Shown here: one piece after another, positions 1-64,000 of the stretch
How the letters are laid out: each line of letters begins with the position of its first letter
Position numbering within the stretch: position 1 is the first letter of the stretch
Assembly: GCA_963705305.1 (NCBI GenBank)
Contig: OY970067.1
Coordinates: 928,001 to 992,000, forward strand
DNA from: an uncultured Methylomirabilota bacterium
GTDB taxonomy: Bacteria; Methylomirabilota; Methylomirabilia; Methylomirabilales; 2-02-FULL-66-22
Direction of reading: 5' to 3'
DNA: 64,000 nt
Made by a program: the position numbers and the translations under genes
The notes under the pieces: model-generated
Seen by the model: the letters and a program-made list of their open reading frames with translations, nothing else
Told to the model about the DNA's origin: nothing
The model's database searches: none

Positions 1-85
1 CACGCAGAGGCCCTCGGCCTGACCTACCAGGCGTTGGTGGGCGTCATCGGCACCGCATCCCTCCTGTATCGGCACCCCCGTGTTA
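1..85 (+). repeat. Dispersed repeat, copy 1 (paralog at 15777-15862); may extend left of the window
   Basis: Aligns almost base for base with 15777-15862 (core CCTCGGCCTGACCTACCAGGC.TTGGTGGGCGTC...CCCTCCTGTATCGGCA). Confidence 0.9.
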
Positions 86-270
86 CTAAGACGGCGCCCT
101 AATTGTCATTGACACTCCCCCAACCCTTCGATAGGCTCTCGCAGGCTAAATTCTGCATTCCAGCTCCCGATTCCGGGCGTCGCGTGCGGCGCGAGGGTAT
201 TCATTGCTAATACGCCGAAACCCTCATCGCGTGCGTTGCATCCGATCGCAAGCCTACAGGAGGAATGCGA

Positions 271-1365
271 ATGGCACTCCCAATTCGAGCCACACTTGAG
301 GACGTGAATCAAACCTGTACCTATCTCGCTACCAAGCCCACGGGCGCAACACTAAAGGATATTTCTGGTGTGCTTGGTGACAAACTCGCTGACGCCCGTC
401 GGATCAATGCTCTCGAAATGTGGGGCTTAATTCAGGCCCAGGACGAAGGCCGGTACAAAGTAACAGAAGATGGCCGAAGCTGTGCCAGAGGCGAAGACGA
501 CAAGAGGGCCGTTCTCCAGGCCGTAATCCGCCGCATACCAGCATATCTAGCCATTATCGAACGCGCCGCTCATCGACGAGAAGACGCCCTCACAACGGCA
601 GACGTTGGCTCCCACTGGCACGACCATTTCAAGGAACAAGCCAGTGAATCAGAGGACCAACTAAAATTGCAGGCTATCTCCTTTTTCCAAGTTGCTGAAG
701 GTGCAGGACTCGGTACGATGATTATCGGCCGGCGCGGTGCCCCTACTAGATTCAGCTTCAATACTGCGGCACTCGCCCAATTCGTCGGTGCTGCGCCGCC
801 GAGCATCAAAGACGCGCCAACCTCAACGCCAGCTGCCACCACAACCTCTCAGCTCACTCCAGACACAGAAAAAGGTGACATTACACCCCGCACCACGCCT
901 AGCCCCGGTGCTGGAACCGTTCCCCGCACCGGACAAGGAATCTTCATCGCGCATGGCAAGAACAAGAAGCCGCTGGAGCAATTGAAGAAGATCCTGGAGC
1001 AGTTCAAGATTCCCTACAAGATCGCCATCGAAGAGCCGAATCTCGGACGGCCGATCAGCGGTAAAGTCCGGGACATCATGGAATCCTGCAACTGCGCAAT
1101 ACTCGTTTTCACCGCTGACGAAGAACTCAAGACAAAGGCGGGTGAAACGATTTGGCGACCCAGTGAGAATGTCGTGTATGAACTTGGCGCGTCTGGTTAC
1201 CTGTATGACAATCGAATCGTGATTATGAAGGAGGAGGGGGTTACGTTCCCGGCCAACTTCAAAGATATCGGATACATCTCTTTTGACAAGGACCAGCTCG
1301 ACGCGAAAGCGATGGACATCTTGAAGGAGCTTATTGGTTTCGGCATCGTGAAGGTTTCGACATGA
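271..1365 (+). CDS. Protein with N-terminal winged-helix-like region, low-complexity linker and C-terminal TIR-like nucleotide-binding domain (CAP12/Pycsar-TIR type)
   Basis: IFIAHG...AILVFTAD...RPSENVVYELG...PANFKDIGYISF; AGGAGG at 258-263 (alternative ATG at 265). Confidence 0.85.
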   Translation: MALPIRATLEDVNQTCTYLATKPTGATLKDISGVLGDKLADARRINALEMWGLIQAQDEGRYKVTEDGRSCARGEDDKRAVLQAVIRRIPAYLAIIERAAHRREDALTTADVGSHWHDHFKEQASESEDQLKLQAISFFQVAEGAGLGTMIIGRRGAPTRFSFNTAALAQFVGAAPPSIKDAPTSTPAATTTSQLTPDTEKGDITPRTTPSPGAGTVPRTGQGIFIAHGKNKKPLEQLKKILEQFKIPYKIAIEEPNLGRPISGKVRDIMESCNCAILVFTADEELKTKAGETIWRPSENVVYELGASGYLYDNRIVIMKEEGVTFPANFKDIGYISFDKDQLDAKAMDILKELIGFGIVKVST

Positions 1366-1439
1366 GATAGGAAACCGTCCGGCCGACGCATTGAGCCTGC
1401 TCGATACAAGCGACTTGGGTGGAGGCTCGGTCAGTGACG

Positions 1440-1841
1440 ATGGAGGTTTTCGAAAGAGCGGTGGCAGCCAACGCCCTCTGGCTTGTGCCTGTCGTGCTCC
1501 TCCTTCTCCAGTTCGCTATGAAGCTATGGATCGGGGAAGGAATTAGCGGACTTGCTACATGGAGACAACTGCTTCAGTCTCCCGTGGAGATAGGTTTTCT
1601 TGCCCTGTCGTTCGTCGCATCCTTGGTAATTTCCAGTCCGACGAGAGCCAATCCAGCGTTTGTTACCTGCTTGATTTTCTTTGTCTTGCTCTTCGCCTCC
1701 ATTCTAATCTGGAAGCTATCACCAATCGCACTGAACGCTAGAGACATCAAAATTTCTTTCGCCCTATTTGCCCTCAACTCAGCCATCACAATTCCAATGC
1801 TTGTCTTTAGCATCAACATGCTAGTCGAGGGCAGGCCATGA
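1440..1841 (+). CDS. Small four-TM membrane protein
   Basis: Four hydrophobic stretches; stop overlaps the next start (ATGA). Confidence 0.75.
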   Translation: MEVFERAVAANALWLVPVVLLLLQFAMKLWIGEGISGLATWRQLLQSPVEIGFLALSFVASLVISSPTRANPAFVTCLIFFVLLFASILIWKLSPIALNARDIKISFALFALNSAITIPMLVFSINMLVEGRP

Positions 1842-2536
1842 GTGCCAATGACTTGCTTCTATACACGCTTCCGGCTCTAGTCGTTGGCCTAGTTGCTCTT
1901 CTCTTCTATGCGATTCGCCTCTCCGCACACTCCCGAGCAGAGTTAGAGTATCGCAGCGATACATTTAGACTTTCAATTGAAAAGCAAATCCAGCAACTCA
2001 CCGAGCAACTCCTTCAGAGTCGAGCTAGGTTTGAGAGCCTGAATCATCTACTTCTTGAAGCACAGCGCAGCCGCCGCGAACACCCCGCGTCTATAGCTGT
2101 TTCCACCTCGTTTTTCGAGGATCTAGGTGTCGACATCACCGCTTCAGTTGATCCCCGCCTTGTGTTCGTTCTTACGCCGTTCCACCCGGACTTTGATGAA
2201 GACTACAAAGTTATCAAACGCGCGCTGACGGATCAGCAATTCACCTGTACTAGAGGTGATGACGATCCCCACTCATCCAACATCCTGCCTTACGTTCTCA
2301 AGCAAGTAGCGAAGGCGCGCCTTGTAATCGCGAACATTTCAGGTCGAAATCCCAACGTCATGTACGAGCTCGGCATTGCGCACGCAATGGGAAAGCCGGT
2401 CCTCATGGTCTCCCGTAGCAGCGACGACATTCCCTTCGACCTCGCTAGCACCCGAATCCTGACCTACGAGGATTCATCCGACCTCGAAAAGGGACTCCGG
2501 AATTGGGTCGTCCATTCACTCGCCCGGTCGGCCTAA
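1838..2536 (+). CDS. TM + coiled-coil + nucleoside 2-deoxyribosyltransferase-like (NDT/TIR-like) domain protein
   Basis: VFVLTPF...TRGDD...ARLVIANISGRNPNVMYELGIAHAMGKPV. Confidence 0.8.
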   Translation: MSANDLLLYTLPALVVGLVALLFYAIRLSAHSRAELEYRSDTFRLSIEKQIQQLTEQLLQSRARFESLNHLLLEAQRSRREHPASIAVSTSFFEDLGVDITASVDPRLVFVLTPFHPDFDEDYKVIKRALTDQQFTCTRGDDDPHSSNILPYVLKQVAKARLVIANISGRNPNVMYELGIAHAMGKPVLMVSRSSDDIPFDLASTRILTYEDSSDLEKGLRNWVVHSLARSA

Positions 2537-2600
2537 ACAGCAACTGATCTGACCGTTGGACCATTCGCCCTCACCGTAGCCGCTCATCGCGGACGTAGCC
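2531..2600 (+). other. Degenerate integron attC-like site
   Basis: GCCTAA overlapping the stop codon ... GACCGTTGG..CATTCGC..GCCGCTCATCGCGGACGTAGC; same family as the attC at 20479-20550 but R boxes damaged. Confidence 0.5.
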
Positions 2601-2791
2601 CTCACTCCAACGAAAGCTCTTCATCCCAGCATCCGGATTCGCCCGCATGGCGAGCCATCCACAACCCGAACCGAGTTCCTCATATTATCGATCCAAAAAT
2701 CATTCTCCCGTATTCTAGTCATACCCAGTTATTGACCACTCCCCGTCCCGTAACCACATGATTAAATTGGCGAAAACGTGGTCGCAGCATA

Positions 2792-2822
2792 AACGCGGGT
2801 TCGAATCCCGCTGGGGACACCA
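2792..2822 (+). other. 3' fragment of a tRNA (Glu-like); probable att-site remnant
   Basis: AACGCGGGTTCGAATCCCGCTGGGGACACCA = T arm, acceptor 3' strand and CCA; no D arm or anticodon arm upstream. Confidence 0.8.
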
Positions 2823-2953
2823 AGCATATATACCCCCATGTTGTCACTGAATCGCATTGCGAAATTTCGAGGAGTCGTGGCGGCATAGCGCGCCGGAGGT
2901 CCGGAGCGAATACGCTCGCCGAAAGCGCCCATTCACGTCAAAGGACCATCGAG

Positions 2954-3340
2954 ATGAAGAGGACGAAACGACTCCGAAAGCAACCAACGCATATCGAACT
3001 CCGCGTTGTCCTCACGTCGAACAGCGCGGCGGCAACGATTTCAGGAGACGGATCGTTCCACCAGATGCGCTTCAATGTATCCGGCGAGAAAGCTGCCGTC
3101 GAGTATCTCGGCCGAATGTTCGCAGACGAGGGCTGGTCGGGCTACGCGCCATTGGTCGGCGGTCCCTGGGGCGGGAAGATCGGACAGAGTCTCCCGAAGC
3201 TGCTCGAACGTCCTCGACCAACTGAATCACGACACGCCAGCCCGACTGCGCCAAGTGCCGTGCGCCACAGGTCAGCGTCCCGACGCACGGGGAGATGGCT
3301 GGCAGATTTCCCCTTGACGCGGCCGGGCGGGGGGTGCTAG
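2954..3340 (+). CDS. Hypothetical protein
   Basis: 128-aa ORF with AAGGA upstream; no recognised motif. Confidence 0.35.
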   Translation: MKRTKRLRKQPTHIELRVVLTSNSAAATISGDGSFHQMRFNVSGEKAAVEYLGRMFADEGWSGYAPLVGGPWGGKIGQSLPKLLERPRPTESRHASPTAPSAVRHRSASRRTGRWLADFPLTRPGGGC

Positions 3341-3456
3341 CGTCCCAGCCGTTCGTTTTGCCCTGCTGTGGTTCCCCCGGGTTGGCCCCACCACGGCCGT
3401 TCCTGCTTGGCCGGCCGTGGTTGTCAAGCCGGGCCGGTTTTCCAACTTCCTATCCG

Positions 3457-3679
3457 TTGGTCTTGCGGGTGACGTTGAATTGCGCTGCGAGCTCGTAGTC
3501 GCTGCCCGTGACCTTCTGGATCGCGGCGCGTGTCGCGGGCGTGGTCGTCGCGTTCTTGTGCAAGGCAATCATCATGTTCGGCCCCTCCTGTCGCATCCTA
3601 CCATGACAGCAAAGAGAACCTCTCAACCCATCAACAGCGGACGCTTGGATTGTAGAATCCAATCATCCGGAACTTGACA
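3457..3679 (-). mobile_element. IS481-family left-end remnant (terminal repeat plus first ~40 codons)
   Basis: MMIALHKNATTTPATRAAIQ...LAAQFNVT resembles IS481 N-termini; the end reads TGTCAAGTTCCGGATGATT on the minus strand. Confidence 0.7.
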
Positions 3680-3996
3680 GGTAGCAGACGAGCCTTATCG
3701 CGACAAAACCGTCGAAATCGCCTTGCTGGTCGTTTCCATCGCCTCTGTCCTCAACGGGTTGCAATGGAGGCGGAACTTATCGATATCGCAGCGTCATTTC
3801 ATGCAGATTTGGGTACCACACGAGCAATTCGAAGCGGCCCAGAAACCGCGGTGACGGGGTGTCCACCGAATCCTGGGAACTCCAGACCGGAGCAAGTGCG
3901 AGCAATAGGACAGTCGTCAGTCAGACTGTCCCCAGCGCTCATAATCGACGGAAGCCGAGTGTCAGCGCTTACTGCGCGCCGCAAGAAAAAGAGCAC

Positions 3997-5379
3997 ATGA
4001 AACGCCAACTCGCTGGAGGGATCTTAGCCAAAGAAGGTCGAGTACTGCTCGTCAGACCAGAGACAGGCAATCCAGCTGTAGATGAGATGTGGTCGCTGCC
4101 AACGGGAGAGATACGGGAACATGAGAGCGGTGAGCAGGCGTTGCTTAGGGTCGTGGAGGAGACGACAGGCCTGGATGTTCATATCTCTCGAGCGCTACTT
4201 GTACACGAATCGCCGGAGTTAGCGATCGCGCTATTCGAGGCGTCGATACTTGACAGCTCGCGCGCGCACGACGCGAGTCCTTTAGAGTGTGGCCTCTTTG
4301 CGTTCGATGATCTGCCGCAGCGAATCCTTATCGACAGCATGTTGTGCATTGCGAAATACCAAGTCATCAGCGCACACTTAGGTGAACACCCATTCAACAT
4401 CATTGATAGAGTGTTCGCGTCAATCTTTTACTCCCACTTAGCTCCACATCTTGGGCACTTCCGTCTCACAAACGACATCGAAGTCTACAAGTACATTGTA
4501 CTCAGCACGCCATATCGCAAGTTCAAGTCGGTCGTGCCATTTCTCTTGTCCAGGTGCGACGTTGCCAAGAACTATTTGTTTCTGATACCAGAGTTTTGTT
4601 TTGCAATATGGACGCTCTTGGATGATTGTCACGATGAGACATCGCACAGATATGGTCACAAGAGCGCGTTGCTGAACTTTGGCAAGCGAGCGTCATTGAT
4701 CGCATTGTTTAGATCGCTCCACAACATGACGGGCCTGCTCGATGGCGAGCTGTCATCACCAAGTGTAACGAAAATAGTCTCTGCCCTGAGTCAGTCCGCA
4801 TCGGTGCTACAACAGAGAGGCCAGAATGGCCTTGAAACAGACATCGACGCCTATCTGGGCCAGAGCACTGACAGGACAGAGTTCCTGCGAGCTGCGTGGG
4901 TCGGCGTGTTGGAGGAGACCGGCTACGACCCGGAGAAGCGCGACATACTCTGCGATGTTCAAAGGCGCTCTTCACGGATCGGTCAATTGATCAACGATTA
5001 CTTCGATATTGAACGAGACCAACTGCAGGACTTCGAGCAGAAGATAGCAAGCGCCCACTGGTTGTTGCTCTGCCGTCAGGCCGCTGAAGAAGACAGAGCC
5101 TTGTTACGTCAGCTATGGTCAGGAGTGGAAGGCGGCAGAGAACAATACCTCGCTCTCCTGGACAAGTACGACATAAGAAGTGTGTTGCGTCAGATGATTA
5201 GGGACGCGCTAGTCCGGATCGTCAGCCGCATTGAGGAGTCGGGGCTTGACACAGATGAGAAAGCCATTTTGATCGCTTGGCACCAGATGTCATTTGTCCA
5301 TTTCTACCGAGAGATCGATGACGTGAGTGTGTTGTCGTCCTTTCTTGCGTCGGTTGAGAACCTCTTGATCAAACGCTAG
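3997..5379 (+). CDS. NUDIX domain fused to a class-I isoprenoid synthase (polyprenyl synthetase-like) domain
   Basis: GGIL..EGRVLLVR...WSLPTGEIREHESGEQALLRVVEETTGL (degenerate Nudix box); LLDDCHDETSHRYG (DDxxD + RxG) and GQLINDYFD (second Asp-rich motif). Confidence 0.8.
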   Translation: MKRQLAGGILAKEGRVLLVRPETGNPAVDEMWSLPTGEIREHESGEQALLRVVEETTGLDVHISRALLVHESPELAIALFEASILDSSRAHDASPLECGLFAFDDLPQRILIDSMLCIAKYQVISAHLGEHPFNIIDRVFASIFYSHLAPHLGHFRLTNDIEVYKYIVLSTPYRKFKSVVPFLLSRCDVAKNYLFLIPEFCFAIWTLLDDCHDETSHRYGHKSALLNFGKRASLIALFRSLHNMTGLLDGELSSPSVTKIVSALSQSASVLQQRGQNGLETDIDAYLGQSTDRTEFLRAAWVGVLEETGYDPEKRDILCDVQRRSSRIGQLINDYFDIERDQLQDFEQKIASAHWLLLCRQAAEEDRALLRQLWSGVEGGREQYLALLDKYDIRSVLRQMIRDALVRIVSRIEESGLDTDEKAILIAWHQMSFVHFYREIDDVSVLSSFLASVENLLIKR

Positions 5380-5446
5380 CCTCTCTGAGGTGCTCACGTG
5401 CCACCCACGGTGTTCGCTAGCTTAGCCAAGACTAGGAGGCACATTT

Positions 5447-8400
5447 GTGCCTATGGATCATAAGTCAGATCTAGGAGCTAAGATCCGCGCAGGTCGAGCC
5501 ATCCTCATCGCTGGCACCGGTGTCTCTATCGCAGCCAGCGTCGATGCTAGGACGAATCGATCACATCCCCAGGCATCGTGGGCCGGACTTTTGGAAGACG
5601 GGTTGGAGTGGCTCAAAGAGCACAAGCACATGGACCCTGAGGAGGCCGATGCCCACTTGAAGCTGCTCAGGACGAATCCGAAGACCCACCGTTTCATTTC
5701 CGCAGCCGAAGACATTACGGTCCGAATGGGTGGCGCTTCGTCGGATCATTTTAGGGACTGGCTTGCGCGAACCATTGGCACCATCGAAGGTCACGATCGG
5801 AGTGTTCTCGATGCCTTGCATGAGGTTCGACAGCATGGAAATCTACTAGCCACGACCAACTACGACAGCCTACTGCTTGGTGATTCGCCGACGCTCAACC
5901 CCATCACTTGGCAAGAAACCGACGCCCTCATCGGCGCGGTCCGAGACGGGCAGACGGACAAGATCATCTTCCTCCACGGCTGGTGGCGCAAACCCGAGTC
6001 CGTTATCCTCGATTGGAGATCGTATAACCAGATCACGCGCAACGATGTCTACCGCGAAGATTTGGCGGCATTCTGGAATACGAATACGTGGGTGTATGTC
6101 GGCTGCGGCGTCAATGGCCTGTCCGATCCCGACTTCGGTCTTCTGTTGGAACGCTACGGCGAGCGCGCTCGTAATGCCCAGCATTGGGACTTCTGTTTGG
6201 TGTGCGGAGAAGCTCAGCGGTGTGAGTTTCAGGCACACTTCGATACGTGCAGATTCAACATCCGCGCCGTCTCGTATGGCGAGAGCCGTTCGGACTTGTC
6301 CGCCTATCTCCGCTCGCTCCTGCAAGCACCAATCAACACAACGATTCCGGCACCGGCAGATCCCCTACGCGATGAACTGACCAAAGACTTTCCGCTTCAA
6401 GAGTACTACAAGATCACGACATCCCTGACACCATTCCCTGGTCTCGGTCATTTCAAGGAGGAGGACGCGCGGCTGTTCTTTGGCCGCACAGCCGAGACGC
6501 TGAGGCTCTGGCGAGCCGTGCAGGGGTTTCCTTTGGTGCTTCTATACGGCCAGTCCGGTGTTGGTAAGTCCTCGCTCCTCCGCGCAGGCTTTGTTCCGCG
6601 CGTCCCACCCGATACCAAGCTAGAATGCCTCACCCGAAACAAGTCTGTCGGATACCACAAACAACTGGCCTCGCTTCTGGCCGCACTCGGCCGAGGACGG
6701 ACGGTGGTGGTGCTTGACCAATTGGAGGAAATCTACATCGATAGGGGGGACGACTGGAGGAGTGAAGCAGCTGAATTGTGGCAGACACTGGCCAAGGGAC
6801 TATCCGACCACCCGTTTTTGACGACCCTCTTATCGTTTCGTAAGGAATATTATGCGGACGTACGGGATTCCCTCAACCAGCACGAGATCTCTTGGAGAAG
6901 CGAGCAGGAGATACACCTTTTGCCGCTCAATGCCGAAGGGATTCGCGAAGCCATTGAAGGGGTTGCGAAAAATCAGTATTTGCAGAATCTTTTTCACCTA
7001 AGGGTCGGCGACGGTATGGCCGACGCCCTGGTGGCCGACTTACTCGACGACGAAAGCTTAGAATCGCCCATTGGACCCCTCCTGCAGTATCAGCTAAGCA
7101 AGCTGTGGGACGATGCCCGGTCGAAACGCCGAAGCGACGCCGACTGGATCGACCTTAGCCTCGATCAGTATAGGTCCCTGCGCAGCAGGACGCTCGATGA
7201 TCTGCTTGATGATCAGCTGGCTGAAGTTGCATCCGCATGGCCCACATTTGTGACCAACGGCCTAGCGTTGGATGTGCTGCATTCCTACACAACCGACCTG
7301 GACACCGCCAAGGCTCAGGTCGAGCAAGACGTTGAGAACCGCTACAGCCACATTGAAGGCATCCCAGACTTCTTCGCGTGGTTGACGAAGAACCTGCTCT
7401 TGCTACTGCACGATGGGACTAGTGAGAGACGAACTGTTCGGCTTGCACATGACTGCCTCGCGCCCGTGATTCGTCGACGCTTTCAATGTTCGAATGCGCC
7501 CGGACAGCGAGCCGCTAGACTCGTGAAGGCCAAGCCCGGGGAGGTGACGTTCAGTGAGTCTGACGTTGAGACGATCCGCAAGGGTCGACTTGGCATGGGC
7601 AAGATCGATGCTGAGGTCATGCTCCAGGTGGAACGAGACGCGTCGAAATACCGCGATCAGCGGCGGCGGCGAGTCCACGACGCGATCCAGAACGCGGAAG
7701 TGTGCCTACAACAGCTGCGATTCAAACAAAGCTTGAGACACCTCCAGGAGGCCGTCTCAGTTGGAGAGCCTGATCAGAGGATCTGGGACGTGGCTCTGGA
7801 GTTGACGTATCCATTGAGGGATCTCGATTGGACAAGCGAGTTGGAGGAGACGATCGCCTTGCTAGGAGAGCACGGCTCGAGGCCGCTGGCCGAAAGCGCA
7901 ACGGTGGACCGGTTCTACCCAGTGATGGTCTACGTCACGGGCGGCGACTTCAAAATGGGGAGCGAGGACGAACTAGCCTACGAGGACGAAGGACCCGTCC
8001 ACGACGTTCATCTGAGCAGCTTCCTCATGTCTGCGACGCCGGTCACGTGGTGGCAGTTTGGCCTGTTCTGTCTGCGGACCGACCGCCCGCTTGCCAGCGA
8101 CGCCGGATTCGGACGAGGAGAAAGGCCAGCGATCAACGTGAAGTGGCTCGATGCCGTTGACTATTGTATTTGGCTGACGAAGACAGTAGGGGAAGTCGGA
8201 GGGAAACAGCTGCAGCAGGTCTACACGAGAGACGGAAAGAACGTAACAGCCGACTTCGACCAGAACGGCTTCCGCCTGCCTACGGAGGCTGAATGGGAAT
8301 ACGCTGCGAGAGAGATGGGTCAAACCAAGCGCTTTGGTAACGGAATGGATGTGGCTGATCCGGCACAGATGAATTTCGACGCCGGGCATGAACTAAATGA

Positions 8401-8731
8401 ACGGACGCCGGGGTGGTGCAGGCAAGGTAAGTCGCTCGACATGACGACCGTAGTCAGAAATTATAAGCCCAATGCCTTGGGATTGTACGACATGAGCGGT
8501 AACGTGTTCGAGTGGTGCTGGGATTGGTGGAGCAAGGGAGACGACACTCCCTTTTACCGCACGAAAGACGCAGCGTGCGATCCACTAGATCCAACGTCTA
8601 AAGAGCGCAGAGTGGTTCGCGGAGGGTCATGGCAAAGTACCGCCTTCCTTTGCCGGTGTTCGTACCGATGGAGGTTCAATCCAGCGCATAGGTTCAGTAA
8701 TCTCGGATTCCGGGTCGTTCGCCGGCCGTGA
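5447..8731 (+). CDS. SIR2-like + STAND (nSTAND1-type) NTPase + FGE-sulfatase/SUMF1 domain protein
   Basis: AGTGVS, TTNYD, FLHG, VGCG..LSDPDF; PFPGL..F...FFGR, GQSGVGKSS, VVVLDQLEE, LAHD; FKMGS, FRLPTEAEWEYAAR, PNALGLYDMSGNVFEWC, RVVRGGSW, LGFRV. Confidence 0.92.
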   Translation: MPMDHKSDLGAKIRAGRAILIAGTGVSIAASVDARTNRSHPQASWAGLLEDGLEWLKEHKHMDPEEADAHLKLLRTNPKTHRFISAAEDITVRMGGASSDHFRDWLARTIGTIEGHDRSVLDALHEVRQHGNLLATTNYDSLLLGDSPTLNPITWQETDALIGAVRDGQTDKIIFLHGWWRKPESVILDWRSYNQITRNDVYREDLAAFWNTNTWVYVGCGVNGLSDPDFGLLLERYGERARNAQHWDFCLVCGEAQRCEFQAHFDTCRFNIRAVSYGESRSDLSAYLRSLLQAPINTTIPAPADPLRDELTKDFPLQEYYKITTSLTPFPGLGHFKEEDARLFFGRTAETLRLWRAVQGFPLVLLYGQSGVGKSSLLRAGFVPRVPPDTKLECLTRNKSVGYHKQLASLLAALGRGRTVVVLDQLEEIYIDRGDDWRSEAAELWQTLAKGLSDHPFLTTLLSFRKEYYADVRDSLNQHEISWRSEQEIHLLPLNAEGIREAIEGVAKNQYLQNLFHLRVGDGMADALVADLLDDESLESPIGPLLQYQLSKLWDDARSKRRSDADWIDLSLDQYRSLRSRTLDDLLDDQLAEVASAWPTFVTNGLALDVLHSYTTDLDTAKAQVEQDVENRYSHIEGIPDFFAWLTKNLLLLLHDGTSERRTVRLAHDCLAPVIRRRFQCSNAPGQRAARLVKAKPGEVTFSESDVETIRKGRLGMGKIDAEVMLQVERDASKYRDQRRRRVHDAIQNAEVCLQQLRFKQSLRHLQEAVSVGEPDQRIWDVALELTYPLRDLDWTSELEETIALLGEHGSRPLAESATVDRFYPVMVYVTGGDFKMGSEDELAYEDEGPVHDVHLSSFLMSATPVTWWQFGLFCLRTDRPLASDAGFGRGERPAINVKWLDAVDYCIWLTKTVGEVGGKQLQQVYTRDGKNVTADFDQNGFRLPTEAEWEYAAREMGQTKRFGNGMDVADPAQMNFDAGHELNERTPGWCRQGKSLDMTTVVRNYKPNALGLYDMSGNVFEWCWDWWSKGDDTPFYRTKDAACDPLDPTSKERRVVRGGSWQSTAFLCRCSYRWRFNPAHRFSNLGFRVVRRP

Positions 8732-8827
8732 GCTCACTTTATCCCTGCATTGTCTGCTTGACGTGCGAGTCGGGTGGTCGTGGCACCGTACCTCAGCCCT
8801 CTCCCCGGACAGCGATGTGTGATCGTC

Positions 8828-9862
8828 ATGGATTTCTCGAGAGCTTCGTTTGATAGACACAAGCACGTTTTTGTGTCGCTAAATGATCATTGCAACAGGC
8901 GATGCACCTATTGTTACCTGACTGAGGAATCACTATCTCGCTCGAAGCCGGTTGACGCGTCGGCGTTAATCCGTGGTCTGACTCGTCTATATAAAGAGCA
9001 TGAGTTTAGGCTCGTCACAATCGCTGGTGGCGAGCCCGGCCTCGTGTCTAACGTCTCGACGGTGGTTGAGGCAATAGCCGATATCGGGTACAGCGTCATT
9101 ATTAACACGAATGGCACGTTGGGCCCTAAAGGTATTCGTGAGATTCGGAAGTGCAACATAAAGGCAATATCCTTCAGCCTTGATAGTTGTGATAGAGGCG
9201 TCAACGACCGGCTGCGTTTCTCTGGCAGCTGGGACCTGGTTCAGAAAGGCGTGCTGCGTTGCAAGGAGGAAGGAATTCCGGTACGAATCTCGGCTGTGGT
9301 GTGCACGCTGAATCAGCACGAGGTGTCTCGCCTGTTCGAGTGGTGTAACGCCGTGGGTGTTGAGGTGTTGAACATCCACGAGTTGGACATTTCGGTAGAT
9401 CCGCAGTTTCTCGGGCCACTGAAACTGTCGCCGGCTGATTGGCGAGAGTTGGTGCGCAAGCTAGTGGTTGAGTTACGCGACAAACAAAGTTACACCGCGC
9501 TGAGAATGCCGATTTCGTACCTTACAGAGTTGGAGTCGAAGCGCATCGCTGAACATCAGCTGTCATGTCCCGCGACACACAACGACACGTTGTGCGTGTC
9601 GCCACATCTGTCGACGTATCGGTGTCCCTTGCTGATAAATCGGCGCAAAGTATCGTACAAGGAGCTCGACGATGCATTGGAGACGGAGCCATTGGACGGA
9701 TTGGAAGCGAACTATGGCTCCGCGCGCTGTCCGTTGTCCGGAGCGGGAGGCGGCGATGCACCTGGGCTGATCGATGCGTGCAAGTTGGTAAAAGTGACAA
9801 TCAACCGAGCCGGCGGTGCTTCGAATACACCGATGTGGGCTGACATCCTAGGACAGTTCTAG
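8828..9862 (+). CDS. Radical SAM protein with Cys-rich C-terminal (twitch/SPASM-like) extension
   Basis: CNRRCTYC, AGGEP, NTNG, SLDS; C-terminal C..C..YRC..CP..C. Confidence 0.9.
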   Translation: MDFSRASFDRHKHVFVSLNDHCNRRCTYCYLTEESLSRSKPVDASALIRGLTRLYKEHEFRLVTIAGGEPGLVSNVSTVVEAIADIGYSVIINTNGTLGPKGIREIRKCNIKAISFSLDSCDRGVNDRLRFSGSWDLVQKGVLRCKEEGIPVRISAVVCTLNQHEVSRLFEWCNAVGVEVLNIHELDISVDPQFLGPLKLSPADWRELVRKLVVELRDKQSYTALRMPISYLTELESKRIAEHQLSCPATHNDTLCVSPHLSTYRCPLLINRRKVSYKELDDALETEPLDGLEANYGSARCPLSGAGGGDAPGLIDACKLVKVTINRAGGASNTPMWADILGQF

Positions 9863-10032
9863 GGTGCGTCTTGCCCGAATAGTTCTCCGACAGCAGCTCG
9901 CAGTGTGTTACCTGGATCCGTGTTCGCGCGCACCGAGGCGCCTACCCCGTGCGTCCAGCGCTCGGGAGACCTCATCGACCGCGTCGAGCACGTTCTGCGC
10001 GAAATCAGTAATCCGGGACGTTGCCAAGCAAT

Positions 10033-10611
10033 TCACGGAGCGGCCGTGAGCAGTCGCTCCCACCGCGCGCGCTCCACGCGGCCGCGCGCTACCGCCTGGG
10101 ACACCGCCTGGGGGGAGACCCCGAGGACGGGAGCCCGGGGCCCCGCGGGGTGCCCGCCCACCGCCACCCAGCGGGAGGCGATGCCGGCCCGGGCGCGCGC
10201 CACCGCGCCGGGGCCCCCCCGCCAGGGCAGCCCGCCCCAGACCGCCCTGGCGGCAGCCCCGGGCCGTGCGGGGCGCCCCCCGGAGGGCGGGTCTGCGGAC
10301 CGGGGCGGCCGACGCCCCCGCCGGCTGCCGCTGCGCCGCAAACGCCGCCCGGCCGCGGATCCGCGCATCCCCGCGATCCGCCGCGCGCGGGCGGGGGCCG
10401 CACTGCCCAAGGCTGGTCCGCGTGTCTCGCCAGGCCCGGGGGCCCGTTCCCCCGAGCGCGCTGTGGCCGGTCCAGGGGCAGCGGGCGAGCGTCCGGAGCG
10501 CGGGCACGCCGTTCGCGCGGCGCGGGTGGAGGTGCAGGTAGCGGACGCGGTCCCGGAGGGAGGGCGCCGCCGCCACCACGAAGGACGTGTCGCGGTTCTG
10601 GGGAACGCCCG
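10033..10611 (-). pseudogene. C-terminal remnant of a REP-associated tyrosine transposase (RAYT, Y1 HUH)
   Basis: VRYLHLHPRRA..PWTGHSAL matches the RAYT YLHLNPLRA region seen at 17970-18000; frameshifted and heavily substituted. Confidence 0.8.
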
Positions 10612-10658
10612 ATGATTATAAAGGCTGTGTTCGGAGGACGAAACCCTGTGGGGCCAAC

Positions 10659-11723
10659 CTAATTATGAGCGATTTCTTTGAGGGAAATGGGTAACACTCT
10701 GTGGTTCTGAGTGATGCTTATGACCCCGTGTTTTTGTAACCAGGCTTCCACCGCCAGCCGCCGGGCCGTTCCGGCGTGACGGGGGGTGCAATCCGTCTGG
10801 GCCTCCATGAGCGTCCGGGTCAGGGCATTGATCTCCTCGAAGACCTCCCGTCGCTTGCGGCGAGTATACGCCTTCAGGGCTGGCCTGGCATCCTGAAACA
10901 CCCGGCAGGCCACGTCCCCCTGGAGAGAGCGACGGCGGCGATGGTTCAGGTCATGCGCCAAGAGGGCCGCCCAGCTCTGCACTTGGGACTCCGGGATCGG
11001 ACCGCTGGCGCGGAGCTTCGCCACCAGCGGCGTCTTGAGTTCCCGCACCGCGCGTTCCATCCCGCCGGTGTCGGGCGGATAATGCGGGGGCGAGTTGAGT
11101 GGCAGGACCCCGTACCGGGCCAGCACCTCCTCGACCGCGTGCTGATTGAGATTGCCCCCGTTGTCCCGCTTGAGCACGAGCGGCGGGCCATGCTGCACGA
11201 AGAGCTGTTCCAGGCGAAGCGCCACGGTCTCTCCTAAGATCCGCTCCCCCACCCAGGGGGGGAACTTGTAGCGCGAGGCGAGATCCTGCACCTGCTGGAG
11301 GCGCAGGAGAGGCGAACTCCCTCGCGCCAGTTCCGCGTCGTCCAGGGACCAGACCAAGCCGGGTACGTGCCAGGTGATGTGGCGGCAGGCGGCCTGGCGC
11401 TGCTGGGCCCGCTGCCGCCGCAGCGTCGCGGTCAGCGCCTGCAGCGTGCGGCGGGAGACCTGCGGGTGGAACTGCCGGTACACCGCCCCGACGCCTCGGC
11501 TGCGCCGGCGGCCGTGGTGCAGGCGGGCTACCTCCCCGCGCAGCTCCTCGAGGGTCAGGGGGGCCACCTTCTTGGGCCCTGGCCGGAGCCGGGCGGGCTG
11601 GCCGCGCTCCAGGCGCTGCTTCCACCGCCGGAAGGTCCTATAGGGCACCCCCAGGACCCGGCAGAGGCGCTCGTAGGGCCAGCGCACGTCGTGCTTCAGC
11701 TGGGTGAAGGTCGGGATCAGCAT
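10659..11723 (-). CDS. DDE integrase-core transposase (second catalytic gene), possibly fused to the upstream ORF by slippage
   Basis: VWSLDD, LKRDNG, GGMER, LNHRRRRSL. Confidence 0.8.
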   Translation of the reverse strand: MLIPTFTQLKHDVRWPYERLCRVLGVPYRTFRRWKQRLERGQPARLRPGPKKVAPLTLEELRGEVARLHHGRRRSRGVGAVYRQFHPQVSRRTLQALTATLRRQRAQQRQAACRHITWHVPGLVWSLDDAELARGSSPLLRLQQVQDLASRYKFPPWVGERILGETVALRLEQLFVQHGPPLVLKRDNGGNLNQHAVEEVLARYGVLPLNSPPHYPPDTGGMERAVRELKTPLVAKLRASGPIPESQVQSWAALLAHDLNHRRRRSLQGDVACRVFQDARPALKAYTRRKRREVFEEINALTRTLMEAQTDCTPRHAGTARRLAVEAWLQKHGVISITQNHRVLPISLKEIAHN

Positions 11724-11733
11724 CGCGGCCACC

Positions 11734-12069
11734 TCAGGGGTTTTTTTTATCCGGCTGCGCGAGCACCTGCCGGAGCCGCTCCGTCTGCTGCAGGACGGTG
11801 AGCTGGGCCTGCAGCTCCTGGGTCTGGCGTCGGAGGGCCGCCTTCTCCAGGTCGTGCGGCTGCGCCGACCGCCCCTGGCCCCGGTTGCCCAGGGCCGCGA
11901 CCATCGCCGCCAGGGCCCGGCGCTCCCACTTGGAGTCCGTCTTGCGGGAGACCCCCAGCTGCCGGGCGGCTTCCTGGGCACTCACCACCCCGCTCCGCGC
12001 CTGCATGATCAGCTGCGCCCGTTGCCGGGCCAGGGCTTGCTGGTGGGGACTGGCCGTCGGCTCGCGCAT
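11734..12069 (-). CDS. HTH protein ending in an A8 tract
   Basis: SAQEAARQLGVSRKT..KWE; ends GAT AAA AAA AAC CCC TGA. Confidence 0.75.
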   Translation of the reverse strand: MREPTASPHQQALARQRAQLIMQARSGVVSAQEAARQLGVSRKTDSKWERRALAAMVAALGNRGQGRSAQPHDLEKAALRRQTQELQAQLTVLQQTERLRQVLAQPDKKNP

Positions 12070-13633
12070 CGCGTCCTCCCGCCCCGCGGGCCTTCTCTAC
12101 TTGGTGGGCGGCGGTGGGGCTTTCGATTCCTGGAGCTTGGTGAGCCGCTGCTCCAGTCGGGCCAGGCGGCTCTGCTGCTGCAGGGCTTGCCGCGCGAGCA
12201 GGCGCTCCAGCTTCGGGCTCAGCGCGGGGCCCGGGTCGCGGCGCGTCGGCGCCGCCAGCGCCTGGAGCATCGCTGCTAGCGCCCGCTGTTCCCACTGGGC
12301 GAGCACCTTCGGGCTGATCGCCAGCTCCTGGCAGACCTCCCCCGGGCGCCGCCGCTCGGTCCAGAGCGACAGCACCGCCTGCACGCGCTGCTGGGCATTG
12401 TATCGCAGCGGGTCCGGTTTGGCTGGGATTTCCGTGCTCACGGGCCCCTCCTTCCAGGTCGTAGGTCACCTCCTGCTGTGGTCGCGATTCCTCGCCATCG
12501 ACGAGCATCTTCACGCGGCCCTTCTCCGCCCGGATCACCACCGACTGCTCGCCCAGCCGGCCCACCATGTAGAAGGGGCTCTGGGGCTGCCCGCGGAGCG
12601 CGAGCTCGAGCACGTTCTCCTGGATGCCCCGCTCGATCACCTGCCGGAGCTCCTGGGCGATGCCGAAGAAGCGATCCGCCGGGCAGAGCCCCTCCAGGGC
12701 CTGGTGGGGCCGCCGGTGGTTGTCGTGCGTCCCCCAGAGCCGGATCCGCTCGCCGGCCGCCTCGAAGCTCTCGAACTGGGCGCGCGCCAGGAACTCCTCC
12801 CAGATCGTCTTCCAGAAGCGCTCCAGCTTGCCCAGGGTCATGGGGTGGTGCGGGCGGCTCTTGATGTGGTGCACCCGATCCTTCCGGAGCTCCGCCTCGA
12901 ACCGGGTGGTCCCGCGCCAGCTGGAGAACTGCCGGCCCTGGTCGGAGAGCAGCTCCTTGGGGACCCCGTACTCCGCCACCGCCCGGCGGTACACTTCCAG
13001 GACGTGCTCCGCCGTCTGGCTGCGGAAGACGTCCAGCCCCACCACGTAGCGGGAGTGGTCGTCGAGGAAGCCGATCAGGTAAGCGTTCTTGCCGCCCAGG
13101 CGGAAGGTGAAGATGTCGGTCTGCCAGAGCTGGTTCGGCGTGGCGCGCTCGAAGAAGCGCGGTCGGGCCGGGTTCCGCTGGGGTTTGGGGCGTGGCTTCT
13201 TGAGGAGCTGGTGCGCGTGCAGGGTGCGGCGCACCGTCTCCCGGCTCACCGGCAGGCACAGCACGCGCCGCAGGAACTGGCTGATCTTCTGGATCCCCGC
13301 CTCGGGGTGGCGCCGCTTGAGGGCGACGACCTCCGCCTTCACCGCCGGGGCCACTTTCGGGCGCTGCCGGTGCGGCCGTGTCGGCTTCGCCTGCAGGCCC
13401 GCTTCCCCCTCGGCGCGATACCGGCGCACCCACGCCCCGAGCGTACTGAAGCCGACGCCGAGTTCGCGGGCGACCTGCTTGGGGGGGAACCCTTCCTCCA
13501 GGCAGAGCTGCACCGCTTTGCGCCGGACCTCGAACGGGTGGACGTGGGGGTGCGCCCCACCCGCCCGCCGCGTTGCCTTCCGCGGCCCCCGGCTCTGCTT
13601 CCGCCTCCCTCCTGCCTTGCCGATCCTCTCCAT
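11747..13633 (-). CDS. IS481-like DDE transposase; low-complexity C-terminal tail overlaps the two small ORFs
   Basis: HTH (VARELGVG), FERATPNQLWQTD, LDDHSRY, LLSDQGRQF, GKLERFW, NHRRPHQAL; AAAGGAG upstream. Confidence 0.9.
   Translation of the reverse strand: MERIGKAGGRRKQSRGPRKATRRAGGAHPHVHPFEVRRKAVQLCLEEGFPPKQVARELGVGFSTLGAWVRRYRAEGEAGLQAKPTRPHRQRPKVAPAVKAEVVALKRRHPEAGIQKISQFLRRVLCLPVSRETVRRTLHAHQLLKKPRPKPQRNPARPRFFERATPNQLWQTDIFTFRLGGKNAYLIGFLDDHSRYVVGLDVFRSQTAEHVLEVYRRAVAEYGVPKELLSDQGRQFSSWRGTTRFEAELRKDRVHHIKSRPHHPMTLGKLERFWKTIWEEFLARAQFESFEAAGERIRLWGTHDNHRRPHQALEGLCPADRFFGIAQELRQVIERGIQENVLELALRGQPQSPFYMVGRLGEQSVVIRAEKGRVKMLVDGEESRPQQEVTYDLEGGAREHGNPSQTGPAAIQCPAARAGGAVALDRAAAPGGGLPGAGDQPEGARPVGTAGASSDAPGAGGADAPRPGPRAEPEAGAPARAASPAAAEPPGPTGAAAHQAPGIESPTAAHQVEKARGAGGRDARADGQSPPASPGPATGAADHAGAERGGECPGSRPAAGGLPQDGLQVGAPGPGGDGRGPGQPGPGAVGAAARPGEGGPPTPDPGAAGPAHRPAADGAAPAGARAAG
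12097..12441 (-). CDS. Small HTH/coiled-coil accessory protein
   Basis: YNAQQRVQAVLSLW...EVCQELAIS..VLAQW; GGAGG upstream. Confidence 0.65.
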   Translation of the reverse strand: MSTEIPAKPDPLRYNAQQRVQAVLSLWTERRRPGEVCQELAISPKVLAQWEQRALAAMLQALAAPTRRDPGPALSPKLERLLARQALQQQSRLARLEQRLTKLQESKAPPPPTK

Positions 13634-13904
13634 GGGTCACACTCCTTTCGGTTCCCCCGGGGAACCTCGGTGTCGGAGTGTCACCCATTTTCCTCACGGA
13701 CTTTTGCTCATGATCTGGTCGTTAGCCCACTTATCAATTATTGGAGTGCACCGAAATTTTGCTCCGCTTGACCTTGTTCAAGATTCTTGAAGACCCAGCC
13801 CTTATGAATGCCTTCCGCGACTCTGATCGACTTGATAAGTATTTCTGCGGCTAACATGCATGGCGGGGATGCTTTACGAACTGCGGGTCAGGCAAAGCCT
13901 CCCA

Positions 13905-14000
13905 ACATTCATACCAGCCAAATCCTCTCCTCCCAGTGCGGGTGCGCAGATTCGCCCTGTCCGGGGAGCCGCGCCGGACTCGAACGGGGCACCCCATCAG
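13905..14000 (-). repeat. tRNA-3'-like repeat; uninterrupted paralog of the site split by the IS at 33368-34799
   Basis: Minus strand GTTCGAGTCC..GGCTCCCCGGACAGGGCGAATCTG.......GCACTGGGAGGAGAGGATTT matches 33329-33367 joined to 34804-34823. Confidence 0.8.
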
Positions 14001-14378
14001 GCGGATAGCCAGGAATACCCTCCGAATTTCCGCCCGCGCCCCCTCTATAGGGCCGGGGGGAAATTAAAAATCGCTATGGCCTGAACCCAGCCGCTTCTGG
14101 CGCTGGCGTTAGGAGCCGGCTTGAGCTAGCATTGCGGGCGGACCAATCAATGGGGCCAGGCCAGTCCCGCCTAGATCGGGCGACCTGAAAGGAATGGCAT
14201 TCTCTGCGAAAACGCCGCAGGAGGCAGAACGGCAGGCGAAAGCATATCTGGAATACTCCAAACCAGTGAATTGATAGAGGATAGGAACCAATAAACCCGA
14301 GGCGGATGCCCAATGAACGGCAGTGAAGGCAGGGGACATGCTCCACACCGATGGGAGGGTGAGGAGGAGGGCAACACA

Positions 14379-15683
14379 ATGACACACGCGGAGTTCTGCG
14401 CATCACGGCGGAAGTTCTTGCAGACGCTGGCCGCCTCGGGGGCCATTGCGGCCAGCGATCTCGCCTGGTGGGAGGCCCCGTTCCTCTCGCCCCGCAAGGC
14501 CTCAGCCGCGTCCCCCGTGCGGTTCCAGTTCAGTGTCCCCGAGCCCCTGCGGATCGCCTTGATCAGCTCGTTGGTTGAGCGCTTCAACAAGTCCCAGTCG
14601 GAATTCGAGGTGCAGGTGGAGTTCGTCCCTCAAGCGCAGGCGCGGCAGCATCTCATCACCGCCATCGCCGCCGGAAACCCGCCGGACTGTACCATGATGT
14701 GGGACTTCTGGCTTGGCCAGTTCAACGGCATGGGCGCCGTGGAGGATCTCACGGACCGGATGAAGACGTGGAAGTTCTACGCCACCACCGTGCCCACGGC
14801 GTGGCAGTGCGTCACGGAGCGGGGGAGGATCATCTCCTTCCCGCTGGGCCTCACCAACGACGCGATCTTCGTCCGCACGGACCGGATCAAGGAGTACGGT
14901 CTCAAGATGCCTACTCCCGACTGGACCTGGGACGACTTCCTCACCCTTGCCAAGGGCCTCACCAAGCCAGAGCGGAACGAGTACGGCTTCGGGATGCGTG
15001 GGGCCGGCAGCTGGGCCGTCCTGTACGCCACCGAGTTCATGTACGGCAACGGCGCCCAGGTCCTGAAGGATGGCAAGGTCGCCATCAACTCGCCGGAGGC
15101 GGTGGCGGCGTTCGAATGGTACATCGACCTCATCCGGAAGTGGAAGGTCACGCCGCCCAGCGCTCCCACCGACGGCTACCGCCAGATGGTCGAGGCGTTC
15201 GGCCGCGGCGTGACCAGCATGTACCTCCACAACTGCGCCTCGATCGAAGAGCAAAAGAAATTCGTGGGCGAGGCGAACTTCGCGACGCTGCCCAGTCCGA
15301 TCGGTCCGGCCAAGAAGCGCGCGAGCTTTTTCTCCGCCGAGACCCTGACCATGTTCAAGGCGGCGAAGAACAAGGAGGGGGCCTGGAAGTTCATGACCTG
15401 GATGATGGACGACGAGCAGCACTACGAGTATTGCAAGACCCTCGGCTCGCTCCCCACCCGGCAGAATCTCACCGACCGTCCACCCTTCAACGGGGCGCCG
15501 TACGCGGGCTTCATCAAGTCCTTCCCCTTTTCGATCGTCGTCCCCTACCTGGTCTACCCGGGGTGGGGCGGCAAGCTCGACTCGGACGGGGTGCCCCTGT
15601 TCCAGCAGGCGATGGTCGGCCAGCTCGGACCGAAGGAATGTCTGGACAAGTTTGCCGACATGCTGACGAAGAACATGATGTGA
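14379..15683 (+). CDS. Sugar ABC-transporter substrate-binding protein, Tat-exported (orphan)
   Basis: SRRKFL Tat motif; AGNPPD, WTWDDFL..AK.LT, AWKFMTWM; GAGGAGG RBS. Confidence 0.9.
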   Translation: MTHAEFCASRRKFLQTLAASGAIAASDLAWWEAPFLSPRKASAASPVRFQFSVPEPLRIALISSLVERFNKSQSEFEVQVEFVPQAQARQHLITAIAAGNPPDCTMMWDFWLGQFNGMGAVEDLTDRMKTWKFYATTVPTAWQCVTERGRIISFPLGLTNDAIFVRTDRIKEYGLKMPTPDWTWDDFLTLAKGLTKPERNEYGFGMRGAGSWAVLYATEFMYGNGAQVLKDGKVAINSPEAVAAFEWYIDLIRKWKVTPPSAPTDGYRQMVEAFGRGVTSMYLHNCASIEEQKKFVGEANFATLPSPIGPAKKRASFFSAETLTMFKAAKNKEGAWKFMTWMMDDEQHYEYCKTLGSLPTRQNLTDRPPFNGAPYAGFIKSFPFSIVVPYLVYPGWGGKLDSDGVPLFQQAMVGQLGPKECLDKFADMLTKNMM

Positions 15684-15708
15684 GGCGCCGCCTCATTGCC
15701 CAGCAGGT

Positions 15709-15744
15709 GGCCCCGGGATCTCCCCGCATCGGGGACCCGGGGCC
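15709..15744 (+). terminator. GC-rich hairpin after the SBP gene
   Basis: GGCCCCGGG..TCCCCG-CAT-CGGGGA.CCCGGGGCC; no clear U tract. Confidence 0.5.
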
Positions 15745-15776
15745 GTACCTTCCTCGGTATTCTTGACGAAGTCTCG

Positions 15777-15862
15777 CACGCGGAAATCCTCGGCCTGACC
15801 TACCAGGCTTTGGTGGGCGTCCTCGGCGCCGCACCCCTCCTGTATCGGCAGCCCCCATGTTA
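15777..15862 (+). repeat. Dispersed repeat, copy 2 (paralog of 1-85)
   Basis: Direct alignment to 1-85. Confidence 0.9.
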
Positions 15863-16021
15863 ATGGACCGGGGGGCGTTTGCGGTTGACAGCCCGTGCGT
15901 CCGGTGTGTCCCGTCCCACCGCCGCAGTTTCCGAGCGGGCGGCCCGACGGCCGGAGATTCGCCGCGCGACGTTGGCTCAGGTTGCCCGATCGCCGCTCGG
16001 CCCTGGTCTGGATACCCCCGA

Positions 16022-16078
16022 TTCTCGGACCGGACCTCCCTCCTCCCTGGTCGTGTATCCGTAGCTTCCCCGTGTTAC
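16022..16078 (+). repeat. Dispersed repeat; inverted paralog at 36008-36063
   Basis: TTCTCGGACCGGACCTCCC.CCTCCC.GGTC.TGTATCCGTAGC..CCCCGTGTTAC. Confidence 0.85.
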
Positions 16079-16867
16079 CGAGACGGCGGGTCCGGCTTTC
16101 AAAGTTAGAGCGGGCACCCGCTGTTGCCAACGATCGCTTCCAGTGATACTGTTTAAACATGATACGCCTCTTCCACATCGAAGCACAAATCCCGCTCTGT
16201 GGTGACGCGTCCCAAGACCATACGCCTTCCCGCCAAGTTATCTGACTGCAGGTGGTCACCCTCGCCTGGATGCTGGTCGAGTGCGGCATCGCCCTGGTCT
16301 CGGCCTGGCGGGTGACCACCCCCGCGACTGGTCCTACGAGCCGTACTTTGACGACCTCCCCGTCCCCGATCTTGTGATGGCATGATCGGAAGGCCCCAGG
16401 GCTGGCCTGTCCGGCCCCACCGCTCGCTGGTGCAGCGCCCCCGTTTATGTTTATCGCCTTGACATCCCGAGCCGGCTGGCGGTAGAGTTCCTACTGTCTG
16501 GGTTTGCTCGCGGTTTCCCACCTCGGTTCGGCCGCCCCCTGGCCGGTCCGTCTCCTTCGGCCTTGACGTCCAGCCGAGGGTGTTTTCCAACTTCCTATCC
16601 GGTCGGGAGAGAAGTCGTTGGGACACCAGAATCTGACTCAGGGCACGCTCTGGGGGGCCTACGTCGAGGACTTCCTCGAAGAGCTCCCGTGAGTGCGCAG
16701 CCCCCGGCCGGGCCGAGGCCTGCCGGCTGCCCGCGCACCCAAGCGCGGCCCAACCGAGGGGAGGTGATGTCCGTCGCGCCGCCGTCCTCAGGCCTCCCGA
16801 ACCTGGGGAACACACGAGGCCGAGAGTGGGGAACCTTGAACCGGCGTGGACACTCAGGGAGGGTGCC

Positions 16868-17251
16868 ATGAAATCGCTGTACAAGTTGGGCCTGGTGCTG
16901 CTCGCAGGCGTTGCAATTGGCGCCGCCGCGGACAAGGGGCTAAACGCGCAGACCAGCCCGCCCGCCTACTACCTCGCCGAGGTCTTCGAAGTGACCAATC
17001 CGGACGAGTTTAAGACCTATGCCGCGGGTGTCGCGGCGACCGTCGAGAAATACGGCGGCCGTATCCTCGTCCGCGGGGGCAAGGCGGATGCGCTCGAAGG
17101 CGATCCCCCCAAGCGTATCATCGTCTTCGCCTTCAAGAGCATGGCAGACGCACACAAGTGGTACGATTCCCCCGAATATTCGGCGATCAGGCCGATCCGT
17201 CAGCACTCGGCGAAGGCGCGCAATTTCATCGTCGAGGGCCTGCCGGAATAA
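16868..17251 (+). CDS. DUF1330-family protein with signal peptide
   Basis: KYGGRILVRGG..LEG...FKSMADAHKWYDSPEY..IRPIR. Confidence 0.9.
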   Translation: MKSLYKLGLVLLAGVAIGAAADKGLNAQTSPPAYYLAEVFEVTNPDEFKTYAAGVAATVEKYGGRILVRGGKADALEGDPPKRIIVFAFKSMADAHKWYDSPEYSAIRPIRQHSAKARNFIVEGLPE

Positions 17252-17614
17252 TGTGAGCTGCGCGCGGGGCCGCGCGTCCTGGGCAAGGGGCCGTGGTCGA
17301 CCTTATAGGCTTATTGCGGGAGGGGCTGAGGCCCGCGGGGTAGGGTCCCCATGCCCCGCGGCTTCCGCTTCGACGCTACCGGCGTCCTCCCCGCCTGGGG
17401 CGGGCAAGCACCACATCATGGTGCGCGGCATCGACCCCTTCTCGACCGGCCCCCAGACGTTCGAGGTCTTCACGCTCACGCGGCCCCCCGGGCCGGGCGG
17501 GCCGGGGCGCAGATCGAGGGCTGGATTCTGGGGATCAGGTGAGGAGGCCACATACCGCGCTCATAATGGGGGACGTTGCATTATCTGTCACATCTTGCTA
17601 TCATCCCCTCCATC

Positions 17615-18035
17615 ATTCCTCAGCAAGCACGGCTGGATGCCCCCGGAACCCTCCACCACGTGATGGTGCGGGGGATCGAGCGCACCGTCATCTTCCGGGA
17701 TGACACCGACCGGGCCGATTTCGTCACCCGCCTCGCCGCCCTCGTGGAGGCTGGAGCCCTCACCGTCTACGCCTGGGCCCTCCTCCCGAACCACGCCCAC
17801 CTCCTGGTCCGGACGGGGTCACGCCCGCGGCCCCGGAGCATGCGGAGCCTCCTCACGGGGTACGCCGGCGCCTTCAACCGGCGCCACCGCCGCGCCGGCC
17901 ACCTCTTGCAGAATCGGTACAAATCCATCGTCGTGGAGGCAGAGCCCTACCTCCTGGAGCTGGTCCGCTACCTCCACCTGAACCCTCTGCGGGCCCAGGT
18001 CGTCCCCGACCTCCGCGCGCTGGCCCGCTACCCCC
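17615..18035 (+). pseudogene. RAYT (Y1 HUH transposase) N-terminal part; start codon lost, 3' truncated
   Basis: ARLDAPGTLHHVMVRGIER..IFRDDTDR...YAWALLPNHAHLL...QNRYKS...YLHLNPLRA. Confidence 0.88.
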
Positions 18036-18767
18036 TACCTCCCCGGGAAGATCACCCTCGAAATCACGTGCTACGCCGGAGATTTCCGGGCAAAACGGGG
18101 CTCCCTGGCGGGCACCCTGCCTGTTTTCCCCGCCCCCGCCACCCGCGGGTATCCCGGAAGGGAACGGCGGGCAGCCGGCCCGCATCCCTTTGCATCTCCG
18201 GGAGTTACCGGGCACGGTAAAGGCATGAAGGCTGAACGGGGGGTGGAGAGGTCTCTCTCTCCCCTCTACCGGGCATCCAGCGTTTGTTCGGAAAAGGAGA
18301 ACGCCCCAAGAGGTCACTCCCGGGGCGTCACTCGGCTACGTGACAATCTCCGGCTCCCCTCCTGGCCGTCATTCACGCCGCCACCTCTCCTTCGAACGGG
18401 ACGGTGAGGTCCAGAGTGCAGACCCCACTATATTTGAGAAAATTCCCCCTGAGGGTTCGAACCCCATTGAGTGGGCGTTTTGCACAATTGTGGGTCCGCT
18501 CCCCCGGACCGCCAATTGAGCAAAAGTCGGCCCTTCCCGGACACCGTTGGACATTGGCTGGAGACCGGCGCGTCAGAGGAAGGTCGGGGCCCCCGCTGCT
18601 CTCATCGGGGGTTTGTCCCGGATGCGGTCTGCCCGTCATCGCACCTCCCCGACGTGCCTGTCCGCGCTGAGGTCCCCCGGGCCTCCGGCCGTGCTCCCGA
18701 GCGGAGGCAGGGGGCCGGAGGGCCGGCGAGGACCCGTGGAACCTCGGACCCTCGCCGACCGAGGGGG

Positions 18768-19010
18768 TCACTGTGACTTCTGCTCCGGCGTCCCGCTGGG
18801 GGTCGCCGCGGGGGCCTCGGCGGGTTGGGGCACCGGGGCCGGCACCGCGGCGAGCTTCGCCTTCAGATCCGCATTCTCCTGCGTGAGCTGCTGGACCTGC
18901 GAGTTGAGGTCCGCCACCTGCGCCGCCTTGGTGCCCCAGACGCCATAGCCAACCACCACGCCGACCACCAGAGCGACGATCATGAGCCCAATCCAGAATC
19001 CGCGCTTCAT
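18768..19010 (-). CDS. Small membrane-anchored coiled-coil protein
   Basis: N-terminal TM, heptad region, Pro/Ala tail; AAGGAGGTGA RBS. Confidence 0.75.
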   Translation of the reverse strand: MKRGFWIGLMIVALVVGVVVGYGVWGTKAAQVADLNSQVQQLTQENADLKAKLAAVPAPVPQPAEAPAATPSGTPEQKSQ

Positions 19011-19239
19011 CGCTCTCACCTCCTTGTTCGAGCGCTAGCGCTTCCCTGGCCTGTTCCAATTGAGTCCCTTCGCGGCGGCGGTCCTTCGCCGGCCGCCCCC
19101 GCTCCACTGCGCGAAGGGCTGCCCCTGGCCCGGGAGCACCCTCACGCTCGGCCCGGTGGGGATCGTGGCGCAACTAGCCAGGCCCACGCCCGCGATGAAA
19201 GGCAGCCGGTGCCCCTCCGTCCTCCGGCGCGGCCTCCTC

Positions 19240-19659
19240 CTACGGAGTCGGCCCGCGTGGCGGCGCCGTCGAGGGGGGGACGACGGTCAACCAACCCGGT
19301 GGGCACGCCTGGATGTACGGGTAGTAGCCCTGGGGATTCGGGCAGTAGTACCAGTAGGCGGGCGGTGGCGGTGGCCCGGGCTGCTGCTGGAGGTACACGG
19401 GCGGGGACTGCGGGGCCACCACCGGTGGCGCGTAGTAGGGGTAGGCGTAGTCCGGGTCGGCATAGTACGGGTACCCTGGTCCCCACCACGTGGAGCCCCA
19501 CCAGAACCCGGGGCCGATGACGACGGCGCCCCCGCGCCCGCCGTCCCCACGGAACCCCCCGTGCCCCCATCCCCCGCCTCCCCGTGCGAACGCCGGCGGT
19601 GCCGGGCCGAGCAGGAGGGCTGTCGTCAGCAAGACCGTCGCCATGAGCCACTTCCGCAT
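19240..19659 (-). CDS. Secreted Gly/Pro/Tyr-rich hypothetical protein
   Basis: Signal peptide; YWYYCPNPQGYYPYIQACPPGW. Confidence 0.8.
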   Translation of the reverse strand: MRKWLMATVLLTTALLLGPAPPAFARGGGGWGHGGFRGDGGRGGAVVIGPGFWWGSTWWGPGYPYYADPDYAYPYYAPPVVAPQSPPVYLQQQPGPPPPPAYWYYCPNPQGYYPYIQACPPGWLTVVPPSTAPPRGPTP

Positions 19660-20478
19660 CTTCCTTCCCCCTTCGTCGGCCTCGGTGCGACCGCGGCTGG
19701 CCAGGTATTGGGAGGCTCGACCCTCCCGGGCCTGGACTGTCCGAGCGCCGCCGCCCTGTCGCCCTCGCCGCGGGGCGCCCTGCACGCCGTCCCGGGACGC
19801 TGCGCGTCCAGGGACAACGGCACCCGTGGCCTCCCCCACCGGGATCGTCCAGCGGTCCCCAGATAGCATAGTATAGAGCACGCGGTGAGCATGACCAAGG
19901 CAATTGCAGGCATTACTGCACGGAAGGCAACGACGATCCTCCGTTTCCCCGATTCCGACGGCGTGACATTCCCCGTTGGCCGGTGGCTGTGCCGCAGCCG
20001 CGGGGCGTTCCGACCGAGCGCCCCCGGGGGAATCCGGCGAGGATTCGCGCCCCCTGAACGATTTCCCCCGGCGGCATCTGTCGCACCACCCGACACCATG
20101 GTCCCACTTCTCGGCCGTGCCTGTCAGGCATGCTGAGGGGGTCCGGCGCCTGGGCGGAGCGCCGGCGGCGCGGATCAGCTTGGGGTGGGATCGGGGTGGA
20201 GCGCGGCGTCGCGACCATGCGGAGGGCGCACGAGGTGCGTCGTGGCCCAAATGCGCCTTGACATTCTGCGCGAGGCAGCAGATAAGGGAGCAATCCCATC
20301 CGAATGAGTCTCCGCCTTGCCATCGCGCGGGTCGGCACGTTCCGAATCGAGGGCGCGCTGAGGATCTGTGCCGACACCGCGGGCAGGGTGCGGACGATCA
20401 TCGGGGACCCACCCCGCGACAGCGCCGCCGCCCTGGCGCGAGCCAGACCATGAAGTACGCAGCGGTTTGCGACGGCGG

Positions 20479-20550
20479 GTCTAACTCCGCCGTCGAACGG
20501 ACCGCTGGCTCGCATTCGCTTGCCCCGGCCGCTCACCGCGAACGTTCGGC
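20479..20550 (+). other. Integron attC site
   Basis: R'' GTCTAAC ... CGGACCGCTGGCTCGCATTCGCTTGCCCCGGCCGCTCACCGCGAAC ... R' GTTCGGC; 72-bp imperfect palindrome. Confidence 0.75.
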
Positions 20551-20589
20551 GGACAAGAGAGGCATCAGTCCTCAAGGAGGGGAGCACCG

Positions 20590-20862
20590 AGCGAGTCGTT
20601 CCCGGCAGACGTAGCGCGCAAGCTGAGGTGCCACGCCTACAGACTGATCGACCCGCGAAACGGAGAGACCCTCTACGTCGGGAAGGGCCAGGGCAATCGC
20701 GTCTTCTCCCACCTCCGTGCCGAGCAGGGCCTCGCAGGCGCTGATCTCGACAACAAGAGTAGACGCAGAAGGGAGAGACGCCTTGCCGGTTGTGAGGTTG
20801 CTCCTGTGATTCCTCGGCACGGCATGGACGCGAAGACAGCGACCGAGGGTGAGGCGGCACTC
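20590..20862 (+). pseudogene. LEM-3-like GIY-YIG nuclease N-terminal remnant (not in the ORF track)
   Basis: Frame from 20638 reads [25 protein letters not shown]...[16 protein letters not shown]; no start codon; AAGGAGG upstream. Confidence 0.8.
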
Positions 20863-21025
20863 AGCGCACTTCCCCGGCCGCGAAGATGTACCTGGGCGTC
20901 TTGGCGGTATTGGCCGTGAGGCCCCCCCCCGAAATCCGTCGGTTGTATGGGGGCAGGCGTGCGCCTGACGAATACCGACAGCGTGGTGTCCCGAAGCCGA
21001 TCACGGACCCCGGGAAAGGGGAGAG

Positions 21026-22621
21026 ATGAATCTATTCCTGGCCCATATCGCCGATGCCAATTACTCGCGCCTTCTGCCTGACAGGCTGAATCGAGCCACG
21101 GAGGACACTGGGCGTGTCAAGATCATGGCGTTTCCGCCGCTGGGGATCCAGACATTGGCGCCGGTGCTGCGGGAGCGCGGACATGGAGTTCGCCTGTTTG
21201 ACACGGGCCATCCGCAGATGAAGCCGCAGCACATCGCCCAGGAGGCGCAGCGGCAGCGCCCGCATGCGATCGGGCTTTCGTTTGTCTCCACGACGACTTA
21301 CCCGGCGACCAAGGAGGCGGCGCGGGTGCTCAAGTCGGCGGCGCCGGAGATTCCGATCATCATCGGCGGCGCGTTTGCGACCGTGAACGCGGACCGCATC
21401 CTCACCGATTGCCGGTGCATCGACGCCGTGGGCGTCGGCGAGGGTGAGGAGCTGCTGCCGGAGTACCTGGAGCATCTCAATACCCCCGGGAGCGTGGCGG
21501 GCCTGGTGTGGCGCCGCGGAGAGGAGGTCATTCGCAATCTCCCGCGGCCTCTCTTGCGTGACCTGGACAACTATCCGTATCCCGATCGAACCAGCCTGCC
21601 GATCGACTACATCGAGTCGCTGCCGCTGGATGTGCCGGCGGCATTGTCGCTGGACAAATTCTGCACGATGCAAACGTCGCGGGGCTGTCCGTATCACTGC
21701 ATTTACTGCGATATTCCGTCGCTGTCCGAGGGCAAATGGCGCAGCCGCTCGCCCGAGCATGTGCTGGGAGAGATGCAGCAGATCAACGACCTGGGCTATC
21801 GCTCGGTGTACCTCACCGACGACCATTTCCTGATCAACCGCCAGCGCATCAGCGCCATCTGCGACGGCATCGTCAGTCGCAAGCTCGAATTCCGCTGGGG
21901 CTGCGAAGGCCGGGTCGATGCCGGCGCCGTCGACCAGTTGCCCGCCATGAAGCAGGCCAACTGCGGAGCGCTGGCGTTTGGCGTGGAGGCGGGCACGCAG
22001 AAGATCCTCGACCGCCTGCGGAAAGATCAGACCCTGGAGCAGGTCGAGCGCGCCGTGAGCGAGGCCAAGCGATCGGGGATCAGGTGGCTTCACGGGTTCT
22101 TCGTCCTGGGCTGTCCGGATGAGATCGCCGCCGACATCCGCGCCAGCTTCCGGTTCGCCGCCCGGCTGCAACTCGACACGTTCGGCTTCAACCGCCTGTG
22201 CGCCTACCGGGGCACGCCGCTGTGGCAGGAGTATGTCGACCGCGGGATCATCGATGACGATCGGGACTGGCAGAAGTGGTTCAAGTGCTCGGACATCGAT
22301 CCGACGGCGCTGCCGGGCGAAGAGGTGAACCGGCTGCGGATGACGGGATATGCGTCGCTGTTTGCGCGGCGGAGCATCAGCCGGCCCATCCGCACGTTCC
22401 AGCTCATCCGGAGCTTTGAGCGGCACATGGAGACGAGGGATCTGATCACCCTGCTGGGCTCGCCGTTCCGCCGGCGCCGGCTGACGCGCGAGCCCGACCT
22501 GCCGGCAAAGATGCTGGACCAGGGATTGAAGGCGCCGATTCGCGGGGCGGGGGCGTCGAACCATGCCCTCGGAAGGAATGGCGGGAAGGGGAGCCAGGGG
22601 AATGCGCCGCTTGGCGGTTGA
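21026..22621 (+). CDS. B12-binding radical SAM protein
   Basis: PPLG, IIIGG, GEGE, TSRGCPYHCIYC, GVEAG, YRGTPL. Confidence 0.92.
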   Translation: MNLFLAHIADANYSRLLPDRLNRATEDTGRVKIMAFPPLGIQTLAPVLRERGHGVRLFDTGHPQMKPQHIAQEAQRQRPHAIGLSFVSTTTYPATKEAARVLKSAAPEIPIIIGGAFATVNADRILTDCRCIDAVGVGEGEELLPEYLEHLNTPGSVAGLVWRRGEEVIRNLPRPLLRDLDNYPYPDRTSLPIDYIESLPLDVPAALSLDKFCTMQTSRGCPYHCIYCDIPSLSEGKWRSRSPEHVLGEMQQINDLGYRSVYLTDDHFLINRQRISAICDGIVSRKLEFRWGCEGRVDAGAVDQLPAMKQANCGALAFGVEAGTQKILDRLRKDQTLEQVERAVSEAKRSGIRWLHGFFVLGCPDEIAADIRASFRFAARLQLDTFGFNRLCAYRGTPLWQEYVDRGIIDDDRDWQKWFKCSDIDPTALPGEEVNRLRMTGYASLFARRSISRPIRTFQLIRSFERHMETRDLITLLGSPFRRRRLTREPDLPAKMLDQGLKAPIRGAGASNHALGRNGGKGSQGNAPLGG

Positions 22622-22718
22622 GACCGGGGGCGACACGACGAAGAATGCAACGGAGAGCACGTGGCATGGGTACTCGTGCGGGCCAAACCAACAGCGCGAG
22701 CGGCCGCACCTGAGTGCC

Positions 22719-22815
22719 GCCGAACCAGCCGCTGCAGCCGACCGGGCTGGCATGATGGCTCTCCAAGGTATGAAGTCCACACAGCCGGCCCGGCGGCTGA
22801 GCGGTGTCGTTAGGT
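22719..22815 (+). other. Integron attC site
   Basis: R'' GCCGAAC, CCGCTGCAGCCGACCGGGC...GCCCGGCGGCTGAGCGG, R' GTTAGGT; 97 bp with extrahelical bases. Confidence 0.8.
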
Positions 22816-22841
22816 GGAGCTAATGGACGGAGGAGAAAGCA

Positions 22842-23246
22842 ATGAAGACAAAAGTAGGTGTGTGGATTGACCATAGGAAGGCGGCCATCGTGGCGGTGAC
22901 GGACAAAGGGGAAGAGATAGGACTGATAATATCGAAGGTCGAAACACAGCTCCGCCGTTCTGGTGATTCACCTCTTAAGGGTCCCTATGAACCACTGCAA
23001 GTACCGGCAGATGATAGCCGCCAGAGAACGCTGACGGGGCATCTCAACATATACTACGATGCGGTAATTGCGAGTATTCGTGAGGCTGAATCTATTCTGA
23101 TATTTGGTCCTGGTGAGGCAAAAGACGAGCTGAAAGCACGTCTTGAAAGAAACAACCTCGGTGGACGCATCGTAGGTATTGAAGCAGTTGACAAGATGAC
23201 GGATCGGCAGATTGCGGCGAAAGTTCGACAGCGCTTTTCCAGATAG
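22842..23246 (+). CDS. eRF1-like / host-attachment-type small protein (probable gene cassette)
   Basis: GVWIDHRKA..., ILIFGPGEAKDEL, DKMTDRQI.A.VR..F; AT-richer than its flanks; follows an attC. Confidence 0.8.
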   Translation: MKTKVGVWIDHRKAAIVAVTDKGEEIGLIISKVETQLRRSGDSPLKGPYEPLQVPADDSRQRTLTGHLNIYYDAVIASIREAESILIFGPGEAKDELKARLERNNLGGRIVGIEAVDKMTDRQIAAKVRQRFSR

Positions 23247-23624
23247 CGTTCGGCAATAGGATGGAGGTATAACCACCTCACCAAGGAGTGCCCGCGGCAT
23301 CGCCACCCGCGCCGCGCCTGACACCTGACGTTAAGTGCCGATCACCTTCCATTGCCTGCCGGTGGCGGACCGGAGGGTCCACTCCAGTATGGGTCCGTTT
23401 CGCCGGGCACTCCAATTGCGCATAACAGTTTGAGCCCGTGGGCATGCAGCAGGTGCGGTCGATCAGGGCCGTCACTCCGCGCGGCCGAGCTGGCGAATCG
23501 CCGCATGGATAGCAAATGCGCGACGCGGAGGAGCTGGCATGGGTGCGTCCTTACGCCGGCCGATTCCCATTCCCAGGATAGACGGCTTCGGCCCTCAGTA
23601 TGGGACAGGGACGCCTCGGCGTGC

Positions 23625-24262
23625 AGGGAGTGGCCGTCCCACTCCCCGGCGTAGAGAGCGAGGATCCGCCCGGCCTTGCGGGCGAAGGCGGGGTCGCGGG
23701 GGAAGATCCACGCACGGTGCTGCCCGGGGCGGATGGCATCCTCGGAGAGCCAACGCCACACGGTCGTGCCGCTCACCGTGGCGATGAGGCCGGTCCGTTG
23801 CGCCTCGCGCGCGATGTCGGCGCAGCTGAGGCGGGACAGGGCGAGCCCCCGGGTGGCGGGCAACTCACACGCGAGGGCCATGACCTGCACCCCAACGTCC
23901 GGGGGGGAAACCCCGCGGCCGGCCCGGCCGCGCCCGCTCCGCCAGGCCGGGTAACCGGTAGGAGAAGAAGCGCTTGCGCCAGACGCTGACCACATCGCGG
24001 CCCACCGCGAGCGCCGCGGCGCTCTCGGCATTGGACCAGCCCTCGGCGGCCAGCAGGATCATCTTGGCCCGGAGCACCTCGAAGTACGGCAACATATACT
24101 TCCGGGCCCGGCTTTCCAGGATGTCCCGTTCGTGCGGCGAGAGGTCGATGACGTACGGGCTCTGCCGTGGCATCTCGGCGCTCCTCCTCGCCCACGGAGG
24201 ATAACCGAGGAGCCATAATCTGGCAGGAACAATACGTTGCCATATTTAAGCCGATAAGTACT
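23625..24262 (-). mobile_element. IS630-family element, 3'-truncated
   Basis: ORF 23865-24173 (RAKMILLAAEG..N...VSVWRKRF...RPGRP) shifting at TTTCCCCCC into ALACELP...TTVWRWL...WIFPRDPAF; end begins TAGTAC. Confidence 0.8.
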
Positions 24263-24695
24263 AAGCAGGATTGGAAGCAGCCTACTTCTTCTTGTATCCC
24301 TTCCTCGGTTTGCCTCCCTTCGTTACCAGTCTGTGGGGTGGCTTGATCTTGAGAAAATCAGAGACGGCCTCGTCAGGCGTGATCGGATGAAGCGAAACGG
24401 GAACAGGACGCTTCGGCTTCCGTGCGGGTTCCATCGTCAGCCCTCCTCCCTATTGGAGAGTATAGAACGAGCCCGTTCAATCCGCCCGTCCAGAACCATG
24501 CACGTCCGGAGTACATGGAACCACCAATCAACAAACACACACTGACTTGTCACCTTATGGACTTGATGGGTACGGCCTGATATAAATCCGCTTCTTGGTG
24601 CGCCAGACGCGACCAAGTTCGTCGATGCAAAGGGCACCACTTCGAACGCGCCCGAGAAACGCCTCCCCTGCTACCTTCACGTTCTTCGGAGCTCC

Positions 24696-25184
24696 TCAAC
24701 TGCGGCCCCAACAACCCTCCTCGATCCACTCATTCCGATGGAGATGGGCGGTCTTGGCCGGCGTGGGCTGGTGACAGATACTGCATGCCACGGTCGCGTC
24801 GTCCTCCGGCCGCATCCGCGTGGTGATCCCGAGGGCCGTGCGGACCTTCTCCCGCCACATCGAGAACCATTCCACCAAATCGCCACCACTGACCTCGGCC
24901 TAGCCGGACCCCGGGGTACCGGGCGGCAGGTCCATGTCGTAGTCGAACTGCGGGAATGCGTCGACCGCCTCCTCCAGAAGCCCGCGGCACCGTTCCGGAT
25001 CGGACCGCTGGGCGATCCCCACCTCTCGGGCGAGCCAGCCGAGCGCCTCATTCGCCCGCTCCAGCCCCTGCTCCTCACTCCGCATCTGCTCTTCACCGAG
25101 CAGCGGGCCAGGCTCAAACAAGACATCGGTATTCCCCACATCCGCCACCACCGCTTTCGCAGCAGCTAGCAGGTAACTGCCCAC
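24696..25184 (-). pseudogene. Hypothetical mobile-element protein with an in-frame TAG at 24900-24902
   Basis: ORFs 24900-25184 and 24696-24878 share a frame; the joined product matches the paralog at 26700-26895. Confidence 0.6.
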
Positions 25185-25187
25185 CGC

Positions 25188-25397
25188 TCACCTCCTCGCT
25201 ACCTCCCGGCGGGCGGCCTCCAGCACTGCCTGCCACTCACCATGGGTCAGCCGCTCGCTCGTCGGTCGAATCTTGCTCGGGCTCTCCCCTTTCTCCAGGG
25301 CAGCCACCGCCACCTGGAACGCCGCCTCGATGGCGCCAAGCCACTCCTCCTGCGCGGTGAGCGTTGGGATCGGCCGCGCCTCGACGACGGCCGTCAT
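25188..25397 (-). CDS. Hypothetical protein
   Basis: 69-aa helical ORF closely linked to the next ORF. Confidence 0.45.
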   Translation of the reverse strand: MTAVVEARPIPTLTAQEEWLGAIEAAFQVAVAALEKGESPSKIRPTSERLTHGEWQAVLEAARREVARR

Positions 25398-26286
25398 GTC
25401 ACCCGCCTCGATTCATCCATCCGCCACCCCCCTTCAGGGATCGTAGTCCTGCCCGTCCCGAACCACGACGGTCGCGGGCCACTTGAACCGACATTTCCCA
25501 TCCGACATGCGCCCCGCGACCATCGCGGGCCATTCAGCCTCATTGGCGAACACCATATCATCTCTGACAGTGTCTGACAGTGCCGTCAAGCCTTTTTGCG
25601 GCTCCAAGACTGGATTCCCGACTCCGGGATGCCCTCTTCGCCCCCCCGGCACCCTGAATGTGCAAAACAGCCGTCTGCACCAAACGGCGGACTAACCCCC
25701 GTGGACTTCAGCCACAACAAGGCCATATCTCAGCCTCCACCGCCTATCTGGGTCAAGCGCAAGAGTCCCGATCCTGGAGACGCCAAGAAATGCCTTCGCT
25801 CATCGGGAGACTCGGCGATTGAGGCGCGGTGCCAACACACGGGACAATCGGTTCGCGCAGCCTCGCTGTTCGTCGCCCTCCCCCTCCGAGTCTTCGGAGG
25901 TGCTCCGATATACCGTGCAATTCCCGCCCCTACCGCCCCCGAGGGGATAGGGCAGCATCGCCCTCAACCACGTGATTCTATGCGACGGAGACCTCCGGAG
26001 GCCACGGGAGCGCCGAGTGGATACGGCCTTGCATGTTCCCTTAAAAGGGGGCTCTGTTCGGAGAAGCCCGAGGAGGTTGAGGCCGGTCTTGAGGGAACCG
26101 CGTCACCCACGGAGGAGGAGACTATGGAACAAGATAAATGGTGATTCTCCGTGGCAGCGTAGGCAACTTGGCAGAGTGTCAGGAAGCTGAGTACGCTGCT
26201 TGGTCAGCTCCCGGCGTGTCTGAAGTCGAGAACAAACTAACGGTTACAGGTTAGACAGCGGTGGCCACAGGCAAGGGGGAACACAC

Positions 26287-26673
26287 ATGGCGCACCACCA
26301 CGGGAGTGAATACCAGGTCAGAATTGTTCACGAGGACGGAACGGAGGACCTGAGCGGGTGGATGCAGAGCGAAGAGCAGGTGGCTCCAGCGCTGGCTGCC
26401 ATCCACCGGCCGCACGGCACCGCGTACTGGCTTCGGGCACGAAGCGTTCGCTGTCCCGACTGCCTCGAGAGGGACCAGGGCATCTGGGAATGTCCCCTGA
26501 CGGGTATCCCGTCTTCCCGATGCAGCCCCCACGACTCCGAGTATCTGCTCGCCGTGGGGTGGAGGAACCGGACCGAGGTGCCCCAGCAGCGGCGAACCAT
26601 TCCCGCACGCGAAACGACGACGTTGTATGCAATGGCATTGGAGATTGTCGGCTCCGCACAGCGAGCGGCGTGA
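26287..26673 (+). CDS. Hypothetical protein with CxxC
   Basis: AAGGGGGA RBS; 128 aa. Confidence 0.6.
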   Translation: MAHHHGSEYQVRIVHEDGTEDLSGWMQSEEQVAPALAAIHRPHGTAYWLRARSVRCPDCLERDQGIWECPLTGIPSSRCSPHDSEYLLAVGWRNRTEVPQQRRTIPARETTTLYAMALEIVGSAQRAA

Positions 26674-26699
26674 GGGTCGGGGAGTACACCTGAACCCCC

Positions 26700-26895
26700 T
26701 CACGCCGCCCTCCGCCGGCGGCCGGGGCTCCGGGAGCCCCAGCGCCGCCCGGACGGCCGCGCGCCATGTCGCGAACCAGTCGACCAGGGCGCTCCCACTG
26801 GCCTCGCCCTCCCCGTCGAACTGCGGCCAGTCGTCGACCGCCTGTTCCAGCAGCCGGCGGTACGCCGTCTCCTTTGACTCCGCCTCATCGCACAT
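26700..26895 (-). CDS. Hypothetical protein, paralog of 24696-25184 (3' end uncertain)
   Basis: LLEQAVDDWPQFD..EASGSALVDWFATWR..VRAALG; AAGGAGG RBS. Confidence 0.55.
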
Positions 26896-27031
26896 CCGGT
26901 CCCCTCCTTCCGGGCCCCCCTCTGCCGGGCGGCCTCCTCAGTCTTGGGCAGGGGTCATGATCGTCACGCACGGCTTCCCGGCGTCGTCCGGCCCGCGGTC
27001 AGGTCCGCCTGACACGGGGGGCGGTGAGCCG

Positions 27032-27286
27032 CTACGCTTGTTCCTCGTGCACCGTCTTCTGGTCGATGTATTCTTTGGCGGCCTCAACGGCCTCATCCTC
27101 CGAATCGTATTCTCCTGGGATCCGCATGGCTGCGTCCGTCAGGGAATCCTTGGTGGGCATCTTCCGCGGTCCGAGATTCACGATGGAAACGAGCCAGGAT
27201 CCCCTGGACAATTCCATGGTATGGATCCGGTGCTGTTTGTAGACTGGACTCTCCTTCAATTCGCTTGAACCTCCTTGCTCATTCAT
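27032..27286 (-). CDS. Hypothetical protein
   Basis: YKQHRI...GEYDSEDEAVEAAKEYID; GGAG RBS. Confidence 0.65.
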   Translation of the reverse strand: MNEQGGSSELKESPVYKQHRIHTMELSRGSWLVSIVNLGPRKMPTKDSLTDAAMRIPGEYDSEDEAVEAAKEYIDQKTVHEEQA

Positions 27287-27343
27287 GCCGGCAACTCCCC
27301 CCGCCTTCTCGCACTTACCTTCCGCGCCGCGAGCGCTGCCCCT

Positions 27344-27586
27344 TCAAAACTTCCGGACCACAACCAGCCCCCGGCGTGCCGCCCGGAATTCCACGCCGTG
27401 GGTGTGGTCCGCATCGAAGAAGCGCAGCCGCTCTTCGCCCGTCGATGGGTCGTGGATGAGTTGAGCGTTCCCCTCCTCGATCGCTCGGCAAAAGAAGGTC
27501 CGCAGCTGCGCGGGCAAAGTCAGCAGGAAGGAATCTTTCCGCACGCCGGGGGACGTGTTGCGGTCCTCAGCCATCGGCTTCCCCAC
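27344..27586 (-). CDS. Hypothetical protein
   Basis: 80-aa ORF in a run of co-oriented small genes. Confidence 0.45.
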   Translation of the reverse strand: MGKPMAEDRNTSPGVRKDSFLLTLPAQLRTFFCRAIEEGNAQLIHDPSTGEERLRFFDADHTHGVEFRAARRGLVVVRKF

Positions 27587-27588
27587 CT

Positions 27589-27933
27589 TCAGCCTTTCAC
27601 GAAGGCGAACTTTACTCCGCAGCGTTCGCAGTGGGTCAGCACTTCGTAGCGTGCCCGGTCATACTGCTTGACCCAGTCGAAAGTGGCATCGTCAGTCTGC
27701 TCTGCTGCCTCCGGACGGCCAGCCTGGACCCAGCAGTCGTGGCACAAACTGATGGGTTGGTTCGGCGCATGCGGCGAGGGGATCTCCGGGACGTCGTAGG
27801 CAGCCACGCGATTCTCTGTGGCGGCCTCACTTCCAAGCCCGGGATGTTCGAGGTTGAAACGATCCGCTGCGTCCTGCCCGGGAAAGGCAGCGTGCTCTGC
27901 CTTCGCCAACTCTTTCCTCTCCACCTCATCCAT
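27589..27933 (-). CDS. Hypothetical protein with two CxxC pairs
   Basis: CHDC and CERC; GGAGGAGG RBS. Confidence 0.6.
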   Translation of the reverse strand: MDEVERKELAKAEHAAFPGQDAADRFNLEHPGLGSEAATENRVAAYDVPEIPSPHAPNQPISLCHDCWVQAGRPEAAEQTDDATFDWVKQYDRARYEVLTHCERCGVKFAFVKG

Positions 27934-28208
27934 TTCGCTCCTCCTCCTCCCGCCGCTGCCAAGCGTCACCTTGGCGGCGGCACCGCCGCGCTGGCCCCGC
28001 TGCTCATCGCCTCTCTGCCTCCAGCTCTGACGCGGGCATCTGACGGGCCCCGGCCATCGGCACGGCACCCCGGGCATCCCGGAGGGGCCAGAGCGGATCC
28101 GTCGCCCGGCGGGAAGCGTGCTCCCGGGCGGCCTGCAGCTGGCGGAGGGGCTCACCGCGCTTGCGCGGGAGAACCCCTTCCGGAGTGAGAGCCTGCTTGC
28201 TCACGGCT

Positions 28209-28415
28209 TCACTCCACCAGGTCGGCAATCGACACGCCGAGGGCCTTGGCCAGCCGGACGGCCACGGCAAGAGACGGATTCAGCTTCGACCCAGTCTCCA
28301 GGCGAGCTACATACTCTTGGCTGATCTCTGCTTTCTCGGCGAGTTGCACCTGGGTCAATCCTTTCTTTTCGCGGATCTTCCGGAGCTGCATGCCGAACCC
28401 CTTGATAATACCCAT
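28209..28415 (-). CDS. XRE-family HTH regulator
   Basis: LRKIREKKGLTQVQLAEKAEISQEYVARLETG..NPSL. Confidence 0.92.
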   Translation of the reverse strand: MGIIKGFGMQLRKIREKKGLTQVQLAEKAEISQEYVARLETGSKLNPSLAVAVRLAKALGVSIADLVE

Positions 28416-28707
28416 TGGTAATATCCCCCCTGGTTCTAGACTTTCCAGGGGTTATTTTGGGCTTCCTGTCGATTTCTCACCTGCTCCATCAGATCCCGCT
28501 TCCCCCGCCGGATCAGTTTCTTTTCTGGCCTTTGGGCCGCCTCCCGGAGGCCCGCGGCGGACCGGACGGAGCAGCTCCAGGATGCGGTCGAACTCCTTGG
28601 CATCCGCCATGAGCCTCGATTTCGAGACGCTCATGATTTCTCTCTCCCCCTAGAGGCTTTCGAGAGTCGTTGCGACAGGGACCGGAGATCACGCAGCCTG
28701 TTCGCCT

Positions 28708-29040
28708 TTACCGGAGTCGGACCTGGCTAGTATGGCCCCCGCCGGCCTGGATGTGGAGGCGCACCGTCTTCACTTTCGCCAGTTTGTCACGAACGGCCTC
28801 CGGGTCCCATCCGCCTCCGGTCTCAGCATAGCGCGTGAGCCGCTCTTCGACCCGTCCGAGCGCCCGGCATACCTGGTCTTTGTCCTTTTGCTCCAGTCGC
28901 ACAGACCCCCCTTCGGCCTTCGCCTTGCTGAAGGCCGCGTTGAGGATCCGGCCGGCCTCCTCCTCGACACCGTCTCGTTGGAGTGCGTCCAGGCCCCACT
29001 CTGTCAAGCTACGTGAGAGGTTAACCCCTGATTCGCCCAT
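28708..29040 (-). CDS. Hypothetical protein
   Basis: 110-aa helical ORF with GGGGAG RBS. Confidence 0.6.
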   Translation of the reverse strand: MGESGVNLSRSLTEWGLDALQRDGVEEEAGRILNAAFSKAKAEGGSVRLEQKDKDQVCRALGRVEERLTRYAETGGGWDPEAVRDKLAKVKTVRLHIQAGGGHTSQVRLR

Positions 29041-29182
29041 CGCGTCAAGCTCCCCCTTTACCTTTCGTCTGCCTATCGCCGCATCCGTCCCTGGATCAGG
29101 CCAGGTGCTCCAGCTGTAGGCCCGCCTTCCCCGCCGGGACTTTTACCGATCCCACGAGCCGGACGTCCCTGTTCGCCTGAGC

Positions 29183-29668
29183 CTAGGCTTTCCAGTGCTG
29201 GCTGCGAGGGTCCTGGGACGTGTCGGTGCCGGCTTGGGGCCCGGGTCGGGCTCCACTCCCCTGGGCTTTCATCCTGTGCTTCCGCTGGCGCTCCGCGCTC
29301 CCGAGGGTCGCCCGGATGACGGCGAGGAGGGCCTCGAGGCGAAACGGCTTCGCGAGGCACGCCGCGGCCCCCGACTGGTAGGCAAAGCGGCTCAGGGCGG
29401 CGTCCTCGCCCAGCGTCAGGAAGACCACCGGGATCGGCGCGGTCAGGGGATTCGCCTTCAGCTGCCGGAAGACCTCGTAGCCGTCCAGGTCGGGCAGCCG
29501 GACGTCCAACAGGATGAGGGCCGGGGCCAGACTCGCCGCCGCGGTGAGGCCCTCCATCCTGTCGGCGGCCTCGAGGCTTTCATGGCCGGCGATGCGGAGC
29601 ATCTCCCGGATGGCCATCCGCAGATCGGCGTCATCACCCACGATCAACACGCACTTCTTTCCCGCCAT
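29183..29668 (-). CDS. Single-domain response regulator
   Basis: LILLDVRLPDLDG, PVVFLT, AKPF. Confidence 0.85.
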   Translation of the reverse strand: MAGKKCVLIVGDDADLRMAIREMLRIAGHESLEAADRMEGLTAAASLAPALILLDVRLPDLDGYEVFRQLKANPLTAPIPVVFLTLGEDAALSRFAYQSGAAACLAKPFRLEALLAVIRATLGSAERQRKHRMKAQGSGARPGPQAGTDTSQDPRSQHWKA

Positions 29669-30334
29669 GGTTGCTCTGTGTCCTTTCATCCAGGAGGACC
29701 AGCGCCGGGCGCTCCCTGCTGGCCATCATGCGCCCGTCCAACCCATCTGGGGACACGGCGACCCGATAGCCGTGGGCTTCCAGCCGCTCGCGCACCCTAG
29801 GTTTCGGTCCACCCAGTGATCTGTCCATATCGCGACCTGATGTGCTCTTTGGCGGCATCGATCACCGTCTGCAGGACAGCGCTCTGAAAGTATGCCGGCT
29901 CATCATGTTTGACTGTGGGGAGCCCTTTACCGCGCTCTTCCCGCGCGGCAAGCGATGTGTGGAGGATGTCCACTCGCGCGCTAAAATCAATCCCTGACCG
30001 AATGACAGTTATTGAAAATCGAATCCCGCCGATAGGTCCTGCGCTCCGGCATCACCTGCGATGGTCTTGATTGTTGTCATTTTCAGGAGCCTCCCCGTTT
30101 TTTGCACGCAGCAGCCCCTCATAGAATATTACTGTCTGGAGGATCTAAAAATCACCCTCGATGCCTTCCATGGGGCCTCCTCTCCCACGGTGGTCAACGT
30201 CATAATGATCACGCGTCCCGAAGACGCTCCAGCGTCGCCTCGAGGAGCCATCCCAAGTCCTGCTCCTTGGCTGCTTGACGCCTGTTTCGCTTCCGCCGGC
30301 TGAGGGCTACCCGGCAGCGACCGAAGCACGCCGC

Positions 30335-30637
30335 TCAGGACTCCGGCAAGGGGAGTTCCCGCTCCCCGATCTGAATCAAGGGGGAGCCGTCGGGCCGAAG
30401 GCCGATCCGGAGGCGCTCCTTCCCCAGGCGGTCGTAGAAGATCACGTGTGGCGCGTGCGCGTCGATGTCCAGCCGGGCCCGGATCTCGCCGCGCTCATCC
30501 TGCACCACAAATTCTCGCGCCTCCACCTTCCGGCTCGTGACGAGGGCGCGCACCTGGACTTCCACGTTCTTCAGGCGGTCAACGATCATGTCCAGCCGGG
30601 CGGTCAGCCCTCTGTGCTCGGGTGCTTCTGGGGTCAT
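30335..30637 (-). CDS. Hypothetical protein related to the repeat protein at 31405-32169
   Basis: VEAREFVVQDERGEIRARL vs VEAEGFVVKDAAGKVRAML. Confidence 0.7.
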   Translation of the reverse strand: MTPEAPEHRGLTARLDMIVDRLKNVEVQVRALVTSRKVEAREFVVQDERGEIRARLDIDAHAPHVIFYDRLGKERLRIGLRPDGSPLIQIGERELPLPES

Positions 30638-30688
30638 CGCTGGTCCTCATCGTTAGAGCCGGCGCTCTCTTCGTGTCCGGCAGGCTTC

Positions 30689-31153
30689 TCAGGCGAAGCC
30701 CTCGGTACCCAACCCCGCCTGCTCTGCCAGGATCTTCAGGAGCTCCCTCAGCCGGTTCGCGCGGTCTTCCCGGCAGAGCGGCTCCGCCATGCCCCAGGTA
30801 TTCACCTCGGCAACGATCTTCAGAGCGGCCGCAAGACCCCGCACCTGCTGGGGGCTCATTTCGCTGAAGAGGATACCGCTCTGGTACTCTTCCGACTGAG
30901 GTCGTTCGGCAGGGTACTCCCAGGTGGAAGGCCGCGTCCAGACGATCCGGCCGGACAGGTGTAGCCGACCCAGGGCCCAAGGGAGGTCTACGGTGCAGGG
31001 CTGTCCCTTCTCGAGGAGCGCCTCGTGTGCGATGCGCGTCCCTTTGATACTTAGGTCCAGGAGGGTCGGGGCCTGGAAACCCGGCTCGGGACAGCCAAGG
31101 TCGTGCGGGACGGGGAGGCGTATGAATTGGCGGCGCTCGACTCTTCTGCCCAT
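30689..31153 (-). CDS. PilZ-domain protein
   Basis: ERRQFIR (RxxxR) and DLSIKG (DxSxxG). Confidence 0.85.
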   Translation of the reverse strand: MGRRVERRQFIRLPVPHDLGCPEPGFQAPTLLDLSIKGTRIAHEALLEKGQPCTVDLPWALGRLHLSGRIVWTRPSTWEYPAERPQSEEYQSGILFSEMSPQQVRGLAAALKIVAEVNTWGMAEPLCREDRANRLRELLKILAEQAGLGTEGFA

Positions 31154-31404
31154 GGTCCCCTCCACTTCTCTCCCCCGTGGGGATCCACGCCGGGCGGACG
31201 TGAGGTCCGACGCCTGAGGAATCAGGCGAAATCCTCCGGCCCTAAGCCCGCCTGCCTGGCCAACACCTTCACCAGCTCCCGAAGACGGATCTCTTTGTCC
31301 GTCCGAGCCTCCAGACGCCTGCGCCGACTGAGAGCTGCCAGAATCTTTCCCGAGCACCATCGCTCGCTCCAGGGTCTCCGCCTAATTAACCAAGCCAAAC
31401 GTTT

Positions 31405-32169
31405 TCATGGCACCGACCAGATCTCCTTGCCGGTCTCATCGCGCAGCTGCAGCGTCGGCCCGTCCTTGGTCACGCCCAGCGCGGCGCGGTTCTTGCTATT
31501 CTCATCGAGCAGGGTAAAGAATGGTGAACCGTTGCCCCTCACAAAAAGCGCCGCACGTGTCTTCGCAACACTGTCAAATAGACGAAGGCCCGGCGATCCA
31601 TCAGGAGCCACGAGTAACCAGGCCCGAGGGGTTCCAGACTTATCTATGAGCATGAGGCCCGGCCCTCCATCGCGCCCGACATCGGCCCGCACAATCAACC
31701 CCAAACGTATGTTCCCGTTCTGGTCGAACAGACGCAGCCTTGGTTCGTCCTCTTTCAGGTCCAATGCGGCGCGGTTCTTTCCATTCTCATCGGACAGATT
31801 TAACACCGGCCCGGCCTTGGACACGCCCAGCCCAATGGTGGTCTTGCCGATCTCGTCGGACAGCAGCAGCATTGGCCCGTCCTTGCCCACGGTCAGCATG
31901 ACGCGCGGCTTCCCGTTCTCATCGAGCAGGGACAACCCCGGCCCATTCTCGTCCACGTCCAGCATGGCGCGGACCTTGCCCGCCGCGTCTTTAACGACAA
32001 ACCCCTCCGCCTCCACTGTCCGCGCCCGCGGCATTGCCTGGCCCATGAGGAGCCCAGCGGCGGCCAGTACCACGACCGCAATCCCCGCCCCCCGCAACCT
32101 CCGGTTCTGCCGCTCCACCTTCTCCAGGCGGGCCACCACTGCCGCCAGTGCCCCTTCATACGCGCTCAT
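31405..32169 (-). CDS. Membrane-anchored protein with about nine tandem ~22-aa beta repeats
   Basis: Repeats of GPxLxLxDxxGKxRxxLxV after a coiled coil and TM. Confidence 0.85.
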   Translation of the reverse strand: MSAYEGALAAVVARLEKVERQNRRLRGAGIAVVVLAAAGLLMGQAMPRARTVEAEGFVVKDAAGKVRAMLDVDENGPGLSLLDENGKPRVMLTVGKDGPMLLLSDEIGKTTIGLGVSKAGPVLNLSDENGKNRAALDLKEDEPRLRLFDQNGNIRLGLIVRADVGRDGGPGLMLIDKSGTPRAWLLVAPDGSPGLRLFDSVAKTRAALFVRGNGSPFFTLLDENSKNRAALGVTKDGPTLQLRDETGKEIWSVP

Positions 32170-32183
32170 GGCCGTGCCCCTCT

Positions 32184-32531
32184 CTATTGAAAGATGAACA
32201 GAAAGAGCGACACCACTAAGACGGTAAGGCACCCATAGATAATGATTTGCTGGGTCTCCTCGTCTAAGCTCCGCTGGCGCTGGCCGCCAAAGAAGAAGCC
32301 GCCCGTTGCCGCAGAGAGTCCCACGACGAGAACGAGAACAAGCATCAGCACGAGGTAGGAAAGGAGCCAGGACCAGAGGAGAGCTCCGATCCCGTCAGTC
32401 CAAGGCGTCTTCCCGTCGTGGCGAACCTCATACACGAAAGACATGACCAACGCGGTCCCAAACAGCAAGCAGTTCCGCTTCACCCGCCGGGAGAACTTCC
32501 TTTTCGAGCCTGGCGCTTGCATGACGCTCAT
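32184..32531 (-). CDS. Three-TM membrane protein
   Basis: Hydrophobic segments; start overlaps the upstream stop. Confidence 0.6.
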   Translation of the reverse strand: MSVMQAPGSKRKFSRRVKRNCLLFGTALVMSFVYEVRHDGKTPWTDGIGALLWSWLLSYLVLMLVLVLVVGLSAATGGFFFGGQRQRSLDEETQQIIIYGCLTVLVVSLFLFIFQ

Positions 32532-32716
32532 TGCTGCGCCGTCCCCCGTCGCAACCCCTGCACCCGTGCCAGCGTCCGCGTGAGGGCCTCCTCCACCTGG
32601 GCAAGCTCCGCCGCCCGGCTTGCCTGCCAGGCGGCCTTGCGACACTTGGTCGAGCAGAACCGACCCCGGCTATTCTTCGGCTCAAAATCGGCCTCACAAC
32701 GTTCGCACCTTGCCAA
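32528..32716 (-). CDS. Small zinc-finger protein
   Basis: CERC...F.P.....RFCSTKCR. Confidence 0.7.
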   Translation of the reverse strand: MARCERCEADFEPKNSRGRFCSTKCRKAAWQASRAAELAQVEEALTRTLARVQGLRRGTAQQ

Positions 32717-33069
32717 TGGCTACTCCCCTACTCCTTTTCCGTTCTGACGCAATCTCGGCCACAAAAAGGCCGCCAGGACGGCAAGGCAGGGGCATTCTGA
32801 GACCGCCTCAGCCTGCACGATAGTCCGCCTTGCCGACCATTTTGTCCAGGGGCGATCTCCTCCCGGCGGTTGGGGGGGATGGGGGCCCTCAGTCGAGGAG
32901 CGATTGAAGACAATGTCGGGCATTGCTACCCCCGTCGGCGGTCAGGCTGTCCAGGGGGTATCCCCAGTGCGGATGAATCGGGCTTGCTTGGCTGCCGACA
33001 TTTGCCCAAAGGGTCGCAGCAGCACGGAGGGTTCTGCAGTGAGATAAGGTGGGGGCCAGCAGGGCACTG

Positions 33070-33264
33070 TCAGGATGACCCCTGCCGGGGTCCCTGGACT
33101 TTCGCTGCCGTCTGCCACAGCCGCTTGATCTCCTGCAGCACCTCAGCCCGCCGGAGGACCCCGCGGCGTTCCAGGACGTTCAGCAGCGCCTCGAACTCGA
33201 ACGCCTGGGCCAGGACGACTTCTTCCAGGGGCACCGCACTCCCACGTTCCATTGGCGTGGCCAT
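33070..33264 (-). CDS. Small hypothetical protein
   Basis: EALLNVLERRGVL..AEVLQEIKRL; AGAGG RBS. Confidence 0.65.
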   Translation of the reverse strand: MATPMERGSAVPLEEVVLAQAFEFEALLNVLERRGVLRRAEVLQEIKRLWQTAAKVQGPRQGSS

Positions 33265-33468
33265 GGGCAACCTCTTCTCGTGATCCCGGCACGGGCGGGC
33301 TACGGCATCAGAAGCTAATGGGTCTTTAGTTCGAGTCCTGTATGGCTCCCCGGGCAGGGCGAATCTGATGCTATGAAAGCGCTGCGCCTCCTGAGCACTG
33401 CAGCGTATGCTGCGGTCGACCCGGGAGGGGGTGCGGGCGGGGTCCCCGCTGAGAGGAGGCGCGCTGCC

Positions 33469-34544
33469 ATGGAGTACATCGCGTTCGATGCCCACAAGCG
33501 GTACACCCAGGTCTCGGTGGAGACGGAGGACGGCCAGCGCCGGTACGAGGGCCGGATCGACCACGTCCGGGGCGCCCTGCAGCAATTCCTCGCGACCCGC
33601 GAGCGGGGTTCGCCGGTGGCGGTCGAGACCGTCGGCACCTGGGACTGGATCGTGGACGAGATCGAAGCGGCCGGCCAGGTCCCGCAGCTGGTCCACGCGC
33701 GCAAGGCGAAGCTCCTGCGCGGCCTGGGGACCAAGACCGACACGCTCGACGCGCGGGGGCGGACCCGGCTGCAGCGGGCCGGGACGCTCCCCACGGTGTG
33801 GATCCCGCCCGGCCCCCTCCGGGATCAGCGGGATCTCCCCCGCACCCGCATGGTCCTCACCCGGGAGCGCACCCGGCTCAAGAATCGGATCCACGCCACC
33901 CTGGCCAAGGACCGGCCTGCGCCTGGAGGGGACGAGCGATCTCTTCGGGCGCCGCGGGCGCCAGTGGCTCCTCACCACCGCCCTCCCCCTGCTGGCGCCG
34001 CACAGTCGGGACCGCCACGGAGCGCCTCCTGGAGCAGCTGGACGTCGTGTCGGCCCAGATCGAGGGCTTCGAGCCGCGCCGGCGCGCGGTCTTTGCGCCC
34101 ACCCCGGAGCTCCAGCTCCTCCGGACGCTCCCCGGGGTCGGGTGGGTGCTGGCCGTGGTCCTCCGCCTGGAGATCGGCGACATCCGCCGCTTCCCGCGCG
34201 CGGCGCAGCTCGCCGCCTATGCCGGCACCACGCCGCGCGTGCACGCCAGCGGGGGCCGCGTCCACTACGGCCAGCTCCGGGTGGACATCACTCGCTACCT
34301 CAAGTGGGCCTTCGTCGAGGCGGCGAGTCCCACCGACCGCACGCGCCCCGCCCGGCCGCACCGCCACGTCCGTTGCCTCTATACGCGCATCCAGCAGCGG
34401 AAGGGGCACGCGACGGCAATCGGCGCGGTCGCGCGCCACTTGGCGGAAGCCACCTATTGGATCCTGACCAAGCGGGAACCGGACCCGCGACCCGGCGGCC
34501 CGCCCGGCGTCGTCCACGGAGGGACCAGCGCGAAGTGCCCATGA
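33469..34544 (+). pseudogene. IS110-family DEDD transposase, frameshifted near 33915
   Basis: [40 protein letters not shown]. Confidence 0.9.
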
Positions 34545-34625
34545 GCGGGAGACGCTCGGAATCTGATTGCGACGTCCCTCCGGGACACCATCATGCCGCG
34601 ATGACGGCGAAGATATGGTTCCGAT
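34518..34625 (+). ncRNA. Predicted bridge/seek RNA core: target-binding loop 34518-34581, weaker donor loop to ~34623
   Basis: Stem GGAGGGAC/GTCCCTCC enclosing guides AGTGCCCAT and GAATCTGAT, which match both flanks. Confidence 0.75.
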
Positions 34626-34924
34626 GACACCGGCACCCGAGGCCCGCAACCCGTAGGGAGGGAGACCGAACCACCCACAACCGCGCGCGGGATCGTCCGC
34701 CGGCCCTGCGCCCCACCTTCGGGCGCGCTGGGCCGAGAGGGGGTTGTGTATCTTCCGATCGGCACTTTATTTGTATTGCCCGGAGCAGCGCTTTCAGATA
34801 TGGGCACTGGGAGGATAGGATTTCGGTGGAGTGAAAGCTAGCCCCGCGATTCAGCCGCGCCGGTTTGCGTGGAGGTCATTGTAGGCTTTGGCTGCGAGTG
34901 CATGTGACGCAGTGTCCGGAGAGT

Positions 34925-35869
34925 TCACGTCGCCGGGTTCCTGCCGATGTACGCGGGTTTGGTTGGCTTCCTTGAGGAGGCGGTCAGCCGCAGCGTGCCA
35001 TACCCTCTCTTCAGAGATAGCTCGCAGTGTTGTCTCGATGCCAGCTTGGAGAATTTCCTCATCTTCTTTCGCCACGCCGGAGCCGCGTAGAGCTTCGCGC
35101 CGATGTAGTGGAATTCGCTCTGAGTCCTGAAAAAGAACCCCGGTTCTCCAGTTAGGCTTGCATAAGGCAGTGTGCTGACGTCGTCAAAGTCCAGCATGAG
35201 GAGATGTTGTTCGGCGTACTGGTTGACTTTGCTATTCAGGCCAAGGACGTAGTCTCTCGCTTCCGAAACGGAGAGGCGCTCACGCGTTTTGATAGCACCG
35301 CTAAGCATGTCGCGGAGGGTGATGTCGGTTATTCGCCCTTTGGGCACCCAGAATGTCAGGCGCGTGTGGTGGTAGTACGACTTTGGGCAGTACACATCAA
35401 AAGAGAAATCACGAATCCGCGGATTGTCCGCGACAAGAAGGTCGAGAATGTGGGCGGTCGAAACGGGGGGAATCTCTTTCCACGCTCTCTCGATGAACAT
35501 CCGAACAAAAGAGATGTGTCTTTGAACGTCCCGCAGGTACGTTGGAACGTACTCGCCATAGTCGGCCTTCTCGCGTTGCTTGTACAGCACACTGAGTAGG
35601 CGACCGTACCGGGGCGGGAAGCCTCGGCGCGTTATCCATTCCTTGCCAAATTGGCCCCTAATGGCGTCGTGGTTCTTTGCGCTGTTTCCGACCAAGCGCA
35701 GCATGGCCACGGCGACATGATGGACGGTGTAGTACAACCGGTTCACAGCTCCGAGACGGGTCTGGCCGCTCGGTGCAAGGGCCTCGGCTTCCGCCAGCGT
35801 GTCAAGCGCCTTCGCCATCCACCAGTGCGCGTGTTCCAGCGATTTGGAGTTGTAGGGCCGTCGCTTCAT
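34925..35869 (-). CDS. HEPN domain fused to a putative AEP (primase-polymerase)-like domain
   Basis: AVNRLYY, KNH, R EKADY (HEPN); LGLNS, HLLMLDFDD, RT..FHYIG, G..TLRLT. Confidence 0.7.
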   Translation of the reverse strand: MKRRPYNSKSLEHAHWWMAKALDTLAEAEALAPSGQTRLGAVNRLYYTVHHVAVAMLRLVGNSAKNHDAIRGQFGKEWITRRGFPPRYGRLLSVLYKQREKADYGEYVPTYLRDVQRHISFVRMFIERAWKEIPPVSTAHILDLLVADNPRIRDFSFDVYCPKSYYHHTRLTFWVPKGRITDITLRDMLSGAIKTRERLSVSEARDYVLGLNSKVNQYAEQHLLMLDFDDVSTLPYASLTGEPGFFFRTQSEFHYIGAKLYAAPAWRKKMRKFSKLASRQHCELSLKRGYGTLRLTASSRKPTKPAYIGRNPAT

Positions 35870-36007
35870 TTCGGCATCTCCGCGAGAGTCGGCCTTGCTC
35901 GTTATTAGTGCATAGGAGTCCCTGAGCCGCCGGAGGAGAAAGGAAGAAATACTGCGGGAGCGTATCGAGGGGGTCGCGGGGTGTCAATCACATCCGCCCC
36001 CGTTGCA

Positions 36008-36063
36008 GTAACACGGGGGGCTACGGATACAAGACCGGGGAGGGGGGAGGTCCGGTCCGAGAA
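36008..36063 (-). repeat. Inverted paralog of 16022-16078
   Basis: Reverse-complement alignment. Confidence 0.85.
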
Positions 36064-36275
36064 AAGGCAGAGTCCCAAGCCAGGGGTGGATCATCGCATC
36101 TTCCCCATCCCTCTTCCCTCTGTACGAATCATAATCATTCAGAAGCACTGGAACCAGGCCGTGCTTCCTGCTATGCTACGCCGGCATTCAGACCATCCAA
36201 TCCACCTGGGCGGCGAGGCACCACGGGCTGCCATCCATCCCACACACCCCGTTGTTGGAGGGAGGAGACACATCC

Positions 36276-36545
36276 ATGCCAACGAATCTCACCGCCACCC
36301 TACGGAAAGCCCTGGCTGAACTGGTAACCGAACAGGCCCGCTTGGACCGGCAGATTGCAGGGATTCGGCAGATTCTCGCAGGAGATGAGCGAGGGCCAGT
36401 TCGGCGTGTCCCCCCCAAGCGGCGAGCCACGGGACGGAAGCCGATGAGTGCCAAGGCCCGGAAGGCGCTGAGCCGGCGGATGAAGGCGTACTGGGCGAAG
36501 CGGAGGGCGGCGGGGATGATGGGCAGCGAGAAGAAAGGCAGGTAG
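36276..36545 (+). CDS. Small basic putative DNA-binding protein
   Basis: Coiled coil plus MSAKARKALSRRMKAYWAKRR; GGAGG RBS. Confidence 0.75.
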   Translation: MPTNLTATLRKALAELVTEQARLDRQIAGIRQILAGDERGPVRRVPPKRRATGRKPMSAKARKALSRRMKAYWAKRRAAGMMGSEKKGR

Positions 36546-36582
36546 CTCGAAACGTCGATTTACACTGGATTGGAGGATTGCC

Positions 36583-37080
36583 ATGAAGAAAGTGAACGAA
36601 TTTGACATCGCCCCACGGATCATGAAGCGCATCGAGGACGGAGCGTTTCTGACCGTCGCGGCTAAAGACCGGCTGAATGTGATGACCATCGGGTGGGGCC
36701 TCGTCGGGGTTCTCTGGCAGCGATCGGTCTTTATGGTCGCCGTGCGCAAGAACCGTCATACCTTCGGGCTGATGGAGGCTGCCGAGAGCTTTACGGTAAG
36801 CGTGCCGACGAAAGACATGCACAAGGAACTTGAATTTTGCGGCTCGATGTCCGGCCGGACGGTCGACAAGCTCAAGGAGTGCAAGCTCGCCACCCGGAAA
36901 GCCCAGAAGGTCAGTTCCCCGGTTTTGGCCATCCCGGGCTACCATTACGAGTGCCAACGTTTGTACAAGAGCGCCCTGGACCCAAAGATGCTGGACAAGG
37001 ATCTCGGTGAGCTCTATCCGAAAAAGGACTACCACACCCTCTATTTTGGGGAGATCGTTGCCTGCTACCAGACCGAATAA
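36583..37080 (+). CDS. Flavin reductase-like FMN-binding protein
   Basis: NVMTIGWG, FCGSMSGR..DK, YHTLYFGEI. Confidence 0.9.
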   Translation: MKKVNEFDIAPRIMKRIEDGAFLTVAAKDRLNVMTIGWGLVGVLWQRSVFMVAVRKNRHTFGLMEAAESFTVSVPTKDMHKELEFCGSMSGRTVDKLKECKLATRKAQKVSSPVLAIPGYHYECQRLYKSALDPKMLDKDLGELYPKKDYHTLYFGEIVACYQTE

Positions 37081-37147
37081 CTCACCCTGCCATTCTCGTA
37101 TTTGGAAGAGTGAGGGGCCTGAGGGGCCACGGAGGAGAAGTGCGGCG

Positions 37148-37450
37148 GTGAAACACGAGGAACGGATCCGCCACGTGGTAATCACCCTCTCAGCCCTGGT
37201 GTTTATCGGGATGCTCCTCCCGGTCTGGAGCCTCGATTACCTGGCCCCCACACCGGGCACGAGCTACTGCGTCCTGTGCCTCGCGGAGACGTTCGGCATG
37301 GCCACGGCCGCGGGATACGTGGACATTGCCAGAGCCCTCCGGCGTGTCGGCACGTACCAGCCAGATCGATACGACACCTTTCAGGGCAAGTGCGTGACGC
37401 ATACCGGACCGAGGGGGGCCGGGACGTTCTGGGTGATTTGCGCACGGTAG
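37148..37450 (+). CDS. Small hypothetical protein
   Basis: GTG start after GGAGGAG; hydrophobic N-terminus; four Cys. Confidence 0.45.
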   Translation: MKHEERIRHVVITLSALVFIGMLLPVWSLDYLAPTPGTSYCVLCLAETFGMATAAGYVDIARALRRVGTYQPDRYDTFQGKCVTHTGPRGAGTFWVICAR

Positions 37451-37531
37451 CGGAGAGCGGAATCCCCAACAGCCCCGGAGTGCCTGTGCAGGATTGGATC
37501 GGTCGGGTGGAGCAGGTGTGAGGAGGCCATC

Positions 37532-37696
37532 ATGCCGACATACGATTTTCGCTGCCGTGCCTGCAAGAGAACGTTCTCTATGACGATGGGCATTACGGCG
37601 CGGGGGCGCAAGCGGATCAAATGCCCGAAGTGCGCGTCGCAGAAAGTCGAGCCGGTGTTCTCCCCGTTCTTTGCGAAGACCGCGCGCAAGGCGTAA
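37532..37696 (+). CDS. FmdB-family zinc-ribbon protein (below the ORF-track cutoff)
   Basis: MPTYDFRCRAC...CPKC...FFAKTARKA; GAGGAGG RBS. Confidence 0.88.
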   Translation: MPTYDFRCRACKRTFSMTMGITARGRKRIKCPKCASQKVEPVFSPFFAKTARKA

Positions 37697-38424
37697 GGGC
37701 CGAGTGCCGTCGGGAACCTCGAGCCGCCCCGGCGGGTATTTCGGGTCCCCCGAGGCAGCGGGATCAGGGAGAGCACGAGAGCGCATCACACAGGCCGAAG
37801 GAGAAGTGCGGGCGGGCCGTGCGGGGGACCGCGCTCACCAGGCGGCCCGTGGTCCCCCGGTTCCTCCGCGCCGGCGCACCAGCGGATGCACCTCGACCCG
37901 AAACGCCTGAGCCGTCGCCCAGCGGGAATCTCTCCAGGCATCGGTCGTACGCCGCCAGCGCCCATTTTCCCGTACACGGCACCATCAGCGGTGAATGGTT
38001 CCCAGTAAGTACACCCTGTGTGCCGGGCCCCCGGCACCCCAACGGAGACATGGTTCTTCTCCTCAAGCCGTAGCGGGCTTTCCTCCAATCGAACCAGTCT
38101 GGTTGGGTCGACGATCGGCACAGCACCCCAAACGCCTCGCTCCTTCGGTGAGACCCCGTCCGACCGCATCTCGTTTCCATTCGGCACGCTCCTCAACTCG
38201 GCGGCCAGGGTTTCCTCAGGTATTTCTCAGGTGTTCTTGACAGGCCAAAGAGGCCGGGAGTACCCTTCGGACTGCTGTCCCCCCGTGACGACCGACGGGG
38301 GAGTCCCCATGGGATCAGCCAGGGACAGGGCGCTGGATCGAACTTGGCCAGGGTGACGTCGATTGTCGGGGATATCCACTGGATCGATGACTATGAGCTA
38401 TCGGGAACCAAAGGGAGGCGAGCC

Positions 38425-38787
38425 ATGAAGGTCGTAAAAATACACCAGGTCCCCGCCGAGCCCGGCAGCGGCACGCTGTTTACTGGACCCGTCACGCGCC
38501 AGCCGATCATCACCGGCGACATGAGCAAGCAGTTCATCGCGAGCCAGGTCAATTTCGGTAAAGGGGTCCGGAACAAGTTTCATGTCCACACCAGCGACCA
38601 GATACTCATTGTGACCTCAGGAAAGGGCATCTGTGCCACTGAAACGGAAGAGGTAACCGTCGGCCCGGGGGATATTATCCTGTTCCCGGCGGGGGAGAGG
38701 CACTGGCACGGAGCAACGACGGACTCCGTTTTTTCCCACATCTACGTGGCAGGCGTGGACAACAAGACGACCCAGGTTGAGAAGTAA
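38425..38787 (+). CDS. Cupin-domain protein
   Basis: HVHTSDQIL..G.G; GD...PAGERHWHGA. Confidence 0.9.
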   Translation: MKVVKIHQVPAEPGSGTLFTGPVTRQPIITGDMSKQFIASQVNFGKGVRNKFHVHTSDQILIVTSGKGICATETEEVTVGPGDIILFPAGERHWHGATTDSVFSHIYVAGVDNKTTQVEK

Positions 38788-38958
38788 CGCCTCTCAAATC
38801 TTCCCTTGAGACGCGTATGTAAAGCGGGACGTTCGACTTCCCCGCCCGACTCGCGACGCTGCCGCGTGCTCGCCTGTCGCGAGGACGCCGGGAGTGTCCC
38901 GACGCGGCGTTCCGTACTCCGCAATCCAACCGAAGTGTGCCCCCTACCCAACGCATGT

Positions 38959-41571
38959 TCAGCGGTTCAACATTGCCTCGAGCTTCCGCTTCTCGGCGTT
39001 ATACTCCTGAACGTACCTCGCTCGCATCTTCTGGACTTCTCCGAGGTCCCTGGCGCGGTCCCCAAGCGAGTCGGCGATCTCGGCGTTTGTCTTGTAGATG
39101 TCGATATACTCGAAGCTCTTCATCTCGATTTTGATTGCCGAGAATGCCACTCCGGCGACCACCGACGATTTCGTTGCAACGTCCTCTGCATGAATCCATT
39201 CGGGGCTGTGTCCGATGCTCGGGCCGGGCCGCGGCGCAAACCCCTCTCCCTCCCGAACCCAATCCGGGCTGTTCGGCATCAAGTATTTTCGCACGGTGAT
39301 TGCGTCATCAGCGAGTTCTTGCGCAGTCTTGATCAAACGTTCCGGATCCGACGTGCCCTGCTTGGCTCTCTCGATTTCCTCGAGATACCCGCTCGCCAAT
39401 TCCTTGAGCTTTGCAAGATCCTCGACGGTCTCCAGGAAGTGCTCGGCGTTCCGCCGCTCTTGAGTCATCACCGGCGAATTTGCCCAATCGAGCTTGCGCA
39501 GATTCAGAAGCAGGGAAAAGGCGGTCTCTTTGGCTTCGTCGAGCAGCTCTTGTTTCTTCTGGTCGCTTTGGTCCTTCAGCCTGGTCAGTTCCTGCATAGC
39601 GCCCATCCGCTCTTTCGTTTGAGCGTTGATGATGCGGTCGTAATAACCGAGCATTTCCGCCTTTTGCCGGACCTTTTCAAGCTGGAGCAAGACTTCAACC
39701 GAGTCCGTCTTTTGCGAGAGCTCGCTTTGCCTCAGGCTCACGTATTGGAGCGCCTGCTGGCCTCCTCGGGCCGGGGCAACCCATCCCGGCAGATCGTGCA
39801 CCGGACTCGGCGGCTCGACGATCTTGAGGGTGCGGTACACCTCGCTCAGCTCGGCGTTGGGCTGTTTGAGCGACGGCACGGTCATGTTGACGACCGGTAC
39901 TTCTGGAAGGTCTCCCTTTCGCAGCGTCCACCAGTCTTCCACGCGCATATCGACGCCGCCCGCAGCGGTAATAATCGAGCCGACCGGCCCCGATTTGATC
40001 GCAATGGCCATGTGGATGACCCCCGGATACTCGACAGGAGGATTCCAAGACCCACGGCCTTCGGACGGAAACCGCAACGCGACGCCGCGCTTCTTGAGCC
40101 ACTCCGCAACGGCGATCGTCTTCATGGCTTCACGCATCTGCTGGAGGATCGGATATGCCCCTGCGATTTCATCATAGTGGGCGCTCAGCTCGTCGGCGTA
40201 TTCCTTCAGGAGCGGATCGGCGACGCTCCGACCACCTGAGTATTTTTCGAGATTGAACCTCATCTTGAAGGCGCTAAACCGCATCGCGTTGCCGTCCTGC
40301 GATTCAACGATTTCGATCGCGCCGGTAGAAATCCACGTGTGTCCTTGAGTCGCCGGAGCGCGGTCCTTGGTTCGCCGCCACTCGAAGTAGGTGCGATACT
40401 GCGGTACCGCCTTCTTCAGCTCGGGATTGTCGGGAAGTGATTTGCAGAAGACATCGGCCTCGAAGGCCGTGTGAGCCAAGAGGGACGTTGGGGGAAGCCC
40501 CGTGAACACGGGCCGGACCCGCGGCTCGACGCCGAGAATTTGCTTCATGATCGCCGGGGGAACATGGATTTCGGAGTACTTCCGGAAGAGCTCGTCGTAT
40601 GCGGTTTTGAGCCACGCCTTCTGGTTTGCCGGTGTCACGATCTGGGCGACTGCCTGGTTGAGGGCCTCATCGAAACCGTAGCCTCGTCCCCTCAACATTC
40701 GATATTGCTGAACATAGGCGTCCGCGTTCTGGCCGAACACCCCGGCCACGCCTCCGATGTAGAGCGGCATGGCCGTATCCATCAGTTGCGCCTGCGAGAT
40801 TTCACCCGCCCTATATCGCCGGGCAGCGTCCGCGATGGCATCGTAGATGCCCAGAACGCGCGTCAAATCCTCGAATTCCTGCCGGCCCGATTCCCCTCGA
40901 TTCAGAGCCTCGTCGCGTGCCCCGATCAACGCGATGGCCCGAGCTTCCTTCGTGCGGCCCAGGGCCGCGAAGACCTGGCTGTTGGCCTCGTAACGGGTCA
41001 TGCCCGCCCTGACCTGCGCCCCTCCCTGACTGAGCCACCATTCGCCGATGGGGGTCAGTCGTCCGTTCGAATCGAAGATATTCGCGAGCCTGTCAACCAA
41101 TTCGCTATCCGGCATCTGCAGGGCGCGATCTACCTGTCGCTCGGAGGCGGCTGTCCATTCCAGGCTGAATATCGGCGACTGGCTTTCCATGCCGGTTGCC
41201 AGATAATCGAGATAGGGAACCGGCAGGACGGCATTGCTGTTCTGCTTATGACCGAACAAGGAGACTGTGCCGGTCACGGGGTCAACCGTTGCCCCATCCA
41301 GCGAATCGAAATCAATGAGAGCTTGCAGGCTATAGACTCCCAATAACGGCTGCGTGATAGAGATGGTGGGGGTAGCCGCCCAGCCCGTCGCGGCGGGAGA
41401 AGGGCCGCTCTCCGGCCCCTGCGCAAATGGCCTCTTTTTCGCAAGTCGGCTTGGTCCAGCATCAAATGAACTCCCCGGACGCTTCATGGCCTGGCCGTCG
41501 AACTGCACACAGGCGCCCATGAAACCCACTGCCAGCAGCATGAGAGCCAATTGCATCGCAATCTTTCTCAT
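38959..41571 (-). CDS. Large lipoprotein with a DUF1598-like core and C-terminal coiled coils
   Basis: FMGAC lipobox; GLPPTSLLAHTAFEADVFCK; AGGV. Confidence 0.7.
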   Translation of the reverse strand: MRKIAMQLALMLLAVGFMGACVQFDGQAMKRPGSSFDAGPSRLAKKRPFAQGPESGPSPAATGWAATPTISITQPLLGVYSLQALIDFDSLDGATVDPVTGTVSLFGHKQNSNAVLPVPYLDYLATGMESQSPIFSLEWTAASERQVDRALQMPDSELVDRLANIFDSNGRLTPIGEWWLSQGGAQVRAGMTRYEANSQVFAALGRTKEARAIALIGARDEALNRGESGRQEFEDLTRVLGIYDAIADAARRYRAGEISQAQLMDTAMPLYIGGVAGVFGQNADAYVQQYRMLRGRGYGFDEALNQAVAQIVTPANQKAWLKTAYDELFRKYSEIHVPPAIMKQILGVEPRVRPVFTGLPPTSLLAHTAFEADVFCKSLPDNPELKKAVPQYRTYFEWRRTKDRAPATQGHTWISTGAIEIVESQDGNAMRFSAFKMRFNLEKYSGGRSVADPLLKEYADELSAHYDEIAGAYPILQQMREAMKTIAVAEWLKKRGVALRFPSEGRGSWNPPVEYPGVIHMAIAIKSGPVGSIITAAGGVDMRVEDWWTLRKGDLPEVPVVNMTVPSLKQPNAELSEVYRTLKIVEPPSPVHDLPGWVAPARGGQQALQYVSLRQSELSQKTDSVEVLLQLEKVRQKAEMLGYYDRIINAQTKERMGAMQELTRLKDQSDQKKQELLDEAKETAFSLLLNLRKLDWANSPVMTQERRNAEHFLETVEDLAKLKELASGYLEEIERAKQGTSDPERLIKTAQELADDAITVRKYLMPNSPDWVREGEGFAPRPGPSIGHSPEWIHAEDVATKSSVVAGVAFSAIKIEMKSFEYIDIYKTNAEIADSLGDRARDLGEVQKMRARYVQEYNAEKRKLEAMLNR

Positions 41572-41802
41572 TTTCCCCTTCCTTGTTCGTCGCCGACTGG
41601 GGAACCGCTCTCGGAGCGGGCGCCTGGATGGAGCGCCAATGTTCAGCGTCCCAAGCGGGACGCCGGGTTCAACGGGGATGAATTGAAGTGAAAGCCTATC
41701 GAACTATATGGGAAAGTCAACACGCGGACAACCGGTGCCTCTAGTTTATGGCGCAGTTGCGCCACGTGTCCCCGCCCCCGCCCCGGTGCCCGCAGTCCTG
41801 GC

Positions 41803-42501
41803 TCACCGGCCTAGCGCGGCCCGGAGCTCCGCCTTCGCGGCGGCGAAGGGCTCCGCGAACGCCGGATCGTTCATCGCCAGCGCGGCCAGCACCGTTCCCG
41901 CGATGCGGCCCGCCTCGATGTCGCTTCGGTAGTGGACCCCGCAGACCAGCCGGCTCTCGGCGAATTCTTGCGTCCGCGCAAAGATCTCCGCCCGCTGCTC
42001 CGGGACCATGGCCGCCAGGATGATCCCCATGAGATACCCGACGGTCGCATGCCCGGACGGATAGGAGAGGTTGAATGCCCGGGGGCAGACGGGACGGAGA
42101 TCGGGCGCGAGGATGTAGGGCCGCGGGCGGCCGAAGCCCTGTTTCGCCGGAGCGATGACGCGGGCCGCCAGTACGTCCACCTGATGGAACAGCGCCGCCG
42201 TATGCGGGACCTGGGCTCCTGTCAGCGGCGTTGAGAACACCAGGGTGAGCCTGAAGACCGTCTCCTCGACATCCGCCTGAGCGACGGCCACCCGGGCGGG
42301 CAAGCGGCTCTGCTGGATCTGCCGCAGCTCGTCGAGCTCCCTCTGGGTCTGCGGGTCCTGCGGCCCGGGAGGAGGCGCCAGCAACTCGAGCAGATTCACC
42401 GTATCCTTCGCGAGGAGGTATGCCTCCGCGGCCTGCGCGGGCCCAGTCCCCGACAGAGCGACCACGGCTATGCCTATGACGATCCCGCGGAGCAGCTTCA
42501 T
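41803..42501 (-). CDS. Secreted class A acid phosphatase (PAP2)
   Basis: K..FGRPRP, SYPSGH, SRLVCGVHYRSD. Confidence 0.92.
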   Translation of the reverse strand: MKLLRGIVIGIAVVALSGTGPAQAAEAYLLAKDTVNLLELLAPPPGPQDPQTQRELDELRQIQQSRLPARVAVAQADVEETVFRLTLVFSTPLTGAQVPHTAALFHQVDVLAARVIAPAKQGFGRPRPYILAPDLRPVCPRAFNLSYPSGHATVGYLMGIILAAMVPEQRAEIFARTQEFAESRLVCGVHYRSDIEAGRIAGTVLAALAMNDPAFAEPFAAAKAELRAALGR

Positions 42502-43079
42502 GTGGTTCCCCTTCTCACGTCCAATCGGCCTCCCCGTCCCCGGGAAAGGCGCGGTCGTCCCCGACGGTCGCAGGTTGATATCGAGGTGGAGCGAACAGCG
42601 CCTGTCAGTTGCGCGGTTGCCACCCCGTTAGAATTTCATGGCGAGTTCCGAGGCGTGGTCTACTCTAGCTCTGATCGCGGGTGCGCTGCAAGACAGGGCC
42701 GCATAGCATCGGATCCCCATGCAGAGGAGGGCCTTGCGCCGTCTCCATCCCCCGCCAAACCTGCCTGGATCCTCCGCGAAGCCTCTCCCATGTCATGGTG
42801 CAGGGAATCGAGCATAACTCCCCGTTCCGCGACGACACAGACCAGCGGAGTCCGTCTGGCGCCTCGCAATGCTGTCACATGTCCTATTGCCGCGGGAGCG
42901 CCACGGGTATCCGGACGTAACGTCCTGTATTCAGGTAGATACCCTCTCTTCCGTTGCCTGAATGTCCCCTGCTGTGGCCCAGAGCAAGAAAAGCCGAAAG
43001 GAAAGCACGGTTCGCCTACCATCCCTGGAGAGGAAGGACTAGATTATGGGTGCCCAAGTCTCCGTCGCGGAGGAACGCC

Positions 43080-43880
43080 ATGGGAGAATCGATCCTTGTC
43101 GTGGATGACGACTCTGCGATCGGTGAGGCCATGGCCAGCGCCCTCGGCCGACAGTACCAGGTACGCCTCGCCTACACCGGGGCGGAGGCGATCGATGCGA
43201 TCTCGGAGACCACCTTTGACCTGATTTTCCTGGACTACCGCCTCCCGGATCTGCTCGGCACCGACCTCCTCAAGCTGATCAAACGCTTCTTCCCGGCCAC
43301 CCTGGTCGTCCTGATCACCGGCCAGGGGTCGGAAGAGGTGGCCGTCGCGGCGCTGCAGGCGGGGGCGCGCGACTACCTCCGGAAGCCGTTCAGCCTCCCG
43401 GAGCTCGAGGCGCGGGTGGCCTCGCTGCTCGCCCTCCGCCGTGAAGGCCGGGAGCGGCGGCAGGATCCCTACCTCCACTTCCCGGAGCCGGCCCCCGGGC
43501 GCCCCGACCCGGATGCCGATCGCTCACGCTCGGTCTTCCGCGCCATCCAGTTCGTCGAAGCCCACCTCGACGCCCGGCTCACCCTGGAGACCGTCGCCCG
43601 CATCGCCGGCATGAGCAAGTTCCACTTCTGCCGCCGCTTCAAGGCCGTCACGGGGCTCTCCTTCCAAGCGTTCCTCACCCAGAAGCGCATCGCCCGCGCC
43701 AAGGAGTTGCTCCGAGGGGATGGCGTGCGCATCGGCAACGTCGCCCGCGCGGTGGGCTTTGGGGACCTCACCCATTTCGGACGGGTCTTCCGGAAGCTCG
43801 AGCACGTCCTCCCGAGCGAGTTCCGGAAGAGCCCCGCAGCGCAGCCGTTCGAGGGCGAGGCTGGACGGACGACCCAATGA
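43080..43880 (+). CDS. Response regulator with AraC HTH output
   Basis: ILVVDD, FLDYRLP, KPF; MSKFHFCRRFK, VGFGD..HF.RVF. Confidence 0.92.
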   Translation: MGESILVVDDDSAIGEAMASALGRQYQVRLAYTGAEAIDAISETTFDLIFLDYRLPDLLGTDLLKLIKRFFPATLVVLITGQGSEEVAVAALQAGARDYLRKPFSLPELEARVASLLALRREGRERRQDPYLHFPEPAPGRPDPDADRSRSVFRAIQFVEAHLDARLTLETVARIAGMSKFHFCRRFKAVTGLSFQAFLTQKRIARAKELLRGDGVRIGNVARAVGFGDLTHFGRVFRKLEHVLPSEFRKSPAAQPFEGEAGRTTQ

Positions 43881-44153
43881 CCGCAACGGACACCCACTGC
43901 GCAAGAGCCCTATCTCTGCCGGAAGTCGGCTGGATGGACGGGGGAAACGTCTCCAAACCGCACGGCACCTTTATGCGCAGCGGGGTGTAGACCGCGACAG
44001 CGATTCAGGTAAGCCCCTGTGGGGTCGCACAGGGTCCAAGGAGAACGGGGGGTTAGAAAGGGCTTTTATGACCATGCTCCGTGCTGTATCGCTTGCAGCA
44101 TAACGCCTCTCACCTCACCCATTACGAAGCGAGACCACCCGCAGGAGGGAACC

Positions 44154-44957
44154 ATGACAAAGCCCACCCGTTGGCTATTTGCGTTGGCTGTCTGCGTTTT
44201 CCTGACCAGTTGTAGCTTTTCGTCCATCGTCAGGGAACTGAAGGAGGACCCAGCCGTTGTTGCCACCACAGGATTCTACACATCCATTGGCTTCGACCCG
44301 TCGCCTTCAACCGGCATGGTGCCTCTGCCGAATATTAAGCTGGGCCATGGAACGGCCGTCAGGGTTGGCATCCATGATTGTATCTTTCTGAGCGATGCAA
44401 CTGGCGCCAGAGCATACATCAACACCCAGCCTCAAAACTTGGACGACAACACCCAGTCCCAAACCCAGGGGGATGCTACCCAAACCTCTGGGAATCCACC
44501 AAGCGCCGCGGCGGCGTCATCCGCCTCTCCACAAAGTTCGCCGCCAGCTCAAAGCGGGGCAGGATCACAACCAACCCCTCCCTCGAGTCCGTCAGCGACG
44601 GCTACTTCACCCGCGTCACCAGGAAACACTGCCAATAAGGCCACGGGCGTCCCATCGCAAGCTTCTCAATCGCCTTGTATCCCCCAAGCGGCCCAGATCA
44701 TGGGGCCTGCAGCTTCCGGGACGGGAGCGGGAGGTGAGTCGTATCTCACGATTTCCGCGAGCGGACTTGACGGATTAAAAGCCCGCTGGCAATCACAATC
44801 GAAATGTATCGATTATCTCCCGGAAATTCTAAAGGCCATCAAGGCAGGCAATCTGACCGTGGCCGATGCCACCACCCTCCTCAACTCGTTGAAGTGCGCG
44901 TCCGGTCCTCTACCGTCTGAGAGCGCTCCGCAGAGTGGACAGAAGCCGGGGAGCTAG
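44154..44957 (+). CDS. Lipoprotein with a Ser/Pro-rich insert
   Basis: FLTSC lipobox; AGGAGG RBS. Confidence 0.75.
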   Translation: MTKPTRWLFALAVCVFLTSCSFSSIVRELKEDPAVVATTGFYTSIGFDPSPSTGMVPLPNIKLGHGTAVRVGIHDCIFLSDATGARAYINTQPQNLDDNTQSQTQGDATQTSGNPPSAAAASSASPQSSPPAQSGAGSQPTPPSSPSATATSPASPGNTANKATGVPSQASQSPCIPQAAQIMGPAASGTGAGGESYLTISASGLDGLKARWQSQSKCIDYLPEILKAIKAGNLTVADATTLLNSLKCASGPLPSESAPQSGQKPGS

Positions 44958-44964
44958 AAGCTCA

Positions 44965-45495
44965 ATGAGGCGGCTAACGACGGCGACCCAACGTCCGAGG
45001 TACCTGGCTGCACTGGCGACTTTCATGGTGCTCTGCAGCTTCGTGAACAGTTGCGCGCACCTCGAGGTGGTTCGGCTACCATCTCAGCCGTCCGCCGCCA
45101 GCAAACCGACGGACGGAACAATCCAGCTCCGCCTCACACAGCCCGCATGGGAGGTCGAGCTTGACGACGGTGCCCCGCTGGCGGACGTAAGGGTTCGCGC
45201 TCGTGCTGTGAACGTCGCAGATCCCGAACAGGTCTACACAGTCAGGCTCATCCCAGGGCTCCTTGACCACAACAGACTGAAGATTGTCGAGCCAAGCCCT
45301 TCCATTCCGGGTCTGAGGTGCGGGGCTAATAGAACAACGGCACCCCACCTCCTCACGTTGGTGATTTGCCCGGAACTCCTAGCAGAAGTGGCAGACTTCC
45401 CTACAGAGGAGGACATCCTGGCGCGCTTCCGGAATACCGGACAACGTGTGTTCATCTTCGTCCGACCCGAGAGATCCGCTTTGCCAAAGCCGTAG
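44965..45495 (+). CDS. Probable lipoprotein
   Basis: Signal ending FVNSC; 7 bp after the upstream stop. Confidence 0.6.
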   Translation: MRRLTTATQRPRYLAALATFMVLCSFVNSCAHLEVVRLPSQPSAASKPTDGTIQLRLTQPAWEVELDDGAPLADVRVRARAVNVADPEQVYTVRLIPGLLDHNRLKIVEPSPSIPGLRCGANRTTAPHLLTLVICPELLAEVADFPTEEDILARFRNTGQRVFIFVRPERSALPKP

Positions 45496-45502
45496 GATTC
45501 AC

Positions 45503-46003
45503 ATGGATAGGAAGATCCCCCGAGACGACATCCCCTGGGCCAGCGTGTGGTTGCCTATTCTGCTTGCAGTCGAATTCATAGTTGGGTGCGCAGGACCACT
45601 TATCCGAGGCGGTGAAATTCACATCGGGCGGACCATCGCATTAACATTTACAACCGATGTAGAGCCCCTTGGCGATGCCATTCCCGCCAAACAGGCCCAC
45701 CTTTATCGTGGCGTTGTATATGTTGTCGTCGGCAATTGTGATGTCGACCCAGGACGAGTCGGCGCCGCTGCGTCGGACCGCGGAGCCTCCTGCCGTGTTC
45801 GTGTGGCCGATCTCGGAATCCTTGCCCTCGCATCTCCTGACCGGTTCTATAAGCTCGATTACCGGGGCTGGATTTTCTCGTCCGGCCTTTTGTCAGTCGA
45901 GTTTAACGACAATAGCACACTCCACTCGCTCAGGGTTACCGAAGAGCCGGCTGGCCCGGACCTTTACTTGAACTTCGGCCCTCTTGGCCCAGGTGTCCGA
46001 TGA
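45503..46003 (+). CDS. Probable lipoprotein
   Basis: FIVGC lipobox; 7 bp after the upstream stop. Confidence 0.65.
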   Translation: MDRKIPRDDIPWASVWLPILLAVEFIVGCAGPLIRGGEIHIGRTIALTFTTDVEPLGDAIPAKQAHLYRGVVYVVVGNCDVDPGRVGAAASDRGASCRVRVADLGILALASPDRFYKLDYRGWIFSSGLLSVEFNDNSTLHSLRVTEEPAGPDLYLNFGPLGPGVR

Positions 46004-46195
46004 AAGAGCGTGCGAACTGCGACCCAGCACCTCCCCCATGGCCACACGTGGAGCAACCCGAAAATGACTTGATGCCACTCCCCGGTCGCGGGATGTTCGG
46101 GTGCGTTAACGCTCGCCTGGCCCGCGCTCCGAACCCGAAGGCACGCGGCCCCGGCTCAAAGCAACTGCCCCTCACCTCTTCCAAGGGAGAAGACG

Positions 46196-48490
46196 ATGAT
46201 GCCAGATCAATCGGAGGGCCCGTTTTGCTTTGAACACGTTCTCTCGGGAGAGCTGGACAATCTTCGCAAGCCCGGCGCGGGAAACGTCATTTCCCGCGCA
46301 CAGGCCGCTGGCCTCACTGGGCTGGCCTTCTCTGGCGGCGGCATCCGCAGCGCTACCTTCAATCTGGGTGTGTTTCAAGCTTTGCGCGAGCTAAGCCTTG
46401 ATCCTTGCTTCGACTACGTCTCGACCGTTTCGGGTGGCGGCTACATCGGCAGCTGTCTTTCGGCCTGGAAAAATCGGCCGAGTACGCCGCCGGTGGGTGA
46501 GGAGAAGGTTGTCGGCTGGCTGCGCAAGTACAGCAACTACCTCACGCCGCGCATCGGCCTGCTGACGGCGGACACGCTTTCATTTGTCATCTCGTACCTG
46601 CGCAACCTGCTGTTGAACCTGTTGCAGTTGACCTTCCTGTTCACGGCGGTTCTGCTCTTGCCCATTTTGTTCGAATACTTGAGCGAGGCGATCCCCGGCG
46701 TTCGACTGTGGCTTTGGGCAATTGCCGCGCTTCTGTTCGCGGTAGGGATGGGGTGGCTGAACGTGGCGCGTATCACCAAGCCGCCGTACCGATGGTGGGA
46801 ATGGCCGGTAGGGGTGTGCTGGCTGGTGGCGCTGCCGCTGGTTTTGTATTCGCTGCTGGCCACCTGGGCAGCGGAGCATTCCAGGCTACTGGGAACCGGG
46901 TTGCAGATGGTGCGTCTGACTCACGTGTTCGGGCCTCCCGCGTTTATCCTGGCGTTCTCGCTGTTCTTGATGCTCTGCATAGGGATGTTGGGCAACTGCT
47001 TCGCCGAGGAGAAGCGGGAATGGTGGGCGCGCGTGGGAGGGTATCTTGTCAATTTCATGGTGGCCTGGCTCCTAGTGAGCGGCCTGGCATTCTACGCTTC
47101 GCAGGGCCTGGACAAGTTGGCCTCGTTGCCATGGCTGAATCGCCTGCTGAGCGTCGGCTGGGTGGTATCCACAGTGAGTGGGGTCCTCGCTGGAAAGAGC
47201 TGTGCGACCGGGAAGCCAGGTAACAAGACTGCGCTCGAACTGGTCGCACGGGTGGGCCCAGTCGTATTCTGCGTGGGCCTGCTGGCGCTGCTCGCGGCGG
47301 GCATCCAAATACTGATTGAGTCGTTGCCGTCGGCGCACCACGTCTATTGGCCCCCGATCATCTGGTTGACCAGCGTGGTCCTCATGGTTCTGTGCGCCTA
47401 CCAGTTGGACATCAATCAATTCTCGATGCACCTGCTATATCACAAGCGCCTGGTGCGGTGTTATCTCGGAGCCTCGAACTCGTCGCGCAATCGCCATCCT
47501 TTTACTGGATACGACAGGAACGACGACGTGAAGCTCATGAATCTCGCCAACCAGCGGCCATACCACTTACTGAACGCCACGTTGAACTTGACCAAGAGCA
47601 AGGATCTAGCCTGGCAAGAGCGCAAAGCGGCAGCCTTCCTGTTCTCGCCACTCTACTCCGGCTACGGGCTGCCCGATGCTCCAGAAGGTTACCGGCCGAC
47701 TGCGCATTACGGCTATAGGGACGAAGGGCCATACCTGGGGACTGCCATGAGCATATCGGGCGCCGCGGTCAGTCCCAACATGGGTTACCACACGTCCGCG
47801 GCCGTGGCGTTCCTGATGACCGTGTTCAACGTGCGATTAGGGTGGTGGATGGGCAATCCGCGCCGCGCCACCTGGCAGAGTGACAGCCCGCCGTTAAATC
47901 TTCTCTACCTGCTGAGGGAACTATTTGGCGCCACGGACGAGGACTCCAATTACGTTTACCTCTCTGATGGAGGCCACTTTGAGAACTTGGCGCTGTATGA
48001 ACTGGTACGCCGTCGCTGCCGTCTGATCTTGGTCTGTGACGCCGAGGAGGATCCTGACTACAAGTTCGAGGGCCTGGCGAGCGCCATCCGGAAATGCAGG
48101 ACCGACTTCGGCATCAACATCGATATCGACGTGAAGAAGATCCGACCGACCGGTGATCCGCCGCGCAGCGAGCAACCCATCGCGGTGGGCACGATCGACT
48201 ACGGCGCGGGCGACCCATGCATCCTGATTTACCTCAAGGCTTCGCTCGTGGGCGACGAGCCGACGGACATACAGAACTACCACTCCGCCCACCCCGCGTT
48301 CCCGCACGAGCCCACGGCCGACCAGTGGTTCAGTGAATCGCAGTTCGAAAGCTATCGGCAGCTAGGATATCACATCACAAAGAGTGTGTTCTATCATGCG
48401 GGGAAGGCGGGCTCGAACGCAGGGACTCTGTATGCGGCGTTGCGGTCAACGTCGACGGGGGAGGGGCTGGAAGGACCACGTAGTGCTTGA
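46196..48490 (+). CDS. Patatin/cPLA2-like phospholipase with a multi-TM insertion
   Basis: SGGGIRS, STVSGG, LSDGGHFEN; about 8 TM helices between the motifs. Confidence 0.9.
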   Translation: MMPDQSEGPFCFEHVLSGELDNLRKPGAGNVISRAQAAGLTGLAFSGGGIRSATFNLGVFQALRELSLDPCFDYVSTVSGGGYIGSCLSAWKNRPSTPPVGEEKVVGWLRKYSNYLTPRIGLLTADTLSFVISYLRNLLLNLLQLTFLFTAVLLLPILFEYLSEAIPGVRLWLWAIAALLFAVGMGWLNVARITKPPYRWWEWPVGVCWLVALPLVLYSLLATWAAEHSRLLGTGLQMVRLTHVFGPPAFILAFSLFLMLCIGMLGNCFAEEKREWWARVGGYLVNFMVAWLLVSGLAFYASQGLDKLASLPWLNRLLSVGWVVSTVSGVLAGKSCATGKPGNKTALELVARVGPVVFCVGLLALLAAGIQILIESLPSAHHVYWPPIIWLTSVVLMVLCAYQLDINQFSMHLLYHKRLVRCYLGASNSSRNRHPFTGYDRNDDVKLMNLANQRPYHLLNATLNLTKSKDLAWQERKAAAFLFSPLYSGYGLPDAPEGYRPTAHYGYRDEGPYLGTAMSISGAAVSPNMGYHTSAAVAFLMTVFNVRLGWWMGNPRRATWQSDSPPLNLLYLLRELFGATDEDSNYVYLSDGGHFENLALYELVRRRCRLILVCDAEEDPDYKFEGLASAIRKCRTDFGINIDIDVKKIRPTGDPPRSEQPIAVGTIDYGAGDPCILIYLKASLVGDEPTDIQNYHSAHPAFPHEPTADQWFSESQFESYRQLGYHITKSVFYHAGKAGSNAGTLYAALRSTSTGEGLEGPRSA

Positions 48491-49773
48491 GGTGGCGCAA
48501 TCCTGAACACGCCCCGCAGGAATGACGCACCCAAGCACCAATTGTGGATCCATGAACAACTCGGCTGTTAACCTTAAGACCAGATCTTCACCGACGATGC
48601 CGTGGGCCGTGCCATCGGTGGTACCAAAAAGGGGTCGCGAGATACCGTTACGCGGTTTGCCCAATGGGGGTGCGGGGAGGATGGTCGCATCCTCATAGTT
48701 CACTGCTTGGACCCTCGCGCTGTGCGAAGGGTTGAACGACTTATCGGCTTGACCCTCCTTCTCCGGAATACGCCTTTGGTTCGGGACCTAAAGATTCAGT
48801 CGTCGTGTCTGCTTTCGCAATCCCTTCTTCGTTGTTTTTGTCAGGTCCTTGGGGACGTATTAAGGGACGTTGCCAACTACGTCAATGTGTACATACGGAA
48901 CATCGGCCCTGAATGAACGAGAGCGGTATTTCCCGTTACACTAGACTTCGCCCGTGCCTCACCCACTCACCCCTCAACCCCCCCAGGATCTTCCACCACG
49001 CGATGGTGCGAGGCGCTGAGCGCATCGCTGTCTTCCGGGATGACACGGACCCCGCGGACTTCGTCGCCCGTTTCGCAATGCTGCCGCATCCCCTGCTGTT
49101 GCGGGGGCGCCAGGAGTGTCCGGATGCAACGTCCCGTATTCCGGCGTCATTACCGCCCTCGCGGTAACGGGTAGTGTGGCCCCACGACGGACGTATGGAT
49201 CGCACACAGGAAGATCGACGAGCGAACACGCGCAGGATGGAATGAAAGGTCTTCAGAACGAGATGCGCTCCACGCGACGGTCACCGAGAGCGCATCAGCA
49301 TCGAAGCGCAAAGGCAACTCTTCTGCGCGCCAGCCCCGAGTTTCATTTCCACTCCCTAAAGATGATTCTACTCAAGGCGATTTCAGACCAAACGGAGAGG
49401 GAAAGTCAATGGCAAGTTATCTACTTTCAGTGTATTGGCCAGTGCTCTTTCTTTTCACTATTGCCTGCGGCGTATGGGCTCTGATGCTAGTGGGGGCGTG
49501 GGCTGGTACGCTTACGAATCCCTGGAGTATTGTCCGGCGGCTAGCACTGCGAAAGAACGTCGCTGACAAGATCATGCGCTCATTGGTACATGAGTTAATA
49601 ACATTAATCGGCGCAGCCGGCCTTCTTGGAGTCACGGTGATACAATCTGTTTCGCTGCAGCACACGTACGATGAACTCCAGAGCACATATGATAGACAGG
49701 CGGTTGTTCTCCTATCCCGTGTTCGCGGTGATGATACACCGACGGACGTCAGCTCCGCGGTTCAAGCCCTAGC

Positions 49774-51290
49774 TGGGCGCCGCCACAACATCGTAGACTG
49801 ATTTCAGTGGACCGCCATAACATCGTAGACCAGTCGGGGTCGTTCCCCATGGCACAGGAGAGCCCGCCGCAGCGAGCAGCACGCCCAACGGTGTGGTGCA
49901 GCGAGCGCGGCGGGCGGGCTCCTGGGACTCAGCACCGCCCCCGCGGGAGCGGGTAGAGGGGAAGGACGACCGGCTCGTGGATCGGACAGGAGAAGCGCTT
50001 GACCACTCGGCCGTCCAGTTTGACGACGATCTCGCGGCGATGCGTGTAGAGGGTGGCCACCACATACTGCCGGGCCAGGCGCCGCCCGACCCGGTAGGCG
50101 CCCCCGGGGAGCGCGATGGTGCCCGTGTCGCCGACCCGGCGGACGAAGGAGATCCGGCCGCGGGCCAGGGGCAGGTGGAGCGCCCCCCGGGCATCCCGGT
50201 AGCGGTCCAGGGCGAACCCCGGGGGCAGCGGCCGAAGCAGTGCCTGCGCGGCGGCCAGGACCTCGCCCGGGAACCGCGAGCCGTGGGTGGCGACGGTGAG
50301 GCGCCGATGCGGTTTGCGGGTGTGGTAGTACCGGAGGAAGCGCGCACTCGTGCGGCGCACGGCGGGGAGATCGGCGCACCGGTGCCGCCAGAGCACCCGC
50401 GCTTGCCAGAGGCCGTTGAAGCTCTCGATGTCCGGGTTCCGGCCGGGCTCGCCGGGGGGAATGAACCACCAGTGGACCCCGCAGAGCAGGCCCAGGCGCA
50501 CCACTTGCGAGAAGGTGAACCCGTACGGGTTGCCCCCGACGACGCCAAACTCGTTATCCAGTTGGCTGACGGCCGGGACCCCCAGGAGTGTCCACGCGTG
50601 CAGGAAGTGCGCACAGAAGGCTTCGGTCCCCTTGGCGCCATAGTAGCTGGCGGCCGCCGCTCGGCTGACGTACTCCAGAGTGTGGAAGGCGAAGAAGCGG
50701 GTAACCCCGCGGGGGCCGCGGACATGGCGCGGGCCGACGAGGTCCGTTTGCTGCACGGCCCCCACGGCTGCGGCCCGGGGCGCCGGACAGGGCTGGCCCC
50801 GCCCGCGCCGACGGCGCCGCTCGCGGCGGGTACAGCCGTGCGCTTGCAGGAGCCGCTCGATCGTCCGGAGGCTCGGCAGCCGGTGCACCCCGCGCTGCTC
50901 CAGCTCCCAGCGGATGGCCTCCGCGCCCCGACCCGCAAAGGCCGTCCGGCGCGTCCGGTGGGCCACCAGCTCCGCGCGAATCCGCAGCACCAGGCTGACC
51001 AAGTGAGGTGCGGTCCGGCGCCAGATCCGGTGCGCGGCCCGGCTCCGGTCGTGGAGTCCCACCCGCCCTTCCTGACGGCAGCGCCTCCACCACTTCGCCA
51101 GCCAGCTCTGGCTGCGGCCCACCGCCCGAGCCACCTCTGCGAACCGGACCCTCTGCCGCAGCAGTGCAATCGCCTTGCAGCGTCGCGCATAATTACCTGT
51201 CTCGTCCACTGCGTCTCCTCCCCGTGTAAGGTTTCGGGGAGTCTACGCAATGGCGAACTATTTCACTCCACGATGCTATGGCGGTAACCC
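49774..51290 (-). mobile_element. IS481-like element
   Basis: IRs TGGGCGCCGCCACAACATCG and CGATGCTATGGCGGTAACCC, with internal repeats of CGCCA.AACATCGTAGAC. Confidence 0.85.
49929..51209 (-). CDS. IS481-like DDE transposase
   Basis: HTH, GLHDRSR, QQTD, QLDNE, IESFNG, YHTRKPH. Confidence 0.9.
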   Translation of the reverse strand: MDETGNYARRCKAIALLRQRVRFAEVARAVGRSQSWLAKWWRRCRQEGRVGLHDRSRAAHRIWRRTAPHLVSLVLRIRAELVAHRTRRTAFAGRGAEAIRWELEQRGVHRLPSLRTIERLLQAHGCTRRERRRRRGRGQPCPAPRAAAVGAVQQTDLVGPRHVRGPRGVTRFFAFHTLEYVSRAAAASYYGAKGTEAFCAHFLHAWTLLGVPAVSQLDNEFGVVGGNPYGFTFSQVVRLGLLCGVHWWFIPPGEPGRNPDIESFNGLWQARVLWRHRCADLPAVRRTSARFLRYYHTRKPHRRLTVATHGSRFPGEVLAAAQALLRPLPPGFALDRYRDARGALHLPLARGRISFVRRVGDTGTIALPGGAYRVGRRLARQYVVATLYTHRREIVVKLDGRVVKRFSCPIHEPVVLPLYPLPRGRC

Positions 51291-52093
51291 GATTTCAGAG
51301 GCAGCCGACATTCCGGGAGGGCTTCAGCCGACCCTAAAAGCGTATCAGGTTTACCTGTCAAGCCCAAACAATCCAGACATTGAACAGATTCAAGACCGAC
51401 TTGGAAATCAGAAGGAGACGTTGTTCACTGTTCGGCTGCTGGGATGGGCGTACCACGCGAAAGGAGTCGGATGCCGCAATCACGGAGATGTCAAGTGCAC
51501 CAACGAGAGCCTTGCGGCTGCCAAGACGTACTATGAGCGAGCCCTGAAGCTAGCAATCGAAAAGAACTTTCCAGGTGATCTACCTGTAGAGGCGAGAGCA
51601 TTTCTAACAAGGTCGGTAAGGAATCTTGCCGCCGCTATTGAGGTTGAAATTGCAATATCGGATTGGACGTTCAACAATGGCGTTCTAAGTCAAACCGCTA
51701 AAGATGTCCTCGGACAAGCAAAGCAGGTGTTCTTGGAACTTATTAGTGAGGCAGGTGACATCCCGGCCTCATATTACAATCTCATCGACTGTGACTCTTT
51801 GCTCGGCCAATACGAGGAAGCAATAAATGAAGTAAACCGAGTGCGCTCAGCTCCCTTGAAGGAGGCTGACCGCCTTATGATTAAGAAGTGGATGCTCGAC
51901 GTAGGTGGCAACCCAGAGATGAGCCCCCTCATAGCTTATGTCAAGCAGACGACAGGAAAGAGTTGGAAGGAGTTCCTCGACAAGCACTTTGGCTTTTGAG
52001 CAGGGCCGGGGCCTTGGGGAGCAATGAAAGACTGATAACGAGCATAGCATTATGCCCTGGAGGATGGTGTCAACTACGCCAATTTGTCTATTC

Positions 52094-53664
52094 TAGACCA
52101 TATGGAAAGACCGGCGCACCTATCGCAGAATAGCGTGGATCGTTCCATGGAGGAACGGAGCCACATGCGAAAGGAGGCGGGTCGTGAAACAGGATACCAT
52201 ATTGTGGCCCTCGACGACAGCAAGCGCACCCTGGTGATGGGATCCTCCGGCCCGGAGCGGACGCGCCGGAGACGCGCTCGATCCCGAACGAACCGCGGCA
52301 CCTCCGCCGCCTGGTGGAACGCCTCAAGCGCGAGGGCCCAGTGAGGGTCTGCTACGAGGCCGGACCGTCGGGGTACGATCTCTACCGCCAGCTCACCGCC
52401 CTCGGCGTCACCTGCTAGGTCATCGCCCCCGCCCTGACGCCCCGCAAACCGGGCGACCGGATCAAGACCGATCGGCGGGATGCCGCCAAGTTGGTCCGCC
52501 TCTTCCGGGCTGGCGAGCTCACGCCCATCCGCGTGCCGGATGAGGCGGGGGAGGCGGGGCGCGATCTCCTCCGGTGTCGGGAGGACGTGCGGGAGGATCT
52601 CCTCTGCTGGCGCCATCGCCTGGTGAAGTTCCTGGCCCGCCACGGTCGGGTGTACCGCGAGGGCCGGAACTGGACCCAGCGCCACTGGGCTTGGCTCCGC
52701 CGCCAGTCCTTCCCCCTCCCGGCGTTGGACCGCACGTTGGCGGAGTACCGCTGCACGGTCGAACAGCTGCTCGCCCGGGTCGCGGACCTGGACCGGGAGC
52801 TTGCCGGCCTGGCGGACACGGAGGCCTACCGCACGCCGGTGGGGTGGCTCCGCTGCTTCCGGGGGATCGACACCCCCGCGGCCATGACCCTGCTCACCGA
52901 GCTCGGGGACTTTCACCGTTTCCCGCACCCGCGGTAGCTCATGGCGTACCTCGGACTCGTCCCCAGTGAAGACTCGTACGGCGATCGAGAGCGGCGCGGC
53001 AGCACTACCAAGGCCGGCAACACCCACGCCCGGCGCATCCTGGTCGAGGCATGCTGGCACTACCGGCACCCGCCGCGGCTCGGGGCCGCCCTGGCCCGCC
53101 GGAGCCAGGGACAGCCCCCGGCCATTCGAGCCCACGCGTGGCGGGCCCAGCTCCGCCTCCATCGGCGGTATCGGCATCTCGTCGGCCATGGGAAACGCGC
53201 CCCGGTCGCCGTGGTGGCGTGCGCCCGCGAATTGGTCGGCTTCCTCTGGGCCGCGCTGACACACCCGGACCCGGTCGCCCTGGCGGCGTAGCTGGAACCT
53301 CGGAGGCGAGTGCATGTCATCCCATCCTGCGGCAGCCAGGGATCCGCGCGCGGTGCCGGCACGATTGGAGAGCCCTCGCCGTCCCCTTGCGACACTCGGG
53401 CCTTGGCCCGGGCGACTCGCGCCTTTAGACGGAGGCCGCTCCCGACGGAGCACGGTCATGCGGCTCGGCCCGGCAGGGCAATCCGCGCATATCAGAGTGA
53501 TTCGTCGTCGAAGCCGCCTCATCGGGCGCGGCCCCGGCTGCCGCAGGAACCCCGTCCCACGAACCGATGCCCGCTCCGTACGCTGCGTGCTCCGCGGGCG
53601 AGCCCGAACAACGGAGAGCGTTATCGCTGACACTTTACTCTTGACATTCGGCTTTCCATATCAG
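52094..53664 (+). mobile_element. Second IS1111-type element; transposase pseudogene at ~52184-53291
   Basis: Subterminal IRs ATATGGAAAG (52100-52109) and CTTTCCATAT (53652-53661); YEAGP, IKTDRRDA, YLGLVPSE, KAGN; internal TAG stops and frameshifts; TTGACA at 53641. Confidence 0.9.
53365..53500 (+). ncRNA. Predicted bridge/seek RNA core of the second IS1111-type element
   Basis: CGTCCCCT (53380-53387) complements the right flank; CATATCAG (53488-53495) equals the right end of the element; each sits beside a hairpin. Confidence 0.65.
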
Positions 53665-54019
53665 GGGACGTAGTAGAGATAATAGACTTATTTCCCTCAG
53701 GCTGGCTCCTCCATCCCCATTCTCCCAGTTCGCCGCGCGCGCTCCAGGACTGGTCGATCCTCCAGAATGACACGGGCCATGTGGACCTTGACGGGCGCCT
53801 CGCGTGGCCTCCGGCGTGCGCCGGAATGGCGCGGACGAAGTCCCGCCTGGCCCCACTACCACGGACTGGCCGCCTGGCGAGGCCAAGCCCACCGTTGTCA
53901 GCACAAGATGTCCGTGGTATGGTTCCGAAAGCCCTTCGGGCGATGTCCGCCCGCGGGGCCACTTCGCCACTTTTTTTCGGCGAGGCCCGAACACGGCCTC
54001 GCGGCGCCCGGCTGTGCCC

Positions 54020-54967
54020 ATGTGGATATTCGACCGACCGAATAGGCCATCCGCCGGCTCCGGGTCAATCGTCCGGGCGCTGGCCGTCTGCCTGGCCGCC
54101 CTGCTCCTCCTTTCCTCCTGCGCGCCGGATCAGAAGGCCCGGGGGCCGGAGCGCGAGGGGGATGTCCTCTTCCGTGCCGAATCCCCCGCCGCAACATCGG
54201 AGGGGGCCCAGGCCGTCCCGGGCCCGCCCCTGCATCGCCTGGGAATCCTGATCCCTGCCAAGGCGCCGGCCTGGCAGGCGGCATGGGTGGAAGGCAAGTC
54301 GAATGCCGGCGGCGGCCAAGGTGCCATGGCCGGTTTCGTTATGGGGATCGGCATGTTGCAGGCAGCCCCGGTGGCTTTGCTCTTCTGGCCGGCGGCTGTG
54401 GGGATGGTCGCGGGTGCCACCACCTTCGGGGCGCTGGGTGGCCAGATCGAAGAGACACCGCTGTCCCACGTGACACCGGCGGACCGCGCGGCAATGCTCG
54501 AAGCCGCCGGCACCCTCAAGCCCGACCAGCTGATGCGGGAGGCGGCGCGCGAGGCCCTGGACCGGCGTCTCCATCACCCGATGGAACTGGTGGAGGGTCC
54601 GGAGAACGCCAGCGAGCCGGGGCCGCAGTTTCTGGCGGCGGCCCACACCCGAGGCCTGGACGGCGTCCTGGATCTCACCCTGCAAGGCTTCGGCCTGGCG
54701 GCCGGGGAGGAGAAAAGAACCTACGCCGTCTTTCTGCAGCTTCGGGCTCGCATCCTGGGGGCACCGGACGGGCGGCTTCGATACCAGCGGATCTTCGAGT
54801 ACGGGCCCGGCCGGCCGCCGCTTCACGGTCCGAGGCCCGACTGGCACACGGTGGAGTTCTTGGCCATGGATCAGGCCCGGGTTTTCCGGATGGAGGTCCG
54901 GGAGGCGATCCTGAGGACGGCGCGGGCCTTGGCCAGGGATCCGGCACTTCCGGTGGCGGCGCCCTGA
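54020..54967 (+). CDS. Lipoprotein of unknown function (start uncertain)
   Basis: LLSSC lipobox; Gly-zipper-like hydrophobic segment. Confidence 0.7.
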   Translation: MWIFDRPNRPSAGSGSIVRALAVCLAALLLLSSCAPDQKARGPEREGDVLFRAESPAATSEGAQAVPGPPLHRLGILIPAKAPAWQAAWVEGKSNAGGGQGAMAGFVMGIGMLQAAPVALLFWPAAVGMVAGATTFGALGGQIEETPLSHVTPADRAAMLEAAGTLKPDQLMREAAREALDRRLHHPMELVEGPENASEPGPQFLAAAHTRGLDGVLDLTLQGFGLAAGEEKRTYAVFLQLRARILGAPDGRLRYQRIFEYGPGRPPLHGPRPDWHTVEFLAMDQARVFRMEVREAILRTARALARDPALPVAAP

Positions 54968-55285
54968 TTACTCGGCGGCTCTCCCGCCACGCAGCCGGAC
55001 GACCGTGGCGCCCCACCCGCCGCGCTCGGGAGGCGCGTCATTGAACTCGTCGACGAGGGCATGGCCTGTCAGGATCTTCCGCACGATGGCCCGCTGCGTT
55101 CCTGTCCCGCGGCCGTGAATGAGGCGCACCTCCCGGAATCCTCGATGGGCGCAGGCCTCCAGGTACTCCTCCACGACGCCGGGGATGTCACGGGGCGCGA
55201 AGGTGTGGAGATCCAGCGCGTCCTCGATAGGCACTACGACCTCGCCCTCGTCATCTTGCCCGGGAATGGTGTTGGGCGTCGTCAT
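54968..55285 (-). CDS. Stand-alone Smr/MutS2 domain protein
   Basis: LDLH, IHGRGTG, GGWGATVV. Confidence 0.92.
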   Translation of the reverse strand: MTTPNTIPGQDDEGEVVVPIEDALDLHTFAPRDIPGVVEEYLEACAHRGFREVRLIHGRGTGTQRAIVRKILTGHALVDEFNDAPPERGGWGATVVRLRGGRAAE

Positions 55286-55390
55286 GGGGTGACCCCGTCG
55301 AAATCCGAACGTCCAATCAATGGGCTCGGCGGATGCCGTCCTGGTACCTTTCCGGTCGCCGGTTTTCCAGTTTCAGTTGCAGGAGCAGCC

Positions 55391-56809
55391 TCACCCCTCC
55401 AGTGGCGGGCGGCGATTCCGCAGGGGGCTCGCCGTCTCGTACGCGCGGCCGAGGCGCAAGAGCGTGCCCTCATCGAAAAGCCGCCCGATCAGTTGAAGGC
55501 CGATGGGCAAGCCGGCCGTCGTGAGCCCGCACGGCACGGAGAGGGCGGGGTGTCCGGTCACGTTGAAGGGCCGGGTGCAGCGGGTTAGCCACCCGCGGAC
55601 ATCCTGGCGCACCCCCTCCAACGTCACCGTCTCCTCCTCCACCCGGGGGGCCGGGAGGGGGGTGGTGGGCGTCAGCAGCGCGTCCACCCGATGCAGCACG
55701 GCCTCCACCTCGGCCTGGATCACGCGGCGCGCCCGCTGGGCCTTGAGGTACTGCGTGGCCAGCACGAACTGGCCGGTGCCAAGACGCGCGCGGACATCCG
55801 GCCCATACTCTGCAGCGCGGGTTTTGAGGTAGCGCTCGTGATAGGCCGTGGCCTCCGAGGCGATGATGGCGAACGAGGCGGCCCCCGCATGCTGAATCCG
55901 CGGCAGCCGGATCTCTTCCAGCGAGACCCCGAGCGCCTCGAGGGCGTGCGCGGCCCCCTCGACGGCCGAGCGGACCTCGGGGTCCAGCCGCTCGAAGAAC
56001 AGATCCCGGACGATCCCCAGGCGGATGCCCCGGGCATCGCGTTCCATCTCCCGGATATAGTCGGGAACGGGCCGGTCCACTGTGGACGGGTCCCGCGGGT
56101 CCCGGCCCGCCAGAACCTGCAAGAGCAGGCCTGCGTCCATCACCGTCCGGGTCATGGGACCCACGTGGTCCAGCGACCACGCCAGGGGGATGACGCCGGC
56201 CCGGCTCACCCGGCCGTAGGTGGGCTTGAGCCCCACGATGCCGCACAGCGAGGCCGGAATCCGGACCGAGCCGCCAGTATCCGTGCCCAGGGCGCCGGCA
56301 CAGAGATCGGCCGCCACCGCCGCCCCCGAGCCGCTGCTCGATCCGCCCGGCATATGCCCGCGCTTCCACGGGTTTGCCGCCGTGCCGTAATGGGGGTTCA
56401 CGCCGGTGGGGCCATACGCGAACTCGTGCATGTTCAGCTTGCCCAGCAGGATCGCCCCGGCCTGGGCCAGGCGGGCCGCAACGGTGGCATCGGCCTCCGG
56501 CACCCACTCCCGCAGGATGCGAGAGCCGCAGGTCGTCCGGATCCCCCGGGTCATGACCAGGTCCTTCAGCGCCACGGGGATGCCGTGCAGCGGGCCCCGG
56601 TACCGTCCCTGGCCGATCTCCCGCTCGGCCGCCTCGGCCGCGGCGGTCGCCTCCGTCTGGAGGACGGTGAGGTAGCAGTGGAGCGAGCCGTCCAGGCGAT
56701 GGATCCGATCCAGGTAGGCCCGGGTCAGCTCCACCGGAGACAGGGCGCGGCGGCGGATCTGCTCGGCAGCCTCCGCCAGGCTGAGCCGGGTCAACGCATC
56801 AGGCGCCAT
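55391..56809 (-). CDS. Amidase-signature family amidase
   Basis: PLHGIPVALKD, GGSSSGS, GTDTGGSVRIPA. Confidence 0.95.
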   Translation of the reverse strand: MAPDALTRLSLAEAAEQIRRRALSPVELTRAYLDRIHRLDGSLHCYLTVLQTEATAAAEAAEREIGQGRYRGPLHGIPVALKDLVMTRGIRTTCGSRILREWVPEADATVAARLAQAGAILLGKLNMHEFAYGPTGVNPHYGTAANPWKRGHMPGGSSSGSGAAVAADLCAGALGTDTGGSVRIPASLCGIVGLKPTYGRVSRAGVIPLAWSLDHVGPMTRTVMDAGLLLQVLAGRDPRDPSTVDRPVPDYIREMERDARGIRLGIVRDLFFERLDPEVRSAVEGAAHALEALGVSLEEIRLPRIQHAGAASFAIIASEATAYHERYLKTRAAEYGPDVRARLGTGQFVLATQYLKAQRARRVIQAEVEAVLHRVDALLTPTTPLPAPRVEEETVTLEGVRQDVRGWLTRCTRPFNVTGHPALSVPCGLTTAGLPIGLQLIGRLFDEGTLLRLGRAYETASPLRNRRPPLEG

Positions 56810-57002
56810 GGGTTTCCTCCGCCGGAGGCAGCAGGACGGTGGCGGGCTCTACGTCGAGCAGGTCCAGCTCGTCCAGCCGGTCCAGCCCGTCGAGCTGGGC
56901 GCCCAGCTGCGCCACGGCGACCGGCAGATCCTGCGGTTCCACCGGAACCCGCGAGAGCTTCTGGCTGATGGTCTTCAAGAGGTGAGCGGTGATGGCCGGC
57001 AT
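56799..57002 (-). CDS. Small GatC-like partner of the amidase
   Basis: LDELDLLDVEPA; overlaps the amidase start; AGGAGG RBS. Confidence 0.65.
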   Translation of the reverse strand: MPAITAHLLKTISQKLSRVPVEPQDLPVAVAQLGAQLDGLDRLDELDLLDVEPATVLLPPAEETHGA

Positions 57003-57530
57003 GATCTCCTCCTGGAAAGTGGGGATGAACGGGTCGTACTCTAGCAAGCGCGGAGGCGATCTGTCCACCCCAAAGCCGAGGGGGAAAGCGGCAGGAACGG
57101 GAGTTTTTATGCGGGAGTTTTAGGCTGGGGGTCCTGCTGCACAACCAGGCGATGAGATGACTGCACGAGGGTGTTCCGGCGGGCGGGCGGAAGCGAGCGG
57201 ACAAAGAAAAAGGCCTCGAAGCATTCACGGCGTGCTGGCCGCCCCGGTGGACAAGGCCGGGAACTTCGAGGCCCGGCGATTGCTGGGATTCCGCAGACGA
57301 AACCCCGGGCGTTCGCCTGAGCGGGGAATCGCCTACGTTACAATCACCTCAGCTGTCCAGTTTAATATGCCCACTGGATCACCTCCTTTCTGCTGTAGCG
57401 CCACCCTACAAAGAACTTTCACCGGACGCAAGAAAAAAATGCGCGCCAAACGCGTCGATAACGATTTTTTGCGCCCGAGGGGCGCCGAGAGCCTTGAGCT
57501 CTGTCGTGCCACCGGGCAGGAGGGAGAGCC

Positions 57531-57890
57531 ATGGTTGACTGGCCGGAGCTGACCCGACGGAAGAAGCGCCTCAACGCCGAGATCCTGAAAAGCCGCATGC
57601 AGGTCTACTCGCGATTTCAGGAGGCGGGGAAGCAGGTCTTCGCCGACGGCGCCATCAGCAAGAAGCACAAGGAGCTCATGGCCCTGGCGGTGGCCATCTC
57701 CCAGAATTGCTTTGACTGAATCGAGCACCGTGTCGAGGAGGTCCTCGACCTGGGAGGAACCGACGCCGAGCTGGCCGAGGCGTTGGATGTGGGCTTGCTG
57801 ATGGGCGGCACCCTGGCTGTCAAGTCCGTGCGGTATGCCTTCGAGGTCCTGGGAGAGATTCGGAAAGCCAAGGGTTCCGGACGGCCCTGA
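57531..57890 (+). CDS. AhpD/carboxymuconolactone-decarboxylase-like selenoprotein (CxxU)
   Basis: DGAISKKHKELMALAVAISQNCFD-TGA-IEH...G.T..EL.EAL continues in frame; hairpin just downstream. Confidence 0.88.
57735..57750 (+). promoter_or_regulatory. Bacterial SECIS hairpin (approximate; stem spans 57733-57750)
   Basis: GTCGAGG-AGGT-CCTCGAC beginning 13 nt after the UGA, with G in the apical loop. Confidence 0.75.
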
Positions 57891-58081
57891 CGCCGGAGAG
57901 GGGGGTTACCAAGAAGTACGCGGCCAGGCCCACCTTGATGGCCACCGGATTTCCGCCCCAGAGGATGGCGAAAGCCCGGCGCCTTCCCCATCTTAGCGGA
58001 CGAGGCGCGTCTCCGGGCTCCGCGCAGAAGCGCAGCCGCTGAAGGTCTCGGGCCGGGTAGAGCGCAGCGATCGGCAAGCGG

Positions 58082-58618
58082 TCAGCCGCCCTCGGGAGTC
58101 CGCGCGTGCTTTCCGGGCTCGGGTGGAATATTCAGGACCTCGCGGGGGAAGTGCTCCACGATGTATTCAACGATGTCCTTCACCGACAGGATGCCTAGGA
58201 TGCGTCGTTCGGCATCTACCAGCGGGACATGCCGGAACCCGCCCACGCTCATCAGTTGCAGGGCGAAGGCGATGGGATCCTCCGGCGAAAGAGTCTCCGG
58301 ATTCCGGGTCATGACCCCGTCCACGCTCACCGCCGCCGGATCATACCCGGTACCCACGAGCTTGGTCAGGATGTCCCGCTCGGTGAAGATCCCGACCAGC
58401 CGCCCGGCCTCCTCCACCAGGACACAGCCGATGCGGTTCTGCTTCATCACGCGAGCAGCGTCCCCGATCGTCGTTCCCAAGGGAATGGAGATGTGGCGGG
58501 CGCGCAGGTGCAACGTGCTGATCGGATTGCCGAACAGCTCCCGACCAAGGACCTTTCCCGCTCCGGACTCGTCCTCGTATCGCAGATCTTCGTCGTAAAT
58601 CGTCTCCCCGGTTTCCAT
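58082..58618 (-). CDS. Tandem CBS-domain protein
   Basis: LVGIFTERD, VMTRNP, FRHVPLVD, GILSVKD. Confidence 0.92.
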   Translation of the reverse strand: METGETIYDEDLRYEDESGAGKVLGRELFGNPISTLHLRARHISIPLGTTIGDAARVMKQNRIGCVLVEEAGRLVGIFTERDILTKLVGTGYDPAAVSVDGVMTRNPETLSPEDPIAFALQLMSVGGFRHVPLVDAERRILGILSVKDIVEYIVEHFPREVLNIPPEPGKHARTPEGG

Positions 58619-58754
58619 GGATAATCCTCCCCCGACCCGTTGCTCCTCTCCGCACAGCGGCCGCACCGGCCGTGCGTGATGATAGGTCGCTGGCCGCCGA
58701 AGCGTCAACCGAAAGATGCCCCACCCGAGACGGATCAGGGAACCTCGCGAAAAA

Positions 58755-58919
58755 TCAGCTCTTTCGAGAGGTTTTGGCGAAGAAGCCGGTCATGAGGGGC
58801 TCGAGTTCGGTGGAGCCGCAGGAAGGGCAGACAGGCTTCTTTTCCTCCCGCTCCCGGATTGTCATGGTGACCGTGAATTCCTTTTGGCACTTGGTGCAGC
58901 TGAATTCGTAGGTCGGCAT
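58755..58919 (-). CDS. FmdB-family zinc-ribbon protein
   Basis: MPTYEFSCTKC...CPSCGS...FFAKTSRKS. Confidence 0.9.
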   Translation of the reverse strand: MPTYEFSCTKCQKEFTVTMTIREREEKKPVCPSCGSTELEPLMTGFFAKTSRKS

Positions 58920-59088
58920 GGCCATCTCTCCTTCCTGCCGCATGTTCGGCCAGGGCAGGACCTGCACTCGCATACAGTGTAGGGCCGAGCACCCGACATT
59001 TCCAGCTTCCAAACTCCTTGACTTCCCCCCCTGCACGCCTACAATCCGCAGGGATGATTTGGTTGACTCGTTGAAACAGGAGGAACCT

Positions 59089-59892
59089 ATGCCAACGCAA
59101 TCGCTTGCCGGTCTCCTTGGGGGCCGCACGGTATTCGACCTCGGCATGGAACTATACCCCGGCATGCCGCATGTTCCCCTCCACTCGCCCTTCATGTATC
59201 AGATGGTCCGGACGCACGGCGACCTGATGTACGGTGAAGGCGTGAGCGCGGCCGTCGACATCTTCAACATGAGCTGCCACACGGGCACCCACCTGGACGG
59301 GCTGGGGCATTTTGCCAAGAATCTCTGCCTGCACGGCGGGATCCCGGCGGATCAGGGACAGAGCAAGCTGGAGGGCATCAAGACCTGCGGCATCCAGACT
59401 GTGCCTCCCATGTGGCAGCGCGGTGTCCTCCTGGATGTGGCAGCCACGCAGGGTGTCCCCATCCTCGAGCCCACACAGGTCATTGGACCCAAGGACCTCG
59501 AGGCGGCGGCCAAGGCGGCGAACGTTCAGATCCGTCCCGGGGACGTCGTCCTCATCCGGACGGGCTGGATTCGCCTCTGGCCGGATCAGCGGAAGTACTA
59601 CAGCGTCCAGACGGGACAGCCCGGGGTCAACGCCGAGGCGGCCCGCTGGGTCACCGGGCAGGGGGCGGTGTGTCTCGGCAGCGACAACTTCGCTGTGGAG
59701 GTCACGCCCACGCCCAACAACACCCATCCCGTCCACATCCATTGCCTGGTGAAGAAGGGGGTGCACCTGCTGGAGGTGGCCAACCTGGAAGAGCTTAGCC
59801 GGACGAAGACGTTCGAGTTCCTGCTGGTCCTGGTGCCCATGAAGATCCGGGGAGGAACCGCCAGTCCCATTCGCCCACTGGCGGTGGTCTAG
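59089..59892 (+). CDS. Cyclase/kynurenine-formamidase family metal hydrolase
   Basis: HTGTHLDGLGH, GDVVLIRTGW, GSD, GGTASPIRPLA. Confidence 0.92.
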   Translation: MPTQSLAGLLGGRTVFDLGMELYPGMPHVPLHSPFMYQMVRTHGDLMYGEGVSAAVDIFNMSCHTGTHLDGLGHFAKNLCLHGGIPADQGQSKLEGIKTCGIQTVPPMWQRGVLLDVAATQGVPILEPTQVIGPKDLEAAAKAANVQIRPGDVVLIRTGWIRLWPDQRKYYSVQTGQPGVNAEAARWVTGQGAVCLGSDNFAVEVTPTPNNTHPVHIHCLVKKGVHLLEVANLEELSRTKTFEFLLVLVPMKIRGGTASPIRPLAVV

Positions 59893-59919
59893 CCGACGCC
59901 CCGTCCCGAGGATGCGCTC

Positions 59920-60858
59920 ATGCCGTTCAGTCTTTGCCAGGAGATCATCGACAATATCGCCCGGGTTATCGTGGGCAAGCGGGACGCCATCGAGCTGCTG
60001 CTGGCGGCCCTGCTGGCCGACGGCCACGTGCTGCTGGAAGACCTGCCCGGCCTGGGGAAGACGCTGATCGCCAAGTCGCTGGCCCGTAGTATCGGCGTGG
60101 ACTTCAAGAGGGTGCAGTTCACCCCCGACCTGCTGCCCGCCGACATCACCGGCTTCAACGTCTACAGCCAGCCGACGGGGCAGTTCGTCTTTCATCCCGG
60201 ACCCGTCATGACCCATGTGCTCCTGGCCGACGAGATCAACCGCACCATCCCACGAACCCAGTCCAGCCTTCTGGAGAGCATGGAGGAGCGCCAGGTCACC
60301 GTCGACGGCAAGACCTATCCCCTGCCTCGACCGTTCTTCGTCCTGGCGACCCAGAATCCCATCGAGCTGGAGGGGACGTTCCCGCTCCCCGAAGCGCAGC
60401 TGGACAGGTTTCTGCTGCGCGCCCGCCTGGGCTATCCCGGGAGGGAGGAGGAGATCGCCATCCTGGAGCGGTTTCAGGACCGGGATCCGCTGCGTGAGCT
60501 GGAGCCGGTCGCAACCCCGGACGAGGTATCCGCGCTCCAGGACGCCCGCAGGAAGATCCTCGTCTCCCCGCCGGTTCGGGACTACATCACGACCATCGTG
60601 CGGGCCACGCGCACGAGCCCTGCGCTGCGGCTGGGTGCCAGCCCCCGAGGGTCCCTGGCCCTGATGCGCGCGGCCCAGGCCATGGCCGGCCTGCGGGGCC
60701 GGTCGTACGTGCTGCCCGACGATGTGAAGGGCCTAGTCGTCCCCGTCCTCGCCCACCGCCTGATCCTCCGGGAAGAAGAGCGGCTGCGGGGAGAAACCCA
60801 TGAGCACATCCTGGAGGAGATCCTGGGCCGCCTCCCCGTCCCCGCCCCCGCGCGGTGA
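59920..60858 (+). CDS. moxR: MoxR-family AAA+ ATPase
   Basis: PGLGKT, QFTPDLLPAD, DEINR, ATQNPIE.EGT.PLPEAQLDRF. Confidence 0.95.
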   Translation: MPFSLCQEIIDNIARVIVGKRDAIELLLAALLADGHVLLEDLPGLGKTLIAKSLARSIGVDFKRVQFTPDLLPADITGFNVYSQPTGQFVFHPGPVMTHVLLADEINRTIPRTQSSLLESMEERQVTVDGKTYPLPRPFFVLATQNPIELEGTFPLPEAQLDRFLLRARLGYPGREEEIAILERFQDRDPLRELEPVATPDEVSALQDARRKILVSPPVRDYITTIVRATRTSPALRLGASPRGSLALMRAAQAMAGLRGRSYVLPDDVKGLVVPVLAHRLILREEERLRGETHEHILEEILGRLPVPAPAR

Positions 60859-62057
60859 GGGGCCCCGTGAAGGAACAGCCCCCCGCCGCCCCCAGCCTCA
60901 TCGTCGTCCCGCCGAGCCTGGTCCTGGCGGGAGGTGTCCTCTTCTTTGCCCTGCTGTATCATCGCCACGACCTCATCATCCTGTCGCTGCTGGTCCTCGG
61001 CGCGGCGGCGGCCGCCAAGGCGTGGGCGCGAGCGAGTTTTGCCGGACTCGTGTGCCGGTTGTCCGTTGACCGGCGGAAGGCCTTTCCCGGGGAAGCCCTT
61101 CGCCTCAGGCTGGAGGCGGAGAACAGACGGCTCCTGCCGGTGCTCCTCCGGGTGACCGTGCCGGCCGGCGGGCTCCTCGACGACGCGCGCCGGGCGCTCA
61201 CCGGGGAAGGGGGCCTGCTCTGGTACCAGAAGGCGGATTTTGGCTGGGATCTGACGGCCTCCCGCCGGGGGGTGCATCTCCTCGGCCCCCATCACCTCGC
61301 GACCGGCGATCTCTTCGGCTTCTTTTCCACCGAGGGAACGGGGACGGAGGTCCTGCAGATCGTCGTCTTTCCCAGGATCGTTCCGCTCAGACACCTCCCC
61401 CTGCCCCGGCGGGATTTCTTCGGCATTCCCGGCGCCGAAAGCCCCGTCAAGGACCCGGTGTATATCCTCGGCACCAGAGAGTACCAGCACGGCCGGCCGG
61501 CCAGATACATTCACTGGAAGGCCAGCGCCCGCCACCAGCGCCTGCAGGAGAAGCTGTTCGAGCCCACCGAGCAGGAAAAGGTCCTCCTGGCCGTGGACGT
61601 GGAAGCGTTCGCGGATCAGGAGGCCGCCGAGGATTTCGAGCGGATGCTCGAAGCCGCGGCCTCCCTGGCCGTGCACCTGGACCGGGATGGATACGCCGTG
61701 GGGCTGGTCGTGAACGGAACGGTTACGGGGGGGAAGGCGCCGGCGGTGCCCATCGGCAGGGGGCCGGATCAGCTGCCGTCCATCCTGGAGGTCCTGGCCC
61801 GGCTCGACAGGCAGCCCGCGGCGGCGCTTTTGGATGTCATGCGCCGCGGGGTCCCGCTCCCCTGGGGGGTGAGCTGTGTCGGCTTCGCCCGCGACGCGCA
61901 GGGCGGCGTCCTTCCGGCCGTCGAGTCTCTCCTCGCCCGCCGGATACCGGTGATTCTCTTCGTCTCGAAGCCGGCGGGCGGGGCCGCGGCGAGGGGTCGT
62001 GGGCCGGTGGATATCCGCCCGCTGGATGCGCTGCTGCTGGAGGGTACCCCCGAATGA
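60855..62057 (+). CDS. DUF58 protein
   Basis: RRG, DLFG, REYQ.G...R.IHWKASAR. Confidence 0.9.
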   Translation: MRGPVKEQPPAAPSLIVVPPSLVLAGGVLFFALLYHRHDLIILSLLVLGAAAAAKAWARASFAGLVCRLSVDRRKAFPGEALRLRLEAENRRLLPVLLRVTVPAGGLLDDARRALTGEGGLLWYQKADFGWDLTASRRGVHLLGPHHLATGDLFGFFSTEGTGTEVLQIVVFPRIVPLRHLPLPRRDFFGIPGAESPVKDPVYILGTREYQHGRPARYIHWKASARHQRLQEKLFEPTEQEKVLLAVDVEAFADQEAAEDFERMLEAAASLAVHLDRDGYAVGLVVNGTVTGGKAPAVPIGRGPDQLPSILEVLARLDRQPAAALLDVMRRGVPLPWGVSCVGFARDAQGGVLPAVESLLARRIPVILFVSKPAGGAAARGRGPVDIRPLDALLLEGTPE

Positions 62058-63445
62058 GCGGAGGGGCGTTGTTGCTGTTTCGAGTGCTGACCCACTGCAT
62101 GGAGCTCAGCTGGCTCTGCGCCTGGGCCTCGTTTGCGACGATCGCCACCATGCACCGCCCCTTCCCGCTTTTCGAGGCGACGCTGGCGTTTGTGGGAGCC
62201 TTCATCCTCACCCGCCTTTCCACGGGCAAGGGGTGGCTCGTCCTGGGCATCCTGGGGGCGCAGGCCGCGGGGCTGCTCTGCGCCACCGCCGGCATCCTCC
62301 ACGCCACCTATTTTCCGGCCATCCCCCTCCTGGATCGCTCCTGGATCCCGGCGCTCTTCCACGCGGCCAGGACCCCCGTCGACTGGATGACTCTTTTCCT
62401 GAACCTGGTCTGGGCGATCCTCTTCTGGGGGGGCGGCGTGGCTCTTGCCAGGCGGCCGGTCGAGCATGCGGTCGTCTGCTCGCGCTTCGACGCCGGCGCC
62501 GCTGCCCTGCTCATCCTCTTCCTGGTCCGGTGGCTGGCGGCCGCCAACGGCGGGGCGGTGGACGATTCCGTGTCTCACCTGTTCGTCTATCCCTTTTTCG
62601 TGGCCGGTCTGGTGGCCATCGGCATGGCCCATTTGGGAGGAGACAGCGAGCGGCACTTCCTCCCCGGCGCCCGGGGGGTCGGCGTCTTCCTGACGTTTGC
62701 CGCGGCAATCCTGCTCTTCGCTTCCACCCTCAGCCTCTTCTTCCTGCCGTACCTCACGCTGGCGGCCCGGGCGGGTCTGTTCGTGATGAAAGGGACGGCC
62801 GTGGCGCTGAGCCCATTTCTGCTCGCGGTCCTCCGGTTCCTCTTTGCGCCGCGCTCCCTCCGGCCCGAGCCCGAGACAGCAGCTCACCCTTCGACCCTCC
62901 CGCATCCCGTCGACCTCCAGCAGCACGAGGCGTGGTGGATGGTCCTGATCGAGAAGATCCTGGCCTGGGGAGTGGGCGGCCTCCTGATCCTGGCGGGGAT
63001 CGTCGTCCTCGCCGTGGCAGCCTTCTGCCTGGTCCGATACCTCCTGTCCCGGGCGGCCGGCGGACCCGGCCGCCGGGAACACCGGAGCATCCGGTCCGCT
63101 GTTGGCTGGCTTCACAGGCTCTGGGCCTTGCTGTCGGGAATCCCCAAGCGCAAGCAAGGTGCCCCGCGCGCCTGCGATTTCTACCGGGCACTCCTGAGCT
63201 GGGCACGCCGGAGCGGACACCCCCACCTGCCCACCGAGACCCCTTCGGAATTCGGCGCCCGCATGCGCGGCCGCTTCTCCCGGCTAGGACCGGAGATCGC
63301 CCTGATCGTGCATGCCTTCAACCGCGAGTCATATGGAGCGATGCGCCTGGACGCCGTGGAGATAGCGGATTTGTGGACCGCCTGGCGGCGGGTGCGCAGT
63401 CCGCGCTACTGGCCCGCCAGAGTCAAGCAGTGGTGGTCCCGGTAA
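62054..63445 (+). CDS. Multi-TM protein with C-terminal DUF4129
   Basis: Many TM segments; ETPSEF, F...YG. Confidence 0.85.
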   Translation: MSGGALLLFRVLTHCMELSWLCAWASFATIATMHRPFPLFEATLAFVGAFILTRLSTGKGWLVLGILGAQAAGLLCATAGILHATYFPAIPLLDRSWIPALFHAARTPVDWMTLFLNLVWAILFWGGGVALARRPVEHAVVCSRFDAGAAALLILFLVRWLAAANGGAVDDSVSHLFVYPFFVAGLVAIGMAHLGGDSERHFLPGARGVGVFLTFAAAILLFASTLSLFFLPYLTLAARAGLFVMKGTAVALSPFLLAVLRFLFAPRSLRPEPETAAHPSTLPHPVDLQQHEAWWMVLIEKILAWGVGGLLILAGIVVLAVAAFCLVRYLLSRAAGGPGRREHRSIRSAVGWLHRLWALLSGIPKRKQGAPRACDFYRALLSWARRSGHPHLPTETPSEFGARMRGRFSRLGPEIALIVHAFNRESYGAMRLDAVEIADLWTAWRRVRSPRYWPARVKQWWSR

Positions 63446-63575
63446 CCGGGAGGGGAGCGGCGCCGCGGGCCCATGGCCCACCCGGGAGCGCGCCCGCCGG
63501 GGCAGGGAGGCGCCGGGATCCCCGGGCGTCGCCGTGGAAGGGCCGCACGACGATGCCCTCTCCCCCGCCCACACT

Positions 63576-63861
63576 TCAGGCGGGGAGCGGGTGCTCCACC
63601 ACGATCTCCCGCGCCACGCCGCGCACGTCCATCTCGTAGTCCAGTCCGACCACCGGCGGGCGGGCGAAGTGCCACGTCAGGCCGGCCGATGGCGGCCAGG
63701 TGCGTCTCCACAGCGCGGAATCCCTCTTCCAGGGGGATCGTGCGCAGGAAGCGGGCGCGCTCGGTCTCGTAGCCCGGCTCGGCCGCCACAGCCGCCGAGT
63801 ACTGGAACACGCCCTTCAGGTAGCGGTAGCCGTCGTCCGGAAACGCGACAAGGTCGCCCAT
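63576..63861 (-). pseudogene. 2-amino-5-chloromuconate deaminase (CnbZ)-like gene with a large internal deletion
   Basis: N-terminal GYRYLKGVFQYSAAVAAEPG..GRP abuts, out of frame, the C-terminal TWHFARPPVVGLDYEMDVRGV. Confidence 0.75.
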
Positions 63862-64000
63862 CCTCAGTCTCCTCGTCCGCTGCAAGGATGCATGTGCCGC
63901 GTGTGCGTATCTTTGGCCGCGCGGAGGGATCCGGCCTCAGCGGGAGCTGCGGTCCAGGAAGGCCAGGTAGTCTGCGAAGGGAGCATCTCGCGGGACGAGA

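Follow-up and report, generated by a model that had tools for sequence, protein, structure and literature searches.

Avs5, the SIR2-STAND protein of AVAST type 5, is presumed to be activated by oligomerization and then to deplete NAD+. A second group of proteins, in which an nSTAND1 NTPase is followed by a C-terminal FGE-type (FGS) C-lectin, has been proposed to sense invaders, and the conflict systems built on these proteins carry TIR, peptidase, or EAD modules at the N-terminus (Dore et al., 2024, PMC10907252; Kaur et al., 2020, PMC7159879; available sections of both). In related conflict systems, peptide-modifying accessory modules include a radical SAM enzyme (Kaur et al., 2020, PMC7159879), and the single radical SAM passage in the available text concerns FtsH ternary systems. 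Within the same sections, neither paper mentions a prenyl enzyme, and "Nudix" appears once in Kaur et al. (2020), in another context, and nowhere in Dore et al. (2024). FAM118B is described, in the available part of its report, as a filament-forming, NAD-processing protein related to antiphage sirtuins, in which mutants of the active-site His or Asn lose NAD processing (PMC12700824). Radical SAM enzymes also figure in Ophion, a validated three-gene defense comprising a radical SAM enzyme, a PHP protein, and a PRTase (bioRxiv 10.1101/2025.09.30.679545, available part). No system joining a NUDIX-prenyl-synthase, a radical SAM enzyme, and a STAND protein was found in the literature, although neighborhoods of this kind might appear in the source-data tables of Kaur et al. 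(2020); nor was any described defense system found that uses a prenyl-diphosphate enzyme. Likewise, the three-gene combination described below has no match in PADLOC or NCBIfam, and known-defense models match it at the domain level only, in agreement with an earlier note on this DNA that knew of no such system.

The stretch of DNA analyzed here (64,000 nt; hereafter, the window) contains a compact 5.9-kb cassette of three intact forward-strand ORFs, g1, g2, and g3 (Table 1). The ORFs and their translations bear out the earlier description of three intact, co-oriented genes with gaps of 67 and 96 nt, and the AT-richer composition noted at that time corresponds to a GC content of 0.52–0.60 across positions 4001–10000, as compared with 0.70–0.82 directly downstream and 0.66 for the genome. 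The gene identities then proposed (NUDIX-isoprenoid synthase, SIR2-STAND-FGE, and radical SAM) are supported by Pfam, together with an AF2 model and Foldseek for g1. The cassette had also been placed among decayed neighbors and mobile-element debris; the flanks include the tRNA fragment, the repeat, and the rve ORF, but not every neighbor is decayed, as the two TIR-type ORFs upstream are intact. Positions 2857–4000 hold only short ORFs without Pfam matches.

Table 1. Features of the cassette and its flanks, in window coordinates
Feature	Coordinates	Strand	Basis or setting
Intact TIR-type ORF	265–1365		Upstream of cassette
Intact TIR-type ORF	1838–2536		Upstream of cassette
Orphan tRNA 3′ end (T-arm, acceptor, CCA)	2795–2822	+	Left island edge, context
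g1, NUDIX + trans-isoprenyl-diphosphate-synthase-like fusion, 460 aa	3997–5379	+	ORF, ATG 3997
g1 NUDIX domain, MutT-like, degenerate Nudix box RVVEETTGL	3997–4371	+	PF00293
g1 prenyl-diphosphate-synthase-fold domain; motifs DDCHD, RKFKS, RYG, NDYFD	4381–5376	+	Foldseek, motifs
g2 ribosome-binding site AGGAGG, 7 nt 5′ of GTG start	5434–5439	+	Sequence
g2, SIR2–nSTAND1 NTPase–FGE/C-type lectin, 1094 aa	5447–8731	+	ORF, GTG 5447, Pfam
g2 SIR2 effector module, residues 1–290, TTNYD + LHG	5447–6316	+	PF13289
g2 nSTAND1 NTPase, Walker A GQSGVGKSS, Walker B VVLDQLEE	6431–7459	+	PF20703
g2 FGE-sulfatase/C-type-lectin-fold sensor domain, putative, non-catalytic	7919–8722	+	PF03781
g3, radical SAM enzyme, 344 aa, Cys-rich C-terminal part	8828–9862	+	ORF, ATG 8828
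Multi-copy 600-bp repeat, 82% GC (0.818)	10005–10601	.	Right cassette boundary, context
rve transposase ORF	11747–13633		Downstream flank

The left edge of the island carries the tRNA 3′ fragment, judged by its sequence to be an integration scar; no tRNA gene was found anywhere in the window. A 25-mer of the fragment recurs at two further sites in the genome and matches many relatives at 91–100%, and the repeat at the right boundary is present twice more in the genome at 99% identity, with copies of 70–82% in relatives. None of 30 relatives, including 18 from the same genus, was found to carry the low-GC island itself. A promoter and terminator scan of the cassette returned no more sites than did shuffled sequences.

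The central gene, g2, encodes a receptor-like protein whose three modules all score above their Pfam cutoffs (SIR2_2, 32.6 bits against 24.5; nSTAND1, 103.4 against 27.1; FGE-sulfatase, 173.4 against 23.3), forming a tripartite effector–STAND NTPase–sensor architecture with Walker A and Walker B intact; all 17 sequences compared keep GxxGxGKSS and hhhhDQxEE without change. The best solved relative of the SIR2 module is human FAM118B (E = 9.4e-14), with whose TTNFD and IHG the TTNYD and LHG of g2 align. No DNA-binding output domain is present in g2. In PADLOC, no curated Avs model matched g2 at E ≤ 0.1; the sole return was LmuA (18.7 bits), on the SIR2 part. Among orthologous STAND-FGE loci, the N-terminal effector is swapped between SIR2, TIR, and α/β-hydrolase plus EAD8: homology between g2 and a TIR-bearing ortholog (P0037) begins only at residue 291, and the relative at metagenome locus L001 carries EAD8. 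Such exchange of effectors on a single STAND-FGE chassis would fit an immune receptor.

In the PDB, the FGE domain is matched best by TvpA (2.3e-25), a DGR variable protein. A pair of active-site Cys defines the catalytic formylglycine-generating enzyme; when the domain was aligned to the solved FGE 6s07, the first catalytic Cys was present and the second position was occupied by Arg (one of two). A true FGE enzyme was rejected because the second catalytic Cys is missing, and the domain is instead of the lectin type, in line with the lectin-like binding fold named earlier. A DGR-diversified sensor was also rejected: blastn (word size 7) of positions 7901–8731 against the whole genome found only the query itself, and, far from being hypervariable, the lectin domain is better conserved than any other region of g2 (55–66% identity in the cassette group). 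In sister proteins not found with g1 or g3, it still retains 47–59% identity, with the NTPase down to 31–45%.

The first gene, g1, joins a NUDIX domain (PF00293, 31.3 bits; cutoff 21.1) to a second, prenyl-synthase-like half, and its AF2 model has a pLDDT of 87 (NUDIX domain about 86–93) and a pTM of 0.89. PDB and NCBIfam matches of the NUDIX part are solely of the MutT or NTP-pyrophosphatase type. Assignment as a type 1 IPP isomerase was rejected, as no IDI model appears among the NCBIfam matches of g1, P0010, or P0015 and the NUDIX part has no invariant Cys. The Nudix box of NUDIX hydrolases (Gx5Ex7REUxEExGU) has three Glu; the window protein has one of the three (RVVEETTGL), and the canonical RExxEE is found in none of six members of the window's clade, as compared with 24 of 27 other family members. 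The relative P0010 has a canonical box. Because the box is degenerate in this clade, a nucleotide-hydrolysis step cannot be essential here, and the domain is probably no longer hydrolytic in these proteins.

No match of PF00348 to g1 was found at E ≤ 0.1 in Pfam, and among 39 members tested from the wider family its scores range from below to above the 27-bit cutoff. Foldseek comparison of the AF2 model nonetheless returned trans-prenyl diphosphate synthases as all of the best matches to this half (Rv0562, OPPS, GGPPS, and HepPPS; TM 0.72–0.75, target-normalized; E 3.5e-7 to 1e-5), and in the model the second half of g1 is a diverged, all-helical trans-isoprenyl-diphosphate-synthase fold. DDCHD, RKFKS, RYG, and NDYFD are invariant in 12 of 12 g1-family sequences and kept across the wider family; throughout the family, the second Asp-rich motif, NDYFD, has Asn in place of the first Asp, and an invariant Trp lies four residues N-terminal to DDxxD. 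The family is very rare, with 11 other clusters among 5.8 billion. For ten of these 11 relatives, the alignment with g1 begins at Met1 and covers about 91% of g1; the remaining one is a shortened call of the gene in the window itself. The wider NUDIX-prenyl-synthase family has 27 representatives at E ≤ 1e-30. Searches for g1 relatives gave none in 54 candidate stretches from genome contigs and none in 158 from viral contigs.

The third gene, g3, encodes a radical SAM enzyme (PF04055, 74.4 bits; cutoff 29.5) whose core matches solved members of the superfamily. The cluster motif CNRRCTYC (CxxxCxxC), the MDFS.. start, and four C-terminal Cys (C247, C266, C301, and C318) are each invariant in 10 of 10 sequences; the spacing of these four Cys differs from the canonical SPASM pattern. 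With nine other clusters among 5.8 billion, this family is also very rare, and since no NCBIfam model reaches its cutoff on g3, the protein as judged from these searches is outside any named family. Identity as a viperin was rejected (NF038283, viperin_w_prok, 59.3 bits against a cutoff of 180). The AF2 model is poor (pLDDT 62), with the C-terminal 100 residues below 50 and thus unmodeled. Its best fold matches include the peptide maturases SuiB, SkfB, anSME, and PqqE, and many NCBIfam peptide-maturase models score 40–60 bits; viperin, MoaA, and BlsE match about as well, such that peptide-, nucleotide-, and lipid-acting relatives are matched alike by this poor model, without discrimination.

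Homologs of the three genes share contigs (14819, 10914, 11739, 43072, and 4289 bp), the co-occurrence that the earlier note had asked to have checked; its refuting condition, homologs that never occur together, thus did not hold. Most of these pairings are inferred from identical contig sizes in bp rather than from DNA that was read, each co-occurring protein being found on a single contig, always from the same source; at L001, which was read in DNA, a g1 ortholog is followed by an nSTAND1 gene. Orthologs of all three genes occur together on the first three of these contigs; g1 occurs with the STAND gene on two further contigs and with g3 on one. The 43072-bp contig has g1 and g2 orthologs, with no g3 ortholog found, and the 4289-bp contig has g1 and g3 and is too short for a STAND gene between them, so that linkage survives a changed gene order. 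For the six g1 homologs on DNA of at least 10 kb (contigs of 14819, 43072, 10914, 11739, and 10632 bp, and the window), a STAND-FGE ortholog is present in five and a g3 ortholog in four; neither partner was found on the 10632-bp contig (P0015). Conversely, on contigs of at least 10 kb, STAND orthologs at 50–52% identity occur with g1 in four of four cases, and g3 orthologs occur with both partners in three of three. Identity between clades is similar for all three (g1, 44–49%; STAND-FGE, 50–52%; g3, 53–58%). These data indicate that the three gene families are co-inherited, as far as contig matching and sequence divergence can tell.

Pieces of all three genes were recovered at about 96–98% identity in another study's metagenome (run X2), and a metagenome scan for g1 relatives yielded the single locus L001. 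A search with the STAND-FGE alignment in one of 64 parts of the genome contigs returned 79 loci, mainly generic FGE motifs, among which only L013 matches the NTPase part; these loci (1.2 Mb) contain no g1 or g3 homologs and serve as a control only. No match at E ≤ 1e-12 was obtained with the A4 profile among 401 genomes, a set without a positive control, from the class to which G031 (the Streptomyces genome that gave L061) belongs. Nine sister STAND-FGE proteins (P0039–P0047, 40–43% identity) had no contig match, by equal bp sizes, to g1 or g3 homologs; two of them lie on contigs over 2 Mb. As these sisters were not found with g1 or g3, the receptor can evidently work alone.

The explanation that we tentatively favor, which we would place a little short of an even chance, is that the cassette is a horizontally acquired, mobile three-gene anti-phage system comprising an NLR-like receptor and a dedicated enzyme pair. 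On this analysis, the trio would be a previously undescribed multi-gene variant of NLR-like (Avs/nSTAND) abortive-infection defense. This reading is supported by the co-occurrence of the three families, their similar divergence between clades, and the effector swap; by the setting, with TIR-type genes directly upstream and a low-GC island not found in 30 relatives; and by the motifs that are kept (SIR2 TTNYD/HG, Walker A/B, DDxxD, RYG, NDxxD, and CxxxCxxC plus four Cys). A trigger would be bound by the C-terminal lectin-fold, FGE-type domain of g2, upon which the nSTAND1 NTPase would drive oligomerization, switching on the N-terminal SIR2 module to destroy NAD+ and stop the infected cell; these steps are modeled on the known behavior of SIR2-STAND and other Avs proteins. 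In g1, the diverged trans-prenyltransferase site may hold an allylic prenyl diphosphate, with a putatively nucleotide-binding NUDIX domain attached, and g3 may add radical SAM chemistry. The pair would most likely yield a modified isoprenoid or prenylated nucleotide, and probably makes a small molecule that is derived from prenyl diphosphate and possibly nucleotide-linked. This molecule would act alongside the receptor, giving defense a second chemical arm or an auxiliary, like the products of viperin. A more specific version, in which a prenylated or radical-modified nucleotide from g1 and g3 is coupled to the NLR-like receptor as an antiviral or as a self-made arming or restraining ligand, is speculative and on balance doubtful.

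The trio could instead be two independent units, in which g2 is a self-sufficient Avs-like gene and g1 and g3 form a separate module (another defense system or a small biosynthetic pair) co-transferred in defense islands. The nine sister proteins not found with g1 or g3, the 4289-bp contig on which g1 and g3 adjoin without the STAND gene, and an FGE domain no more specific to the cassette than to the sisters are all consistent with this, as is the existence of the wider NUDIX-prenyl-synthase family, seven of whose contigs, compared by bp size, coincide with no entry in the lists for g2 and g3. However, the three genes are found together again at about 50% protein identity, in hosts of low and of high GC, spanning three effector types and two gene orders, and the long contigs of the narrow g3 family all carry both partners; chance island neighbors are not normally kept over such divergence, and we consider this explanation unlikely.

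Conserved linkage of the three families would also fit a reading in which the STAND protein reads the product of g1 and g3, whether as a constitutive "all is well" ligand lost in infection or as an infection-induced second messenger. Lectin/FGE folds bind small ligands in EgtB and OvoA (weak matches), and the degenerate NUDIX domain could serve as a ligand-binding module. This option, which the earlier note had raised, is weakened by the sisters not found with g1 or g3, whose FGE domain stays conserved while the NTPase diverges, suggesting a ligand common to both groups rather than a cassette-specific product; it now seems distinctly unlikely.

ComQ prenylates ComX, and by the same logic g1 might prenylate a residue that a SPASM/twitch-like g3 then cross-links or oxidizes, the target being the STAND protein or an invader protein. 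The maturase-like fold and model matches of g3 point in this direction, as do the radical SAM enzymes in peptide-modifying accessory modules of related conflict systems (PMC7159879, available sections). However, no small precursor ORF lies in the 67- and 96-nt gaps and nothing is conserved upstream in L001, the nucleotide- or nucleoside-acting enzymes viperin, MoaA, and BlsE match g3 about equally, and the NUDIX fusion points to a nucleotide, making peptide or protein maturation improbable. A role outside immunity, with g1 and g3 in a specialized isoprenoid or secondary-metabolite pathway and a regulatory or otherwise cellular STAND protein, is similarly improbable: NUDIX-polyprenyl-synthase fusions occur in ordinary isoprenoid metabolism (Atlas clusters named IDI family, a lead only) and known defense models match at the domain level at most, but the exchange of SIR2, TIR, and hydrolase effectors on a STAND chassis typifies conflict systems (PMC7159879, PMC10907252, available sections), g2 lacks a DNA-binding output domain, and the locus has TIR genes next to it and lies within a mobile low-GC island.

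Immune systems built on STAND/NLR-like receptors usually consist of one gene, and a conserved version with two dedicated enzymes, carried as a trio by a handful of environmental bacteria, would be a new combination of sensing and chemistry. Were the doubtful version above, with a modified nucleotide coupled to the receptor, true, isoprenoid chemistry would open a new branch of the chemistry of bacterial immunity. Because the families of g1 and g3 are unnamed and extremely rare, what they make is probably a new natural product. The compact cassette is easy to synthesize and test, and the natural effector swaps and Nudix-box loss provide ready-made comparisons.

Compared with known systems, g1 has the fold of trans-isoprenyl diphosphate synthases (for example, Rv0562 of M. 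tuberculosis and the octaprenyl-PP synthase of E. coli), with a first Asp-rich motif DDxxD, R-Y-G after it, and a second motif of the form Q-x-x-(N)D-x-x-D, but differs in the Asn of that second motif, the invariant Trp before DDxxD, and the lack of a PF00348 match at E ≤ 0.1. NUDIX and PF00348 are also joined in large Atlas clusters (a lead only), and unlike IPP isomerase-type NUDIX domains, that of g1 is MutT-like. Prokaryotic viperins (pVip) are radical SAM enzymes of defense islands that make an antiviral modified nucleotide; g3 resembles them weakly (PADLOC pVip models, 70 bits; E about 3e-6 to solved viperins), scores equally or better with models for MoaA and SPASM, and has an extra Cys-rich C-terminal part and different partner genes. 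Ophion, as described in the available part of its report, likewise has a non-viperin radical SAM enzyme at its core, with nucleotide-metabolism enzymes, but its partners are unrelated and it contains no STAND receptor, prenyl enzyme, or NUDIX domain. FAM118B is a vertebrate stand-alone protein, without the NTPase and lectin domains of g2. The orthologs of g2 share with nSTAND1-FGS systems a variable N-terminal effector, an nSTAND1 NTPase, and a C-terminal FGE lectin; those systems are often DGR-diversified, according to the sections available, whereas g2 has no template repeat in the genome. Avs5 and g2 alike carry, on a single polypeptide, a SIR2 NADase at the N-terminus, a STAND NTPase in the middle, and a sensor at the C-terminus; in contrast to Avs5, the NTPase of g2 belongs to the nSTAND1 family, its sensor is an FGE-type lectin rather than a repeat array, and it is accompanied by two co-inherited enzyme genes.

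The cassette comprises three ORFs at the coordinates given by the earlier note, with intergenic gaps of 67 and 96 nt confirmed: g1, a NUDIX and prenyl-synthase-fold gene; g2, a SIR2-nSTAND1-FGE receptor gene (protein P0002); and g3, a radical SAM gene. The Pfam domains (NUDIX in g1; SIR2_2, nSTAND1, and FGE-sulfatase in g2; Radical_SAM in g3) all exceed gathering scores. GC content is 0.52-0.60 over positions 4001-10000, as compared with 0.64-0.82 in the next 3.5 kb and a genome mean of 0.66. None of 30 relatives (18 same-genus) has DNA matching the cassette, an absence that stands when the unpublished G026 is excluded and that indicates a recent acquisition.

Features of the cassette and its surroundings (window positions)
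Feature	Position	Strand	Remark
TIR-type ORF, intact	265-1365	+	directly upstream of cassette region
140-aa ORF	1419-1841		
TIR-type ORF, intact	1838-2536	+	directly upstream of cassette region
Orphan tRNA 3' end (T-arm, acceptor, CCA)	2795-2822	+	left of cassette
98-aa ORF	3272-3568	-	
Recurring ~170-bp stretch	3299-3470		
g1	3997-5379	+	ORF
g2	5447-8731	+	ORF
g3	8828-9862	+	ORF
600-bp repeat, 82% GC	10005-10601		right of cassette; multi-copy
B12-binding radical SAM gene	21026-22621	+	

The orphan tRNA 3' end is likely an integration scar; two far-off genome sites share a 25-mer with it, many relatives carry that 25-mer at 91-100% identity, and the window contains no tRNA gene. The 1.1 kb left of the cassette holds short ORFs without a Pfam match. 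The ~170-bp stretch, which recurs at 69-76% identity in several same-genus genomes and overlaps the 98-aa ORF (no Pfam match), may be mobile-element debris. On the right, two other genome sites carry the 600-bp repeat at 99% identity, several copies reach 73-75%, and same-genus genomes hold copies at 70-82%; its long ORFs on both strands gave no Pfam or PADLOC match, and transposase ORFs also lie on this side. In the first TIR-type ORF, a CAP12/Pycsar-type TIR domain (PF10137) scores 59.5 bits, and PADLOC candidate PDC-S35 is matched at 66 bits; for the second, a PADLOC TIR effector model gives E 1.8e-9, alongside a weak hit to Nuc_deoxyrib_tr. Together with the unassigned 140-aa ORF, they probably form a defence unit separate from the cassette; genes farther upstream, beyond the window edge, are metabolic. 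Beyond the low-GC island, 11 kb downstream, is a second radical SAM gene; it is unrelated to g3 and combines PF04055 with the B12-binding domain PF02310.

Our leading, still tentative reading is of a single three-gene defence system, in which the enzyme pair would make a prenyl-derived molecule, possibly linked to a nucleotide, that acts alongside the receptor. The g1 and g3 families are rare, with 11 other clusters and nine close clusters, respectively, among 5.8 billion. In keeping with the earlier note's grouping of the three genes, homologues of all three were matched, by encoding contigs of identical size, to three contigs; each of these nine proteins is seen on one contig, with one source per trio, and P0011 likewise on a single contig.

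Contigs assigned by size to homologues of the cassette genes
Contig (bp)	g1	g2	g3
14819	P0010	P0037	P0023
11739	P0014	P0038	P0024
10914	P0013	P0035	P0025
43072	P0012	P0036	not found
4289	P0011	contig too short	P0022

A STAND gene would not fit between g1 and g3 on the 4289-bp contig, and gene order therefore differs there. At L001, a metagenome locus read as DNA, the g1 orthologue is followed by a gene encoding alpha/beta-hydrolase, EAD8, and nSTAND1. At ~96-98% identity, contig pieces from a peat metagenome of another study cover stretches of g1, of g3, and of the FGE-encoding region of g2. That the cassette consists of two independent linked units appears unlikely. For the g1 homologue P0015 (10632-bp contig), neither a g2 nor a g3 partner was found; partner absence was judged on longer contigs only, short contigs being uninformative.

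Residues 1-290 of g2 form the SIR2 module. Among solved structures it comes closest to human FAM118B, to which its TTNYD and HG motifs align; PMC12700824 connects FAM118 proteins with antiphage sirtuins and with the processing of NAD. The Walker motifs of the nSTAND1 NTPase are intact. The nearest match of the C-terminal FGE domain is TvpA, a DGR lectin protein (2.3e-25), and only one of two FGE active-site cysteines is in place; the genome contains no DGR template repeat. From residue 291 of P0002 and residue 161 of P0037 onward to the C-terminus, the two proteins share 51% identity, and their N-terminal effectors (SIR2 and TIR, respectively) are unrelated. Within the cassette group, the g2 orthologues found with g1/g3, the FGE domain is best conserved (55-66% identity; the NTPase stands at 49-53% and the linker at 41-47%). 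Nine sister STAND-FGE proteins (40-43% identity), whose contigs, some >2 Mb, match in size none bearing g1/g3 homologues, show 47-59% identity in the FGE domain as compared with 31-45% in the NTPase. Because FGE conservation extends to both groups, the sensor's ligand is probably one that the two share. Such a shared ligand favours a receptor that would work on its own, with the chemistry of g1 and g3 running in parallel or as an auxiliary; it speaks against a receptor reading the g1/g3 product, and we regard a metabolite guard or signal as improbable.

The true start of g1 is the ATG at 3997: Met1 never varies, and the alignment with 10 relatives spans ~91% of the protein. From there on the frame is uninterrupted and conserved, upstream of the start of the database copy (P0004, 346 aa), which begins after the NUDIX domain; that annotation has probably missed the fusion. 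AF2 gives a confident model (pLDDT 87, pTM 0.89), and its top Foldseek matches are all trans-isoprenyl diphosphate synthases (TM 0.72-0.75, normalised to target). Invariant in the alignment are RKFKS; W-T-x-L-DDCHD, then R-Y-G; R-T-x-F-L; and G-Q-L-I-NDYFD, which we take to resemble the motifs by which prenyl synthases bind diphosphate and Mg; the second Asp-rich motif (NDYFD) has Asn in place of the first Asp. A prenyl-domain profile recovered a wider family of 171 representatives at E<=1e-3 (44 at <=1e-10, 27 at <=1e-30), with an N-terminal NUDIX domain in 19 of 39 members tested. Outside the window's clade, 24 of 27 family members keep the canonical RExxEE Nudix box; inside it, none of six does. 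Here the domain probably serves for binding, not hydrolysis. Assignment as an IPP isomerase was rejected, since MutT-type models and structures were its sole matches.

CNRRCTYC and C247, C266, C301, and C318 are invariant in all 10 g3 sequences. No NCBIfam model reaches its cut-off (MoaA 81.7 against 284; viperin 59.3 against 180), and beyond the nine orthologues identity drops to just 27% in the nearest relatives, which have no family name either. AF2 models g3 poorly (pLDDT 62), and the fold matches are mixed, including peptide maturases alongside BlsE, viperins, the tetraether synthase, and MoaA. As a reading of the locus, protein or peptide maturation seems distinctly improbable. The N-terminus, MDFS(R/K)(A/P)SF, is unusual, its eight residues being (near-)invariant in 10 orthologues (alignment A2) despite 53-78% overall identity, and may be an interaction or recognition motif.

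PADLOC gave no match to the cassette beyond the domain level, and the literature searched held no description of such a NUDIX-prenyl-synthase, STAND, and radical SAM system. PMC7159879 and PMC10907252 predict that nSTAND1 proteins pairing an FGE-type lectin sensor with a TIR, peptidase, or EAD module are conflict systems. We give a locus with no part in immunity very little chance. Judged by its sequence, the cassette is predicted to be a new multi-gene version of NLR-like STAND defence. Its nearest precedent as a non-viperin radical SAM defence system is Ophion, whose partners differ from those of g3.
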